DNA of 64,000 nucleotides, taken from assembly GCA_021613535.1 (NCBI GenBank), contig CP075495.1, positions 3,658,001 to 3,722,000 of the forward strand, written 5' to 3'. Source of the stretch: Adineta vaga. Its lineage: Eukaryota; Animalia; Rotifera. The number at the start of each line of letters is the position of its first letter. The first letter of the stretch is position 1. The position numbers and the translations under genes are program-made. Below, in pieces: positions 1 through 64,000 of this stretch. The notes under the pieces were generated by a model. That model had not been told where the DNA came from and made no database searches. It saw only the letters and a list, made by a program, of their open reading frames with translations.

Positions 1-1381
1 ATGTTTGTCACGAGCTATTGTATACATTTGTAAAACTCGAACAAGATCTAATGAAACATACAGAGCAATAGGGACCATCACTTGAAATAATATCACAAAA
101 CGTAATGTATTCGCAAAAAAATTTCCAGCTATATTGCTGAATGGATTATCAATTATAAATGGAACGAACATCCATTTATCACCAAATGTACGCTCCCAAT
201 GAATAGATAAACCGGCACAAACTAAACATATTGTTGTCAAAATCAAACTGGAAAAGAGTACATCTCGATTGATATATCTTTCGATCAATGCATGTTTACT
301 GATCGTTTGACGAGATGATTTGATGATCTTTGTTTCATTACCTACACAAAATGAATAGTGTCACAAAAAGCATCATCATCATCATTCTCTTGTTATTCAT
401 TACTCACCAGCATACACAATCAATCCATCAACATACTCTGTGATTCGCAGCACACATCCACGTAACAAGAAATTACTGTTATCACATGGATGAGCATTCG
501 TTCCGGTTGAGAACAAGATTCGACCACAGAAATGATAAATATCATCATTCGGTGGATCACATTGCAATTCAAAACTTGTTTCTTCTGCTGCTTTGTTCAC
601 ATTCAAGAAACACGACGGAATACTCTTTTGTTTCAGATTTGTTTCACCATCGATTGCAGCTGTATCCAGATAACATGTACCTTCAGTTGACGCCGATGAA
701 AGAAGAAGAATATCAGCTGGTACTGTTTGATCGGTTCGAACTCGAACAACATTGCCGACTGATAAATCTTGCCATCTGCACGGAATGAATGTTTTACTTT
801 TTCTAGACAAATGAACAAGAGTGAGAGATAAATGAGATGAGTGAGATACTTACTTATCGTACATTTCAGCCATTTGTTTATTGATTTTTGCATCACTTCT
901 CCATCGTTTGAGATCTTCGACAAGATCTTTGACAGCAGTGATAGTGAGAATAACTGTCAATGGTATGAATGCAACCTATATAAATCAGAATATATAATAC
1001 TGTTCTACTCATGAAATATTCGGGTTTGTTTACCATCTTAGAAATAGCATTGATGATAGGTATCCAATTGAGTCCAATGAGAATAGCAAAGTAGATATTA
1101 GCAACACGACGAAATTGTTCGAAAAGATTTTTTGGAATGAATGTGAGAATATTGTAACGAGTAGTTCGTATACGATTTGTTTGAGAAGTTCGTTTTCGTC
1201 GATTTTTAAATGTAATCCATAAGGATGGTTCAATATCAGACGATAAATTATAATATACATGATAATTTTCACGCTCTAGTGTAGGAATTTGTGAATCAGA
1301 TGGTAAGGTTGTACGACGAGTACTTGTTCTTGATACATGATAAGTTCGACGAAATGTTGGAACAGCAACGAAGTTCCCCAT
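1..1381 (-). CDS. P4-ATPase phospholipid/glycolipid flippase, ATP10 (class V)-like, copy A; 3' part lies outside the window
   Basis: Spliced exons encode MGNF..., [44 protein letters not shown], the A-domain DGETNLK motif, LLRGC and TM4 [12 protein letters not shown]. Confidence 0.93.
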
Positions 1382-4300
1382 TTAATTTGTTTGAATTACT
1401 ATTTGAACAAATAGAAGAATAGAAGAGTGAAATAATTGATGGTTGAATGTCTACGTATCCTATGTAAATGTAGTCTATCAAATGTATACACTAGTTAATT
1501 ATCTTCAGTCACGAGATTTATTTGCTATTTACTACTCTACACGATCTTTTCTTCTGCTATACAAAATATCTACGAACATTAATTGTCATTCGATACATTT
1601 TTTTTATGTTCGTCTTTTAAACACGGTTTTATCTGTATCTTATTCCTTCTCTTCCTATCGTAATTGCAATGTATATCGTTCAAGTAGACATTTTATCGCG
1701 TCAGATGTACTCATTCACTTGACTCATAGCATCAAAAGAGCGAAATGAATATATTCTTAATCGTTATTTTCATTCGTAAAGAAATTCAACATCCCATCGA
1801 AGATTTCCAAGTTTATTTGAGGTTTCTCTTCTATTCTACCGCTTGCAGATTCTTTTTTCTTTACCTTCGCTCGTTGTTTTTTCTCCTAATTCTCTCTACA
1901 GCTCACTATATCGACATGATCAAATATCTACATAAAGAATTGTTTAGCATATAAAGAAGAAGAAAAGAAATATAGAAGAATTTCATTGACACATTGTCGA
2001 GCAAATATATTTGATTTAATAATAAAAAAAAACTGTTCGAATGAAGAAAAATTCAATGCCTATTTATTTAACGAAACGTTATCTTTCATCGACTATCGTT
2101 GACCAACTGAAGATACGTCTATTTTAACTTACCTTGCGCGTATATAATTTTCTTTTTATTCCTACATGCGGCTTACATTCTTTTTCGTATTCTGCTTTTC
2201 AATAGAAGCAAATATGATCGATAAAGAATACCGATGATTTTTACTCTTGATTTCACAAGTATTTTAAATATCCGAACGGCAAATACGAAAAAAATCTCGA
2301 AAAAAGATGCAAATGTGCATCTGATTTACTAATGCATTATGAGAATGATCAGTCATCCTTAACGACAAGTAATACTATTATATAAATACCATCTTTCACC
2401 TTATATATCGATTGATATACTTTGTCTGGTTAATTTGCCTGTTTACTCATAATTAAGTGAATCATTACTGTTTGTTATGAAACGATATATTCGAATAGTT
2501 AACAGAATCAATTATTCTTACATTCACATCATCAATGTTTCTATATGACCCTGACTTAATACGTTTCTATCCTTGTGTATGACTAAATGTATTTTGTCGA
2601 AAAAGTACACGCTGTAACGTTTGAATAAAATCCAAACTGATGTCTACCACTACTTATCACCGTAGCAACATGTCAGACTGAAGGAAAACAACATCATACT
2701 TCCTTTTATTTTCTTTCTGGCAAATATTTTTTGTAATAGATATGAAAGAGTATTTGTTATTTGTTGATATTTAAGATATATTCAAAAGGACAAAAAATAT
2801 GAATAATATTTCTTTGTTATTTCGCATTCGATTCATTTAAAAAGAAAATTTGCGAAACGATTCGATGATATATTTTTTTAGAAAAACAATTGATAATTAC
2901 CGTTAATTTTCGATTGAAATTATCTTCTAGAAAAGAAAGGAAGTATTAAGAATTTCTTTTTTGTTCAAAAGTTATGATTGTGAATTATACTTACGAGAAG
3001 AGCATTGACTAATGAAGGTTGTTAAGCGAAGACTCTTGCCTTTAAGATAGATGCAATAAACGTGTAACGACGTCAACAACAATCTGCACGGAAGAAAAGG
3101 AGAAAAAAAATGTAAAACTGAGCGGAATTGAATAAGAGAAAGAACGCATTAATTTTCAACGCCTCCTCAGACGAACGTCATACAAAGAAAAGTCAACGTA
3201 CATTGCACTGTAGTTTCTGCCGTTTAGAAATAACAAATATTCATCTTAAAATAAAATTTTCATTACAAAACACAAAATACACTTATCTCAAGGACGAATC
3301 AAGTTGTATGACCATGTCTGTATCGATCAATTAGTAAGAGTACATCGATATGTCAAAGAAAAATTGAGAATAAAAAATAAGCATATTTGTTTCTTTTGAA
3401 AATGAAAAGTTCAATCATATGGAAGATTGGCAAGGTTATTCTTTCTAGATAAATATTGATCGCTGATTCATTCGTTTCATCTTCAAGTGACTTATAAATA
3501 TTTATTTGTAGCAGACTCTTTTACTTCTATCAAGATTATCTGATAAAATCTTCATTATATTAAATCTAACATGTCATTCTGCTTTTCTTTTATTAGAAGG
3601 ATATCATGTGATCTAGTCATCTTCCTTTCATCTAGATACATCTAAATTATGCTCTTAAGTTACCAATTAACTTACAGTATTTTCTTTCGTATGAGGACCA
3701 TTCGTACTATTCAAAAGTGTTCACTGTCGAGAGGCTTGTTCGTCTGTTTAGATAATGAACAGCAAGAAGAAATGAGACAATGATTGTCCTTATGCAGACC
3801 AGACGTTAGTTAGAAAAAGGAGGTCAGACATACAAGACGCATGTGTAACAGCTGAGCAGGAAAAGAAAAAAAAAATGTACATATCTTTACATTATAAAAG
3901 TTATACTAGCTAAAAGGACTGAAAAAGAAGTGTTCATGTTCAGAATGACGAGGTATTCACAATATAGAGGTGCATTTCCAGCAAAATTCGCCTCGTTGGA
4001 CTTGAGAATGCTAGAATAAGGAGGTGTTTACTATAAAGAGGTTTTACTGTATATGAATTTATTAGTTAAAATATAGAAAAAGAAAATCAGACGATATTTA
4101 TCTTATAGATAAAAAACTCAAATAATTATATAGAAAAAAGAATTATGATAAAGATATAAAGTAAAATAGTTTAAAAATTGTGAACATCGAATAAACAGGT
4201 TTGAAAATTTTCATAGAAAGACAAAAAGAACTTCTTTTAAACGTTTATGTTTGACTAGTTTGAAATTTTTTAACTTCTCTTCTTTTTTTATTCATCGTAT

Positions 4301-4408
4301 TTGTATCACCGACAAAATATAGATTATAACATACGCTTCATTAATTGTACATATCTACATATACTTGAATCTTTTAAATAATACTATTAATACGTATCCA
4401 GGATGTAT

Positions 4409-7400
4409 TTAGAGAGCAGTATCTTCTGTTCTTGATGGTATATTATCTTCCTGAATATCGCGAAGTAATGGATTAACAGTTGTATTATAAACACATTTAA
4501 ACAGAAAACGTGGAAGTAATGCCAGAACAACGGTGAGCAAATTGGTAAACCAGAATAAACCTTGACGAAATGTTATGTAGGATATTTGATACGAGCTCTG
4601 ACCTGCAAGGCAATTGATACACGTAACATCAAATACGAGAGTAAAACCTAGAAAAACCAAAATGCTGAATGATATAGAAGCAACTAATGGCAGATCAACA
4701 CGTCGTGTCTGTAAGAAAACATGAATCACTGAAGTAACGGTCATACTAAATGCAATCGAAAAACCGAATGATAATCCATCAATGTCAGCTTGATTTTTGT
4801 AAGCAAAATAGGCAATGAAAAATATCACCGAACTTTGCCATATAGCATCCATTATATTAGTCCAGTAGGACCACATTCCATAACATTTTGCATGTAAAGT
4901 ATACTGATATAATTCAGGTTCATGCAATGCTCGATTAGCCGGAACGTGTTGATCGAATAGAGCTGCAGCACACTAAACATTGAAAAAATCGACGATCAAA
5001 AAAAATCAGATAGTTTCTTCTTACCTGTGGAAGAACAGTAAATAAACTTGTGTAAAGTAGAACATCTATCAACGAAAATTCAATTCCCTCTCTATATCTT
5101 TCTAAATAATTACACAACTTACATAATGAGTGTAGACTTACAGCCCCAGAAAATCCATTAAATAATTGATGATAGAAAACGACGAAAACAAATGCACAAT
5201 TATGCATAAATGTATACAATATTAATTCACTCGTTCGAGTAAAACACCATGCACCATGTACAAGTAACAAACGACGAAGGCATTCAAATCGATCAACTGC
5301 AAAGTCACCTGCTGCAACTGCTTGTGATCCTTCACGACCATACACCGCCACACCACAATGAGATTCACGAATCATTCCAACATCGTTTGCACCATCACCA
5401 ATCGCCAAGATTCGATGTTTGAACACGGACTTTGCAGCACTCACTAGTTCACGCTTTTGCCTTGCTGATACTCGACAGAATAACACCGACTGACATTCAC
5501 ACACAGCTCGAATGAATTCTTTTGATTTGTATCGCAATATCACTCCTGTTCATCAACACAAACAACATCACACAACATAAACAAAACACTCGAACTCACC
5601 TAAATCATCACCAGTAACAACAACTGATACTGGTGATGATTGTGCAGCAATCACATCAGCCATTCGAGCAATCGTCTTCTCAGTTCTTACTTCATCCGAA
5701 CCACTACTCTCTTGATTGCCTATATATATATGCGAATAATATCGTTTTCATAGACAAAATCATTGATGAAAAATGAGACATACGTAGTTGTTGATCGATC
5801 TCGATGAGTTGTGAACTATAATAGATCATGTGTGTATGTTGATTGAGTCGAGCTTGAGCTGATCGGTCAAAGTCCCATATTGTGGCAGCTGGTGCATTGT
5901 TCTACAACACATATCAAGTTCAATCTTTGAACAGAGAACACAATGAGACTCACTCGAGTTGATGCTTGAGAATCAGTTAATGATGTTTGTGGAATGTTGA
6001 TGAGTGATGCAGCTTGTGCAGTACTCAACGCAGTTGCTTGTTTGTCACCTGTCAACAGCCAAACCTTGATTCCAGCACATCGCAATGTGGCAATCGCTCG
6101 TGGTACACCATCTTGCAGCTTATCTTCGACAGCTGTCAATCCAGCTAACATGAGATCAACTTCGATCTCAGTGGCTGTATCAGAAATGGCTTCTTCTCGA
6201 TTGTCCAGTGCATTTGCTGCATGTCGATATCGTTGAAACCAATCTTCGAACTCTCGTAATGACAACTGTCGATATGCAACTAGGAGAGATCGATAGCCTT
6301 GTTCAGCAAAAGTTAAACTATGTTGTTCGACGGTTTCTTTCATTCGTGAATCATTGAGAGCACTGAGATGTGGCCAAATGGATGATTCAGCACCTTTGAT
6401 GAAGAGAAAGATCTGATCATCGAGTCGTACAATGATGGACATGCGTTTTCGAGTTGAATCGAAGGGTAGTAGACAGAGGATTTCATATTCGAGATCTCGA
6501 TTGTGCGAATTGGATGGATCAAGATAACGAACGATGATCGTTTGAGCTGACCGTGAGATCATTCGCACACCGAATTGTGATGCAGTTTGACAAAGAACAA
6601 GATCATCAGCGTTGTCACCTTCATATTTTGGTTGATAGTCGAGAGAACGTCTGAGATGTGGATGATCATGAACGATGAAAGATGTATTGCAGATGGCGAG
6701 TGTTGTTAAGAATCGCTCAGTAATTGTATCAGTTTCTGCAGGTAATTCAGAACTAAAATAGAAATAAAATATGTAAGAAATGCTTTGTTTCCTAGTTTTC
6801 TTTTCAGATGGTAGATATCATTCAGAAAATCCGTATTTTTGGATACTATCTGAATTGTGAAAACTCTAATATATTATAATGAGGGATCAGTTTGGTATTG
6901 TAGTTCAAAATGACTTGCCGTTTTGAATATTGTATGCCATCAATAGACATTGTTTTGAACACCAATCGATTTTGTGTTAGTGTACCAGTTTTATCCGTAA
7001 ATACATATTCAATTTGACCAAGATCCTCATTGATTGTAAATGTTCGACAACTGATCGGATGTTCATATTTCAAATGTTTATCACGAGCTATTGTATACAT
7101 TTGTAAAACTCGAACAAGATCTAATGAAACATACAGAGCAATAGGGACCATCACTTGAAATAATATCACAAAACGTAATGTGTTGATAAAAAATCGAGCC
7201 GCTTTGTCCTGAAATGGATCATCAAGTATGAATGGAACGAATATCCATTTCTCTCCAAATGAAGTTTCCCAACGGATAGCTAGGCCCGCCCCGATTAAAC
7301 ATAATATGGTTAAGATTATACTTGAAAAGAGTACATCTCGATTGATATATCTTTCGATCAATGCATGTTTACTGATCGTTTGACGAGATGATTTGATGAT

Positions 7401-8468
7401 CTTTGTTTCATTACCTACACAAAATGAATAGTGTCACAAAAAGCATCATCATCGTCATCATCATTCTCTCGTTAGTCATTACTCACCAGCATACACAATC
7501 AATCCATCAACATACTCTGTGATTCTCAGCACACATCCACGTAACAAGAAATTACTATTATCACATGGATGAGCATTCGTTCCGGTTGAGAGCAAGATTC
7601 GACCACAGAAATGATAAATATCATCATTCGGCGGATCGCACTGCAATTCAAAACTTGTTTCTTCGGCTGCTTTGTTCACATTCAGGAAACACGACGGAAT
7701 ACTCTTTTGTTTCAGATTTGTTTCACCATCGATTGCAGCTGTATCCAGATAACATGTACCTTCAGTTGACGCCGATGAAAGAAGAAGAATATCAGCTGGT
7801 ACTGTTTGATCAGTTCGAACTCGAACAACATTGCCCACTGATAAATCTTGCCATTTGCACGGAATGAATGTTTTACTTTTTCTAGACAAATGAACAAGAG
7901 TGAGAGATAAATGAGATGAGTGAGATACTTACTTATCGTACATTTCAGCGATTTGTTTATTGATTTTTGCATCACTTCTCCATCGTTTGAGATCTTCGAC
8001 AAGATCTTTGACAGCAGTGATGGTGAGAATAACTGTCAATGGTATGAATGCAACCTTAGAATAATAAATGAAAATGTGGTTTTTTAAACAGTACATATTA
8101 ATGCTATAAATACTTGTTTTGAGAGAGCATTGACAATGGGTATCCAATTGAGTCCAATGAGAATAGCAAAGTAGATATTAGCAACACGACGAAATTGTTC
8201 GAAAAGATTTTTTGGAATGAAAGTGAGAATATTGTAACGAGTAGTTCGTATACGATTTGTTTGAGAAGTTCGTTTTCGTCGATTTTTAATTGCGATCCAG
8301 AAAGGAGATTCTGGAAGACGAGACATTATGGTGAACTATGTACGGTATAGATTTCGGTAGAGGTAATTGTGTACCATTAGTAACCGAAGAAATAGTTGAA
8401 CGACGTGGATGTGTTCGGGATATATTTACATTTCGACGGAACGTAGGTACAGCAGTACAATTACCCAT
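4409..8468 (-). CDS. P4-ATPase flippase, ATP10-like, copy B (complete, multi-exon)
   Basis: ATG at 8468 ([12 protein letters not shown]); DGETNLK, DKTGTLT phosphorylation site, [46 protein letters not shown]-terminal TM helices; stop at 4409. Confidence 0.95.
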
Positions 8469-9847
8469 GCAAAGAAACAAAACTAACTGATTATATTTAT
8501 CTGAATAAAACGAGAAAAAAATCGAATATGATTACTTTTGGATTCTTCAATCATAATCAGTGGTAGTGTAAAAATTCGATGGTATAATATTAATATCAAT
8601 ATGAAGAATATTTCGCGTTGTTCTTATATTTCATTTCCCTTATTCGATCTGTAGACTGCTGACAAAGAATGACGTCAAACAAGTAAGCAAAACGGATGAA
8701 AAGTAAAAAAAAACAAGAGCATGTTAATGTAAAAGAAAATAGAGAAACTCAACATTATTTACTTAAACTGAAAGCTGGTGTTGGAAATTACTTCGTAACT
8801 AATTATTGAATCTATTATAATATCATTACAGTTTTTAAATTAATCATCGATCGAATAGAAGATCTAAACAGCAATTCATTTGAATTGATGAATCACGTTT
8901 CATCGATTCTCAAAACGTTTGTTTTTCTTACCATCTTACTTTTAATAACAATGCAAAAGGAGATCATTGTCAGGCACTCTTTAGTGCACATTTGAAAGCG
9001 TAGACATGCGTTGATTTTATATTCACCACAATCTTGACAACAAGAAAAAACACGAACGCATAGCTACTGCTCGCTATTCATATTCAATATGTGATTATGA
9101 TTTCAAGTTTTTGGGCTAATAGCAATCACTTCAAAGTGTACTCGCGAAGATAGTCAAGAATCTATAGAAAAAAAGCCCACACCCTATAAAACTGAACCAC
9201 ATGAAAATCAATCGAAAATTTAAGTTTTAGTACTTGCGTATAGAGTGTGTCACTTCTGATCGTTTCATTTTTTTTTCTTCGACAACAGTCGTTATGATCG
9301 CCAACTTTTTTTTCTTCTTCTTTATGTTCACATAAACGAGTAAGAACGAAAGAGAAATTGATTTTACATCAACAAAAAAAACTTCTTACTACCCAATCGA
9401 TTTCTTTTTTTTCTCTCCTTCTAATCAATCGACGGCAACAGTCCACATGTTATGCAATATCACCATTGAGTGTTTCTTTACATAAGAGAAATTCGTCTGA
9501 TAATGTTATGATGAAACCCATTGTTAGTTTAGTATTAAGTTCTACTTAGTAAAAAATTGAAAAAATATTCAATCTTTTCAGAAGACACAAAAAATTTATT
9601 GATGAAAGTATATTTCGATAGACAGCTATTCATTCTCTATTATCATATAATAAAGAAAATATTTTGTTTTCATTCACATAAACAAAAGATATCTTCAAAA
9701 TGTTAATAAGATCATTTGAATATTTTTTTCAAGGTTGTCAATATTGTCATCACTGATAAGAAGGATATTTTTGCTTCTTGAGAAAAACGAATATTGATCA
9801 AAAGTATTTCAATTGATTTAAATAAAAAAAAACAATGCAACATTCGT

Positions 9848-10798
9848 TCACAGTCCATCACAAGGTTGTACAGTATTCGTTCGTTTCTCGCGATTAATTA
9901 ATACCAATTGACGAACTTCTTTACGATATTTTTTGCTTGTTATTGAATAGACATAAAATGTAATACTATTACTTATATAAGATATTTCAATTGAAATTTG
10001 ATTTATAAGACTATCAAAAGCAGTTGTAAGAGAATCTTTAGTTATGAAAACAGTAGATGACGTATATAATTTTTGTAATACAACTGGTATTCCAAACAAG
10101 ACAAGAATAAGCACTTGTATTAATAATATTCGTATTAATTGAATATCTCGACGTTGACCATTAGCGAGATTAGTAGAACGTTTCACATTTCTTATAGTTA
10201 AAATACTCATTATAACCATTAATATTGGTGGTATACCCGAATTCAAACAAAGTAATATAATATCATTCAATAATTTACATGTTGTACTTTGATGTATGCA
10301 TAAATTTCTTTGATTGACTGTATAACAATAGAAAACTTGTGTATATGGAAGAATGAATATAATCAAAGTAGATATTAATATAAGACGTTTAGCAATACGT
10401 AAAGAATTCCATGTACGTAGATGAACATGAATAGAAGTTGATAGATATCGATCGATACATGCCAAAAGAATAAACCATGTGGAAAGTGTAATTGATGAAT
10501 ATCGAAGATAAAATCGTATTTTACATAGACTAGGAGAATATTGTGTTGGATCAAGATTATATAAACCAAGAAAAGGTGTTAATAAACCGATATAAAGAGA
10601 AACAAAATTGATAATACTACCACTGATAAAATAAAGTGAACAAGGATTTTTTCGAAGGGATGGACGTGTAAATACCATAATATTTAATATATTACCAATA
10701 GTTCCAAGAAATAGAAATATCAATGGAATATAGCGATTTAATTCTCGTGTTACATAATTTAATTGATCAATTGTTGATTGAGTATTTGTATTACTCAT
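9848..10798 (-). CDS. Intronless class A (rhodopsin-like) orphan GPCR
   Basis: 316-aa ORF with 7 hydrophobic segments; GTIGNILNI (TM1), CKIRFY, LACIDRY (DRY), FYVYSITSKKYR (TM7/helix 8). Confidence 0.9.
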   Translation of the reverse strand: MSNTNTQSTIDQLNYVTRELNRYIPLIFLFLGTIGNILNIMVFTRPSLRKNPCSLYFISGSIINFVSLYIGLLTPFLGLYNLDPTQYSPSLCKIRFYLRYSSITLSTWFILLACIDRYLSTSIHVHLRTWNSLRIAKRLILISTLIIFILPYTQVFYCYTVNQRNLCIHQSTTCKLLNDIILLCLNSGIPPILMVIMSILTIRNVKRSTNLANGQRRDIQLIRILLIQVLILVLFGIPVVLQKLYTSSTVFITKDSLTTAFDSLINQISIEISYISNSITFYVYSITSKKYRKEVRQLVLINREKRTNTVQPCDGL

Positions 10799-11531
10799 TT
10801 TTTTGAAATAGTAGTCTTATCTAAGAAGAGTTGCGAGTATATATTCACAGTTTGATGAACTGACATAATAAGTAATCATGAACTTAGCGAGTGGGAAAAA
10901 CATCATTTCTTCATGATTAATCTGATAATCCCAGTGATATGACAGAGAAATGAGCACAGCTATAAGTTTATTTAGTTATACATAGAATTCATTAACTAAT
11001 TTGATTCTCATTAAAATTTCTTTTCTTTTGATGAAATTCAGTGAGAAAAAATTTGACATACCATTCAATACCGGAAAGACGTCTGTTAGCACAATGAGAG
11101 CGAATATGCAGGATATATCAAGATAGCCTCTGTAATAAGAACGGAGAAGCACTCTTTATTCGGTTTCCTCGTTCAAGAAGTCCATTTATTTAGAAAAAAA
11201 GAACATTGGGTCTTCCTTTTTAGATAAATTCGTCAATAAATGAAAGTATAAGTTTCTAAAATACATTGGAGTTTTTTTTTAATCTATTGCAGATGGTTCT
11301 CATAAACACATTTAAAAACTGATAAAGATTCATGATGTTTTAGAACTATATAAAATATGACAGCTTGCGCTCATGTTTAGTTCTATTTTCTATGTTTTTT
11401 AATGCAAAAAGTATAATATACTTATTAATTCTGAATCATTAAGTTGTAATACAGTGAAAAACCTGTCACTGAGCAGGTGAATGCAAAACGTTTTCAATGA
11501 GATTTCATTCTATATATTTCATTTCTTTTCC

Positions 11532-11738
11532 GTTTAGAAAAGTGTGTCAAGATGTAGAGTATGACATTGTTCTGTTTTCCAAGATGCTTCGTTTTTACGT
11601 GGAGGAAAAAAGCAACGAGTTAAAAGTCTAGAAATGAGCGTTTTTGTATATGAGTGCCTAAGTATATAATTAAGACAAGTATCATTTGAAAAAAAAACCC
11701 ACAATCACATTCCCTGCATCTTGACAAGCCGTTTAAAC
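11532..11738. mobile_element. Decayed MITE-like element with degenerate terminal inverted repeats of about 60 bp
   Basis: Left arm gtttagaaaagtgTGTCAAGATGtAGaGtATGacATTGT aligns with the reverse complement of the right arm gtttaaacggctTGTCAAGATGcAGgGaATGtgATTGT; no ORF inside; no clear TSD. Confidence 0.5.
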
Positions 11739-12246
11739 AAACAAAAAACTAAGGATATATAAAGAATCGGACAGATAGCTTTGAGGGATAAAAGATCTTG
11801 TGATAAAGTAGGAAAGTCGTGTTTTTCAACCAGTAGACTAATTAAACCATTAAATGAAAAACAAGGAACAGATTGACAGAAAAAAAGTATGAACTATTTC
11901 GAACGATATGACAAATATTAATAATTATGTTGAAATTTAGGGATAAGCTGATATAAAAGATTTTCAGAATCTATTAATGCATCATTCAAATTTAAAGTTG
12001 ACAAAATAATGACTTATGGGTCAACTTGTTCATCTTTATCTGAAACTGTCATTACGTAAAGTAATTCAAATAAGAACAGCAAAAGTGCAATCTTGTAATA
12101 TGTCACGAAGTCAATTCCATAAAGATGATTAAAAAGAGTGCTTGTGACAAACTATCTAGGATATTTCAATTTTTTATTAAAAGTTATTTATAAGATATTC
12201 AACAAGAAAAAAGAGCGATATTCTAAATAAAATAAAATCAATGAAC

Positions 12247-12902
12247 TTATGATTTCTTTTTAAACACCGGTGACATATGTTCTTGTTGTTCCATTTGATT
12301 TTCTTCATCGTTCTCTTCGTTATCATTATCATCATCATCATTTAAAAGAGCATCAAGATCTTCGATACAAGGTTCTTTTCTTTTCTTATTTTCTACTTGC
12401 AAAGATTTTGTTGGTGTTTGCATTTTTGTTGCGTAATCTTTACAAAGTTGATCATTGTCGTCGTCATCATCATCATCATTCTCGATTTGATTATTCTCAT
12501 CCATTTTAGTATCTTGCTGTTCTTGTCCTTGTTCTTGCTCAAATGATTCAGCAAAACGACGCATTTCATCATCATCAATTTCATCGAAATGTATCTGTGT
12601 TGTTGTCGGATTTAATGATCGTTGAGGAACGGTACTAAATACAAGATCATCATCAATTTCATCACCATCAAATTCCTGTTCATAATCATTGGAATTCTTT
12701 GTCTCAGTTTCTTGACCAACTGCACCTAAAATTTGAGCAACACGAGCTAATGATTGTTGTTTGACTTCAATAGGCTAGAAAGTTTTTAAAAAATCAACAT
12801 TTAAATTCATCGGACTCTAAAACACTAGAATATTTTTACTTTATGACTACCAGCAGTATGAAATGCTGTTCGCTGAGATAAACATTCATCTTGTGATGAC
12901 AT
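12247..12902 (-). CDS. Small (196 aa) acidic protein with one N-terminal BRC-like repeat (putative RAD51/DMC1-binding)
   Basis: Exon 1 12902-12840 (MSSQDECLSQRTAFHTAGSHK), 65-nt GT-AG intron, exon 2 12774-12247 (PIEVKQQSLARVAQILG... D/E-rich ...KKRKE...FKKKS). In-frame TAA just upstream of the ATG. FHTAGSHKPIEVKQQSLARVAQIL resembles BRCA2 BRC4 [23 protein letters not shown]. Confidence 0.75.
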
Positions 12903-13119
12903 TTCTTATCTGAAATAGATCAATAAATCTTTGTACATCGATGGACACTGTTTTTTTTTATATAGTATAATGATTTTTGATTTCTATGAACACATCTTTG
13001 AAATTTCTGTATATGTCGAAGAACGGTTACAGTGAAATATTGTGTAAGATAATATTCGATAGCTCGCCAGTTTTATGTTTCAATGATGAGTAGCAATTAA
13101 GTACCAGATGAACTTTTCC

Positions 13120-13189
13120 TTTGAACAGTTTCAATTCGCGCATAAACGAAGTTCTACGGGGTACAAAGTGAAATCAATAATCTGATTGG
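13120..13189. promoter_or_regulatory. Candidate CHR (TTTGAA), E2F-like (TTCGCGC) and CCAAT elements in the bidirectional BRC-gene/RPL35A promoter
   Basis: TTTGAA 13120-13125, TTCGCGC 13135-13141, ATTGG 13185-13189; short motifs that could occur by chance. Confidence 0.3.
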
Positions 13190-13485
13190 TTCGTTGATTA
13201 ACCTATGGAACTTGAAGAATAAAGATTTGATTGTAAAAATAATATGAAAATATTCTTAAATATTCATTTAATGTCGTATAAAAATGATTTAACTAATTTT
13301 TAGATCGTATTTTTATTTCTAAAAACTCCATGAGTAATGGTTTGTGTTTGACCAATCCGATTCGTTGTTTATTTTATTTATTTTATTTTCTTAAATGAAG
13401 AAAGAAAATCAGTCTGTTCTTCATTTTGAATTTCATCTCAAGCAATTATTTCATCTTAATTTCAGATTTGATTGCCGATCAAACA

Positions 13486-14042
13486 ATGACATCGTCAAAG
13501 AAAGTTGAAAAACCACAGGGTTCATATATCAAAAAGGGCCGGTAGGTTCGATTTCGACTAGAATTTCATTCACAACAATTTTCTCTATGATTTTAGTCTC
13601 TATGTCAAAGCAGTATTTACTGGTTTTCGACGTGGTAAACGTAATCAACATGAAAATACTGCTTTACTTAAATTAGATGGTGTGAATAATCGACGTGAAA
13701 CAAACTTTTATTTAGGTAAACGTTGTGCCTATGTATACAAGGCTAAAAAGTATGTTTGAAATCTTCAATGTCTTTTCAATAGAAGTTACGAATATCTTTT
13801 GAAATTATTCTAGCAAGACTTTAGTACCTGGTCAAAAACGTTTAAATCGTGTTCGTATTATGTGGGGAAAAGTGACCCGAGCACATGGTAAAAGTGGTGC
13901 TGTACGAGCTAAATTCCGTCGTAATTTACCACCCAAAGCTATCGGACGACGAATTCGTGTTGTATGTTTATTAATACTGATTTTTAAGTAATCAAATATT
14001 ATTCTTTTCTTCTTCTAGATGCTTTATCCTTCACGAATTTAA
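13486..14042 (+). CDS. RPL35A: 60S ribosomal protein L35a (eL33), 4 exons
   Basis: [31 protein letters not shown]...[14 protein letters not shown]...[42 protein letters not shown]; absent from the ORF track. Confidence 0.97.
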
Positions 14043-14285
14043 ACAACAAAACTATTATCGTTCGGAATGGTTCACATTCATCGACTCAACAAATCTATTC
14101 TTGTTTTCATCATCTTTATTCAAAACTTGTTTTGAGTCGAAAAGAATAAATAAGATAATATAAAGATAAACAACTATCATTGTTTCAATTCAAATAGAGC
14201 ATTACTGAATTCATTCGTTTGAGTAGTTTATCTGACAAGATTTATTGACACACAAAAAAAATAGTAAATCAATCAAGTTATCTAT

Positions 14286-16115
14286 TTAATAATTTTCTGT
14301 AAATTTTCGATGACAAATCGATACGCCATGTTCATCATATTCACGTTTTGTTACACAATAATTTGCATAATCTGAAGAATTGGTTAGAGTAACACCAGCA
14401 TTTAATGCATACGTAATTGGGCTAAAGGAATAGAGTAGAATGTGAATATAAATAAGAATAGATCGTTTACTCTTCTGGTAAAGTTATTCGAATAGGATAA
14501 TCATCTTTAATCATTGAGCGTAATTCGTTTTCTCTATAAGAAGAATCTTTGTGAGAAAAGTAAATTTGAAAATTATATATAATAAACTTACAAACGTTGC
14601 TTGAAATTTGGAAATAAACAATTTCCACCGATTAATAAGATATTATTATATAAACTCGGTCGAATATCTAAATCAAATTCGATATTTTGTTCGAAAAATC
14701 TATGTATCGTTCTTAATCATACGTTCAGGTAATTCTTCAACAGAATTATAAATCGATTCTGCAATTCCTGCTTGATCGATACCAATCAATGATGGTCGAA
14801 AAAGTATCTCCGGAATAGTAAAACGTTCAACACTCATTCGTATGACCTAATTTCAAAGAAATTCTATGCGAATCTATACAAAAATTGTTTTCTTTCCTAC
14901 TTGCTGCTGTTGTTGTTGCTGTTGTTTAGTAGAATTCTTTTTCGTAGTATCTATATTGTTACTAATCGAAACTGATGATGACGATGGAGGTTGAATATAA
15001 CCTTGTTTGATTTCATTATAATCTGGTAAGACATAATCCAGTGCATGTGGATTTTGAGATAATGGTAAACTAAAAGAACATTTCATATAACATATTTCAT
15101 TTGAAAGTAAATAACAATCTTACCGTGCTTTCTTCATATCATCTTGAAAATCTAATGAAATAAAGCAAACATTTTCTTTCAATTCATTGATAATATATGT
15201 TTCATTCATTACTAACAATTGTCTAAACATTCAAATAGATAAAATAGTGTTCTTTTATTTTTCAATTAATTACCGATAAGTAATAACATTTTTCAATTGA
15301 TTTGTTAATAATTTTCCGCCAACATCAATTCTTTCGAAGAAAAAGAAATATCGAATTATTCATTAATCAATTCGTCATACCTAGTCATTCCATCAAGAAT
15401 TTTTCTTCCTTGATAAAATGGAACGATATGTGTGAAAGAAAAGCCAGAATCGACAACTAATACATAATTCGATTTTGTATCACATTCGTATTGATACGCA
15501 CTTAAAGTAGCCGCTAAAAGAACAAAAACAATTCCTAAGATTAAGTTCTCGTGAAATTCTATCTTACGATCATATCGTGCAAATGATGCTACTTCATATT
15601 CTTCGAAAAAAATTTGATCCATCGTTTCTCGAATAAAGTTCAAATTCATATATGGTTCTGTCATTAATAGTCCTGTCGATTTGAATGACATCTAGATCAT
15701 ATGAGAATATTTCAATGAACAAAAATAAGAAGATTGAAATTATGAATTACTTTTCCAAATAGATAATCCCAGACTTGTTTTTCAATATTCCAATCGACTA
15801 AATAACCCTAGAGGAAAGAAAACTAATGTTAATTATTTCATTCTTTATTGGAATTATTCCATTCACTTTTTGAAATGGTAATTGATAATAAAGACTTGTT
15901 TTATTCGGACATTCATTATCAATTTGATCAGCAATAAATGTACGACGAGGATAAAATTTTGATTTCATTATACAATTAGGAAGAATTCTAGATTGAAATT
16001 GATACTCATCAACACAGAGGATATATTATTCAAACCTGATATTTTCATTTGTATTCATTCTAGATTTCGATGTTGAAGCTCCATTATCAATAACAAATAT
16101 TGGCTTTGTTGCCAT
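14286..16115 (-). CDS. ACTR6: Actin-related protein 6 (SWR1/SRCAP complex)
   Basis: MATKPIFVIDNGA, ILPNCIMKSK, GYLVDW, LLMTEPYMN, VVDSGFSFTHIVP, DVGGKLLTNQLK, VMNETYIINELKENVCFIS, DYVLPDY, ERFTIPEILFRPS, KREYDEHG. Confidence 0.92.
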
Positions 16116-16303
16116 ATTTTCAACTGAAAGAAATATAAATGTATTATAGATGAAACAAAATGAAATTTTCGTTTGAATGTTTCGTCAAAAAAAAATCCTA
16201 ACTGAGTTTATATTTGAATAAACATATACAAAATAACAAGCAAACAAACTGTTCGAATTTAACAGAGATCAAAAGAAAACATATATGAAGAAGAGTATGT
16301 TTA

Positions 16304-17209
16304 TTAATCGTGCGGATATTGTTCTTGAAGCCATTGTTGCATGATATATTGAACACCATCAAAAAGAGTGAAATAATCAGTCAATTGAGCATTGACAATC
16401 TAAATCGAAGAAAATATTTTCTTTCAGTAACAGAAACAATGATCAAGATTTTCTATACATACTTTTGAATCTTTAATCACTTCAATATGTTCTTGAGGGA
16501 TGTACGTTTTATGAGCACGTCGATCTCTTGTATCAAGTAAAACGGAGTAATTGGGCTGTCTTCGATATTCCTAAGAATAAGTTCGAAATAAAAGATTTCG
16601 TGTTTGAAAGAAAAAAACGAACTGGATGTCCTTGATGATGTTCATCAAGCCATTCATCAGGTGCAGAAGCGATTTCATCCCATCCGATAATAACTGCACG
16701 ATAATTATAGATTTTATGTCGAACAACTTGCCCAACTCGATATTTGATATGGTCAGATCGAGGTGATCGAATATTTGGTGAAGCTATACAAAGAGACGAA
16801 GTTTTACATGGAATCAAATTCATTAGGAAACATACTTCCATAATAACCATATTTCTCTCTCATATAATAAACTTCTGTTGCTGGAGATTCAATTCCACGT
16901 CGCCATGTTCGTTTGTGTAAAAGTGGATTAAATCCGAGTGGAATTTCAATTACGAAACTAATCAACCAGTTAAACCATGTATTTGGAGATAAATAATGAA
17001 AAATTTGATTTATTTGATTTGTTAATCTAAAACAAAAAAAATTAACGATGTTGTATATCAAGTTATTCTTCTTCATGAGAAAGAAAGCAATACTTATTAA
17101 CCGCATGAGCTTGTTCAATATCTTTTGAAGACCATTTTGTCAAAATAAAATATTGTATAGGTACAGCAAGTAAAAGTAAAGCAAATTGAAGAAGCGCTAG
17201 ACGATCCAT
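16304..17209 (-). CDS. YccV/HspQ-like ('hemimethylated DNA-binding') domain protein with an N-terminal hydrophobic anchor
   Basis: MDRLALLQFALLLLAVPIQYFIL N-terminus; KYRVGQVVRHKIYNYRAVIIGWD, TYIPQEHI, YFTLFDGVQY, WLQEQYPHD*. Confidence 0.8.
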
Positions 17210-18620
17210 TTACATCTGAAATTAAAGTTAAATATAATTTCAATGTACAAAATTCATGGCAATCATCTCCTCTGTTAGTTTAGTCAGTTAGAGTAACTCA
17301 TATAGATTACATCGAATATATGAGAATTCTTGGGTAGGAAATTAGTTTTATTCTGAATGAAACGAATGATGAAGCTACACAGTACACAAATAGTTGATTG
17401 TAAATAAAAAGTTAGAGCAGATACTTCTGTAGAATATGGATGAATCTAAAAATCTTCATAGAGTGAAAACTCGTGAAGAATTTTCGCTTTCTATTCGTCT
17501 ATAATGATAATACTCGTAAATAAATTAGGAAGTATTCCTTATCTTGGCTGTCTTTTTATTCAAAATTATCGAACTTACTTCTAAGAAATTCTGTGTCTAT
17601 TTGAATTCGCAAATATTTACATTACTTCATAGTTTTGTATGAAGAATAAGATTTAAAGTAACTATTGGATCATAGATGATTAAAATGTAAATTCTTCATA
17701 AAAAGTAATCTTATTCAACTGATGATCTAAATAAAAACGTCATTTTCTCAAAGATAATTTGAATAAAAAATCTTTTCTTGTCTTACCTATTAACTGTTAT
17801 TATAATGAACTCATTAGACTACAATCCGTATCTTTGATTTGCAAACGTTAGAATACAACTTTCTATTTTCTGACTTGTATCATTAGAGGAATGGTCAAGT
17901 CTTCCGTTAAATAAATTATTTACATGAATTGTTTATTTGAAAGTCAACGATAAACAAACAAAAATAAAGGAGTAAAATAACAGACAATTTTACCTATTAT
18001 TTTCTACGATAGTTTTTCTTTCTTGTAAATGAAAATGATTTTCTTTATTTATAGATCATCAATAAACAAATGCAAACAGATGTATTCTGTTCTGTCAGTG
18101 TACCAATAGTTTATATGCTCGTGTTAAATATGGTAGTGACATCTATGATTTTGGAATATTAATTTTGTTGAATATGCGAGTTTCTAAAATTTGAATAAGT
18201 GAAACTCATTTGTTTGCATTGCTTGAAACAGATGAACTTTAGAATTGATACAGAAGGGTCTTTAATAAATTAATCTCTCTAAGGAACTTCTGAATTCTAT
18301 TACTGAAATAGTTTTCGATTTAGATTGCTCATTGCGGTTATTATTAACATTCTTCTTGGGATTGTATTCATAATATTGAATGATGTTAATTTTCAACTGT
18401 TTAAGAGAGATTCTTGTATTTGACTTAGATTATTGATGAATGAATTATCTTGTTGGAATTGAAAATAATATACTAGGAGAATCCTATATTTTCATTGATG
18501 TAACCTGTTACATATTTTAATTTTAGAAGTCAAATAACAAATTATATTTTATTTAAAAAAAAACAATATGAACACATAATAAGATTTTTAGACTAAAATA
18601 TATTTCGTAAATGAAAATCT

Positions 18621-18881
18621 CTAGTAATGATGATGGCCATGGTGATGATGGTGCTGGTGATATGGTGGGGGCGGGGGTGGACAATAATCGATGTGAGGTG
18701 GTGCGGGACAGTATTGAGGTATTGGTGGTGGTGGAGGGCAGTAACCAGGCATTGGCGGTGGCGGACAATAGCCGGGAACTGGTGGTGGTGGCGGACAATA
18801 ACCGGGAACTGGTGGTGGTGGACAATAGTTATGATGGTGATGAGGAGGACGATGATGATGATATGAATGTTCTTGACCCAT
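18621..18881 (-). CDS. 86-aa His/Pro/Cys/Tyr-rich orphan with (G/N/Q/D)YCP(P/A)PP repeats
   Basis: Single-exon ORF, GC-rich island in AT-rich DNA, tatata-type sequence upstream; six YCP units between His-rich termini. Confidence 0.7.
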   Translation of the reverse strand: MGQEHSYHHHRPPHHHHNYCPPPPVPGYCPPPPPVPGYCPPPPMPGYCPPPPPIPQYCPAPPHIDYCPPPPPPYHQHHHHHGHHHY

Positions 18882-19422
18882 GTTTATTTGTATGAGAAAG
18901 TGAGTTTAATAAATGAAAAGACGATAGTTAGATTGAAAAAAAAGACAACAAATGATGAATATATATATTTCGATATCTATGACAAGTTTATTCTATGATA
19001 AAAATAAACGACATGACTTAATAGTCATTTGCACATGACGTATCATCTGCGTCAAAGTGAAAGATAAAGAAAGAAAGATCTGCAGTTTTAATATAAAAAA
19101 ACAAAAACATTTCAGCGAGCAGATAAGAATAGTATTAATCATGCATCATAATGTTAGTGAATACTAATATTGAAGATGATTGTTATAAAGACATGTAGAA
19201 CATTCTTGAATATAAGTTTACTAATTTAATAATAATCCTGTACTGTATCAAAAGATATTTATTATGTCAGCCTATCGATTTTCTATATTTCTGAGATATA
19301 ACAGAGTAAAGGTAGGCTTTGATGTTTATTTCTTGTATACATAAATATGGTGCAGAAAAATTACAGATTGATTTAGTACAAATATAGTTTTAAAGTAAAA
19401 GAAAATAATTTGTTTTTATTTT

Positions 19423-19743
19423 TCAATATCCATGAGGATAATGTTGATGATGCGATGGTGGTGGTGGTGGTGGACAGTAACCTGAGGGTGGTGCATGTGA
19501 ATAACTGCCTTCATATTGATAATTACCTGGTCCATAATTTGGTAGAGGTGGTGGTGGAGTATATCCGCCAGGTTGATGATAAGATGTAGGTGGTGGTGGA
19601 GTATATCCACCAGGTTGAGCGTAAGGTGAAGGTGGTGGTGGACAGAAACCACTACCTACTGAGCCAGGAGGTGGAGGACAATATCCACCAGGTGTTGAAT
19701 ATGACGGAGGTCCGTATGGATTGGGATATTGATTGTAACTCAT
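19423..19743 (-). CDS. About 106-aa Pro/Gly/Tyr-rich orphan (GGY(C/T)PPPP repeats), related to the neighbour
   Basis: First ATG at 19743 (MSYNQYPNPYGPP...); repeated GYCPPPP/GYTPPPP; His-rich C-terminus. Confidence 0.7.
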   Translation of the reverse strand: MSYNQYPNPYGPPSYSTPGGYCPPPPGSVGSGFCPPPPSPYAQPGGYTPPPPTSYHQPGGYTPPPPLPNYGPGNYQYEGSYSHAPPSGYCPPPPPPSHHQHYPHGY

Positions 19744-20259
19744 GGTTGCTTTTGTGCTACTTAATAAACTCAATATCCAACAGAATGTTACCAAAGAATA
19801 AGTGAGATGGTGAAGATATTAACGACGTAATGTATATATAGACGAAGATTTAGAGAGAAAAATATTGTCGAGATAAGCGATCACCTTAGTAACAGCATTT
19901 TTTTTATCATAGAAAGAAACAAATAAAGAACATGTTAATCACATGGTTGTGTGCTGTAATTTCCAGCAATCTTATGTAACAATATACGGAAAGGCACCTA
20001 ATATGATCAATATTAATTCTGATTGTCGTATTTTATGATGATACAAAAGTTTCTTTCTCATTCAGTATTTTCATCGAATATTTGAAATAACTTTTCCAAC
20101 TATTTCATCATATATCTGTCGTTACTTTTTAATCTCGTATTAGCAGAAATATGAAGTAAAAAAACAGAACAGATCGAATATGATTAACTAACAAAATAAC
20201 ATATGTTAATTAAGTTCTATTACAAATATATTTCAAGATCATCCAGTAGTTTTCAAATC

Positions 20260-20613
20260 TCAGATAAAGTCATCTGTTTTTTTATGAAATAATATCGCAT
20301 ATATTCCAATCGTTATGATAAAAATGACATTACCAATAAGAGCAAAACTTAAACTTAAACCTTGAAGATAACCTTTGAGATAAACAACAATAAGAAAACC
20401 AAATGTTGATACAAATAGAATTGCCGCAATAAAGATGGCTAGTTCATTTAGATTTGTATTACTATTATATTCATTACTATTTGTTATTATCGACAATGGT
20501 ATTATTAAAAATATATAGAACAAAAGAATAAACATTGACCAATATGAATTCGGTAAAACACAACTGAGTAATAAAAAGGTAACACCCGCTGTGCATATCA
20601 TTGATAAAATCAT
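20260..20613 (-). CDS. Vps55/LEPROT (endospanin) family 4-TM endosomal protein; true start may lie in a short upstream exon
   Basis: GVTFLLLSCVLPNSYWSMFILLFY, ELAIFIAAILFVSTFGFLIV, LIGNVIFIITI, acidic DDFI C-terminus. Confidence 0.75.
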   Translation of the reverse strand: MILSMICTAGVTFLLLSCVLPNSYWSMFILLFYIFLIIPLSIITNSNEYNSNTNLNELAIFIAAILFVSTFGFLIVVYLKGYLQGLSLSFALIGNVIFIITIGIYAILFHKKTDDFI

Positions 20614-21018
20614 AAGTTTAGCTAAAATACTGAATTGTATCGTATTGCATATGAAACGAAAAAGAAGAAAAGATTAATTGATGCGCTTAAAATACCAACA
20701 CTATTATTTATTTTTTCGATATACAATATACATACATATATATAGATATAAATATAGATTTAATTACAATTGAATTTATGCAGTCAACAAAATATAGAAT
20801 AAGATTTTCACTGTCTGATTTCGAAAAAAACAATGAAGAAGCTTCTCGTCCTTCTTAATTTTTTATCAAAATAACAAAGAAGAGAAAGAAAAGAATGTTT
20901 CAAGAAATTAAACACTGAGATAAATAAAATATGAATACACAATCAGAAAACCCAGATGATAACAACAACAATAACAAAAACAACAAGAAAATATATATTG
21001 CATTGAAAAAGAAAAATT

Positions 21019-23442
21019 TCAACTCGATGAAAGTTGATTAAGATCCTCAACTATACGATTTCTTCTTATCCATTGAATATATTGAGTATAAAGTGTTCGA
21101 GCACATGGCAAAATTCTTTCGGCATTATTTCGGCGACGATATCGATCGAAATGCATCGATATTTCTTGTTCATCAAGACTTGTTTGCTTTAGAAGAGCAT
21201 TTCGATGTGCTAATAATATTGATACGCAAACAAATATTAAAAACAAATTATCTTCTTCAAGCCGTGTTGTATCACCAGACGGTAACCGTTGTAACCAACT
21301 TGGTACAGATGAATTTTGTAAAGAAGAATTGATAGCAATACTATTGTTATTGTTATTATTACATGATGAAAGTTGATCAGAATCATATTCAACTAATTCA
21401 CTAAGTGCAAATGAATTTTCTAAACTTTTATCACGTGATCGTGTAAATGTTGAATTTGTTCTGGAACGTTGCAATGTTGAACGTCGATATTCATAATTAT
21501 CTAATGTGGAATGACAATCAGATTGTTGTTGTCGTTGGCGAATTTCTAAAATTGATAATAATTGTTCTTTGTTATGAAAAGCTAATGAAGAAGCGCGATT
21601 TTTAAATTTTCGAGCAAATGATTCATCCATTATATGTAATTGTGGACAACTAGTTGAACGACGTTGTGCTAATTGACAAGAGAAAGAATATGAACTATCA
21701 GTGATCATAGTATCGGATGGTGAAGTTATAAGAGATGTTTCACTTAGTTGGGGAGGTTCACTATCAATTGGTAATGTTGCCCACATCACTTCCAGTACAC
21801 GTAGAGCATCATTAAAGGGAAATTCACGTTTACATTCGAGTAATAACCATCGATATGTAAAATAGACGTTCACTAAATTAATTCATGAATAGTAATAGAT
21901 GGATAGGAGAAATTGCAAAATTTATTCTACCTGCATCATGGGATTCAAGAAAACTCCAAAAAACAGGATCAATAGCTTGTAATAGCACTTTGAGATGATG
22001 AAATTTCGTTGCAATTGCGACACCATCAGTCGCAAAATTTGCACGAATACGTTTCATAATTGAACAAAAACAAATATATGCTAATCCTTCTTCGCGCATG
22101 ACATAGAGTATTGTTGAAGCATAATCATTCATTCCTTTAAAGAAAAAAAACAACAGGTACAATATGGAAAAGAATTATTTCAAATCAAAAGACAAACCTT
22201 GACAGTAGGTAGTGTTTGGATGACTAACACAATACGTCATTAAAATATTAAATAATGATTGAACATTAACATGACCATTACCAGAATCAGCATAGAAACC
22301 AAATGCTCTATCGGTTCGTGAAACATCTTTTTCAATCATACGCATAATTAATTGTGTATTCTCATTTTGATGTTGTTCATCTGTCCATCGTTTTTTCAAT
22401 CTAATCAAAAACAAATAAAACAAATTCATTTTACAAATTCATGTCAACACAAACGTTTTATATTTAATTTCAATACATTTCAAATAATCAATACGTTCAA
22501 GACCAGTGATATTCAATGGAAAAATATTTAATAAATGACGCCAGACAACTTTTCGATATGATGGTTCGATACCACCTTCAAAAACTGCTTGACGTAATTC
22601 ATTTACATGAATAAGACGTCCTTCCGAGTCAAGAAATTTTTTCATATCTCCATCACCAACCGGTTTTGAACTGCGTCGTTCGTTTCCTCCATACATCCAA
22701 TCTAGAAAATAAAAGACCTTTTTTCAATCTCAAAATAGAAACGGATAGAATACATACTAATAGCTTTGTTTAAAGCTGATGCTGCTTTTCCTGCTGTTTG
22801 ATTGACAGTTGCAATAATAGAACGACTATCGACATTAAACCAACGAATATTTGCATTGAAATCATTCAATCCAACAAAATCCCAATCATCAAGTGCTAAG
22901 AAAAAAATTTATGAAAGTAAATAACAAACAATGAACATTTCAATACCTTCATCTCGAGGAGTGATATCATAGCGTAATCTCAAATATGCACCTGGTTGAA
23001 CAGCATGAATCGATGCATCGAGATCCCAATCAGACCAAATTGCAGAAATTTGATCTCGTCCAGTTGATGGACATCGTTGAATAGCGCTGATCACAAAATC
23101 TGTTTTTATATCAAATGCTTGAGCAATCAAACATTGAAGTGTTTGATATGTTGTTAAGCGTGGATCAATACAAAACTTTTTCGATGAACCCGTTTCTTGT
23201 CCTTCATCATTTGTATTACTATGAGGTTTCTGAAAAAAATCAAATTCATATTTTAAATAAAATCTAACAGGAGAGAATCTTTACATAAACTTTGATTCTG
23301 ACAACATCCGGCTGTGCAGATCCAATGACAGACATAGATGGTAGCGAAGCACTCGCTCGAGATGTAGACCAGATCTGAAAAAGAAATTCATCATGAATAA
23401 AATCATTTCAAAGAAAGAATAACGTACTCTTGCTGATCTCAT
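21019..23442 (-). CDS. TBC1D25: TBC1 domain Rab-GAP, TBC1D25/OATL1 ortholog
   Basis: KKFCIDPRLTTYQTLQCLIAQAFDI, SDWDLDAS, LIR-like DDWDFV, IEKDVSRTDR (Arg finger), YCQGMND (Gln finger), FTYRWLLLECKREF. Confidence 0.88.
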
Positions 23443-23796
23443 TCTTCAATCGTTGGTTTTTCTGCCTGTTTCTGACTCGAAAGTAATTGCGTCGATTAAA
23501 AAAGAGTTCTTTTCTTGTTTCTCTCTTCTTCTCTTTACTTAGTTCTCTCATTTATCTGAGGGTGTGCGTGTATGTAAAAAAATAAAACTAGGTATATCAA
23601 TGTCAAGGATGTCCGCTGATAACAAAGAATATTTCAAGATTTAGTTTCTTTGTTACATTTACAGATAACGAGAAATACGAAGAATAAAAACAAGAAAACA
23701 GAAATAAAAATATCTTTATTTCAAAAATAAAATCACCGAAATATAGGAATAAATATTTATATCTATAACAATGAAAAACAAAACAACATTAAATAT

Positions 23797-25679
23797 TCAA
23801 AGCCAAGCAAATAATTCTTTTCGAGTAAGTTCAATTGCTTGTAAATGTGAAAATCGTTCTTGATTACGACCTAACCAATCACTCAATTGCATTTCACTTG
23901 GAATCGCAGATATATTCATCAATACTTTGTCATCAAAATGTATATGTACATAATGTAAATGAGAACGCATATTAATTAATATATGTTGACCTATTGTATC
24001 AAGTTGATCCATACAAAATGAAAGAAAATTCATAGAAAATTGTAATGTTTGTAGATTTCGAAATTCTTTACTAATCGCTTCAATGTCACGGATTTGTAAA
24101 CGACATGATCCCATTATATTTAAATGAAAAACATTCATTGTAATTCGTCTTTCTTTTAAGATTTCATATAAAATTGTACATTTGATATATTTATCTGTAA
24201 TATCGAGATAACGAAGATGTTGAAAACATTGAAATTGAAATGTTTTCTTCAATAAATATTCTAAATATACGGCATTTGAACAATGCATATGTTGTATACG
24301 TGCTATTGTTTCACTAAAATTATTATGTACAGGAATAAACCATTGACGAAATGGACAATCAGATGAATATGTCAATTGTAAAGATGTCACATTCGGAAGA
24401 AGATTTGAAGGAAATGAATCAATAATTGTTGGAACACATGAATCAAATACTAATTGATTAACACAATTATAATTAGACTAAAATAAAAATAATTCGATTA
24501 TTTTTTTCTACCTTTGATATTGTATTGTTCTCGTCTTATTCAAATATAATATAAAACAGATACTCAAACTAAGTGAGTTTAACTTACACAAACACCAATC
24601 ATTTCTCCTTGATCAATTAATGTTAGATTTGATGTACAACATGGAGATGTATAGATAAGTAACCAATTCTCAAAACTTCTTCGTAAAAAATCTCGAGAAT
24701 AATGAATAATCACATTGCATTGATGTTGAACATAAAATTCCGTTTGAAAACTTTGAACAAGTGTATCAACATTAGCTTGATATCTAAATGATGTCAATGA
24801 TCTAACTTGTAAATAGAAATGAAGTTGACAATGATTTGATAGATTTGGAAGCAAAGAACTAAATGTTTGTCCATCATAAGAAGTAAATTGACGATCAATT
24901 ATCAGAATTGTTAATTCAGTTAAACTATTTACAAAAAATTGTGATGTATGTATCCATTGTTGATCATAATCATCAATATAAACTTTTAAATGTCGTACAA
25001 ATGGAATAATGCTATCTAGAATTGAATTTTGAGAATATATTATTATCTCATTACATATTCCTCCATGATCTGCTAATATTGATCTTAATGTATTCATGTG
25101 ACAGATCATAATACTAGCGATGATTGTTTGAGAGTATGTTTTTCGAAAGATAATCTTATCTTCAGATGAATAGATGAGAAATGATTGAAGAATTATATCA
25201 GGTAAACAAATAGTTGTATCCATAATTGGTCGAACGAATATTATTTGTTGTAAATTAGTACAAAAATAGTGTAATCGTTCATTATCAATAAGTAAAGAAA
25301 AAGTCAATTCAATATTCGCTGAACATGAACTAGATTGTAATATATGATTTGAGAATTTTATTGAATGCATATATGGAGAAATATGATCGTAGGAACATTT
25401 GAAAAACTCGATAATCTGTTGATGAGAATATGAAGATAAATCAATTGTATTTAAACGTAAATTTTGTACAAGTGAATCGAAATGATGATTAAGTTGAGAG
25501 AATGATTGAAAGATTTCATTACCGGTTAGATAATTAAAAATAAGGTAGATTATTTCAGGTGGAAAGTGTTCAAATTGTGTTCTAAACGAAAGTTTTCAAA
25601 TGAAAGATTTTGATAGAAACTAAAAACAAATCTTTTACCGTTCATCACTGTTTCTACTTTCTACGTTCTCAACACTCAT
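23797..25679 (-). CDS. N-terminal F-box protein of a lineage-expanded type, with a degenerate LRR-like C-terminus
   Basis: Spliced MSVENVESRNSDERTQFEHFPPEIIYLIFNYLTGNEIFQSFSQLNHHFDSLV (F-box), continuing into ORFs 24579-25370 and 23797-24390. Confidence 0.75.
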
Positions 25680-26594
25680 CTGAAACAAGAAATTTATCAA
25701 TAGATTTCTCTCCAAGTGTATCATTCTACTGAGAAAGTACGATGAAACCCAAATGATTACTTGTTTGACTTCACTGTTATATCATCTGAATAAAATATGA
25801 AGAAATATGATGAATACTCATCATTATTTATGAAAATTATTCTATTCATGTTTTATTCATGATCAAAACACACGTCTGGTCGGGTGATAATTCTTCGTAT
25901 TTCAATCATTTCATGTTGATTAACAAGTCATTATTTTAAACAAATAAATTCTTATTAGAGTAAAACGAATGAGATGTAAAATCTGAAATAAAAATATTAA
26001 TAAATAAAAAAATACTAAAATATAACAATTGACAATCTGATTGGTTATTTTAATAACCAATGAAAATGTTCATTACATTCTCTACTGAGATGTTGACCTA
26101 AGTGCATTAATGAATTAGATAATGACATGAACAAATTAAAAAAGAAAAAAAAAAGAAAATAAATCAATTTAAATTGATTGAATGATTTTCATTTGTATAT
26201 GATAATTTGAAAATAAGCTAAATATCATTAGTCATTTTAAAATAGACAGAGACAGTCGATGTATGTATTTGTTTTTATGTCTTCAAAAAAGAGTATTGAT
26301 ACCGTTAGAAATGGCCACATCTTGTTATTTCTTGTGTTCTTTTTCATATTATTTTGTTTTGAAATTTGTAGATCATAGAAAAGGAAAACGTACAAATATT
26401 TTCACGATAATTACTCGATTAGAAAATCGTCATCGAAAAGCGAAGGAACAAAATGTCGAAAAATAATTGAGAAAAAACACAAACTTATCAGATTCGAAAC
26501 TAAAAACAAACTAGAAGTTTTTCTTTCCCAACTTTCCCGTCCGATACAAAACTATTCTTACTAGTTAATATCTTTATCTCGTATTATTGTTTAA

Positions 26595-27976
<1,382 letters not shown>

Positions 27977-29109
27977 ACCTGTGCAACGAACATTTTTTAT
28001 ACATGAAATTACAATGAAGACATTATATCTTTCTGCTTTTCTTTTTCAACCTCCCCCACTGCGCTTCTATTTTTTCCTTTTCCGGTTGCATAATCTTATT
28101 TAACTAAATCAGCAACGTAGACATCATTCGTCTTTTGTATATAATCAAAAATCATCAGTTTTGTACACGCACGTACATATCTCTTCTTTCTTCTTCTTCT
28201 TTATATATTCATATATTTACTAGAACTATCATTCATATATATTTCGTTTTCTTTATCTTTCTTTCTTTCCTTCTCTCTCTATCTCTCTCTTTGTTGTTGT
28301 TATTATTGTCGTCTTTGTCAATTGTTTGACTCTTTTTTTTCTTTTTCTTTGAGCACAACGTCAATGAAAACCTCTCTGTCCGTGTGCATCAATCGATTTC
28401 ATCTCTTCTTCTGGACCATGTAGATCTATATGATTTTCAATAGCTCGGATGAAGTCGATATCTATGGCTAGACAATGTATAAGCGACGAAAGATGAATGT
28501 GTATACGTCAATTCAATTTTTTGCTCTTCTTCTTCTTTTCTCTCTCTCTTTATTAGAACAACTTATTGTCAGCCATCTTTTTTTTCTCCTTTTGTGTGTG
28601 TGACTTCTATTTGAGAAGAATAAAAACAAAAAGGGATTGAAGTAGTATTTGAGCTTCTTTTTTTGTCGAATATGAGGTATTTAAAGATTGATTAGTCTGG
28701 AAGGACATGAACTTGAAAAAATAATTAAAATATCATCAAATGTGAACATGCATCAATGATCAATACGAAAGGTCAGATAACGTTATGATGAAATGAAAGA
28801 CGTGTATAACATGCTGAAAATCGCGTGATTTGGATAATGAAAATACAATGTGTACTTAAGACACATGAATATAGGTCTTAAAGGAATAGAAACATATAAA
28901 TAGTTTCCAATCATTGAAATAGTTAACTGAATCATATAAAATAGCTGATTTAAATGGCAAATTTATTACAATCACGATATAACAAATAAATTAAAAATAG
29001 TAACAAGGCTATCTTTTATTAAAGTTCAATAAACTAATGAAAGGATAAGAAAAAAATTGATATTCTATTTCAGAATTTAATTTTTATAATATAAATAACA
29101 ATTTCATTC

Positions 29110-30474
29110 ATGTCTTTCAACGATTGGTTATCATCATCATCTTCTTCTATATCTCGTCCACCACTTTTCGCGACAACTAATATCAATGAAATGAAATCAG
29201 ATCAACATCATCATTATCATCATCACTATTACTACCATTATGCACCGATGGCAGCAACAACAACAACTATCCGTCATCCATTGTATACTCATTGTCATCA
29301 ACAACATGACACGTCAAATATGATCGCATTAGTACCATCAATACCTATGATAGATCAACAGATACAATTGAAATATAAAGAAAATCTTCGTCAAAATTCG
29401 ACATTGAAATTACGTCGATGTGTAGCTTTATTTCTTCATTTAATTGGTATTTATATATTGTATTAACACAATGTAAAACTTATTTCTATCTATTTCATAG
29501 ATCATTCATCAATTGTTGATTTTCTACAATATGATAAACATTTTCGACATGCTGATAAAGTAGAGAGAATAAATCTTTGTTTTCTTTGAAGGATTAAATT
29601 TCTTCTTCTTTAGTATTTATTAGCAATGACATTGATCTATTTTTGGCGTGCAAAATTACGTGAACATTATTTTACGAAAGATTCATTTTATTTAGCATTG
29701 TAAGTATCGGAAAAGAAGAGATTTCGTTTTGATGATGATGATGATGATGTTTTGTTTAGATGGTTAGCTCATGATTCTGTTGAAGAAGATCTTACAGCTA
29801 AATATGGTTTATTACCATGGGCACTTCAAACAAATGATGGACATCCATCTGTTGATCTCAAAAACGATTTTAAACGATTTTTAACAAAGAAAAATGATCT
29901 ATGGACTCGTTTAGGCTTCCGAGCTCGAGTTTCCAAAGAAGAATGTGATGAAGTAAAGATTATTATTCAATTATTTAAGCTTTCAATAAATATTTTTGAT
30001 TAGATTATGCTTATTCAACCACATCATTGGATTTGGCAGAGAGAACGATCGAACGATTACAATACAACAATGGCTACATTAAATCGACGTCAAAAAAATC
30101 GTCCTGTAAATCTGAAGATAGCTGTTCATCATCTTCATCAATGTCATCTGCAGATGATACAAAGTAAGTTAGAAAAATCTAGTCAAAACAGCTTTGAAGT
30201 ATTCCTAAGATGCAATAGGTGCATAAATAAGATCTTTTGTATTAATCCGAATGAGAAGTTTAGTTTTTGATTCGGAATCAGATATAGTATGATGATCGTC
30301 TAAGAAAACCTATTACGGCAAAATATTCGAATAATTTTATGTTTTTATGTTTTTTTTCTAAGAAAATCTATTCATCATTCATACAGATCAATGATGACTG
30401 TCGACGATATCAATGAAGATAAGATCTCTTGGACAAATAAAAAAGAAATCGACGAGATAATCATTTTAGATTAA
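29110..30474 (+). CDS. SPDYA: Speedy/RINGO atypical CDK activator
   Basis: DKYLLAMTLIYFWRA, FYLALWLAHDSVEED, KYGLLPWAL, LWTRLGFRARVSKEECDEIM, HWIWQRER; 3' end ambiguous (possible frameshift; alternative last exon to 30754). Confidence 0.88.
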
Positions 30475-30605
30475 ATTATTTCGATTAATTTTGTGATTAT
30501 GTGTGTTTTTTTCCTGTTAAGAGAAAATGGTCTTTATTTTCGATTGTATATGTGTGATATTTAGAGAAAAAAAACCTGTATATTTCTTTTGTTATTTATT
30601 TATAA

Positions 30606-30635
30606 AAGAAGAAGAAGAAGAAGAAGAAGAAGAAG
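30606..30635 (+). repeat. (AAG)n microsatellite
   Basis: About 10 perfect AAG units. Confidence 0.9.
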
Positions 30636-31309
30636 ACCAAGAGATTTCGAATTAAGATATATACATATATTTCTTTCATTTTAGTTTATCAAATGGACAA
30701 TCTGTTCCAGATGAAAGTTCTATGGATACAAGAAATGATGATGAGAATTGTTGAAATTTATTATTTTATTTGTTTTAAGTTGAAATATATCTTCAATCAG
30801 TTTTTAAGTTTGCAAATTTATTTGTCCGACAATTCCAATATGTTTGTTAATTAATCTATGCGTTTATTTCTATGATTTCGTTTTCTATTTGAATGTGTTA
30901 ATAATCCCCGGTGGATATTGTCAGTATGTTCTTTCAATTCAGTTATCTAATGTGCTTGATTACTATTTGTTCTGTTTTCTGTTATCCCTGGTGGATAGAT
31001 GTTTATTGTTTAATGTTAAATATGATAAATGTAATAATTGTAAAATCTGTTCTTTATGTTTTTCATTCAGTTCAATTGTTCGATTAGGAGAATTAATTAA
31101 TTAATAAAAATGTTGATAAATTGACTTCATACAAATGTATTATTGAAATTTAAATCGAAGTAGGTAATTATTTAATAGAAAAAAGCAAAAAAATATATAT
31201 GCTTAAAAACAATAAAATCCTCTGATAATTAATGGCTGTTTTGATTTGAAAAAATAAATAGTATCACTAAAACGAATCAATATTAGTATTATTAAAAATA
31301 TTGAATTTT

Positions 31310-33284
31310 TCACTGAGATGTTTTGGATAATTCCGCATTTGTCTCACACATTTCAATATCAGTCGATGGTGGAACGAGTTGTGATGATGACGAACATGAC
31401 CATATTGTATAGATAAGCGATGCAGTAAACACAGATAACACAGATAAGCATACATGATAACCAAATTCTGGCATTTTAGGTAAGATTATTATAAGGATAT
31501 AACGAAGCATATCAAAAAATTGATTTAAAGCACTTTGTGTACCACCTATACGACCGCGAATATCTTCAGGAACACGTTCTTGTTGTAATTGATTAACAGT
31601 TAAATCAACCACCCATAAACCTAAAAATCAGATTACTATCATAGCTATTTGTTACAACTAATTTTAACTTTACCAAATCGATTGAATGTAATACCGATAA
31701 TTAATAAAAGAACAGATACATTCAGTTCTAAACAATAATAAGGTATAAAATTTGTTGTACTAACAGGATTTATTGTGGAATTGAGATGACATGAATATCC
31801 TGTCAATATTTCATATGGAGCAAAAGTCGATCCATGAACAAATAAAGATGATAGACAAAGAAGTAACATGGAAAATTCGGACCAAAAACCAATTACACCT
31901 GTACGTACAAGACCATTATGTTTGACAAAAACTGGATACATAAATGTTCCAATTACACCAATAACTGATCCTAGTCCATTTAATCCACCTAAAACAACTT
32001 CAGATAAACCTTGGTCAATCACATATGCTAGAAGAAGAATAAAGTTTGTCTATTAAGAAAAACAAATGTAACATTTGAGAATATCGTTACCTCGAGTGAC
32101 CGAATCAAAACTTAAGACAGTCATATAGAGTAATGCGAGAGATAGACCTGGTAAACAAACTGAAAGTGATCCGTATGTTCCTAAACCTTGTATCGATGAA
32201 AGTAATCTAATAGAAACAAATGAAATCGATTTACTTTGAAAATATCAATTCATACTTTGTTACAACTCCTTCTTCAACTTGTGATGATTCTAAATAATCG
32301 AATGATTCAATTCTTTCATCTATTTTTCCTTTTTTGATTTACCTTGATTGGAATTTGTTTTTGAAATTTTATGTGATAGAACATTTTCAGCTGTTCGATA
32401 AACTTTCGTATATAAAAACCATTCAAGACCAAGTGAAATCACATTCCAACCAGCAATAAATACAGCACTAACCCATCGAAATGTAAATGCCATTATGGCA
32501 CCTGTTGCAATCGGCGCTAATACATTACTTATAAGATCAATTCGACGAATAGTTGCATTTGTATCTATTTTTATTAAAATCGAATATCGCCGAAAATTAA
32601 ATCAATTTCAAATACATCAAATGAGAATTACTTGCTAGATTTTGTCGATCTGAACCATATAAAACAACAACCCAATCTTTCGATATAGATATTTTACTTG
32701 CCATACTCGATAACGTTGCTATAATACCAATTCCAATTAACATACCTTGAATAATAATATTCCAATTTGCTGAAAATTTCGATTGATCATAAAGTGCAAT
32801 AACAACTAGAATAGCCATGAAAGCAACAGAACAATTTTGAATGAGTAATATCTTTCGAAGAGCTAAATATTCGATGTAATTAACAATTCTAAAATGTATG
32901 AATATTGCTTACTTGGTAGTCGAGGATTATGATCAATCCAAATACCAATAGCTGTACCAAATAAAATCACTGCTAAATTAAGTACGACACCATTGATAGC
33001 AACACCTTGAAGATTCGTAGGATTAAGAGATATGAAATAAATTCCCACAGCAAAACTCCACATACGATCTCCCTGAACAGAAAAAAGTACATTATTTAAT
33101 GCGAATAATTTAATAGAATTACTAATTACCCATGATGAAAGAGACATTGCAATATAGAGATATAATTTTGTTTTGTCTAAAAATGTGAGTTTTATTTTTC
33201 ATGTTTAAATAAATGTATCTGTATACCATATTTTGATTTTGTTTCCTCGACTATTTCATCGTTGGTTAGATGAGTATCTGTCAT
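31310..33284 (-). CDS. SLC40A1: Ferroportin (SLC40A1-like iron exporter)
   Basis: SSWGDRMWSFA, SKDWVVVL, NATIRRIDL, LALLYMTVLSFD, RFGLWVVDLTVNQLQQERVPEDIRGRIGGTQ. Confidence 0.93.
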
Positions 33285-33529
33285 TATTTTCTACAAACAT
33301 TTGAGAAGAGAATTCTTTTGAATTAAGTAAGTAATTAAAATGAATGAGGAAAATGCATTCTTATGCAAGTTTATTTTATTTAATTCTTTGAAAAAAAATA
33401 TAGACGAATTTTGTTGAATAGTTTTTCAAAGAAAAAGATTATAATCAGGATTCTATTTTCGAAAACTAGATGACAACGAGAAGAAAAGACAATCGACAAA
33501 CTAATTATTAGTGTCACATCATTTGGTTT

Positions 33530-35068
33530 TTAGTTGGTACAGGTTTTCTTTGAATTCTTGTTATTATTGTCAGTGTAAGTAAATACTCGCACATCACCTT
33601 GAATACTTCGTTGTCGAAGAAAGATTTTGCACATACGAGCAAATGCAAATAAAACTGTTTCGTCATTGAAACGAACTAAATCAGGAAAAGCTCGACGAAA
33701 ATGTTCTGTTGCTTCTTCTACAAAATAATCACAAAAAGAATATGATTTTCAGATCAAAGAAAAATGAATATTATACCTAAATGATAATGTGGTACTTTTG
33801 TAAAAAGATGATGAATTTGATGTGTACCAATCGAATGAATAACTGAATGAGCATGACCATAATGACGATCAACAGTTGAAAGTTGTCCTTTAACATTATT
33901 CCATTCTGAATCGGCATACCATGGAACATCACTAGAATCATGTATATTAAACATTTATTTTACTTCTTCTTTTCTAACAATCTACGATATATTACATTTC
34001 TGTATGATGTAACATTGTTATTATCACCATATACGATGCAAAAATACATACTGGAATAAGATGATAAGCAAATAAGGTAAGAAATCCGTATGTACTTGCA
34101 AACAAATACATTAAATAACACTAAAAACAAAGAATGTTTATTGAAAATTGTCAAAGATTTTATTGAACGAAGAAGTACCATTCCTAAATAACTTGCGAGT
34201 GATGAACAAACACCGAATAAATGTCGATCGTAAAATATAGATTCGAACTTAAAAAAATATAAATATAAGATATAGATTTAATTTGAAAATTAGTTTTTTC
34301 TATTTTTACAGGATTGAAATGGTTGACATTTCTTGGTGCATAACCATTAGCTAAATAATAGAACCAACCAACACCCGGAAACCAAAAGAAAATATCATCT
34401 CTTATTGATTCTTCATACGGTTCACCACGATGAGGATAGAATACTTCATCCTTATCAATATTACCCGTATTTTTATGATGATGATTGTGAGTTAACTACA
34501 ATTAATATAGATTGAAAGAAAAACATCTCAAGTGCTTTCGTTCAATGTTACCTTCCAGGTATAGTATGGTGCTAAAATCCAAGTGTGTAAGATAGTTCCT
34601 GTGGAGAAAAAAAAGAAAAAAAGATATAAATCCATTTTTTGTCTTTATTTCTTACCAACAATATCATTTAATAAAGGATAGAAACTAAAACTTGAATGAC
34701 CACAATCATGTCCAAGTACAAAAAGTGATGTATAAAGTGTACCTAAATGTATGAGTAATTAGAAAACGTCCTTTTATTTTTCAATGAAAATAAACAAACG
34801 AACCTTGAATATACCAATAGAGTGGAAAAAGTAAAAATCCGTATTGAAATCTGTTTTGAATTTGCCACATAACGAGAAATGTTATTGCTACGTAGACGAT
34901 ATCTTTAACAACATAACTCATTGATTGAGTAACTGTTGGTCGAAAACAATGTGCCGGAATTTTAACTTTTATTTCCGATAATGTTGGTAAACGATGGGGT
35001 GATTTAGAATCAATTTGTTGTTCATCATCATGTTTTTCAATACGTGTATTATGACTACCTTTTCCCAT
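33530..35068 (-). CDS. Methyl-end (omega-3/delta-12 type) fatty acid desaturase
   Basis: [15 protein letters not shown]; His boxes [16 protein letters not shown] and HQIHHLF; [12 protein letters not shown]; no cytochrome b5 domain. Confidence 0.93.
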
Positions 35069-35555
35069 GGGTATATTCTGTTGGAAACTAAACTTAACTA
35101 CACTGAAATTGAAAAAAAAACATGTTTTCTTTGAATAAGTAAAAAGAGATCACGTAAAAAAAATGTACGTAAATGATAAGCATCGCTAAACTATCTAGAA
35201 TAATAATGTGTGCATGAGCAAAACATGCTATTTTTAGAGATTGTGGCGCTGTAAGTAACTTTCTTCGTTAAGATCTATTTTTTGTTAGATTACATAGAAT
35301 AGAAAATCTAGAATCAAACAGAATCATCTATTTACGCAGATGATTAATTGTAAAGATGTCGCTAGTTCTCATTCACGTGGACATGCGGTGTCGACGTGAA
35401 ACGAAAATGATAGTTGATTATTTTTTTTACGATTTCGAATCGCGTCGCGTACGTACCCACGTCTGTCGGGAGTCACATTAACGCTTGGTACTTTCTTTTC
35501 TCTCTTTTTTTTGTTTGTGTCGTGTAAAATAATACACTTAAATAATAATAAAACG

Positions 35556-38192
35556 ATGCCAACTAATACAAAAGATCCAATTAAATGTAAATATACCTCA
35601 TGATTAAAACTATAAGATAAAAAATGTTGTTTTTTTTGTTATTAAGCACGAAAAATTTCATCGGCTAATCATGATGAATTATTAACAGTTTTCAATCGTT
35701 ATGCTCATCATGAATATCTTGGTCAACGTTATATGACTCCACATGAATTCTTACAAGATTATTTAGGATATTTAAAAGGAGATAATATTGATCCAACAAC
35801 ATTGAATATTCTTGCATCATTAGTAGATTTAAATAAAGATCAAAGTAAATTCAGATTCTCGTCATAGAATTAAAACAATTTTATTTCATCTAGAAATTAC
35901 TATAACTGAATTTGTGAATTTTGAATCTTTATTACTTGCATCGGATTCATTATATCGACTTGCTTTTCAATTATTTGATCGTCAAGGACAAGGTTTTATC
36001 ACCTTTGATGATTTTCAATATATTATTTCAGCAACTAAACAATTCAAAGAATTTCCATTTAATTTCGATTCAGAATTTGTTCGGATGCATTTTGGTGTTA
36101 AACATCAAAGACATATTACTTACACAGAATTCACACAGATTCTTCTCGGTAAATGAATTTTTCATTTGAATAAACAACAAATGAAATTTTCTTTTAGATT
36201 TTATCGATGAACAAACCATTCAAACATTCCGTAAATTTGATAAAACAAATGTTGGCTATATTTCATTGAAAAATTTCGAAATGATATTAAAAGAATTACG
36301 ACAATATCAATTATCTGATTTTATTTCAACACATTTAGTTGATATTGTTAAATTTTCAACATCAACAGCTTTGCCCAATCAAATATCTTATCCATATTTT
36401 ACAGCTTTTCTACAATTATTATCAAATCTTGAATCAATGAGAAAAATTTATCTCTCTATCTGTGAAAAAAAAGCACATACATATAAATCATCAATCATAA
36501 CAAAAGATGAATTTTTAACTGAAGCTCAACATTTTCCACGAACGACACCATTTCAAATTGATATTTTATTTGCTATTACACATTTATTACATCAAACTAA
36601 TGGAGGAAAAGATAGTTCAATTGAATATATTGAATTACAAGATTTTGATATTATATCTGCGAATGAACATTTATTACCATATCGATTACGATCAGAAATT
36701 GTTGATGAACATTATAAAGTTGAACATCAATCTATTTCAATGAAACTTTTAGAAAGTGGTTATCGATTTGCACTTGGTATCTTTTATTTTTATTTTTTCG
36801 ATAGACTTTGATTACTCATATAAATAGATTTATTTGTTAGGTAGTATTGCTGGTGCGGTTGGTGCTACAGCCGTTTATCCAATTGATCTTGGTAAGATTT
36901 GATCTAACTGAGATTATTTAATTTGAGTCTCTTGTTTTTAGTTAAAACTCGTATGCAAAATCAACGTAGTACGAGTATTGTTGGTGAACGTCTTTATCGA
37001 AATTCAATTGATTGTTTTAAAAAAGTTGTTCGACATGAAGGTGTTTTTGGTTTATATCGAGGTAAGATCAATTCGAAAGGAATATGAACTATAAATTAAT
37101 CGATCATTTCAGGTCTAATCCCACAATTGGTTGGTGTTGCACCAGAAAAAGCTATTAAATTAACTGTGAATGATTTTATTCGTGATAGATTAACACAATC
37201 TGATGGAACTATAACTCTTTGGGCTGAAATTGTTGCTGGTGGATGTGCTGGTGCCTCTCAAGTAAAACTATTTTCATATTTCTTTCGATTGGAAATGTTT
37301 TCTATTTGATCAGGTAACATTTACTAATCCATTAGAAATCGTTAAAATTCGTTTACAAGTTGCTGGTGAATTGCAATCAGTTCGTCGTCCAGCTGCAAGT
37401 GAAGTCGTACGTGAACTTGGCCTTCGTGGTTTATATAAAGGCGCTCGTGCTTGTTTTCTTCGTGACATACCATTTTCTGCAATATATTTTCCGGCATATG
37501 CTCATACAAAGAAACGTTTCGCTGATGAACATGGTTATAATGATCCAAAAAGTTTATTTATGTCTGGTCTACTCGCTGGTATACCAGCTGCTGGTCTTTG
37601 TACACCAGCCGATGTCGTTAAAACACGTTTACAAGTTCAAGCAAGAAAAGGACAAACGAAATATAATGGTTTAATTGATGCGTTTAAAAAGATTTATATT
37701 GAAGAAGGATGGACAGCGTTTTGGAAAGGTATATGATTAATGAATTTCAGAATGAAAATAGATCAGTTATAATTGATTTAGGTACTGGTGCACGTATGTT
37801 TCGTTCATCACCTCAATTTGGTTTTACTTTATTGACTTATGAATTACTTCAACGTGCATTAAATATGGATTTTCAAGGTAGAAAATTAGAAGGATCAAAA
37901 CATGTTGATCAAGAACAATATTCATCGAAATCACGTGCATCAATTATACTTTCTGCTAATACGGACCATGTCGGTGGATTTCATTTAGCTCAAGCAACAT
38001 TTGAAGGTTTATTTTATCATATTTAAATAAATGAATATATCTTATATCTCGTTTTTTTTAGGTATTGAAACACGTTTCGGTTTAGCTTTTCCAAAATATA
38101 AAACTCCAACATCAACTGAACATTCATCAACAATTCCTCCATTGACTACATTACTCGGTGTTAATCCAACACAGACAACTGCAGCTCATTAA
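35556..38192 (+). CDS. SLC25A12: Ca2+-binding mitochondrial aspartate/glutamate carrier (aralar/citrin)
   Basis: N-terminal EF-hands ([20 protein letters not shown]); carrier repeats [33 protein letters not shown]; RSSPQFG; [22 protein letters not shown]. Confidence 0.95.
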
Positions 38193-38529
38193 ACTTCTAA
38201 TTACCAAAGAACTTTCAACGTAGATTAGACTTTATTTGTTTTCTTTTTCTTCAATCTGAGTGTTATAGAACTTGTTGACAGTGATAGTCTACTATCTGTG
38301 CTTTTTCCTAAACTATTTTTGTGCTAGAATGAACATTTCCATGTAGAATGAGGCAAAACAATCTTTAGAACGAATGAAACGTTAGTAAAAGTATATACTT
38401 TCTTTTGTCATCGTTTAGATCTATCACGATTTTTATCTTTTTTAGTTTTGTTTTTCTCTGTCAAAGATGATGATTCTATAAACGAAAATTAAATAGAGTT
38501 ATATGCACATTTTTCCTCTTTTTCTTTTA

Positions 38530-39879
38530 TTAGAAAAAAAATCCTAAAAATCGTTGGTGCTTCGTAGTACTATATGCACTCCAACATAGATTACTTCGTT
38601 GATAAATATCATTATTTTGTTGATGTCGAGATTTCGCCAATATTAAACGACGCCAATATGCATGACGTAATTTTTCAAAATGATAAATTTTCTTGTTTGA
38701 TAATTTCTTTCCTGACATTTCACGTAATTTTTCATATAAAAATGATTCATTCAATTCTTTATGATCATTAATAATTAAAACAGGTAGATTTTCATAAAGA
38801 ATATTCAATGAACTATTCCATACAATTGGAATTATATCAAGATAAAGTGCTTCCCATGTTCGATGACAATCGAGTCCACCACCACGTGGTGATAACCAAA
38901 AAGCATATTGACGATTAGTTCTATAAATATTTGGAAGATTTTCTATTTGAACACCATTTGGTTTTCGTAAACATGTTATATATGAAACGTTGGATAAAAA
39001 TTTTCGACGACATATTGTTCTCAATAGATTCGCACGATGACCAGTTCCATCAGTACCTGAATCAAAATTGATTAATACTAAGTTTTTTGCTGGTATCGTT
39101 GTTGTTAATGCTCGATATGAGACATCTTGTAAGTGGATATAACTAGATGGTTCGTCTGTCTCATTATAGATTGGAGGTAGAGTATGTTCTCGTTGTTCAG
39201 AATAAACAGTTTCAATACCATCAGCCATTTGAAAGCAATTAATTCCTTTAAAAAATTTGAGATTAGATGAAGTTATTGTAAGTATAATATAATGAATCAT
39301 ATTTTAAAACTTACCAATAGGTAGATGGGTGAATTTCTCATAAGTCGATGCAGGATATTGTCCATTTTGTCCAAACCAATGAATAATTTTTGAATCAGAT
39401 GCTTGAAGATATGTCAAATGTGTTGGTGATGACACATCGCCTTCGCCCGTAATTAATACAAAATTATTTATTAAATATGGATAGATATGTCTAAAGAATG
39501 TATCAATTGCCCATATTCGAACATAGATAATACTACCAGGTGGTAAACATGGTGCTATAGATTTTCCTTTACTTGTGGAAATTTGTATATGTTCATCGAA
39601 TTGATCAGGCCATTCATAGACCCAATCAGCAAGATTTCGAAAGTTTTGTGGACAAACAAAATTTGGAAAATGTCGAATGATGTATGAAGAATTAAATTGC
39701 AGAGAAGTTTGCGTTAATTGACTCGTATAAGAACATAATTGCGAACACGGATATATTGGTTCTTCACCGGATAGAAATAGATTATTAAGAATACGTAATG
39801 TAATCAAAAATAGTATAATAAAAGTACTAGTACGAAAAAAATGTCTTGGTCGACGCTTTAGTTTTATGATTAAGGTCAT
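38530..39879 (-). CDS. Type II membrane exostosin/GT47-like putative glycosyltransferase, 2 exons
   Basis: N-terminal signal anchor; FVLITGEGD, IIHWFGQN, HLPIGIN, WLSPRGGGLDCHRTWEALYLDIIPIV. Confidence 0.7.
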
Positions 39880-42290
39880 TTGACGTGTTATCTGCCATTG
39901 AACATAACCATAAAATTGATCTAAGAAAAAAAGGAAATCAAATAGTTTTCATTCTGTTATTTAGATAATCTAGACGATACTGTATGGAAGTAGAAGACTT
40001 TTATTTGCAAGAAAGATGATACCATTTAAATATGCTTACATAATACATATTGCAAGTGTATTTATTCCTTCGTGTGTGTGACCGTTATGCTTGATTGATA
40101 AACAGTTTTCAATCACGCTCATATGAATACGTATTTATGTATATAGACCAAAGTATATTCAATGTAAGTGATAAACAAAATGTATATCATTATAAAAAAC
40201 TATATGGCCAATTATTTTATTCTAACGAACATAGATAAATGAACTGTAGTACTAACGTTTGTGTTTGAAAATTGAAAAAATATTTAAAATAGTCGATGGC
40301 TAGCTCTTTAGTGTTGATAAATTGACTATACTATTACACATGTACTATTTTGCAATGAATTATAGGTTAATAGTCGTTTCGAAAATGCGTGATATAGTTG
40401 ATGTGTATGACAAGTGCATTGTCACTGGTAATGTAACGAAAAACGAAATGGCGGCTCTTATGTTTACTTTCGTTTACGATAGACGAAGGTAACATATATG
40501 AATATTGATACACAGGATAATCTTATATTCTAATGACACCTATGGTTTCATTTTGTACCAGTGTTTGTAATAAGTTCTCCTTTCAGACTATATATAATGT
40601 TGGTAGTACTCGTATAGTCCATGTATTCTACTGGTATTTCTGTAAGGAAATGTAGAGCAAAAAAATATTCAAACAAATCGAATTTTGATATCACACTAAA
40701 GTTATTATTGAAAACTAGATGGCATTCGAGCTTTACTCGACTACGAAAAGCGATCCAATAAGTAGATTTCGTATATTGCTGAGATGAACAACATAGATTG
40801 TACAGAATATGAATGTCTATCTATTTATCTATGCATCATCATCTGTGGAATGAAAATCGCGCCTAACTCTTCTTCTTGGCAATCTGATTTTAATTATCTA
40901 AAAAAACTTCGAAGTCAAAATCGTTCTCAGTCGAGTTTCGATGTTCGTTTTCATCTGGTATTTCAATTCATTTTTTCTGATCTACAGTTCGTGTGATTGT
41001 CACATCACAAAATGTCATAAAAGTATGCGAAGGCGAAAGACTACATAAATGCTTCTGCTTATTGCATCGCATTAATAAATATAGAGTACAGTCAGTAGTT
41101 TGTTATATAAAGGTTATTGACATCTTTTGAATAGAAATAAATAAGTAAGTTTGATAACGATATTTATCAAATCATAAATAGTTCAACGAGACAGTCCAAG
41201 GTATTTCAGTTGTTCTTGACTGAAAATATCAATGTTATATCGAATACCTTTATATTCCCTTATACTGTTAATCATTATTCTTATGTACTTTAATTCCTAG
41301 CATATTTATTTGGGTAAACTCAATGTTTGCTCAGAAGTTATTATCGATTCATTCGTAGATCATCATTGTAGAAAATCTAGATGAAAAAAAAGTAATAATC
41401 TCGCTTTACTTCTTCCCTCGAGCTGTTCCTTACTTGCTTTCTTTTTCACATATGCATTGATTCTTGAGTATATATTAAAATGTAAATTTAATGTGATGCT
41501 TCAGTTTGTAGAAATCTTTTTTACTGCATAAAATCTGTGTGTCATCTCGATTGATACTTACTTTATGAGACTAACGTCTGTAGAATGATTCCATATAGAA
41601 TAATATTTAAGAAGGATGATGCATCAAAATGTGAATCAGATAAAAACGTATGTGTAAGAGTTATACGCGCAGTTCAACTACTACGAAAGTTGCAATATTT
41701 TTTTTCATTGAAATTCATAAAATGATGATAGTGAATAGCTGTACTCTACTATTTAATTGAACAAACCTGAACTTGTTTGATTCGACAAAATAGTTAGAAA
41801 GAAGTGCTATGAAATATAACTGAAAGAGAAAAGACTTTCACCACCGAACTTATAATTCTTATACTATAAAAAATAGAAAGTAAAAGGAAACAGAGCAGCC
41901 TTTCCGTTGAGCGTAGTTCATTTCTTTTTCTTTTCTTTTCAAGTGTGAATCAGCTATACTATGATGTGTGGAAGAATTTTCTTATTTCTTTTCTTCTGTC
42001 TTTGCTTCGTTACCTGGCACACGGTACGCACATTAGAAACAGTTGCATTCGAGAAGAAAACATCAAGGTTAAATTTTCAAATATATGTGAAGTCTTTCCA
42101 AACTTTCAATTTCATAGATGATTTTTTTTTCTCTTTTTTTTAGTATTATTCATTCATAATTAAAACAAACACTCACTAATCGCATCAAGGTCTTTTTCGC
42201 AAAAACAAAAACACCAATCAAGTGAAAGACATTTCGCTCGAAACTATGTCTTTTTGTTCGTTCGATTAAAATTCATGTTATTATTGAGTT

Positions 42291-43397
42291 TTATTTCCAA
42301 GGTGCATTGGAAATACCATTATACATAGTTGCAGAACGGAAAATACCCTAAAAAATCGGCAAATTATTACATCTTATAGCTGTTCTTTATAAGAAAAAAA
42401 CGAACCTGCATTTGACTTGGCAAAGGCAAACGATTAATTGAATCAAAGGTATTTTTCGTATTCATATGATACTATCAATGAAAAGCATGAAGAAAACAAT
42501 GGAATGTGAAGATATAGAACATACTCGTGGCCACATTGTACTTTTAGGAGTTTGATCATATACTCCAAGACCATAATTTCGAAAACTATATTTAACTGGT
42601 GTTTTCGTTGTTGATGAAAATGATGAACTGGAAAATGTTGGAGTTCGATAAATTTGATTTTGAGCTGAGCGTGTATCAGTTTGTGATTTGTCTGGTCGTA
42701 ATCTATAAAGAAATGATATTTATGAAAACTTTTCAGTCATTCATTTCCTACAAACCTATGACCGAATGCGGGTGTTGATGCTGATTGTAATGATGATGGA
42801 TCATTCGAACCCATTAATGCTTTACCTGAATCGTTCCAATTCTAGAATTTATAAAAAAAAATTTCTTTCAAGTTTAGAATAATATCAATTTACTTACTAA
42901 TCCAGTAAAGTCAACAAACGTATTACTACGAGTTGGGTCAAAATTTTGAAATTGTTCTAGATAATCAAAAGAACTCATAACTAAACAAATGATAGTTGTA
43001 AGAGTAAAATCAACCTTCAGTAAATGAACTCGTATGACGACAATGCTCATCAGGTAAACGGCAAAGAACTTCATCACGTTCAATATGTCGAATAGTTGGT
43101 ACTATGGGATTATATATTTGTTTCTTTACTGATGCTAACTTATATCGTGGTGCTCGAAATCTAGAAGAAATTCATGAACAAATGTTGATGTATCGAAATT
43201 AAGAATTATTACTCAGCAAATGTTCTTGGCGTAATATAACGACCTTGAGTTGAAAGATGTTGAAATTCATTCCAATCGCTTCTTAATGGATCAACATTGA
43301 CTCTACAAACAACATGTATTTACTAATTAATATCTATTTTTTTGAAATAGTCTAACTTTGGTAATGTATTAGATGGAATAAAAACGAGATCGTTCAT
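42291..43397 (-). CDS. TEPP: TEPP / sperm microtubule inner protein 8-like
   Basis: Hand-spliced RYKLASVKKQIYNPIVPTIRHIERDEVLCRLPDEHCRHTS resembles my recollection of human TEPP [40 protein letters not shown]; about 8 exons, correct frame not in the ORF track. Confidence 0.7.
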
Positions 43398-43848
43398 AAT
43401 TTTTCAGAGTAAATTCGTTGTTTTTCACTCGATTGAAAATGCTAACCAATGTCACAACTGACACTAATAAGTTGAGTGTTTTTGAAAAAACAGACACCCA
43501 AAGCCAAGAAGAAAAAAAGAAATGAACAGTGACAACAGCAACAGTAACAACAACAAAGATCGAAAAGAAAAAAAAGAAGAAAAAACTTTTGTTTGTGACA
43601 ATTCACCGTTCTCTGCATCATTTCTCTCTTTCTTTTTTCAATTCTATAGAAAAATAGAAATCAAATACCATACGGCAACAGCATCGCAACATAATTATGT
43701 CTTCCAATGACAATAGTAACGATTTTCACGTGCTGAAATTGTTTTCTTTTATATATATTGTAACTCTTCTATAATTCAAAGTATTTAATTATGTTCTTCA
43801 GATTGATAATGACGATTGAGAATCTGTTGTCTAAAAGCTGTAGGGTCA

Positions 43849-46002
43849 TCAAGATGAAAATGATTTGTAAGAACTAAGGGATTGGATGAAGGATAGATAT
43901 CTATGAAAGATATGAAATGATGAAGAAAACAGATTTTTATCTTTCTTTCTACTTGGAAAAAGATTAAATTGTCGTGTCCATTGATCATTTTGATGAATAA
44001 AACAATTCGATATGATTATTTCTTCCATGGGTTCGATATTCGATATCTGCTTACGAGAACTTATTTTAGTTTCTTCAATGATTGAATGATTCGATAGAAC
44101 ATCTTGATTTTCAATCAAACTATCTTTGATATCATCAGATATTGTTTGTAACTCTTCACTTTCCGAATACTTCTCACATTCACATGTACAATCTTTGCAA
44201 ATACATCGATGGTACTCATGACTACGTATCGATAATATTGACGGTTTAATTTCAATCTCATTCAAAACATTCTCTTCAATCTCTAATTCTGATTTGCATT
44301 GACATGGTTGATCTTCGCATACAATCGTTTGCCAATGTTCAAACAGTACCTTACACAACTCATCAGGTAAGTCCTAATAACATCAATTCATATTCAAAAC
44401 AAAAAAATTCTACTTCTTTCATTCAATCATACTTGTTCATTTAAATGTGCTTGCCAATCTATATATTGAAATAAATATTCATCAGTTAATGTTTTATCAC
44501 TTTGATTGAATTGATCAAAATTAATTTTCATATTTTCAATCTTGTCATCATGATTGATTTTGATTTTCCTCTTTTTTTCTTTCGATTTTTTCAAAGGAAT
44601 TCTTTCACATGAATCAATTTGTCCACGATACAATTGATTATTAGTTCCAACAATTTCAATATCTTGACTATTATGAAACATAATCTTTTGAATATTACTC
44701 TTCTTTTTTTTCATCGTATTATATATATTCGAAGGATCATAACCTAATAAATGATGTATCTAACAAAAGACAATGATCATGTATGTATAAAACCAATATT
44801 TTACTTGTAATCGAAGTGAATTCTGTAGATAACGTAAGGAATGTAATGAATGATTTTGAAATAAATTAGCAGCTGCCTTCAATGTATATAATGATAACGA
44901 AGGTGAAAGTGACTTCGTCTTACCCATGCTTGTCGTCGATAGAGTGGTATCGTTCCGTACGGTGATTTCAATAAAGCTTGTCGTTGATATTGACGAATAT
45001 AATCGAGTTCATAAGTGATATATGGTTGAGAACTTTGATAGGAATACATTCGATTTGTTGATTTCTTAGAAAATGGATAATTGGAAAGAATAGTTTGCAT
45101 TTGATGCGCTTGACATGACCCTGTTTTCATTAGTTTGATTTTTTCTAATTCATTTGCATTTTGTTTATTTAATTCGAGTAAGTTTTTTACTTGTTGATCG
45201 ATATAGATTTTAAATTGAATTAAATCTGTTTTATTCGATTTTTCGAGAAGATCTTGTTGAAATTTTAACAAATGAATATTTTCTTCATCTTGTTTATCAA
45301 AATTTCTCGACTCAAAATTAATCTTATCAATTGCTTGAAGAATTAGCTGAAGTGCATTATCATCAGTTTGACAGAGATGAAAACGTTCTTTTGCAATTAG
45401 AATAGATTCTTTTAAATTAATAACATTATCTTTCAGATGTATTACATATTGATCAATTTGATTATGAACAGTTGTAATATCATTCAACTCATCGTTGACT
45501 TTTATCGATTTCATTTGTATAGTTATCAAATATTTGAGAAACAATATAAAATCATTGAATAAAATCTTGAAATCTTTATCGATTGTTTGTTTGATTTGAT
45601 AATTATCAAGATTATAGATTAAATGTTTAAGATGATAAATTGAACGAACAAGTGACTTCCAATTGTATACATTCGAACAACAATTCCATATATATTGACG
45701 AAAAATATTAAGTTTATCTTGTAAAGAAGAGGATTGTTCTGTTTCATTTTTAATCTCATGAAATTTTTCTTCTAATTCAATTTGTTTCAAATGTAATTCA
45801 TTGACCTTTGATACAATATCATTTTCATCAATACTCGAGATATTCTTCGGCATAGTTTTTTGAGATAAAATTTCATCATCTTGATTATTTAATGGAAACA
45901 TGAGATAAACAAAAAAAGAAGAAAAGATTTACATTCAGTATTATTCTACCCGCCATCAAGGATGAATTGACAATCTATAAGATCATTGATCGAACTTTTC
46001 AT
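43849..46002 (-). CDS. Coiled-coil protein, divergent QRICH2/C16orf96 (DUF4795)-like; 5' end uncertain
   Basis: Coiled-coil ORF followed by QPYITYELDYIRQYQR and QDIEIVGTNNQLYRGQID, resembling QRICH2 RPYTVFELEQVRQH and EVDILGLDGHIYKGRMD; Cys-rich acidic tail. Confidence 0.5.
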
Positions 46003-47582
46003 GCAAGAAAGAGAAAACATCTATCAGAAATGTGATTTCTTATTCATTATTATTTATACATATCTGTTTTGTTTTTTCTCTTCTTTCAAGCGAAGATAAA
46101 GGACATCATTTAGTATATGCTCTTTCCATTATATTATATACACATAATCATTTTTATCGGGAGAACAGAATGGCAAAAAATTACTCGCTTGCTTTTATAA
46201 TCATCAAGAGAGAAGTCTGGCATTTCTTTCTTTTCTGAATTCATGCAAACAAATTCATTAACAAAAGTATGTACAAGTTAATCGAATAGAACATCAAATA
46301 ACGATCTAATCGAGAATTTCGAGATTACCTTGGTTTTCTCATCTATACAAATTTCTATAGAAAAAAAATGCTAATGAGAAAATAACACATTCTTTAGAAC
46401 TCGCGATTCATTTGCATATTCTACTGGACAAAGCAAAGTATGGTACCAAATGTAGTACGAAAACGAGAGCCCTTTCAGACGTTTATCGTCTCATCGTTAG
46501 TGCACGAAGAAGGGCGCAGTTCTTTTATTATCAAACTATCATTTTCGTATAGTGAATGTTTCACTTTTCATTTTTTTTGCCTATTTTGTAAAAAGAATAG
46601 TACAAATCTTAAATTATCATTCACATTCAAATCGCTGAATGTTACATATATCATAGTAGTTGATTAATGTTATATGTACATGACATTTTAAACATATTTA
46701 CTTTCTATTGTAATGTTTGCTGAAAATAAGTTTTGATTGAACATCTGTACACGTATTAACTATTCGCGTAGGTTGCAAGACTAAATTTCTCTCAAATATC
46801 TTGATAATTATTATTTCCTTGAATTTTTCTCTTTTTTACTATTTAATAGTAATAAAATGAATTATTTTATAACATAGGTACTTTTAATATTGACTCGTTT
46901 TTTTTCTGTCGAGTTAAATATGATTTCATTGTCGTTTTACCTTTATTCTATAAACGGTCTGTTCAATCGAGCAGAAATTTTAAAACATCAATCATTTGAT
47001 TTTATTAATTCTTTACGCTTGAACGATTTATATCGTGTACATAGTTAACTTTACTATTTGTTGATCAGATAGAAAAAAACAGAAGAATTGTGTTTCTGAA
47101 AGATTAATAATCTTCATCAATGGAATGTAAGTAATATTCGATTGTTTTTTTATTGAAAGAATCAAAAAATCTTTTATTATGCTGTTAATATATTTTACCT
47201 TTTTGTTTTTCGATCAGTATGATGTGTCTTTATTTGAAATTGTCTCACGCTTGATAAGACAGTAAGAAAAAAACACGTTTGAATGTATAGAATGCAATAC
47301 GATGAATATAAACGTGAATGTATAATAACCAACTGATGAATATTTATGTGATATCATATAATAGTGAATCGATTGGATTGGATAGTATAGTATATAAAAT
47401 ATTATTCTAAATAATGAAGGAAATAGGATGTTCTCATTTTCTTTTAACTTTTTTTTTTAAATAAGATTCATTGATCATGTAAGTAGAACAATGTATAAAG
47501 TATATATAGGATCGATATCCATAACAGTATCTATGATTTCGCTATTGTATATCCGTTTAACATCAATGTTGTTTTAATGAAA

Positions 47583-47600
47583 AAAAGACACGTGTCTTTT
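47583..47600. promoter_or_regulatory. 18-bp perfect palindrome centred on an E-box (AAAAGACACGTGTCTTTT), about 200 bp upstream of the GT61 gene
   Basis: Directly visible palindrome; function not demonstrable from sequence. Confidence 0.3.
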
Positions 47601-47797
47601 AATGATGTCGTGAAATCGACCTAAACATATTGACTGGATATTCATTGCACCTATAAATATATGCATTTTCGACATCTTTTAAGATATCTTTATGAGTACA
47701 AGAGCATTTTCCTCTTTTCTTCCACTGATAAGATCTTGTCATAGTTGTAGGTAATAGAATTCTTTTCTTTTGTTTTTTCTTCTCTTTTTTAGTTTCA

Positions 47798-49249
47798 ATG
47801 TCTGGTACTAATCCTTGTTTGAAACTATTTTCTCAAAATCGTCGTCGTCGTCGAACTTATTTATTAAATCTATTCATAATTAGTCTTTGTCTATGTTCAA
47901 TTTTTCCAATAAAAAATCATATTAATCATCTATCACCAAAAAAACATCTTTCCAGCAATGCATCTTGTTCGGAAATATCATCCATGAAACTAATATTAAA
48001 TTGTTCAGGTGATCCATTAAAGACTTGGTGTAAAAATGAAATGAATGTTTGTGATTCGTCAATGATTATTTTTATGAAACAATTTTTTATTACACATTCA
48101 GCTATATTACAACCAAACTATGCTCAAGGTAAACGTCTTGGTGGTGAAGAAATTCAAGAAGTTTTAAATCAAGCTGAAAAAGATGAATATTTTCATTTTG
48201 AAAAAAACTTCCTTCAAGTAAAGAAATCTTTTGCAATGAATGAATATTTCATTTGATTCATTTACTTGTAGCTTCCATGTAATATACCGAAATCGATTGA
48301 TATTTCTTTTGGCAGTCATCTTACCAATGTTTTATCTTCCATAACATCCTATCAAACATGTTCTAATATAGATTTAGTAATTAATGAAACAACGATAGCT
48401 GTTAATCGACATGATTATGTGAATATTTATCATACACTAACAGATCTTTATACAGTTTATCTTCTTTGTCGATTCTTTCAACGTGACCCAAAATCTGTTC
48501 GAATACTTTTTCTTGATGCACATCCAAAAGGAAATTTAGATATTTATTGGACACAATTATTTCATTCCTTTTCTCGTTTAGGACATATGAAAAATTATAA
48601 ATCAATGTTTTATAAAGAATTAATTTGGTCTCAACCACAAGCTCAATCCGAAATCGATGTCCAACGACATCGATCGAAGACACCAAGTTTTTTCGAAGAT
48701 TTTCGTGCACATATGCTCGAACAATTTCATATTGATTCACGAACTAATCAAACCATTAATTGTCAATCATTACAAGTATTCTTTCTTGGACGACGAAATT
48801 ATGTTGCACATCCAAGAAATCCAACAGGAAAAATTACTCGACAATTACAAAATGAAAAGGAAATTTTGGAAAATTTACAAAGAAAATTTTCTCAATATTC
48901 ACAAATTAATTTTACTTATAATTATTTTGAACAATTATCTATTGAAGAACAATTAAAAACTATTGTTAAAACAGATGTTTATATTGGTATGCATGGTGCT
49001 GGTTTAACTTATGTTATGCTTTTAAAACCATATCGAGCATTAGTTGAATTAGCTTCTTCATCATGGGAATCACAAGATCATTTTGAATTAATGGCATCAA
49101 TGAATCATGTTCATTACCATCGTTGTCGTATTCATGATGGTTCATCGACAATGACAGAAACAATATTTAATTGTGCAAAAAAGAAAATCCTACAACTATG
49201 TCCGTCAATTATGAATCTTTCACCAATTAATAGTCAAATTCATCGATAA
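47798..49249 (+). CDS. GT61-family glycosyltransferase (EOGT/POMGNT2-like), type II membrane, 2 exons
   Basis: Signal anchor; RHDYVNIYHTLTD, ILFLDAHPKG, RRNYVAHPRN, RQLQNEKEI, EEQLKTIVKTDVYIGMHGAGLT. Confidence 0.85.
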
Positions 49250-49685
49250 AATTTTCTTCGTTCATGCAAGAATAGTATTATTTGTATCAAATTTTCAAAT
49301 TGTTTTTCTAAATACGAAGTTTTTTTTTCGAAAAACAATTTCGTTTTAGTTTACAAATGATTTGCAAATGTCATTGCAAAGATAAAATTAAGACGATAGT
49401 ATTTTTGTTACAATAAGCTCAAATTTCTCAATAACAAAACAAAACATGAGTACAGTTTCTATTGAAATAATACAACTAATTTTTCAAACGATCAATGTCA
49501 TGAACATTTCGTTAGTTTAATATCTCAAACAAAACACTTGAATTTGAAAAAGAATCAAAACATGATTTGACACTTTTCCTTCTTTTTCTTTTTTTTTCTC
49601 TCTTGAAAAGAAAAAGTTGAATTTATGCGGACAAAAAAATGAGCCATTTTATTGACAACACATACTACTTGAAATCTAACACATC

Positions 49686-50297
49686 ATGGGTAGTAACAAA
49701 AGCAAGCAAAAAAAACAAACGAAGTAATCGAATCAAATCCAACTCTTTGATCTCATAAATTCAATCTATTTTTTTCCTAGAACATATGTTCAACCTTATC
49801 CACAGAAACCAGTTAAAATTCATCCAGTTGTACCACCTGAACCTAAACCGGAACCGAAATTACCGAAAAAAATCATGAAAAAAATACCTCATATTCTTCC
49901 TCGATACATTCCACGACGTGATCGACTGTACAATCCTCAAAGTGTACGACCTATTGAATTGTCATGGTTTCAACAGAATAATCAAAACGATAATTATTCG
50001 TATGTATAGTATTGAAGATTATTTTTCTATGATAACAATATTTTTCTTCTTCATTTTTTTAGTCGAATCAATTACCATTATCACAACCTTCATCCTCATC
50101 ACTATCATGAACATTATCATCATCATCATAATAATAACCTTCATAATGATGAACATGATACTCGACTTCCCTTAGCAATCAAACGGTGGCCAATAAATGA
50201 TGATAAATATACAAGATCACGATTTCGATTACGAACACAATTCCGTACCAAGTCTTTTATTGATGAATACGTTTATCAAAAAAAAGCTCCCTCATAA
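49686..50297 (+). CDS. 163-aa orphan: N-myristoylation signal, Pro/Lys-rich middle, His-rich segment
   Basis: Exons 49686-49723, 49781-49999 and 50063-50297 join in frame through two phase-2 GT-AG introns; starts MGSNKSKQKKQ; not in the ORF track. Confidence 0.7.
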
Positions 50298-52385
50298 TTC
50301 GTTCTCTTACATATCGTTCCTTTTGTTATTTATTCACCACATTTTCTATCATTGTTTATGAAAGAGAGCATTTCAGAGTGCAAACACTTTATATGCTCTC
50401 ATTGTATATCGATATTTTTTCCAATGTAAAAAAAACACATGCACACACACACGCTACGTATTTATTCTAATAAACATTATATATCGAATAAGAAAAATAC
50501 TGTTAATCGACTACACATAATAATCATAAATTTTCTTTTCGTTTCTTTTTTTTTCCTTTAGCACAATCAAATATCAATCAAAGGTGCTTTTGAATAGTGT
50601 ACTTAAAAAATATATATATATATATAGTGTGATCAGAATCTACTGTGAAGAAAAAAAAGAGACAGGCATATTTATCGAATGGATTCTTCGCTTTCCTCTA
50701 ACGTCTCTGCGCGACAAAACGTATCAGACAAATATAAGCAAGAGAGAAAAAAACAGCCTTTACATGCATATAGACAATCACAAAAAAAAACGAAGAGAGT
50801 CAACGACACATCGACGATAATGACGTTGATATAAACACAATCAAAACGAGTGTATATATTTGTCTTTGCTCAAGGCATCCGTGGTTTTGTGGTCAAATTT
50901 TGTGACGTATATGGTACTTTCCTATTTACTTTCTTTTTCACTTCTTCCTTATTAAATATTCAAAGTAAGTTTATTTAACTAGCGGTATTATAGAAAAGTT
51001 TCAAAGATCATACACACACATTTGTTTGTTCATCGAAAGAACCTTCAAGGTTATTCTATTATTGTTTATTGTATAAGAGTATAGGATGTGTTAAGTAACA
51101 TGAGACAATAGCTTCCTATCTTTATACCCAAGTGTCACTGATATTAGTTATTATGTGCAAAAGTTTGATGATTGGCAACATCAACATACGGTTCTCTTAT
51201 CTCTTGCCTACTGAGTTTTGTCTCTTTGACAATGATTGATGAGACTTTAGAAAACAGTAATGATCTCGCGTTGAAAAGTTCTGCATGCATCCATAAATAT
51301 ATATAGATGTATGTATGTGTGTGTGTGTGTGTGAATATGTATATATCGATGAGTTCGACGTATACTATTTGAATACTAAGCATGCACTTTGAAAAAAAAA
51401 ACAACTTAACATTTTCATTGTAGAATTTCGGTGTTGCGTGTTGATGCTTCGAGCATAGTATCCTTTTCTTTCTCTTTCTTTTTTTTCTTCATCTTTTCGA
51501 TGAAGGTCAAGAACAAACGATAACAATTATCTTGTTAAGGTATTCCTAAGTAAACTGTAGTTTTTTGTTCCATATCTATCGATCTTATCCATGAATCACA
51601 AAGATCGATGGAAATTAATTAAATCAATTACTGAATTTCAATGGAATGTAGGTCGGTTGGAAGCGTTTATACAAAAGGAAAAAATAATTCTCGGATAGTG
51701 AACATCATATTTCTTGATTGATGATATGTGAAGGACAGTAATCGTTTATTTAGAATAGATTGAAAAGAGAAAGTTGTTTAGAGCTTTTCGTAATAATATA
51801 TATATGTATATATATATATAGTTCTTTTTTCATTATCATCGGATCTTTGTTGATATTAGTATATTATATATATATATATTCTCAATGGAAATATATCCCC
51901 GAAATGAAATATATGAGATTATCAATGTCAGACAAATGGCTAAAGATTATTTACACACTATTCGTTTTCTTTCCATTTGATGATTAGATTAGAATGTTTT
52001 GATAGATAGACGGAAGCATTGTTGAAATACTTGTTGAAACGCACAATTGTCATCGATCGATGTTTTTGCTCTTTAGTTTAATTATAAACGGGAAAAGATA
52101 AACTGATGAAAAGAAAACTAGAGAAAACGGGAGAAGAAGAAAAAAGTAATAGAAGACATAAACAAGAAATTTTGTTTACTCTGTTGATATATGCCTCACA
52201 ATCATCAATAAGAATCAATCTTTTTGAATAAAGAAATATGATGGTTGATGACGAAAAAAAACGCAAATAGACCTTCTTTTTTCTCTCTTTCCCTCTCCCT
52301 CCTTCTCTCTCTCTTCTCTTCTCTTTCCCTTTCCTTTTTTTTATGTAGTAAACATTTGCTATTCGCGTTCGCTTCCCTGTATTTG

Positions 52386-55300
52386 ATGCTGTCCCTGTGG
52401 TTTGTGGTTGTATGCCAAGAGACAATGAGAATAAAGAGAGAAAGACGAGTGACGCGTGCCTGTTTGGAACATATGAAGAAGATATTTTTGAACAATCGTC
52501 ATGTCCTTACCAACTTAATCGACTGGTTAATTCGATCATCTAAAGACAAAAATCACGCATCTTATTAACTTATTGATAATAATAAGAATGATGTTTGCCG
52601 TTATGCATATACAAGAAATATGTTTTTGTACACATGAGTAAATAGAACTATACTAGAAGTAATTTATTAACAAAATATGTAAGTACATTTTTCTCTTATT
52701 AGTTTTAATCAAGCGTAGAACAATTGTAATGGATCAATGCATAAATGATAGTTCTAGTGCATTTGTTTCGCTTTTCTTTTCCATCAACAGATTTCTATAC
52801 ATAAATCTTTATCATTTCCGTTTTGTTTATTTGATGTCCCTCGATTCATTTAGTGTTGATATTATTATTATGAGTTAATGTATATACTTAGTAGCAGTTA
52901 AAAAAGAAACGAAGAAGAAAAAACCATATTGAAGAAGACAGATGTAAGTGATGATATTTTGTATCTTAATTTATTTTGATACAATGCGTTCCTTTCTATC
53001 TTCTCTCCGAAAGTTAATTATTCTCAAAGACTATCTTTATCTTTATCTTTATTACTAATACATTGATGAAAGATAAAAGTGTTGAACGAATTGCATTTTC
53101 CTGAAAAAAGAACACTTCCTGCTCGGTTTATACGAATATATGACCTGATTCCTTTCTTCGGATGAAATACTTAAATAAATTATTATAATGATATGTAGAC
53201 ATATATATGTCCATATAAATATTTTTGTACTGACAATCACATAACTAACAAATACATATATATATATTTCCTTAATGTTTGTGCTTGCCGTTTACTGTAA
53301 TTGATGTAGCTGCTGTAGGAGATATCATTTTTCGGATTAGTTATCATGGGTGAGAAAAGAAGAGAAAAGAGAAGATAGTAAAAGAAAAGATGCTACTGTT
53401 GCGGTCTATAATTGCGGAAGGTTTTACCACTATTTATTACTCAATAGAAACACCAGAGAAAGAGAAAGGAATAATTACATAGTCGAATAGTTATCTGGTT
53501 TTTTTTCTGGCTTATAACATCAGTTGTTTATGTATATGCTCGTCAGATTTGCTATTTAGATGAATGTGGGTAAAGAGAAAAAAAATTATTTATCTTCGTT
53601 AGACTAATGATAGACATGACTTGCACGGCATGTACTACTTGTTTGTATATATGTTAGAAAAAGACAGTCGTCTTTCTCGCATTCGAAGAGAAATTCCTTC
53701 TAACCATTTTCGTCATTTTCATCTCAAGAGAATATCCTTAAGTAACGAAGAAAGTAAGTAATTAATAGATTATATTGACTGAAGATAAAATTTCGAACTA
53801 AACCTTTTGTTTTTTCTCACATATTAATAAATATTCGTTAATCATTATTTTGGACCTTGTCCTTTATATGTTATTACATCTCAAAGTCGTTACTGTATTA
53901 TATATATATACATATATACATACATACATACATACATAATGTTCGTGTGAAGACCAAATTATGATCTATGAAAAGAAAGAAGCGTCCTTCCAGTGGAAGT
54001 GTTTATATTTGATATCCGTATGAGATGAACCACATAATACTTTCTCTTTCTATCTTAGATGAATAAATGAGATAGTTTAGAGAGAATTACATAATGATAG
54101 AATATTCATATCAAAGAATTTTCTCTCCAGAAGTATACCGAATAATTGAGTTAGACAAAGAAACTGTCCATACATAAAATGAGAAGGTTTTCTTTTGTGA
54201 GAAGAGAAAAAAAGATGAAGTATGTGTTTATTGTTGATACTTTCGAATTCTATTTTTTCTGTCAGAACAAAAACATCAATGTTTTTTTTATAATTTTTCA
54301 TCATTATATATTTGTGTGTATGGCAATCAATCATTGAGTTTGTTTTATTTTTTCAGATAACATTCTCTTAACCTTTTTCCAACTTTGTCAATCCTAAAAA
54401 TTTTTGGGATGGACGCAAAAATTATCACCGGATTATTGTTGTGTGTCTATTTAATGACATGCATATCATTATCACAAGTAAATATAATTTTTTCTGTCTT
54501 GGTTTTTTTTCACAAGAAATAATGACTCATTTGATGATATTAGAGTGCTTCGGATGAGTTTAATTCAAGGTTGCGGTTTCGACGACAAGACGCAGGAAGT
54601 ACGTTGATGTCAAATGAATATTCATTGCTTTTTTTCTCTCTATCTAATTAATCACATGTTTCGATTTCTTCTTTCGATAATTAACTCTCTATTGCTTAAT
54701 CTTTTGCTACTTGCTTTCTCCCGCTATTAGGCTTGACTTGCCCAGAAGGTACTAAACCTTGCAAAGATGATAACAACAAATGTGTTACATATTGCAATGG
54801 AAATCCTGAATGTGATGATGCTTCGGATGAGCTTGATTGTGGTAAGTAATATGATAATGTATATAGTCATTATCAGCAGAAAAAAAAGATCAATTAACCA
54901 TATTCGCTTCATCCATTCATCTTCAGCAACTATTGCTTCTGCAACAATTGAAAATGAAAATGATCGTGCCAATGCCGCAGAAGCAACAACCGATCTTGCT
55001 GAAGCTACTCTCCCACAAATATCAATATTTGATCAACAAACGAATCCGTCAGGTGTGATGACGAAATAGAAAAAATAGGATATATCGAATGGCATGAGAT
55101 GTTTTGTTTATTTGAATCTAGTGATACTTGCTTGCTTGCTTTTTGCCTGCCGAGAATTTTGCTGTTTCTTTTCTGTTCTTTCAAAACAAAAAATCCTAAT
55201 CAATCATTTTTCTTCATTCTAGTTGCTACAGGTGCCACTACTGATGGTAAGTTTGATGAATTGATTTTTTTGTTTCCTCGAAATTCTAAATTCAGCTAAT

Positions 55301-58300
55301 TCTTTTCTATTGCTTGAATAAAAACTTTCTCGCTTCTTCTTCACTAACAAATATATACGTACGCACATACATAACCTCTATAGCTGCCGCCGCTGCTGAA
55401 CCAACAGTCATACTCGCTGATGGTACAACAATTGTTTTACCACCTGGAACTACAGCTACTGTCGTTGCTGATACTGGTGCCACAGAAGCTATTGAAGCAG
55501 GTGGTACTGGTGCTACAACTGATGCTGCTGGTGCTACAGAAGCTATTGAAGCAGATGGTACTGGTGCTACAACTGATGCTGCTGGTGCCACAGAAGCTAT
55601 TGAAGCAGATGGTACTGGTGCTACAACTGATGCTGCTGATGCCACAGAAGCTATTGAAGCAGATGGTACTGGTGCTACAACTGATGCTGCTGATGCCACA
55701 GAAGCTATTGAAGCAGATGGTACTGGTGCTACAACTGATGCTGCTGATGTCACGGAAGCTATTGAAGCAGATGGTACTGGTGCTACAACTGATGCTGCTG
55801 TCAACAATCTTGATTTGACGACAGTTGACTCAAATATAACCACTATTTTCGATAATGAAACAACCACAGAAAGTGGTGATCAAGGAACAGGCGCAACAAC
55901 TATAGGTAGCGATTGTATGAATCTGATTTTGAATGACATGGTTTGTGCACGAACAACATCTCCAGAATGATCAACCAGTTTTCTTCCATATTTTGCTTGT
56001 TTTTTTCTCTCTCTCGCTTCGAATGCATGTGTTCGTTTCTTTTATCTTTTTGTACATTATAATTTCTTCACTAATACATATTTCTCTTTCTACTCTAGAT
56101 GTCGACGAAATTGATGGTAAGTTTCATTCAATGTTTTGAAGTTTTTGTTTGAATATGCATGTGTTTGACAAATATATATATACGTGTGTGTATGTTTATG
56201 CATGATAGCCGGCTATGATGATAACGACGAAGAGAATCCATCTGAACAGTCAACTGTAGTACCTGGAGATGGTGCTGATAAAGAAGATGATGCTATTCCA
56301 GATGAAATCGAATCTATAACAACAACAACAATGCCACCAAAAGCCGATCGAACAACACCATCGAGTTCATCGGATGATGTTGATTATTATGATGAGGAGG
56401 ATGATGATGAAGAGTCGAATACAGATTCTGGCTCTTCATCCGGTTCCAATACACAAAGTGAGATTAATTCACACATACATGTCGCTAAGTAATTTGTAAT
56501 CGTACTCATTGCTTACTAATCGATTAGCTTTTTTCTTCAATAAATACATGTCAGCTGATAGTATAATACTTAATTATATATATATTCAGCTGTTTATAAA
56601 TTAGAATTGCATGACCATCATTTATATGCTTATTTGCTTAGGACTTGCTTTTATTTATTTTAAACATAATAACTGTTAAAAAAATATGTTTTTTTGTTCT
56701 TCTCTCTCTCATTATTAGGAAACGTAACACGAGGCAATGATACTGAAGGTAAGTAAAAATATTCATAGGATATCCAATATCGAATCTGATTTTCATAGAA
56801 GCAACTGTTCCATCAAATGTTCAACCAGGTGGTCGTGTTGAACTTCGTGTTGTTGTTAGTCCTGATGTTATTCAAGTTCAACGTGGTCGAACAGTTGAAT
56901 TGACTTGTACAGTCTATGGTGGTGATCAAAATACAAATATCTATTGGATCCAAGATGAACCTGAACGCGTGAGTCATCTCATAGAATTATTTGAATAGAA
57001 ATTGTCTTTTTTCTGATTTGAATTTTTTATTTTAGCGTCATGCATTGATAGATTCTGCTGGTGAAAATGATAAACAAGTAACAGCATCTCAAGTTATCTT
57101 ACGATCACGTATTACACTTGATGATCCAAGTAAAATTGGCAAATACACATGTATGGCACAAGATGCTTCTCAAAATACTGGTTCAGCGTCTGTTACTATG
57201 CAAGAAGGTGCTGGTTATTACCCACAACCCACATATCCAGGCGGTGTTGTACCTGGACCTGCACGTAAGTAGAATCAATGTTTATTTTCATTAAACTTAA
57301 ATTAACTTTCAGCGAGTTCTGGTGGTCGTGGTTACTTACGTATTATTGCACCCGTGATGACTGAAGGTGATTATGTTGAAATTACATGTGAAGGTGCAGC
57401 ACCAGAAGATGAAAGTAGTATTCAATGGTATTTCAATAATAAAGTACGTATATATCTTCGAAATGATTTTAAAAATTATACTGAAAACGAAAAAAAAAAG
57501 AAATATTCGAAACTATCTAATGACGCTAATCTCTTTTTTCTTCTTTCTTATTTTTTTTATAGCTGCTTGAGTCATCGGTAAGTTTCTTACAGGCTTTGAT
57601 TCTAATAGATCATTCACGATTTAACATCATTGCTAAATTTAATCTTATTTTCTTTACAATGAGAATAGTCTAATTCATCAGATATAAGTTCAAACCAATC
57701 ATCATTCAGCTAAACACTAATTCTCTTAATGCTTATCGATTTTCTTCAATTGTTCATAAGTAAAAATATGAAATTATTGATTGATTCTTTTTTGTAGGTT
57801 GTCGGTGATGAACAACCATTATTTCCACGTGGTAAAACTCTTCATATTCGTCCAATTTCACGACCTTATTTGGGCAACTACCGTTGTACAGTTCCTGGCG
57901 CTGGCTATACTGATGCAAACAGTGTTTTGACATTTGCAGGTAATTCATATATAAATAGAATGTTTGAATTTCAATTATCTCTTTCAATTGTATCTAACAA
58001 GGAGCTGGTGGAAGTTCAGATCCAATTCCAGGTAAATAATCTCGTACTATTCAGTTCAAATATCATTTGTTTCTCTTTGAATAATATAGTTGGTCCTGTT
58101 CAACCATCTGGTCGTTGTAGTATTGATGAAGCAACTTGCCGTAATGGTCGTTGTATTCCTCGTGCCTATCTTTGTGATGGTAAAAATGATTGCGGAGACA
58201 ACAGTGACGAAACTTGTTCACGTAAGTTGATTTTGTTTCTCTAATGAATTGTTTTATTCAAATGTTTCTATCTATATAGAACCTAGCGGAAGTGGTAAGA

Positions 58301-61300
58301 GAATCTATGTTGCTTTTCGCTATCATTGGAAGGCAGATATAAACCGCTATAAATGCACATAACTGAGAGAAAAAAATCATAATCCTAAGACAATCAAAAC
58401 TGCTCTATTCTGCATTGCTTATTTGAAACGAAGAGAAAATGAATGAATAGAAAATATAATATCCTTTTTAAATTTCATAGGTACTGATATTTGTCAACCA
58501 AATGAAATTCGTTGTTCCGATACTAGTCGTGGACGAAAATGTGTTCAGAAATTTTGGATGTGCGATGGTGATCGGTAAGAAATTATATTTGAAAAAAAGA
58601 AATTCAACAATGATTTATGTTTTAATAAATTAATTTTAGTGATTGTGATGATGGCAGTGATGAACAACAACACTGGTGTGGTATGTTGACAAGAATGAAA
58701 ATTTGAATCATTTGTTTTTATTGCTCTTATTTTTGTTTTATAATAGAATTACTTCCTCGACAACGTTTCTGTAAACCAAGTGAATTTCAATGTGCCAGTG
58801 CTAATGGTACATACGGCAATCCAGTTTGTGTTCCACGATCATTTCAATGTGATGGTTATAATGACTGCCCTGATCGTTCAGATGAAATTGGTTGCAGTAA
58901 GTAAAATTCAAATTCAAATCATTCATTGTCTTATTGATATGAAATTTGTAAAGCTAAGCCAACGATTATTTCACCACCACAACGACAAGTTGAAATCAAT
59001 GCTGGTGAAACTTTAACTATTCAATGTACGGCTCGTGGTTCACCAGCACCATATATCAATTGGCGTCTCAATTGGGGACAAATCTGTGGCGATGGCTCAG
59101 ACAATGGTCGATGTACCATGGCACAATCATTAGATGCTAATGATCCAAGTGTTGTTACTGGTACACTTACAGTTCGTAATGTTAATGGCAATGATGGTGG
59201 TGCTTATTCATGTGAAGCTCTCAATAATCAAGGTTTCATCTTTGCTATTCCTGATGCAATTGTCAATGTTATTATTGGTTTGTAGTATTTTTCTAATGAT
59301 AATTTATATTTTCTTTTATAAAACTAGCTGGTCCAGTACCACAACCTCCATCATGTAGCTGCAATGGTCATTCAACAAGTTGTTCATCCGATGGACGATG
59401 TCTCGTATGTTGTTCTACGTTCAAGTATTTATTTTATATAATTATTTTTATTTTTTTCGTAGAATTGTCAACATAATACGGCTGGCTATAATTGCGAACA
59501 TTGTGCTCCAGGTTATCAAGGAGATGCTCGCCGTGGTACACCACAAGATTGTCAATATGTTGCGCCTCTTCCTCTTGGAAGTACGTATCTAAATTAGGAT
59601 GATGGTCGATAACTTGAGAATGAACATGCTTATTTCTTAATAGATTGTGATCCATCTGGTACACATATGGAACGTGGTGGACGTTGTATTTGCAAATATA
59701 ACGTTGAAGGTGATCGATGTGATCGATGCAAACATAATCATTTCTATTTGAATCCAACAACACCAAATGGTTGTTTACCGTGCTTTTGTTCAGGTGTTTC
59801 AAGTGAATGTCGATCATCAGACTGGAGACGACAAGCAGTAAGAGTCATCTTCTTTTTTCAGATTATTCTCCAAGTTTCTTATCTGTCATTTCATTAATTA
59901 GGTTTCTCTTTCATTGGAAAATGACTGGAATGCTGTACCAAAAAATTTTGCTACTGAACGATATGAAGCTGGTTCCAAGATTCAACGACGTCAAAATGGA
60001 CGTGAACTTGCTCTTGACCAAAATTCATTGGGTCGACCTGCTAATGAAGTTCTCTATTGGAAAGCACCTAAGGAAGCTCTTGGTGACGTTGTTACATTAT
60101 ATGATGGTAATATTGATATTCATTTTACAAATGATGGTAATGATCAAGAAGCACCAAGCAATGATGAATTTATTTGGCTTCGTGGTAATAACATTGATCT
60201 CGTTCATAAACTTCCATCAACACAACGATTCAAAGCCAATACAAATGCTACTTATTCAGTACCATGCAATGAGGTAAAAATATTGATATGAATGAAATCT
60301 GTGAACTATTCTTTTGTTTCATTTTTATCTAGCGTACATTTACACGTAAAGATGGTACACATATCGATCGAGAAAATATTCTTATGGCATTATCCGATTT
60401 GGACACTTTTCTCGTTAAAATCAATCCAATTGGTGGCCGTCGTAATGCCGTGTAAAAGATTTGAATTTGAAAATATACTGTCTTTATTGATTGTTTTTTC
60501 TCCTAACCGATTTTAGTCTTCGTGGTGTTACATTGAACGTTGCTGCTCGTGATGGTTATGCTGATAGTGCTCCAACAGTCGAATCGTGCAGTTGTCCAGC
60601 TAATTATACTGGTACATCATGTGAAAAATGTGCCCAAGGTTATGGTCGTCCACATCCATTAGTCGGTATCTATTTGGGACAATGTTGGTCATGCCGATCA
60701 TTATGTCATGAACGATCTGATCAATGCGATCGTGAAACAGGCAAATGTTCAGTATGTATTTTTTTTCTATTACGCGAGATTTACAATGAGATTTTTTTGT
60801 GATCTATTTTTAATAGAACTGTCAAGGAAACAGTGAAGGTGATCGTTGTGAACGATGTCATGCAGGTTATGTTCTTGATCCACGTAGCAATCAATGTACA
60901 CGAGAAGATCAATATGTACCATGTAAGAACTATTGCCAGTTGTATTCGAAAATAAAATATTTCTTTTAGATCCAGGATCTGAAGGTACAGGCTCACGAGG
61001 CTCGTACTTTATTGGAGAACGACCATATGGTGGAGAAGGTTCAACACCATTACGTATTGTTTTGGATAGCAATCAACCAGAACAACGTATTCCACTTCAA
61101 ATTCTCGTATGTATTTCTCAAAATAAAAACATAAGACTCTATTTGATTCTTATTTTAGAATATTCAACCACAATCAGTTGTCTGGGGTCGCACCGATGGT
61201 CGACCATTACCAAGTGGTGTGTTTCAAGAAAATAATGATCTCGTCATTCGAAATCCATCGAATGAACAATCTGGAAATTACGTTTGCACAATCACTCATC

Positions 61301-64000
61301 CTGACGGTACTATTGAACGAATTCCTGTTTACTTAGATTATCCAGGTCAGGGATATCCTGGTGACAAACCTCAACCTGTTACTGGTAAGTTTCAATAAAA
61401 TAGAATGTGTATGATCGAAGATATGTTAATGATTACAACAGATTCGCAAACGACTAAACGGAAAGGTTATCTTAATTGATGTTGTCCTATCCTTTTATCT
61501 AGTGATTGTATTGTCCTCCTTATAGAGAAAAATCCACGAAGTTACACTCCGATTTTAAACTTTCTTCTTACACTTGTTTTTAGGTGGTCTACCGCATATC
61601 TCTATTCAACCGCGTGTCATCAATTTGAAAGAAGGTCAACGTATGATTGTTCAATATACAGTTGGTGTATGTTAAATCAATCAAGTTTTTTTACATTTAC
61701 AAAACGATCGTTTTCTTCTTCTTCATTTCATTTAGTCACATGAACCCATTGAAGTTACTTGGGAAAAATTAACTGATCAAGGTTATCAACCAATCCCATC
61801 ATTATTTACTGTTGAACCTAATCGTCTTGTTCTTCAACGTGCTACACCTGATGCAGCTGGTACTTATCGAGTTGTTGTTCGTAATTCACATGGTGAAGAT
61901 AAACAAGAATTACGTATTAATGTTGAACCACGACGTGGTCGAAATCGTGGACCTCAAGTTCGTTTTCCACAAAGTCAATATGAAATTGGATATGGTGAGG
62001 TCGTCGACATTGCACCAAATATTGCAGTAAAACGAATTTAAAATTATTTCTGAATTATATTTAAACGAAATTTCAATTCTAAATTATAGGGAGCTAGTGG
62101 AGCAACAATTGTCTGGTCAAAAGATGGTTCAACCAATTTACCTCAAGGTGTAACTGCTCGTGATGATGGTTTCTTACGTATTGAAGGTCATTCACAAGAT
62201 GTTGCCGGACAATATAGTCTTGATGTAACAAATGCTCGTGGTCGTATATCAACACCACTTGTTGTTCGTTGGAAAGACGCATGTAAGAATATATTTTAAA
62301 AAAATGAATACAAACAAACTAAAATAAAAAGATTCTATCTTTGTAGCAAATAATTCGTATCGAAGACGAAGAACAAGAATAAAACTGCATAAAAACTAAA
62401 CGACTATTTACAAAACTTGACTACTTTTTTCCGTAGATAATTCCTTTAGTGAAGTCCCTTTTGTATACCCGTGCTTTATTTATTAAGAAAATTTATTTCC
62501 TCGTAGAGCTATATTTTATTAAAATATAAATTATATATTTATTTATTTATCTATTTTTTGAATATTTTAGCAAGTCAACAGGGTCAACAGGGTCAACAGG
62601 GTCAACATGGTAAGTAATATATATATATCTATATATATAGTTTATTATGTTTTATGATTCGCTTCTGCTTTTGTTTAACCTTTTAATCGCCTACATTTGC
62701 TTTTGCTTATTAATTACTTAACTAATAGCTAATCAATATCGACGAGTTCAATGGAATGTTCATCAACTTGATTTGAATGAAGGACATCGTCTTGAAGCTA
62801 TTTGTCGAACAGATGTTGATCCATCTACACTTCAGTTAGATGTTACACGTCATAATCGACAACAACGTGAACGTGTACCACTTGGTCTCTCATTTTCTAA
62901 TGGCTATCTTTCATTAGCTGCTGTTACAAAACAAGATGATGGTCTTGAATTCATCTGTTCATCAGGAGATAATTCTGATATTCTAATACTTCATGTTCGC
63001 TCATCGAGTAATGCTTTTGCAATTCTAATTCTATCATTTGCTTGCTTTGCGCATGTTTAATAGTTAACAAAAATTTTCCTTTTTTCTTAAAGCAAATACC
63101 AATGATTTTTTTCTTCGTTACAGGTGCTGATGGTCAAGATCATCAACGTAGTTATATTCAAGTTTATCTTCAATCACGTGATGAACAAAGTCATCAAGTC
63201 GGACGTGATATTTACTTACAATGTACCGTTCAAGGAAGTGTTGAACGTCCATATGAATTCTCATTTACTAAAGATGGTCGACCATTAGAAAATAGTAAGC
63301 ACATTTTATTGATCTACAATGAAAAAATATATGTCTTCTTCTATTTTAATAGATGTCGAAGTACATCCTGATGGTTTATTACTTATTCGTAATGCTCAAG
63401 CTCAAGATGCTGGTCGTTATCGGTAAGATATATCTTTCTAAGAACTAATTCAAAATGAAATTGTTTTCTCAAATATTGTAGATGTGAAGTTAACTTCCCA
63501 CGTACACCAGAAGCTGGTACACAAGAAAGTAGTTATGATCTTCGTCTTGATGGTGCTTCAGCAAGTGGTTATGAACAAAATTATCAACATGGCGGTGATC
63601 ATGGACAACAAAGTGGACATGTTGAAGTCACTGTTGAACCATCCGAAGTAACTCTTCAACGTGGTCAAAAAGCAACAATTACATGTCGAGTTAAAGGTGC
63701 TGATCAATACAAAGTAACATGGGGTCAATATGCACATGATACAAGTCTTCCTAGTTTCGCTCGTGTACGTATTTCTATCATAGTTTTGAATTAATCTATC
63801 ATGTTTTTTTTTCTTCTATAATTTACATATTAATAGCAAGAAGGAAATGATGTTATCATTGCTCCTACTGCTGATACACCTGATTCTCAGACGTATTTTC
63901 AATGTCAAGTTGATATCCCAGGTCAAGGTCAACCAAATACTGCTTATGCACCGGTCAATATTCAAGGTGGAGATCAATCAAGTAAGAAGAAGAAGAAGAG
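52386..64000 (+). CDS. HSPG2: Perlecan (basement-membrane heparan sulfate proteoglycan core protein), 5' portion; start exon tentative
   Basis: Domain order: LDLa, Thr/Ala/Asp-rich mucin-like region, Ig, Ig, three LDLa (e.g. [13 protein letters not shown]), Ig (INWRLNWG), laminin EGF, laminin IV, laminin EGF ([16 protein letters not shown]), multiple Ig; runs off the window end. Confidence 0.9.
55479..55802 (+). repeat. Coding minisatellite, 6 x 54 bp ([17 protein letters not shown][G/D/V]), in a perlecan exon
   Basis: Six near-identical contiguous 54-nt units without spacers. Confidence 0.95.

What the first reader, a model, noticed from the sequence alone, without database searches (positions are those of the whole stretch)
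12247..12902. Stand-alone single-BRC-repeat acidic mini-protein: candidate new RAD51/DMC1 regulator
Seen: splicing a 65-nt intron gives a complete 196-aa protein (in-frame stop before the ATG) beginning ...AFHTAGSHK|PIEVKQQSLARVAQILG. The rest is D/E-rich low-complexity sequence with spaced Phe/Leu (FDGDEIDDDLVF, FDEIDDDEM, IEDLDALL) and basic NLS-like motifs (KKRKE, KKKS). Known: BRCA2 BRC4 ([23 protein letters not shown]) binds RAD51 through FxxA plus a downstream helix, and isolated BRC peptides modulate or disrupt RAD51 filaments. BRCA2 orthologs normally add OB-fold DNA-binding domains, which are absent here. Inference: this is either a split or minimal BRCA2 module or a BRC-mimic RAD51 chaperone/inhibitor, with an acidic DSS1-like or DNA-mimic tail. 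That would matter in an animal (probably a bdelloid) known for repairing massive double-strand breakage. The motif straddles an intron, so ORF-level annotation misses it.
Basis: partly seen in the sequence, partly recalled or inferred. Interest (0 to 1): 0.85.

Follow-up and report, generated by a model that had tools for sequence, protein, structure and literature searches.

The report
Tiny BRCA2-like RAD51-binding protein of bdelloids
A small, expressed gene found only in bdelloid rotifers encodes a 196-residue acidic, disordered protein whose first 40 residues look and dock like a BRCA2 "BRC" motif on RAD51; this matters because these radiation-proof animals were reported to have no BRCA2.

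Summary
On the minus strand, a 63-nt exon (12902-12840), a 65-nt GT..AG intron and a 528-nt exon (12774-12247) encode 196 aa. NCBI lists the identical protein as a hypothetical Adineta vaga protein. Transcript-like contigs from three studies carry exactly this splice, run about 12956-12141, and join no neighbouring gene.

The gene is single-copy and syntenic between Adineta and Rotaria (Arp, RPL35A, this gene, 7TM). Orthologues occur across bdelloids, including deep-branching Didymodactylos (33% identity). That orthologue keeps F-x-T-A...SLAR-A..LL, there on one exon.

Constraint is mosaic: dN/dS is 0.11 in the BRC part, about 0 in four other short blocks and about 1 in the linkers.

A profile of the N-terminus hits one PDB chain, a Leishmania BRCA2 BRC peptide (E 0.023). 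Pfam PF00634 is not reached (12.1 bits at best; cut-off 20.3).

A co-fold with bdelloid RAD51 scores 0.86 against 0.00 for the controls. The Phe sits in the FxxA pocket and Ile-Leu in the second pocket.

No BRCA2 DNA-binding domain was found in the genome, and DSS1 is a separate gene.

Most likely it is a minimal BRCA2-type RAD51 regulator without a DNA-binding domain. Whether it loads RAD51 or restrains it is untested.

The parts
12903..12956 (-). 5' untranslated region (at least 54 nt), with an in-frame TAA two codons before the ATG
   Evidence: Contig X13 record 6 runs collinear with the genome to 12956. The stop is seen.
12840..12902 (-). Exon 1 coding part, 21 aa. It carries the first half of the BRC-like motif (T12-A-F14-H-T16-A17-G-S-H-K21).
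12775..12839 (-). 65-nt phase-0 intron (GT..AG) that splits the BRC-like motif. It is at the same position in Rotaria (60 nt) and absent from this position in Didymodactylos.
   Evidence: The joint 12774->12840 is present in contigs of 3 runs from 3 studies.
12247..12774 (-). Exon 2 coding part, 175 aa plus TAA stop (12247-12249)
12724..12869 (-). BRC-like RAD51-binding motif, residues 12-38 (the span includes the intron). It has an FxTA hairpin, a helix SLARVAQ and the hydrophobic pair I36-L37.
   Evidence: Conservation. PDB profile hit to a BRCA2 BRC peptide. Co-fold contacts at residues 12-19, 21, 23, 25-26, 28-30, 32-33, 36-38. dN/dS 0.11.
12616..12672 (-). Conserved acidic-hydrophobic block 2, residues 56-74 (FDGDE.DDDLVFSTVPQRS)
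   Evidence: Invariant columns. dN/dS about 0.08.
12529..12594 (-). Conserved acidic helix block 3, residues 82-103 (IHFDEIDDDEMRRFAESFEQEQ)
   Evidence: dN = 0 against Rotaria. AF2 predicts a helix at 89-108.
12403..12447 (-). Block 4, residues 131-145, with the invariant T-P-x-K-S (a CDK-type consensus by sequence only)
   Evidence: The kinase site is inference.
12373..12387 (-). Basic patch KKRKE, residues 151-155, a candidate nuclear localisation signal
   Evidence: K154 is invariant. The function is inferred.
12331..12369 (-). Block 5, residues 157-169, an acidic amphipathic motif (C-I-E-D-L-D-A-L-L-N-D-D-D)
   Evidence: D160, D162, A163, L164 and L165 are invariant. It is also kept in Didymodactylos as LEYLDSLLNDDD.
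12250..12276 (-). C-terminal motif M-S-P-V-F-K-K-K, residues 188-195
   Evidence: Residues S189-K195 are invariant across the 18 aligned Adineta/Rotaria-type sequences (M188 varies M/V/T in a few). Didymodactylos has MSPVFLNKKN.
12141..12246 (-). 3' untranslated region. AATAAA lies at 12178-12173, about 30 nt before the contig ends.
   Evidence: Contig ends at 12141-12145 in three runs. Sequence.

Best explanation
This is a real, expressed, bdelloid-wide gene for a 196-aa, strongly acidic (pI about 4.1) and largely disordered nuclear protein. Its N-terminal 40 residues are a single BRC-type motif.

Proposed mechanism. The motif binds a RAD51 monomer on the ATPase domain. Phe14 and Ala17 of the FxTA hairpin fill the pocket that normally takes the FxxA oligomerisation motif of the next RAD51 protomer. 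The following helix (SLARVAQ) places Ile36-Leu37 in the second (LFDE-type) pocket. The rest of the protein is a string of short conserved docking motifs separated by freely evolving linkers. These are two or three acidic-hydrophobic blocks, a TPxK site, a KKRK patch and a C-terminal MSPVFKKK.

My reading. It is a minimal BRCA2-type RAD51 chaperone or mediator without a DNA-binding domain. It holds RAD51 in a monomeric, import-competent form and delivers it to a partner bound by the acidic blocks. My best guess for that partner is RPA on resected DNA.

Shown here: gene structure, expression, conservation, selection pattern, and absence of a canonical BRCA2 DNA-binding domain in the genome.

Predicted only: RAD51 binding.

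Inferred: nuclear import, regulation by phosphorylation, the RPA link, a positive rather than negative effect on recombination, and descent from BRCA2.
For: - Gene and transcript.
- Orthologues in Adineta, Rotaria, many environmental bdelloid contigs and Didymodactylos. Synteny is conserved.
- F, T, A and SLAR-A are the only columns invariant down to Didymodactylos (33% overall identity).
- dN/dS is 0.11 in the BRC part and about 1 in the linkers.
- The profile of residues 5-42 against 177,635 PDB sequences gives one hit, the Leishmania BRCA2 BRC1 peptide 7qv8_D (E 0.023). It is also the top hit with Didymodactylos added (E 0.62) and appears with the single sequence (E 1.2).
- PF00634 is the only Pfam family hit by the Didymodactylos N-terminus.
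- Co-fold of P0001:1-50 with the bdelloid RAD51 ATPase domain: ipSAE 0.86, 0.85, 0.86; best of 3 controls 0.00. The runs share at least 91% of contacts and partner pLDDT is at least 69. The tool's mark was reached by 51 of 78 solved complexes and 2 of 108 mismatched pairs.
- The RAD51 contact residues align with human M158/Y159, 186-192, 202-210, M251, R254, L255 and E258. These include Tyr205 and Met251, which PMC9162458 names as the LFDE pocket.
- Thr at -2 and the Thr of FxTA match the hairpin-stabilising residues described for LiBRC1 (PMC9162458).
- Precedents: moss PpBRCA2 is 391 aa, fully disordered, has an NLS and BRC repeats, lacks a DNA-binding domain, is functional, and was earlier thought absent (PMC12412785). 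A single BRC fused to RPA70 is active in BRCA2-mutant cells (PMC3240595).
Against: - Pfam's BRCA2-repeat model does not score the Adineta or Rotaria motif at all. It scores the Didymodactylos motif only at 12.1 bits, against a cut-off of 20.3.
- The F-to-SL spacing is one residue longer than in human BRC4 and LiBRC1.
- The sequence statistics are modest (E 0.023 at best).
- The co-fold can score high from memory of solved BRC-RAD51 complexes. It therefore shows likeness, not binding. It also used Rotaria RAD51 (237 of 243 residues identical to the A. vaga exons, one conservative Thr/Ser change in the interface) and no alignment.
- With net charge about -35 the protein cannot plausibly bind ssDNA as BRCA2 and moss BRCA2 do, so a mediator role needs an adaptor that I have not shown.
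- A free single BRC peptide can also inhibit RAD51 filaments (PMC1557805 abstract).
- No homologue was found outside bdelloids, so descent from BRCA2 is unproven.
Confidence: 0.6

Rival explanations
1. Same binding, opposite sign. The protein is a RAD51 buffer or anti-recombinase. As a free single BRC it caps RAD51 monomers, blocks filament growth, and, helped by its DNA-like negative charge, keeps RAD51 off chromatin until it is released, for example by phosphorylation at TPxK or SP.
For: It rests on the same BRC evidence. Isolated BRC peptides prevent RAD51 filament assembly in vitro (PMC1557805 abstract, listed). There is no DNA-binding module and the net charge is -35. Bdelloid somatic repair is reported to lean on end joining (PMC6264785; 10.64898/2026.04.30.722046 abstract).
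Against: Four further blocks are conserved as strongly as the BRC. That suggests partner docking rather than simple capping. A single BRC tethered to RPA is positive in cells (PMC3240595). DBD-less BRCA2 in moss promotes recombination (PMC12412785).
Confidence: 0.2
2. The BRC likeness is convergent or incidental. The protein is an acidic nuclear hub or chaperone (for histones, RPA or another basic partner), and its conserved N-terminus binds something other than RAD51.
For: The Pfam threshold is not met. The motif spacing is off by one residue. Most of the protein is made of acidic-hydrophobic motifs of a generic type (PMC10479964 describes RPA70N ligands this way). The language-model and structure atlases find nothing.
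Against: The positions that survive to Didymodactylos are exactly the defining BRC positions: F, T, A, S-L-x-R-A and the dihydrophobic pair. The only PDB hit is a BRC peptide. The co-fold scores 0.86 against 0.00 and contacts the two known pockets.
Confidence: 0.12
3. The two exons are part of a larger gene, such as a conventional BRCA2 or a fusion with a neighbour, or are a decaying remnant.
For: None was found beyond the general difficulty of short-intron gene models.
Against: Contigs of 690-748 nt from three studies start after an in-frame stop and end about 30 nt after an AATAAA. No contigs lay on either flank, though that is weak evidence by itself. The neighbours are RPL35A, on the opposite strand, and a 7TM receptor. 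Purifying selection argues against decay. No BRCA2 domains were found anywhere in the genome.
Confidence: 0.02

Closest known systems
BRC repeats of BRCA2 (human BRC4 with RAD51; Leishmania infantum BRC1 with LiRAD51, PDB 7QV8, PMC9162458)
   Same: It has an F-x-T-A hairpin with Thr at position 3 and Thr at -2, alternating Ile/Val, then a helix S-L-x-[KR]-[AV]-A and a hydrophobic pair. The same RAD51 pockets are used in the co-fold. This is the only PDB sequence hit.
   Different: One extra residue lies between Phe and the helix. It has G-A/T instead of D-E after the hydrophobic pair (Didymodactylos has LLEE). It scores below Pfam's cut-off. There is a single copy at the very N-terminus of a 196-aa protein.
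Non-canonical BRCA2 without a DNA-binding domain: moss PpBRCA2 (391 aa, PMC12412785) and Drosophila Brca2 (named as the other exception in that paper)
   Same: It is short, intrinsically disordered, and has an NLS plus BRC motif(s) with no helical or OB domains. It occurs in a lineage where BRCA2 had been reported missing.
   Different: It has one BRC instead of four (moss). It is half the size. It is extremely acidic, so the ssDNA binding shown for the moss N-terminus is unlikely. No sequence similarity outside the BRC was tested or found.
Synthetic BRC-RPA70 fusions that rescue BRCA2-mutant cells (Saeki et al. 2006, as described in PMC3240595)
   Same: A single BRC plus a way to reach RPA-coated ssDNA is enough for recombination. 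The bdelloid protein has one BRC plus acidic-hydrophobic blocks of the general type that bind RPA70N (PMC10479964).
   Different: The RPA link here is only my inference from composition. It was not tested.
Single-BRC BRCA2 orthologues with a DNA-binding domain (Ustilago Brh2, C. elegans BRC-2; from my own knowledge, not checked here)
   Same: A single BRC is sufficient in vivo.
   Different: Those proteins keep OB folds and DSS1 dependence. This one has neither.
DSS1/SEM1 (PF05160)
   Same: It is small and acidic with scattered aromatic residues.
   Different: There is no PF05160 match. The genome has a separate DSS1 gene at G000:C6:9792241-9792414 scoring 56.4 bits.

Membership tests
BRC repeat (Pfam PF00634) | FxxA tetrad with conserved Phe and Ala | tested here: met
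   F14 and A17 are invariant in all orthologues, including Didymodactylos (F13, A16).
BRC repeat (Pfam PF00634) | Thr at position 3 of the tetrad, a Ser/Gly turn with Lys, and alternating Ile/Val of the hairpin | tested here: met
   Adineta/Rotaria have F-H-T-A-G-S-H-K-P-I-E-V. Didymodactylos has F-I-T-A-S-N-K-E-I-P-V. The roles of Thr115 and Thr111 are described in PMC9162458. Adineta/Rotaria have one residue more in the turn.
BRC repeat (Pfam PF00634) | Second module: helix ending in a dihydrophobic pair (the LFDE type) | tested here: met
   The sequences are SLARVAQ-IL/IM-G (Adineta, Rotaria) and SLARAAR-LL-EE (Didymodactylos). I36-L37 contact the RAD51 residues equivalent to Y205, M251, R254, L255 and E258 in the co-fold. 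The acidic pair is present only in Didymodactylos.
BRC repeat (Pfam PF00634) | Score above Pfam's gathering cut-off (20.3 bits) | tested here: not met
   There is no hit for the exons, the full-length proteins or the N-terminal 45 aa of five Adineta/Rotaria species. Didymodactylos residues 1-45 score 12.1 bits, E 0.14, and PF00634 is the only family listed.
BRC repeat (Pfam PF00634) | Docks on the RAD51 ATPase domain in the BRC4 mode | tested here: met
   This is a prediction only: ipSAE 0.86 against a best control of 0.00, contacts as above. The tool warns that a pass may reflect memory of solved BRC-RAD51 complexes.
BRC repeat (Pfam PF00634) | Physical, Phe-dependent binding to RAD51 | not testable with these tools
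   It needs pull-down or ITC with wild-type and Phe14/Ala17 variants.
Canonical BRCA2 | Helical domain plus OB folds (the DNA- and DSS1-binding domain) | tested here: not met
   The protein has no such Pfam domain. The AF2 model is disordered, mean pLDDT 56.5. PF09103 and PF09169 give no match in the genome. PF09104 gives one spurious 14.3-bit hit antisense to another ORF.
Canonical BRCA2 | Descent from the ancestral rotifer BRCA2 (orthology with monogonont BRCA2) | not testable with these tools
The length window of the searches (108-343 aa) excludes full-size BRCA2.
DBD-less non-canonical BRCA2 (moss, Drosophila type) | Disordered protein with an NLS and BRC motif(s) and no DNA-binding domain | tested here: met
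   The KKRKE patch is conserved. The NLS is judged by sequence only.
DBD-less non-canonical BRCA2 (moss, Drosophila type) | Several tandem BRC repeats | tested here: not met
   There is only one F-x-T-A...SL motif in the 196 aa.
DBD-less non-canonical BRCA2 (moss, Drosophila type) | ssDNA binding by the disordered region | not tested
   It is unlikely on charge grounds: 54 Asp+Glu against 19 Lys+Arg, net charge about -35.
DSS1/SEM1 (PF05160) | Match to the DSS1_SEM1 model | tested here: not met
   No hit at E up to 10. The genome's DSS1 is elsewhere.

The most novel reading that the evidence does not exclude
This 196-aa protein is the working replacement for BRCA2 in bdelloid rotifers, a clade reported to lack BRCA2 and RAD52. 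It would be a single BRC motif coupled, through conserved acidic-hydrophobic motifs, to RPA on resected DNA. That makes it a natural counterpart of the synthetic BRC-RPA fusions and the smallest recombination mediator known in an animal. It would have arisen in the bdelloid stem by loss of the whole DNA-binding domain.
Probability: 0.3. Interest if true: 0.9.

Novelty: new variant of a known kind. Interest (0 to 1): 0.72.

Why it matters
Bdelloid rotifers rebuild genomes shattered by desiccation and radiation, and they show gene conversion. Yet the published repair-gene inventory lists BRCA2, RAD52 and NBS1 as absent from A. vaga (PMC6264785). A second survey found only weak BRCA2 matches (10.1101/226720). 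How RAD51 gets loaded in these animals is therefore an open question.

A conserved, expressed, single-copy protein with a BRC-type motif gives that question a concrete, testable candidate. It would also extend the recently recognised class of BRCA2 proteins without a DNA-binding domain (moss, Drosophila) to its smallest and most acidic form. That tests how little of BRCA2 is needed. If the protein instead restrains RAD51, it would bear on why somatic repair in bdelloids relies on end joining.

Tried and rejected
- Pfam on each exon and on six full-length orthologues gave only sub-threshold noise (GET2, DUFs) and no BRCA2 or DSS1.
- Pfam on the N-terminal 45 aa of five species gave nothing.
- PDB search with the whole-family profile gave as best hit a 'EDLDALLDD' stretch in the linker of bacterial MecA (E 0.016). 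I read this as a chance acidic match.
- ESM Atlas by features gave no usable hit. By structure it gave only TM below 0.5 to unrelated folds.
- The search for a paralogue or ohnologue in the genome found a DNA hit of only 47 bases, at query positions that fall in the Asp/Glu-rich coding tract; I did not inspect the hit locus. The protein hit was E 0.7. The gene is therefore single-copy although RAD51 has two copies.
- The genome-wide PF00634 scan found one 16.2-bit hit at C3:16569562. It lies in a 25-aa open frame, out of frame with the local ORF, so I rejected it.
- The PF09104 hit at C6:11739445 is antisense to an unrelated ORF, so I rejected it.
- The profile search of 5.8 billion proteins (length window 108-343 aa) found no member outside bdelloids.
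Searches were made exon by exon by reference, or with the public protein P0001 that a search returned and that equals the spliced model.

Full report
**1. What is in the sequence**

- On the minus strand an ATG at 12902 opens a 63-nt exon that ends ...TAFHTAGSHK. It is followed by GTAAAA...TTCTAG (12839-12775, 65 nt).
- A 528-nt exon then starts PIEVKQQSLARVAQILG and ends in TAA at 12249-12247.
- An in-frame TAA lies two codons before the ATG.
- The window is G000:C2:3658001-3722000 of a 100.8-Mb, six-contig genome.
- A protein search with exon 2 returned a public 196-aa record, 'hypothetical protein I4U23_006916 [Adineta vaga]' (P0001). It equals exon 1 plus exon 2.
Every search used the exons by reference or this public record.

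**2. Is it expressed and stand-alone?**

- Assembled contigs of four public runs were laid on 10500-15500.
- In three runs from three studies (X1, X5, X13) the contigs lack introns throughout, also in the neighbouring genes, and some end in poly(A). They are therefore transcript assemblies.
- All three carry the joint 12774->12840, which skips 65 nt (CT..AC on the + strand, so GT..AG on the gene strand).
- The longest contig (748 nt) covers 12141-12774 and 12840-12956. An AATAAA lies at 12178-12173.
- No contigs lay on 11669-12002 or 13005-13338. The tool warns that a hole proves nothing, so this only agrees with a separate transcript. No contig joins these exons to another gene.
- Differences between runs are confined to the UTR and the acidic tracts (3-nt and 12-nt indels at 12328 and 12518). 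None lies in the BRC-coding part.

**3. Family and conservation**

- Exon 2 finds 47 proteins, all bdelloid or from environmental contigs: Adineta steineri, A. ricciae, Rotaria sordida, R. socialis, and Rotaria sp. Silwood1 and Silwood2.
- Several environmental predictions read through the intron in frame at the same place.
- A profile search added a distant member from Didymodactylos carnosus, E 0.028. Its full-length cluster mate P0319 is 200 aa and 33% identical.
- Nothing outside bdelloids appeared within the searchable length window.
- Gene order is conserved. It runs actin-related gene, RPL35A on the other strand, this gene, then a 7TM receptor, in A. vaga and in Rotaria. RPL35A is also nearby in Didymodactylos.
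- The gene has no second copy in the haploid assembly, although RAD51 has two, on C2 and C5.

**4. The shape of the constraint**

- Alignment shows six near-invariant blocks separated by variable linkers.
- The blocks are residues 6-38, 56-74, 82-103, the TPxKS site at 141-145, 154-167 and 188-195.
- Between A. vaga and Rotaria, dN/dS is 0.11 for residues 5-38 and 0 to 0.08 for the other blocks. It is 0.8 to 1.2 in the linkers. dS is about 0.4 to 0.5.
- AF2 with the family alignment gives mean pLDDT 56.5 and three short helices at 27-38, 89-108 and 127-138.
- The protein has pI about 4.1 and net charge about -35.
- This is the pattern of a disordered protein made of short docking motifs, not of plain low complexity.

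**5. Is the N-terminus a BRC motif?**

Against:
- Pfam PF00634 gives no hit for Adineta or Rotaria, on exons, full length or the first 45 aa.
- The genome scan is blind to it because the intron splits it.

For:
- (a) In Didymodactylos the motif lies on one exon and reads P-T-F-I-T-A-S-N-K-E-I-P-V-P-K-S-T-S-L-A-R-A-A-R-L-L-E-E. PF00634 is the only Pfam family it hits, but at 12.1 bits, below the 20.3 cut-off.
- (b) The columns invariant between this sequence and the Adineta/Rotaria ones are Q, F, T, A, S-L-A-R and A. These are the defining BRC positions, although overall identity is 29-33%.
- (c) A profile of residues 5-42 searched against all 177,635 distinct PDB sequences returns a single hit, the 35-aa BRC1 peptide of Leishmania BRCA2 in complex with RAD51 (7qv8_D, E 0.023). 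With one sequence E is 1.2. With Didymodactylos added E is 0.62.
- (d) The structure paper for that peptide describes the Thr of F-x-T-A and a Thr at -2 as the residues that hold the hairpin (PMC9162458). Adineta/Rotaria have both (T12, T16).

The spacing from Phe to S-L is one residue longer than in BRC4 and LiBRC1.

**6. Co-fold with RAD51**

- The A. vaga RAD51 gene is split into six short exons.
- I aligned those exons to a full-length nematode RAD51 and searched with that alignment. This returned Rotaria sp. Silwood1 RAD51 (P0199).
- P0199 is identical to the A. vaga exons at 237 of 243 positions of the ATPase domain. One conservative Thr/Ser change lies in the interface.
- P0199:121-368, which excludes RAD51's own FxxA linker, was folded with P0001:1-50. 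The scores were ipSAE 0.86, 0.85 and 0.86, and the best of three controls was 0.00.
- The runs share at least 91% of contacts and partner pLDDT is at least 69. The tool's mark was reached by 51 of 78 solved complexes and 2 of 108 mismatched pairs.
- Partner contacts are residues 12-19, 21, 23, 25-26, 28-30, 32-33 and 36-38.
- By alignment to human RAD51, the RAD51 contacts are M158/Y159, 186-192, 202-210, M251, R254, L255 and E258.
- PMC9162458 names Tyr205 and Met251 as the walls of the LFDE pocket, and bdelloid RAD51 keeps both.
- The tool states that a pass for a family with solved complexes shows likeness, not binding. I take it that way.

**7. Is there any other BRCA2?**

- Six-frame scans of the genome with BRCA2 OB1 and helical models found nothing.
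- OB3 gave one 14.3-bit hit antisense to an unrelated ORF.
- The BRC model gave one 16.2-bit hit in a 25-aa frame.
- The same tool does find RAD51 and DSS1 exon by exon. It therefore works on this genome, though a very divergent domain cut by introns could escape.
- The literature agrees. BRCA2, RAD52 and NBS1 are listed as absent from A. vaga while monogononts keep BRCA2 (PMC6264785). A second study found BRCA2 only at weak thresholds (10.1101/226720).

**8. Interpretation**

- The best-supported reading is a minimal, DBD-less, BRCA2-type RAD51 binder.
- The closest natural precedent is moss PpBRCA2. It is 391 aa, wholly disordered, has an NLS and four BRC repeats, is essential for RAD51 foci and repair, and was also long thought absent (PMC12412785).
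- The closest functional precedent is the synthetic BRC-RPA70 fusion, in which a single BRC is substantially active (PMC3240595).
- The bdelloid protein differs from both in having one BRC and an extreme negative charge. That charge makes ssDNA binding implausible.
- Its three acidic-hydrophobic blocks fit the loose description of RPA70N ligands: about 20 residues, mixed acidic and hydrophobic, with little mutual homology (PMC10479964). That description is unspecific and I could not test it.
- Whether the protein promotes or restrains RAD51 is open. Isolated BRC peptides can do either, depending on context.
- The tail is not DSS1. There is no PF05160 match, and a separate DSS1 gene scores 56.4 bits.

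**9. Verdict**

BRC-type motif, stand-alone gene and RAD51 docking are supported. DSS1 likeness is not. Pfam membership fails. Binding and function are untested.
- It is a new variant of a known kind.
- Its interest comes from the organism: it gives a concrete candidate for RAD51 control in animals reported to lack BRCA2.

Noticed in passing
window 13486-14173 (+): This is a ribosomal protein L35a (eL33) gene with three short GT..AG introns (13541-13595, 13750-13813, 13962-14018). Contig depths are in the thousands and poly(A) tails appear at 14153-14173. It sits head-to-head about 580 nt from the mini-gene's ATG. Rotaria has the same arrangement.
   Followed up: partly
window 12328 and 12518: The runs differ by in-frame indels (3 nt and 12 nt) inside the Asp/Glu-rich tracts of the gene. 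The conserved blocks show no differences. These look like alleles or strain variants in the unconstrained linkers.
   Followed up: no
L017:6001-6698 (Didymodactylos carnosus) against window 12775-12839: The intron that splits the BRC motif in Adineta and Rotaria is absent in Didymodactylos, which instead has a 95-nt intron after ...DDELSR. So there was an intron gain or loss within bdelloids at this gene.
   Followed up: partly
G000:C2:12063890-12064888 and G000:C5:7625915-7626847: RAD51 is kept as two copies on C2 and C5, each split into six or more short exons. The BRC mini-gene on C2 has no counterpart on C5. No DMC1-strength third locus appeared among the scored candidates.
   Followed up: partly
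window 14232-15500+ (-): This is an actin-related protein gene with at least seven introns of 49-58 nt, all confirmed by transcript contigs. It is syntenic with an Actin-family gene in Rotaria.
   Followed up: partly
window 9848-10798 (-): This is an intron-less 316-aa seven-transmembrane receptor-like ORF just downstream of the mini-gene. Almost no contigs lay on it in the runs examined. Rotaria has a 7tm_1 gene in the same place.
   Followed up: no
window 4935-8326 (-): These are several exons of a P-type ATPase that looks like a phospholipid flippase. I judged this from motifs in the ORF translations only.
   Followed up: no
window 18553-19794 (-): These are Pro/His/Tyr-rich repetitive ORFs (GYCPPPP-type repeats) that coincide with a GC-skew spike of 0.32 at 18-20 kb. 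Their function is unknown.
   Followed up: no
window 16533-16850 (-): This ORF has a stretch that reminds me of the YccV/hemimethylated-DNA-binding-like domain. That is from memory and was not checked.
   Followed up: no
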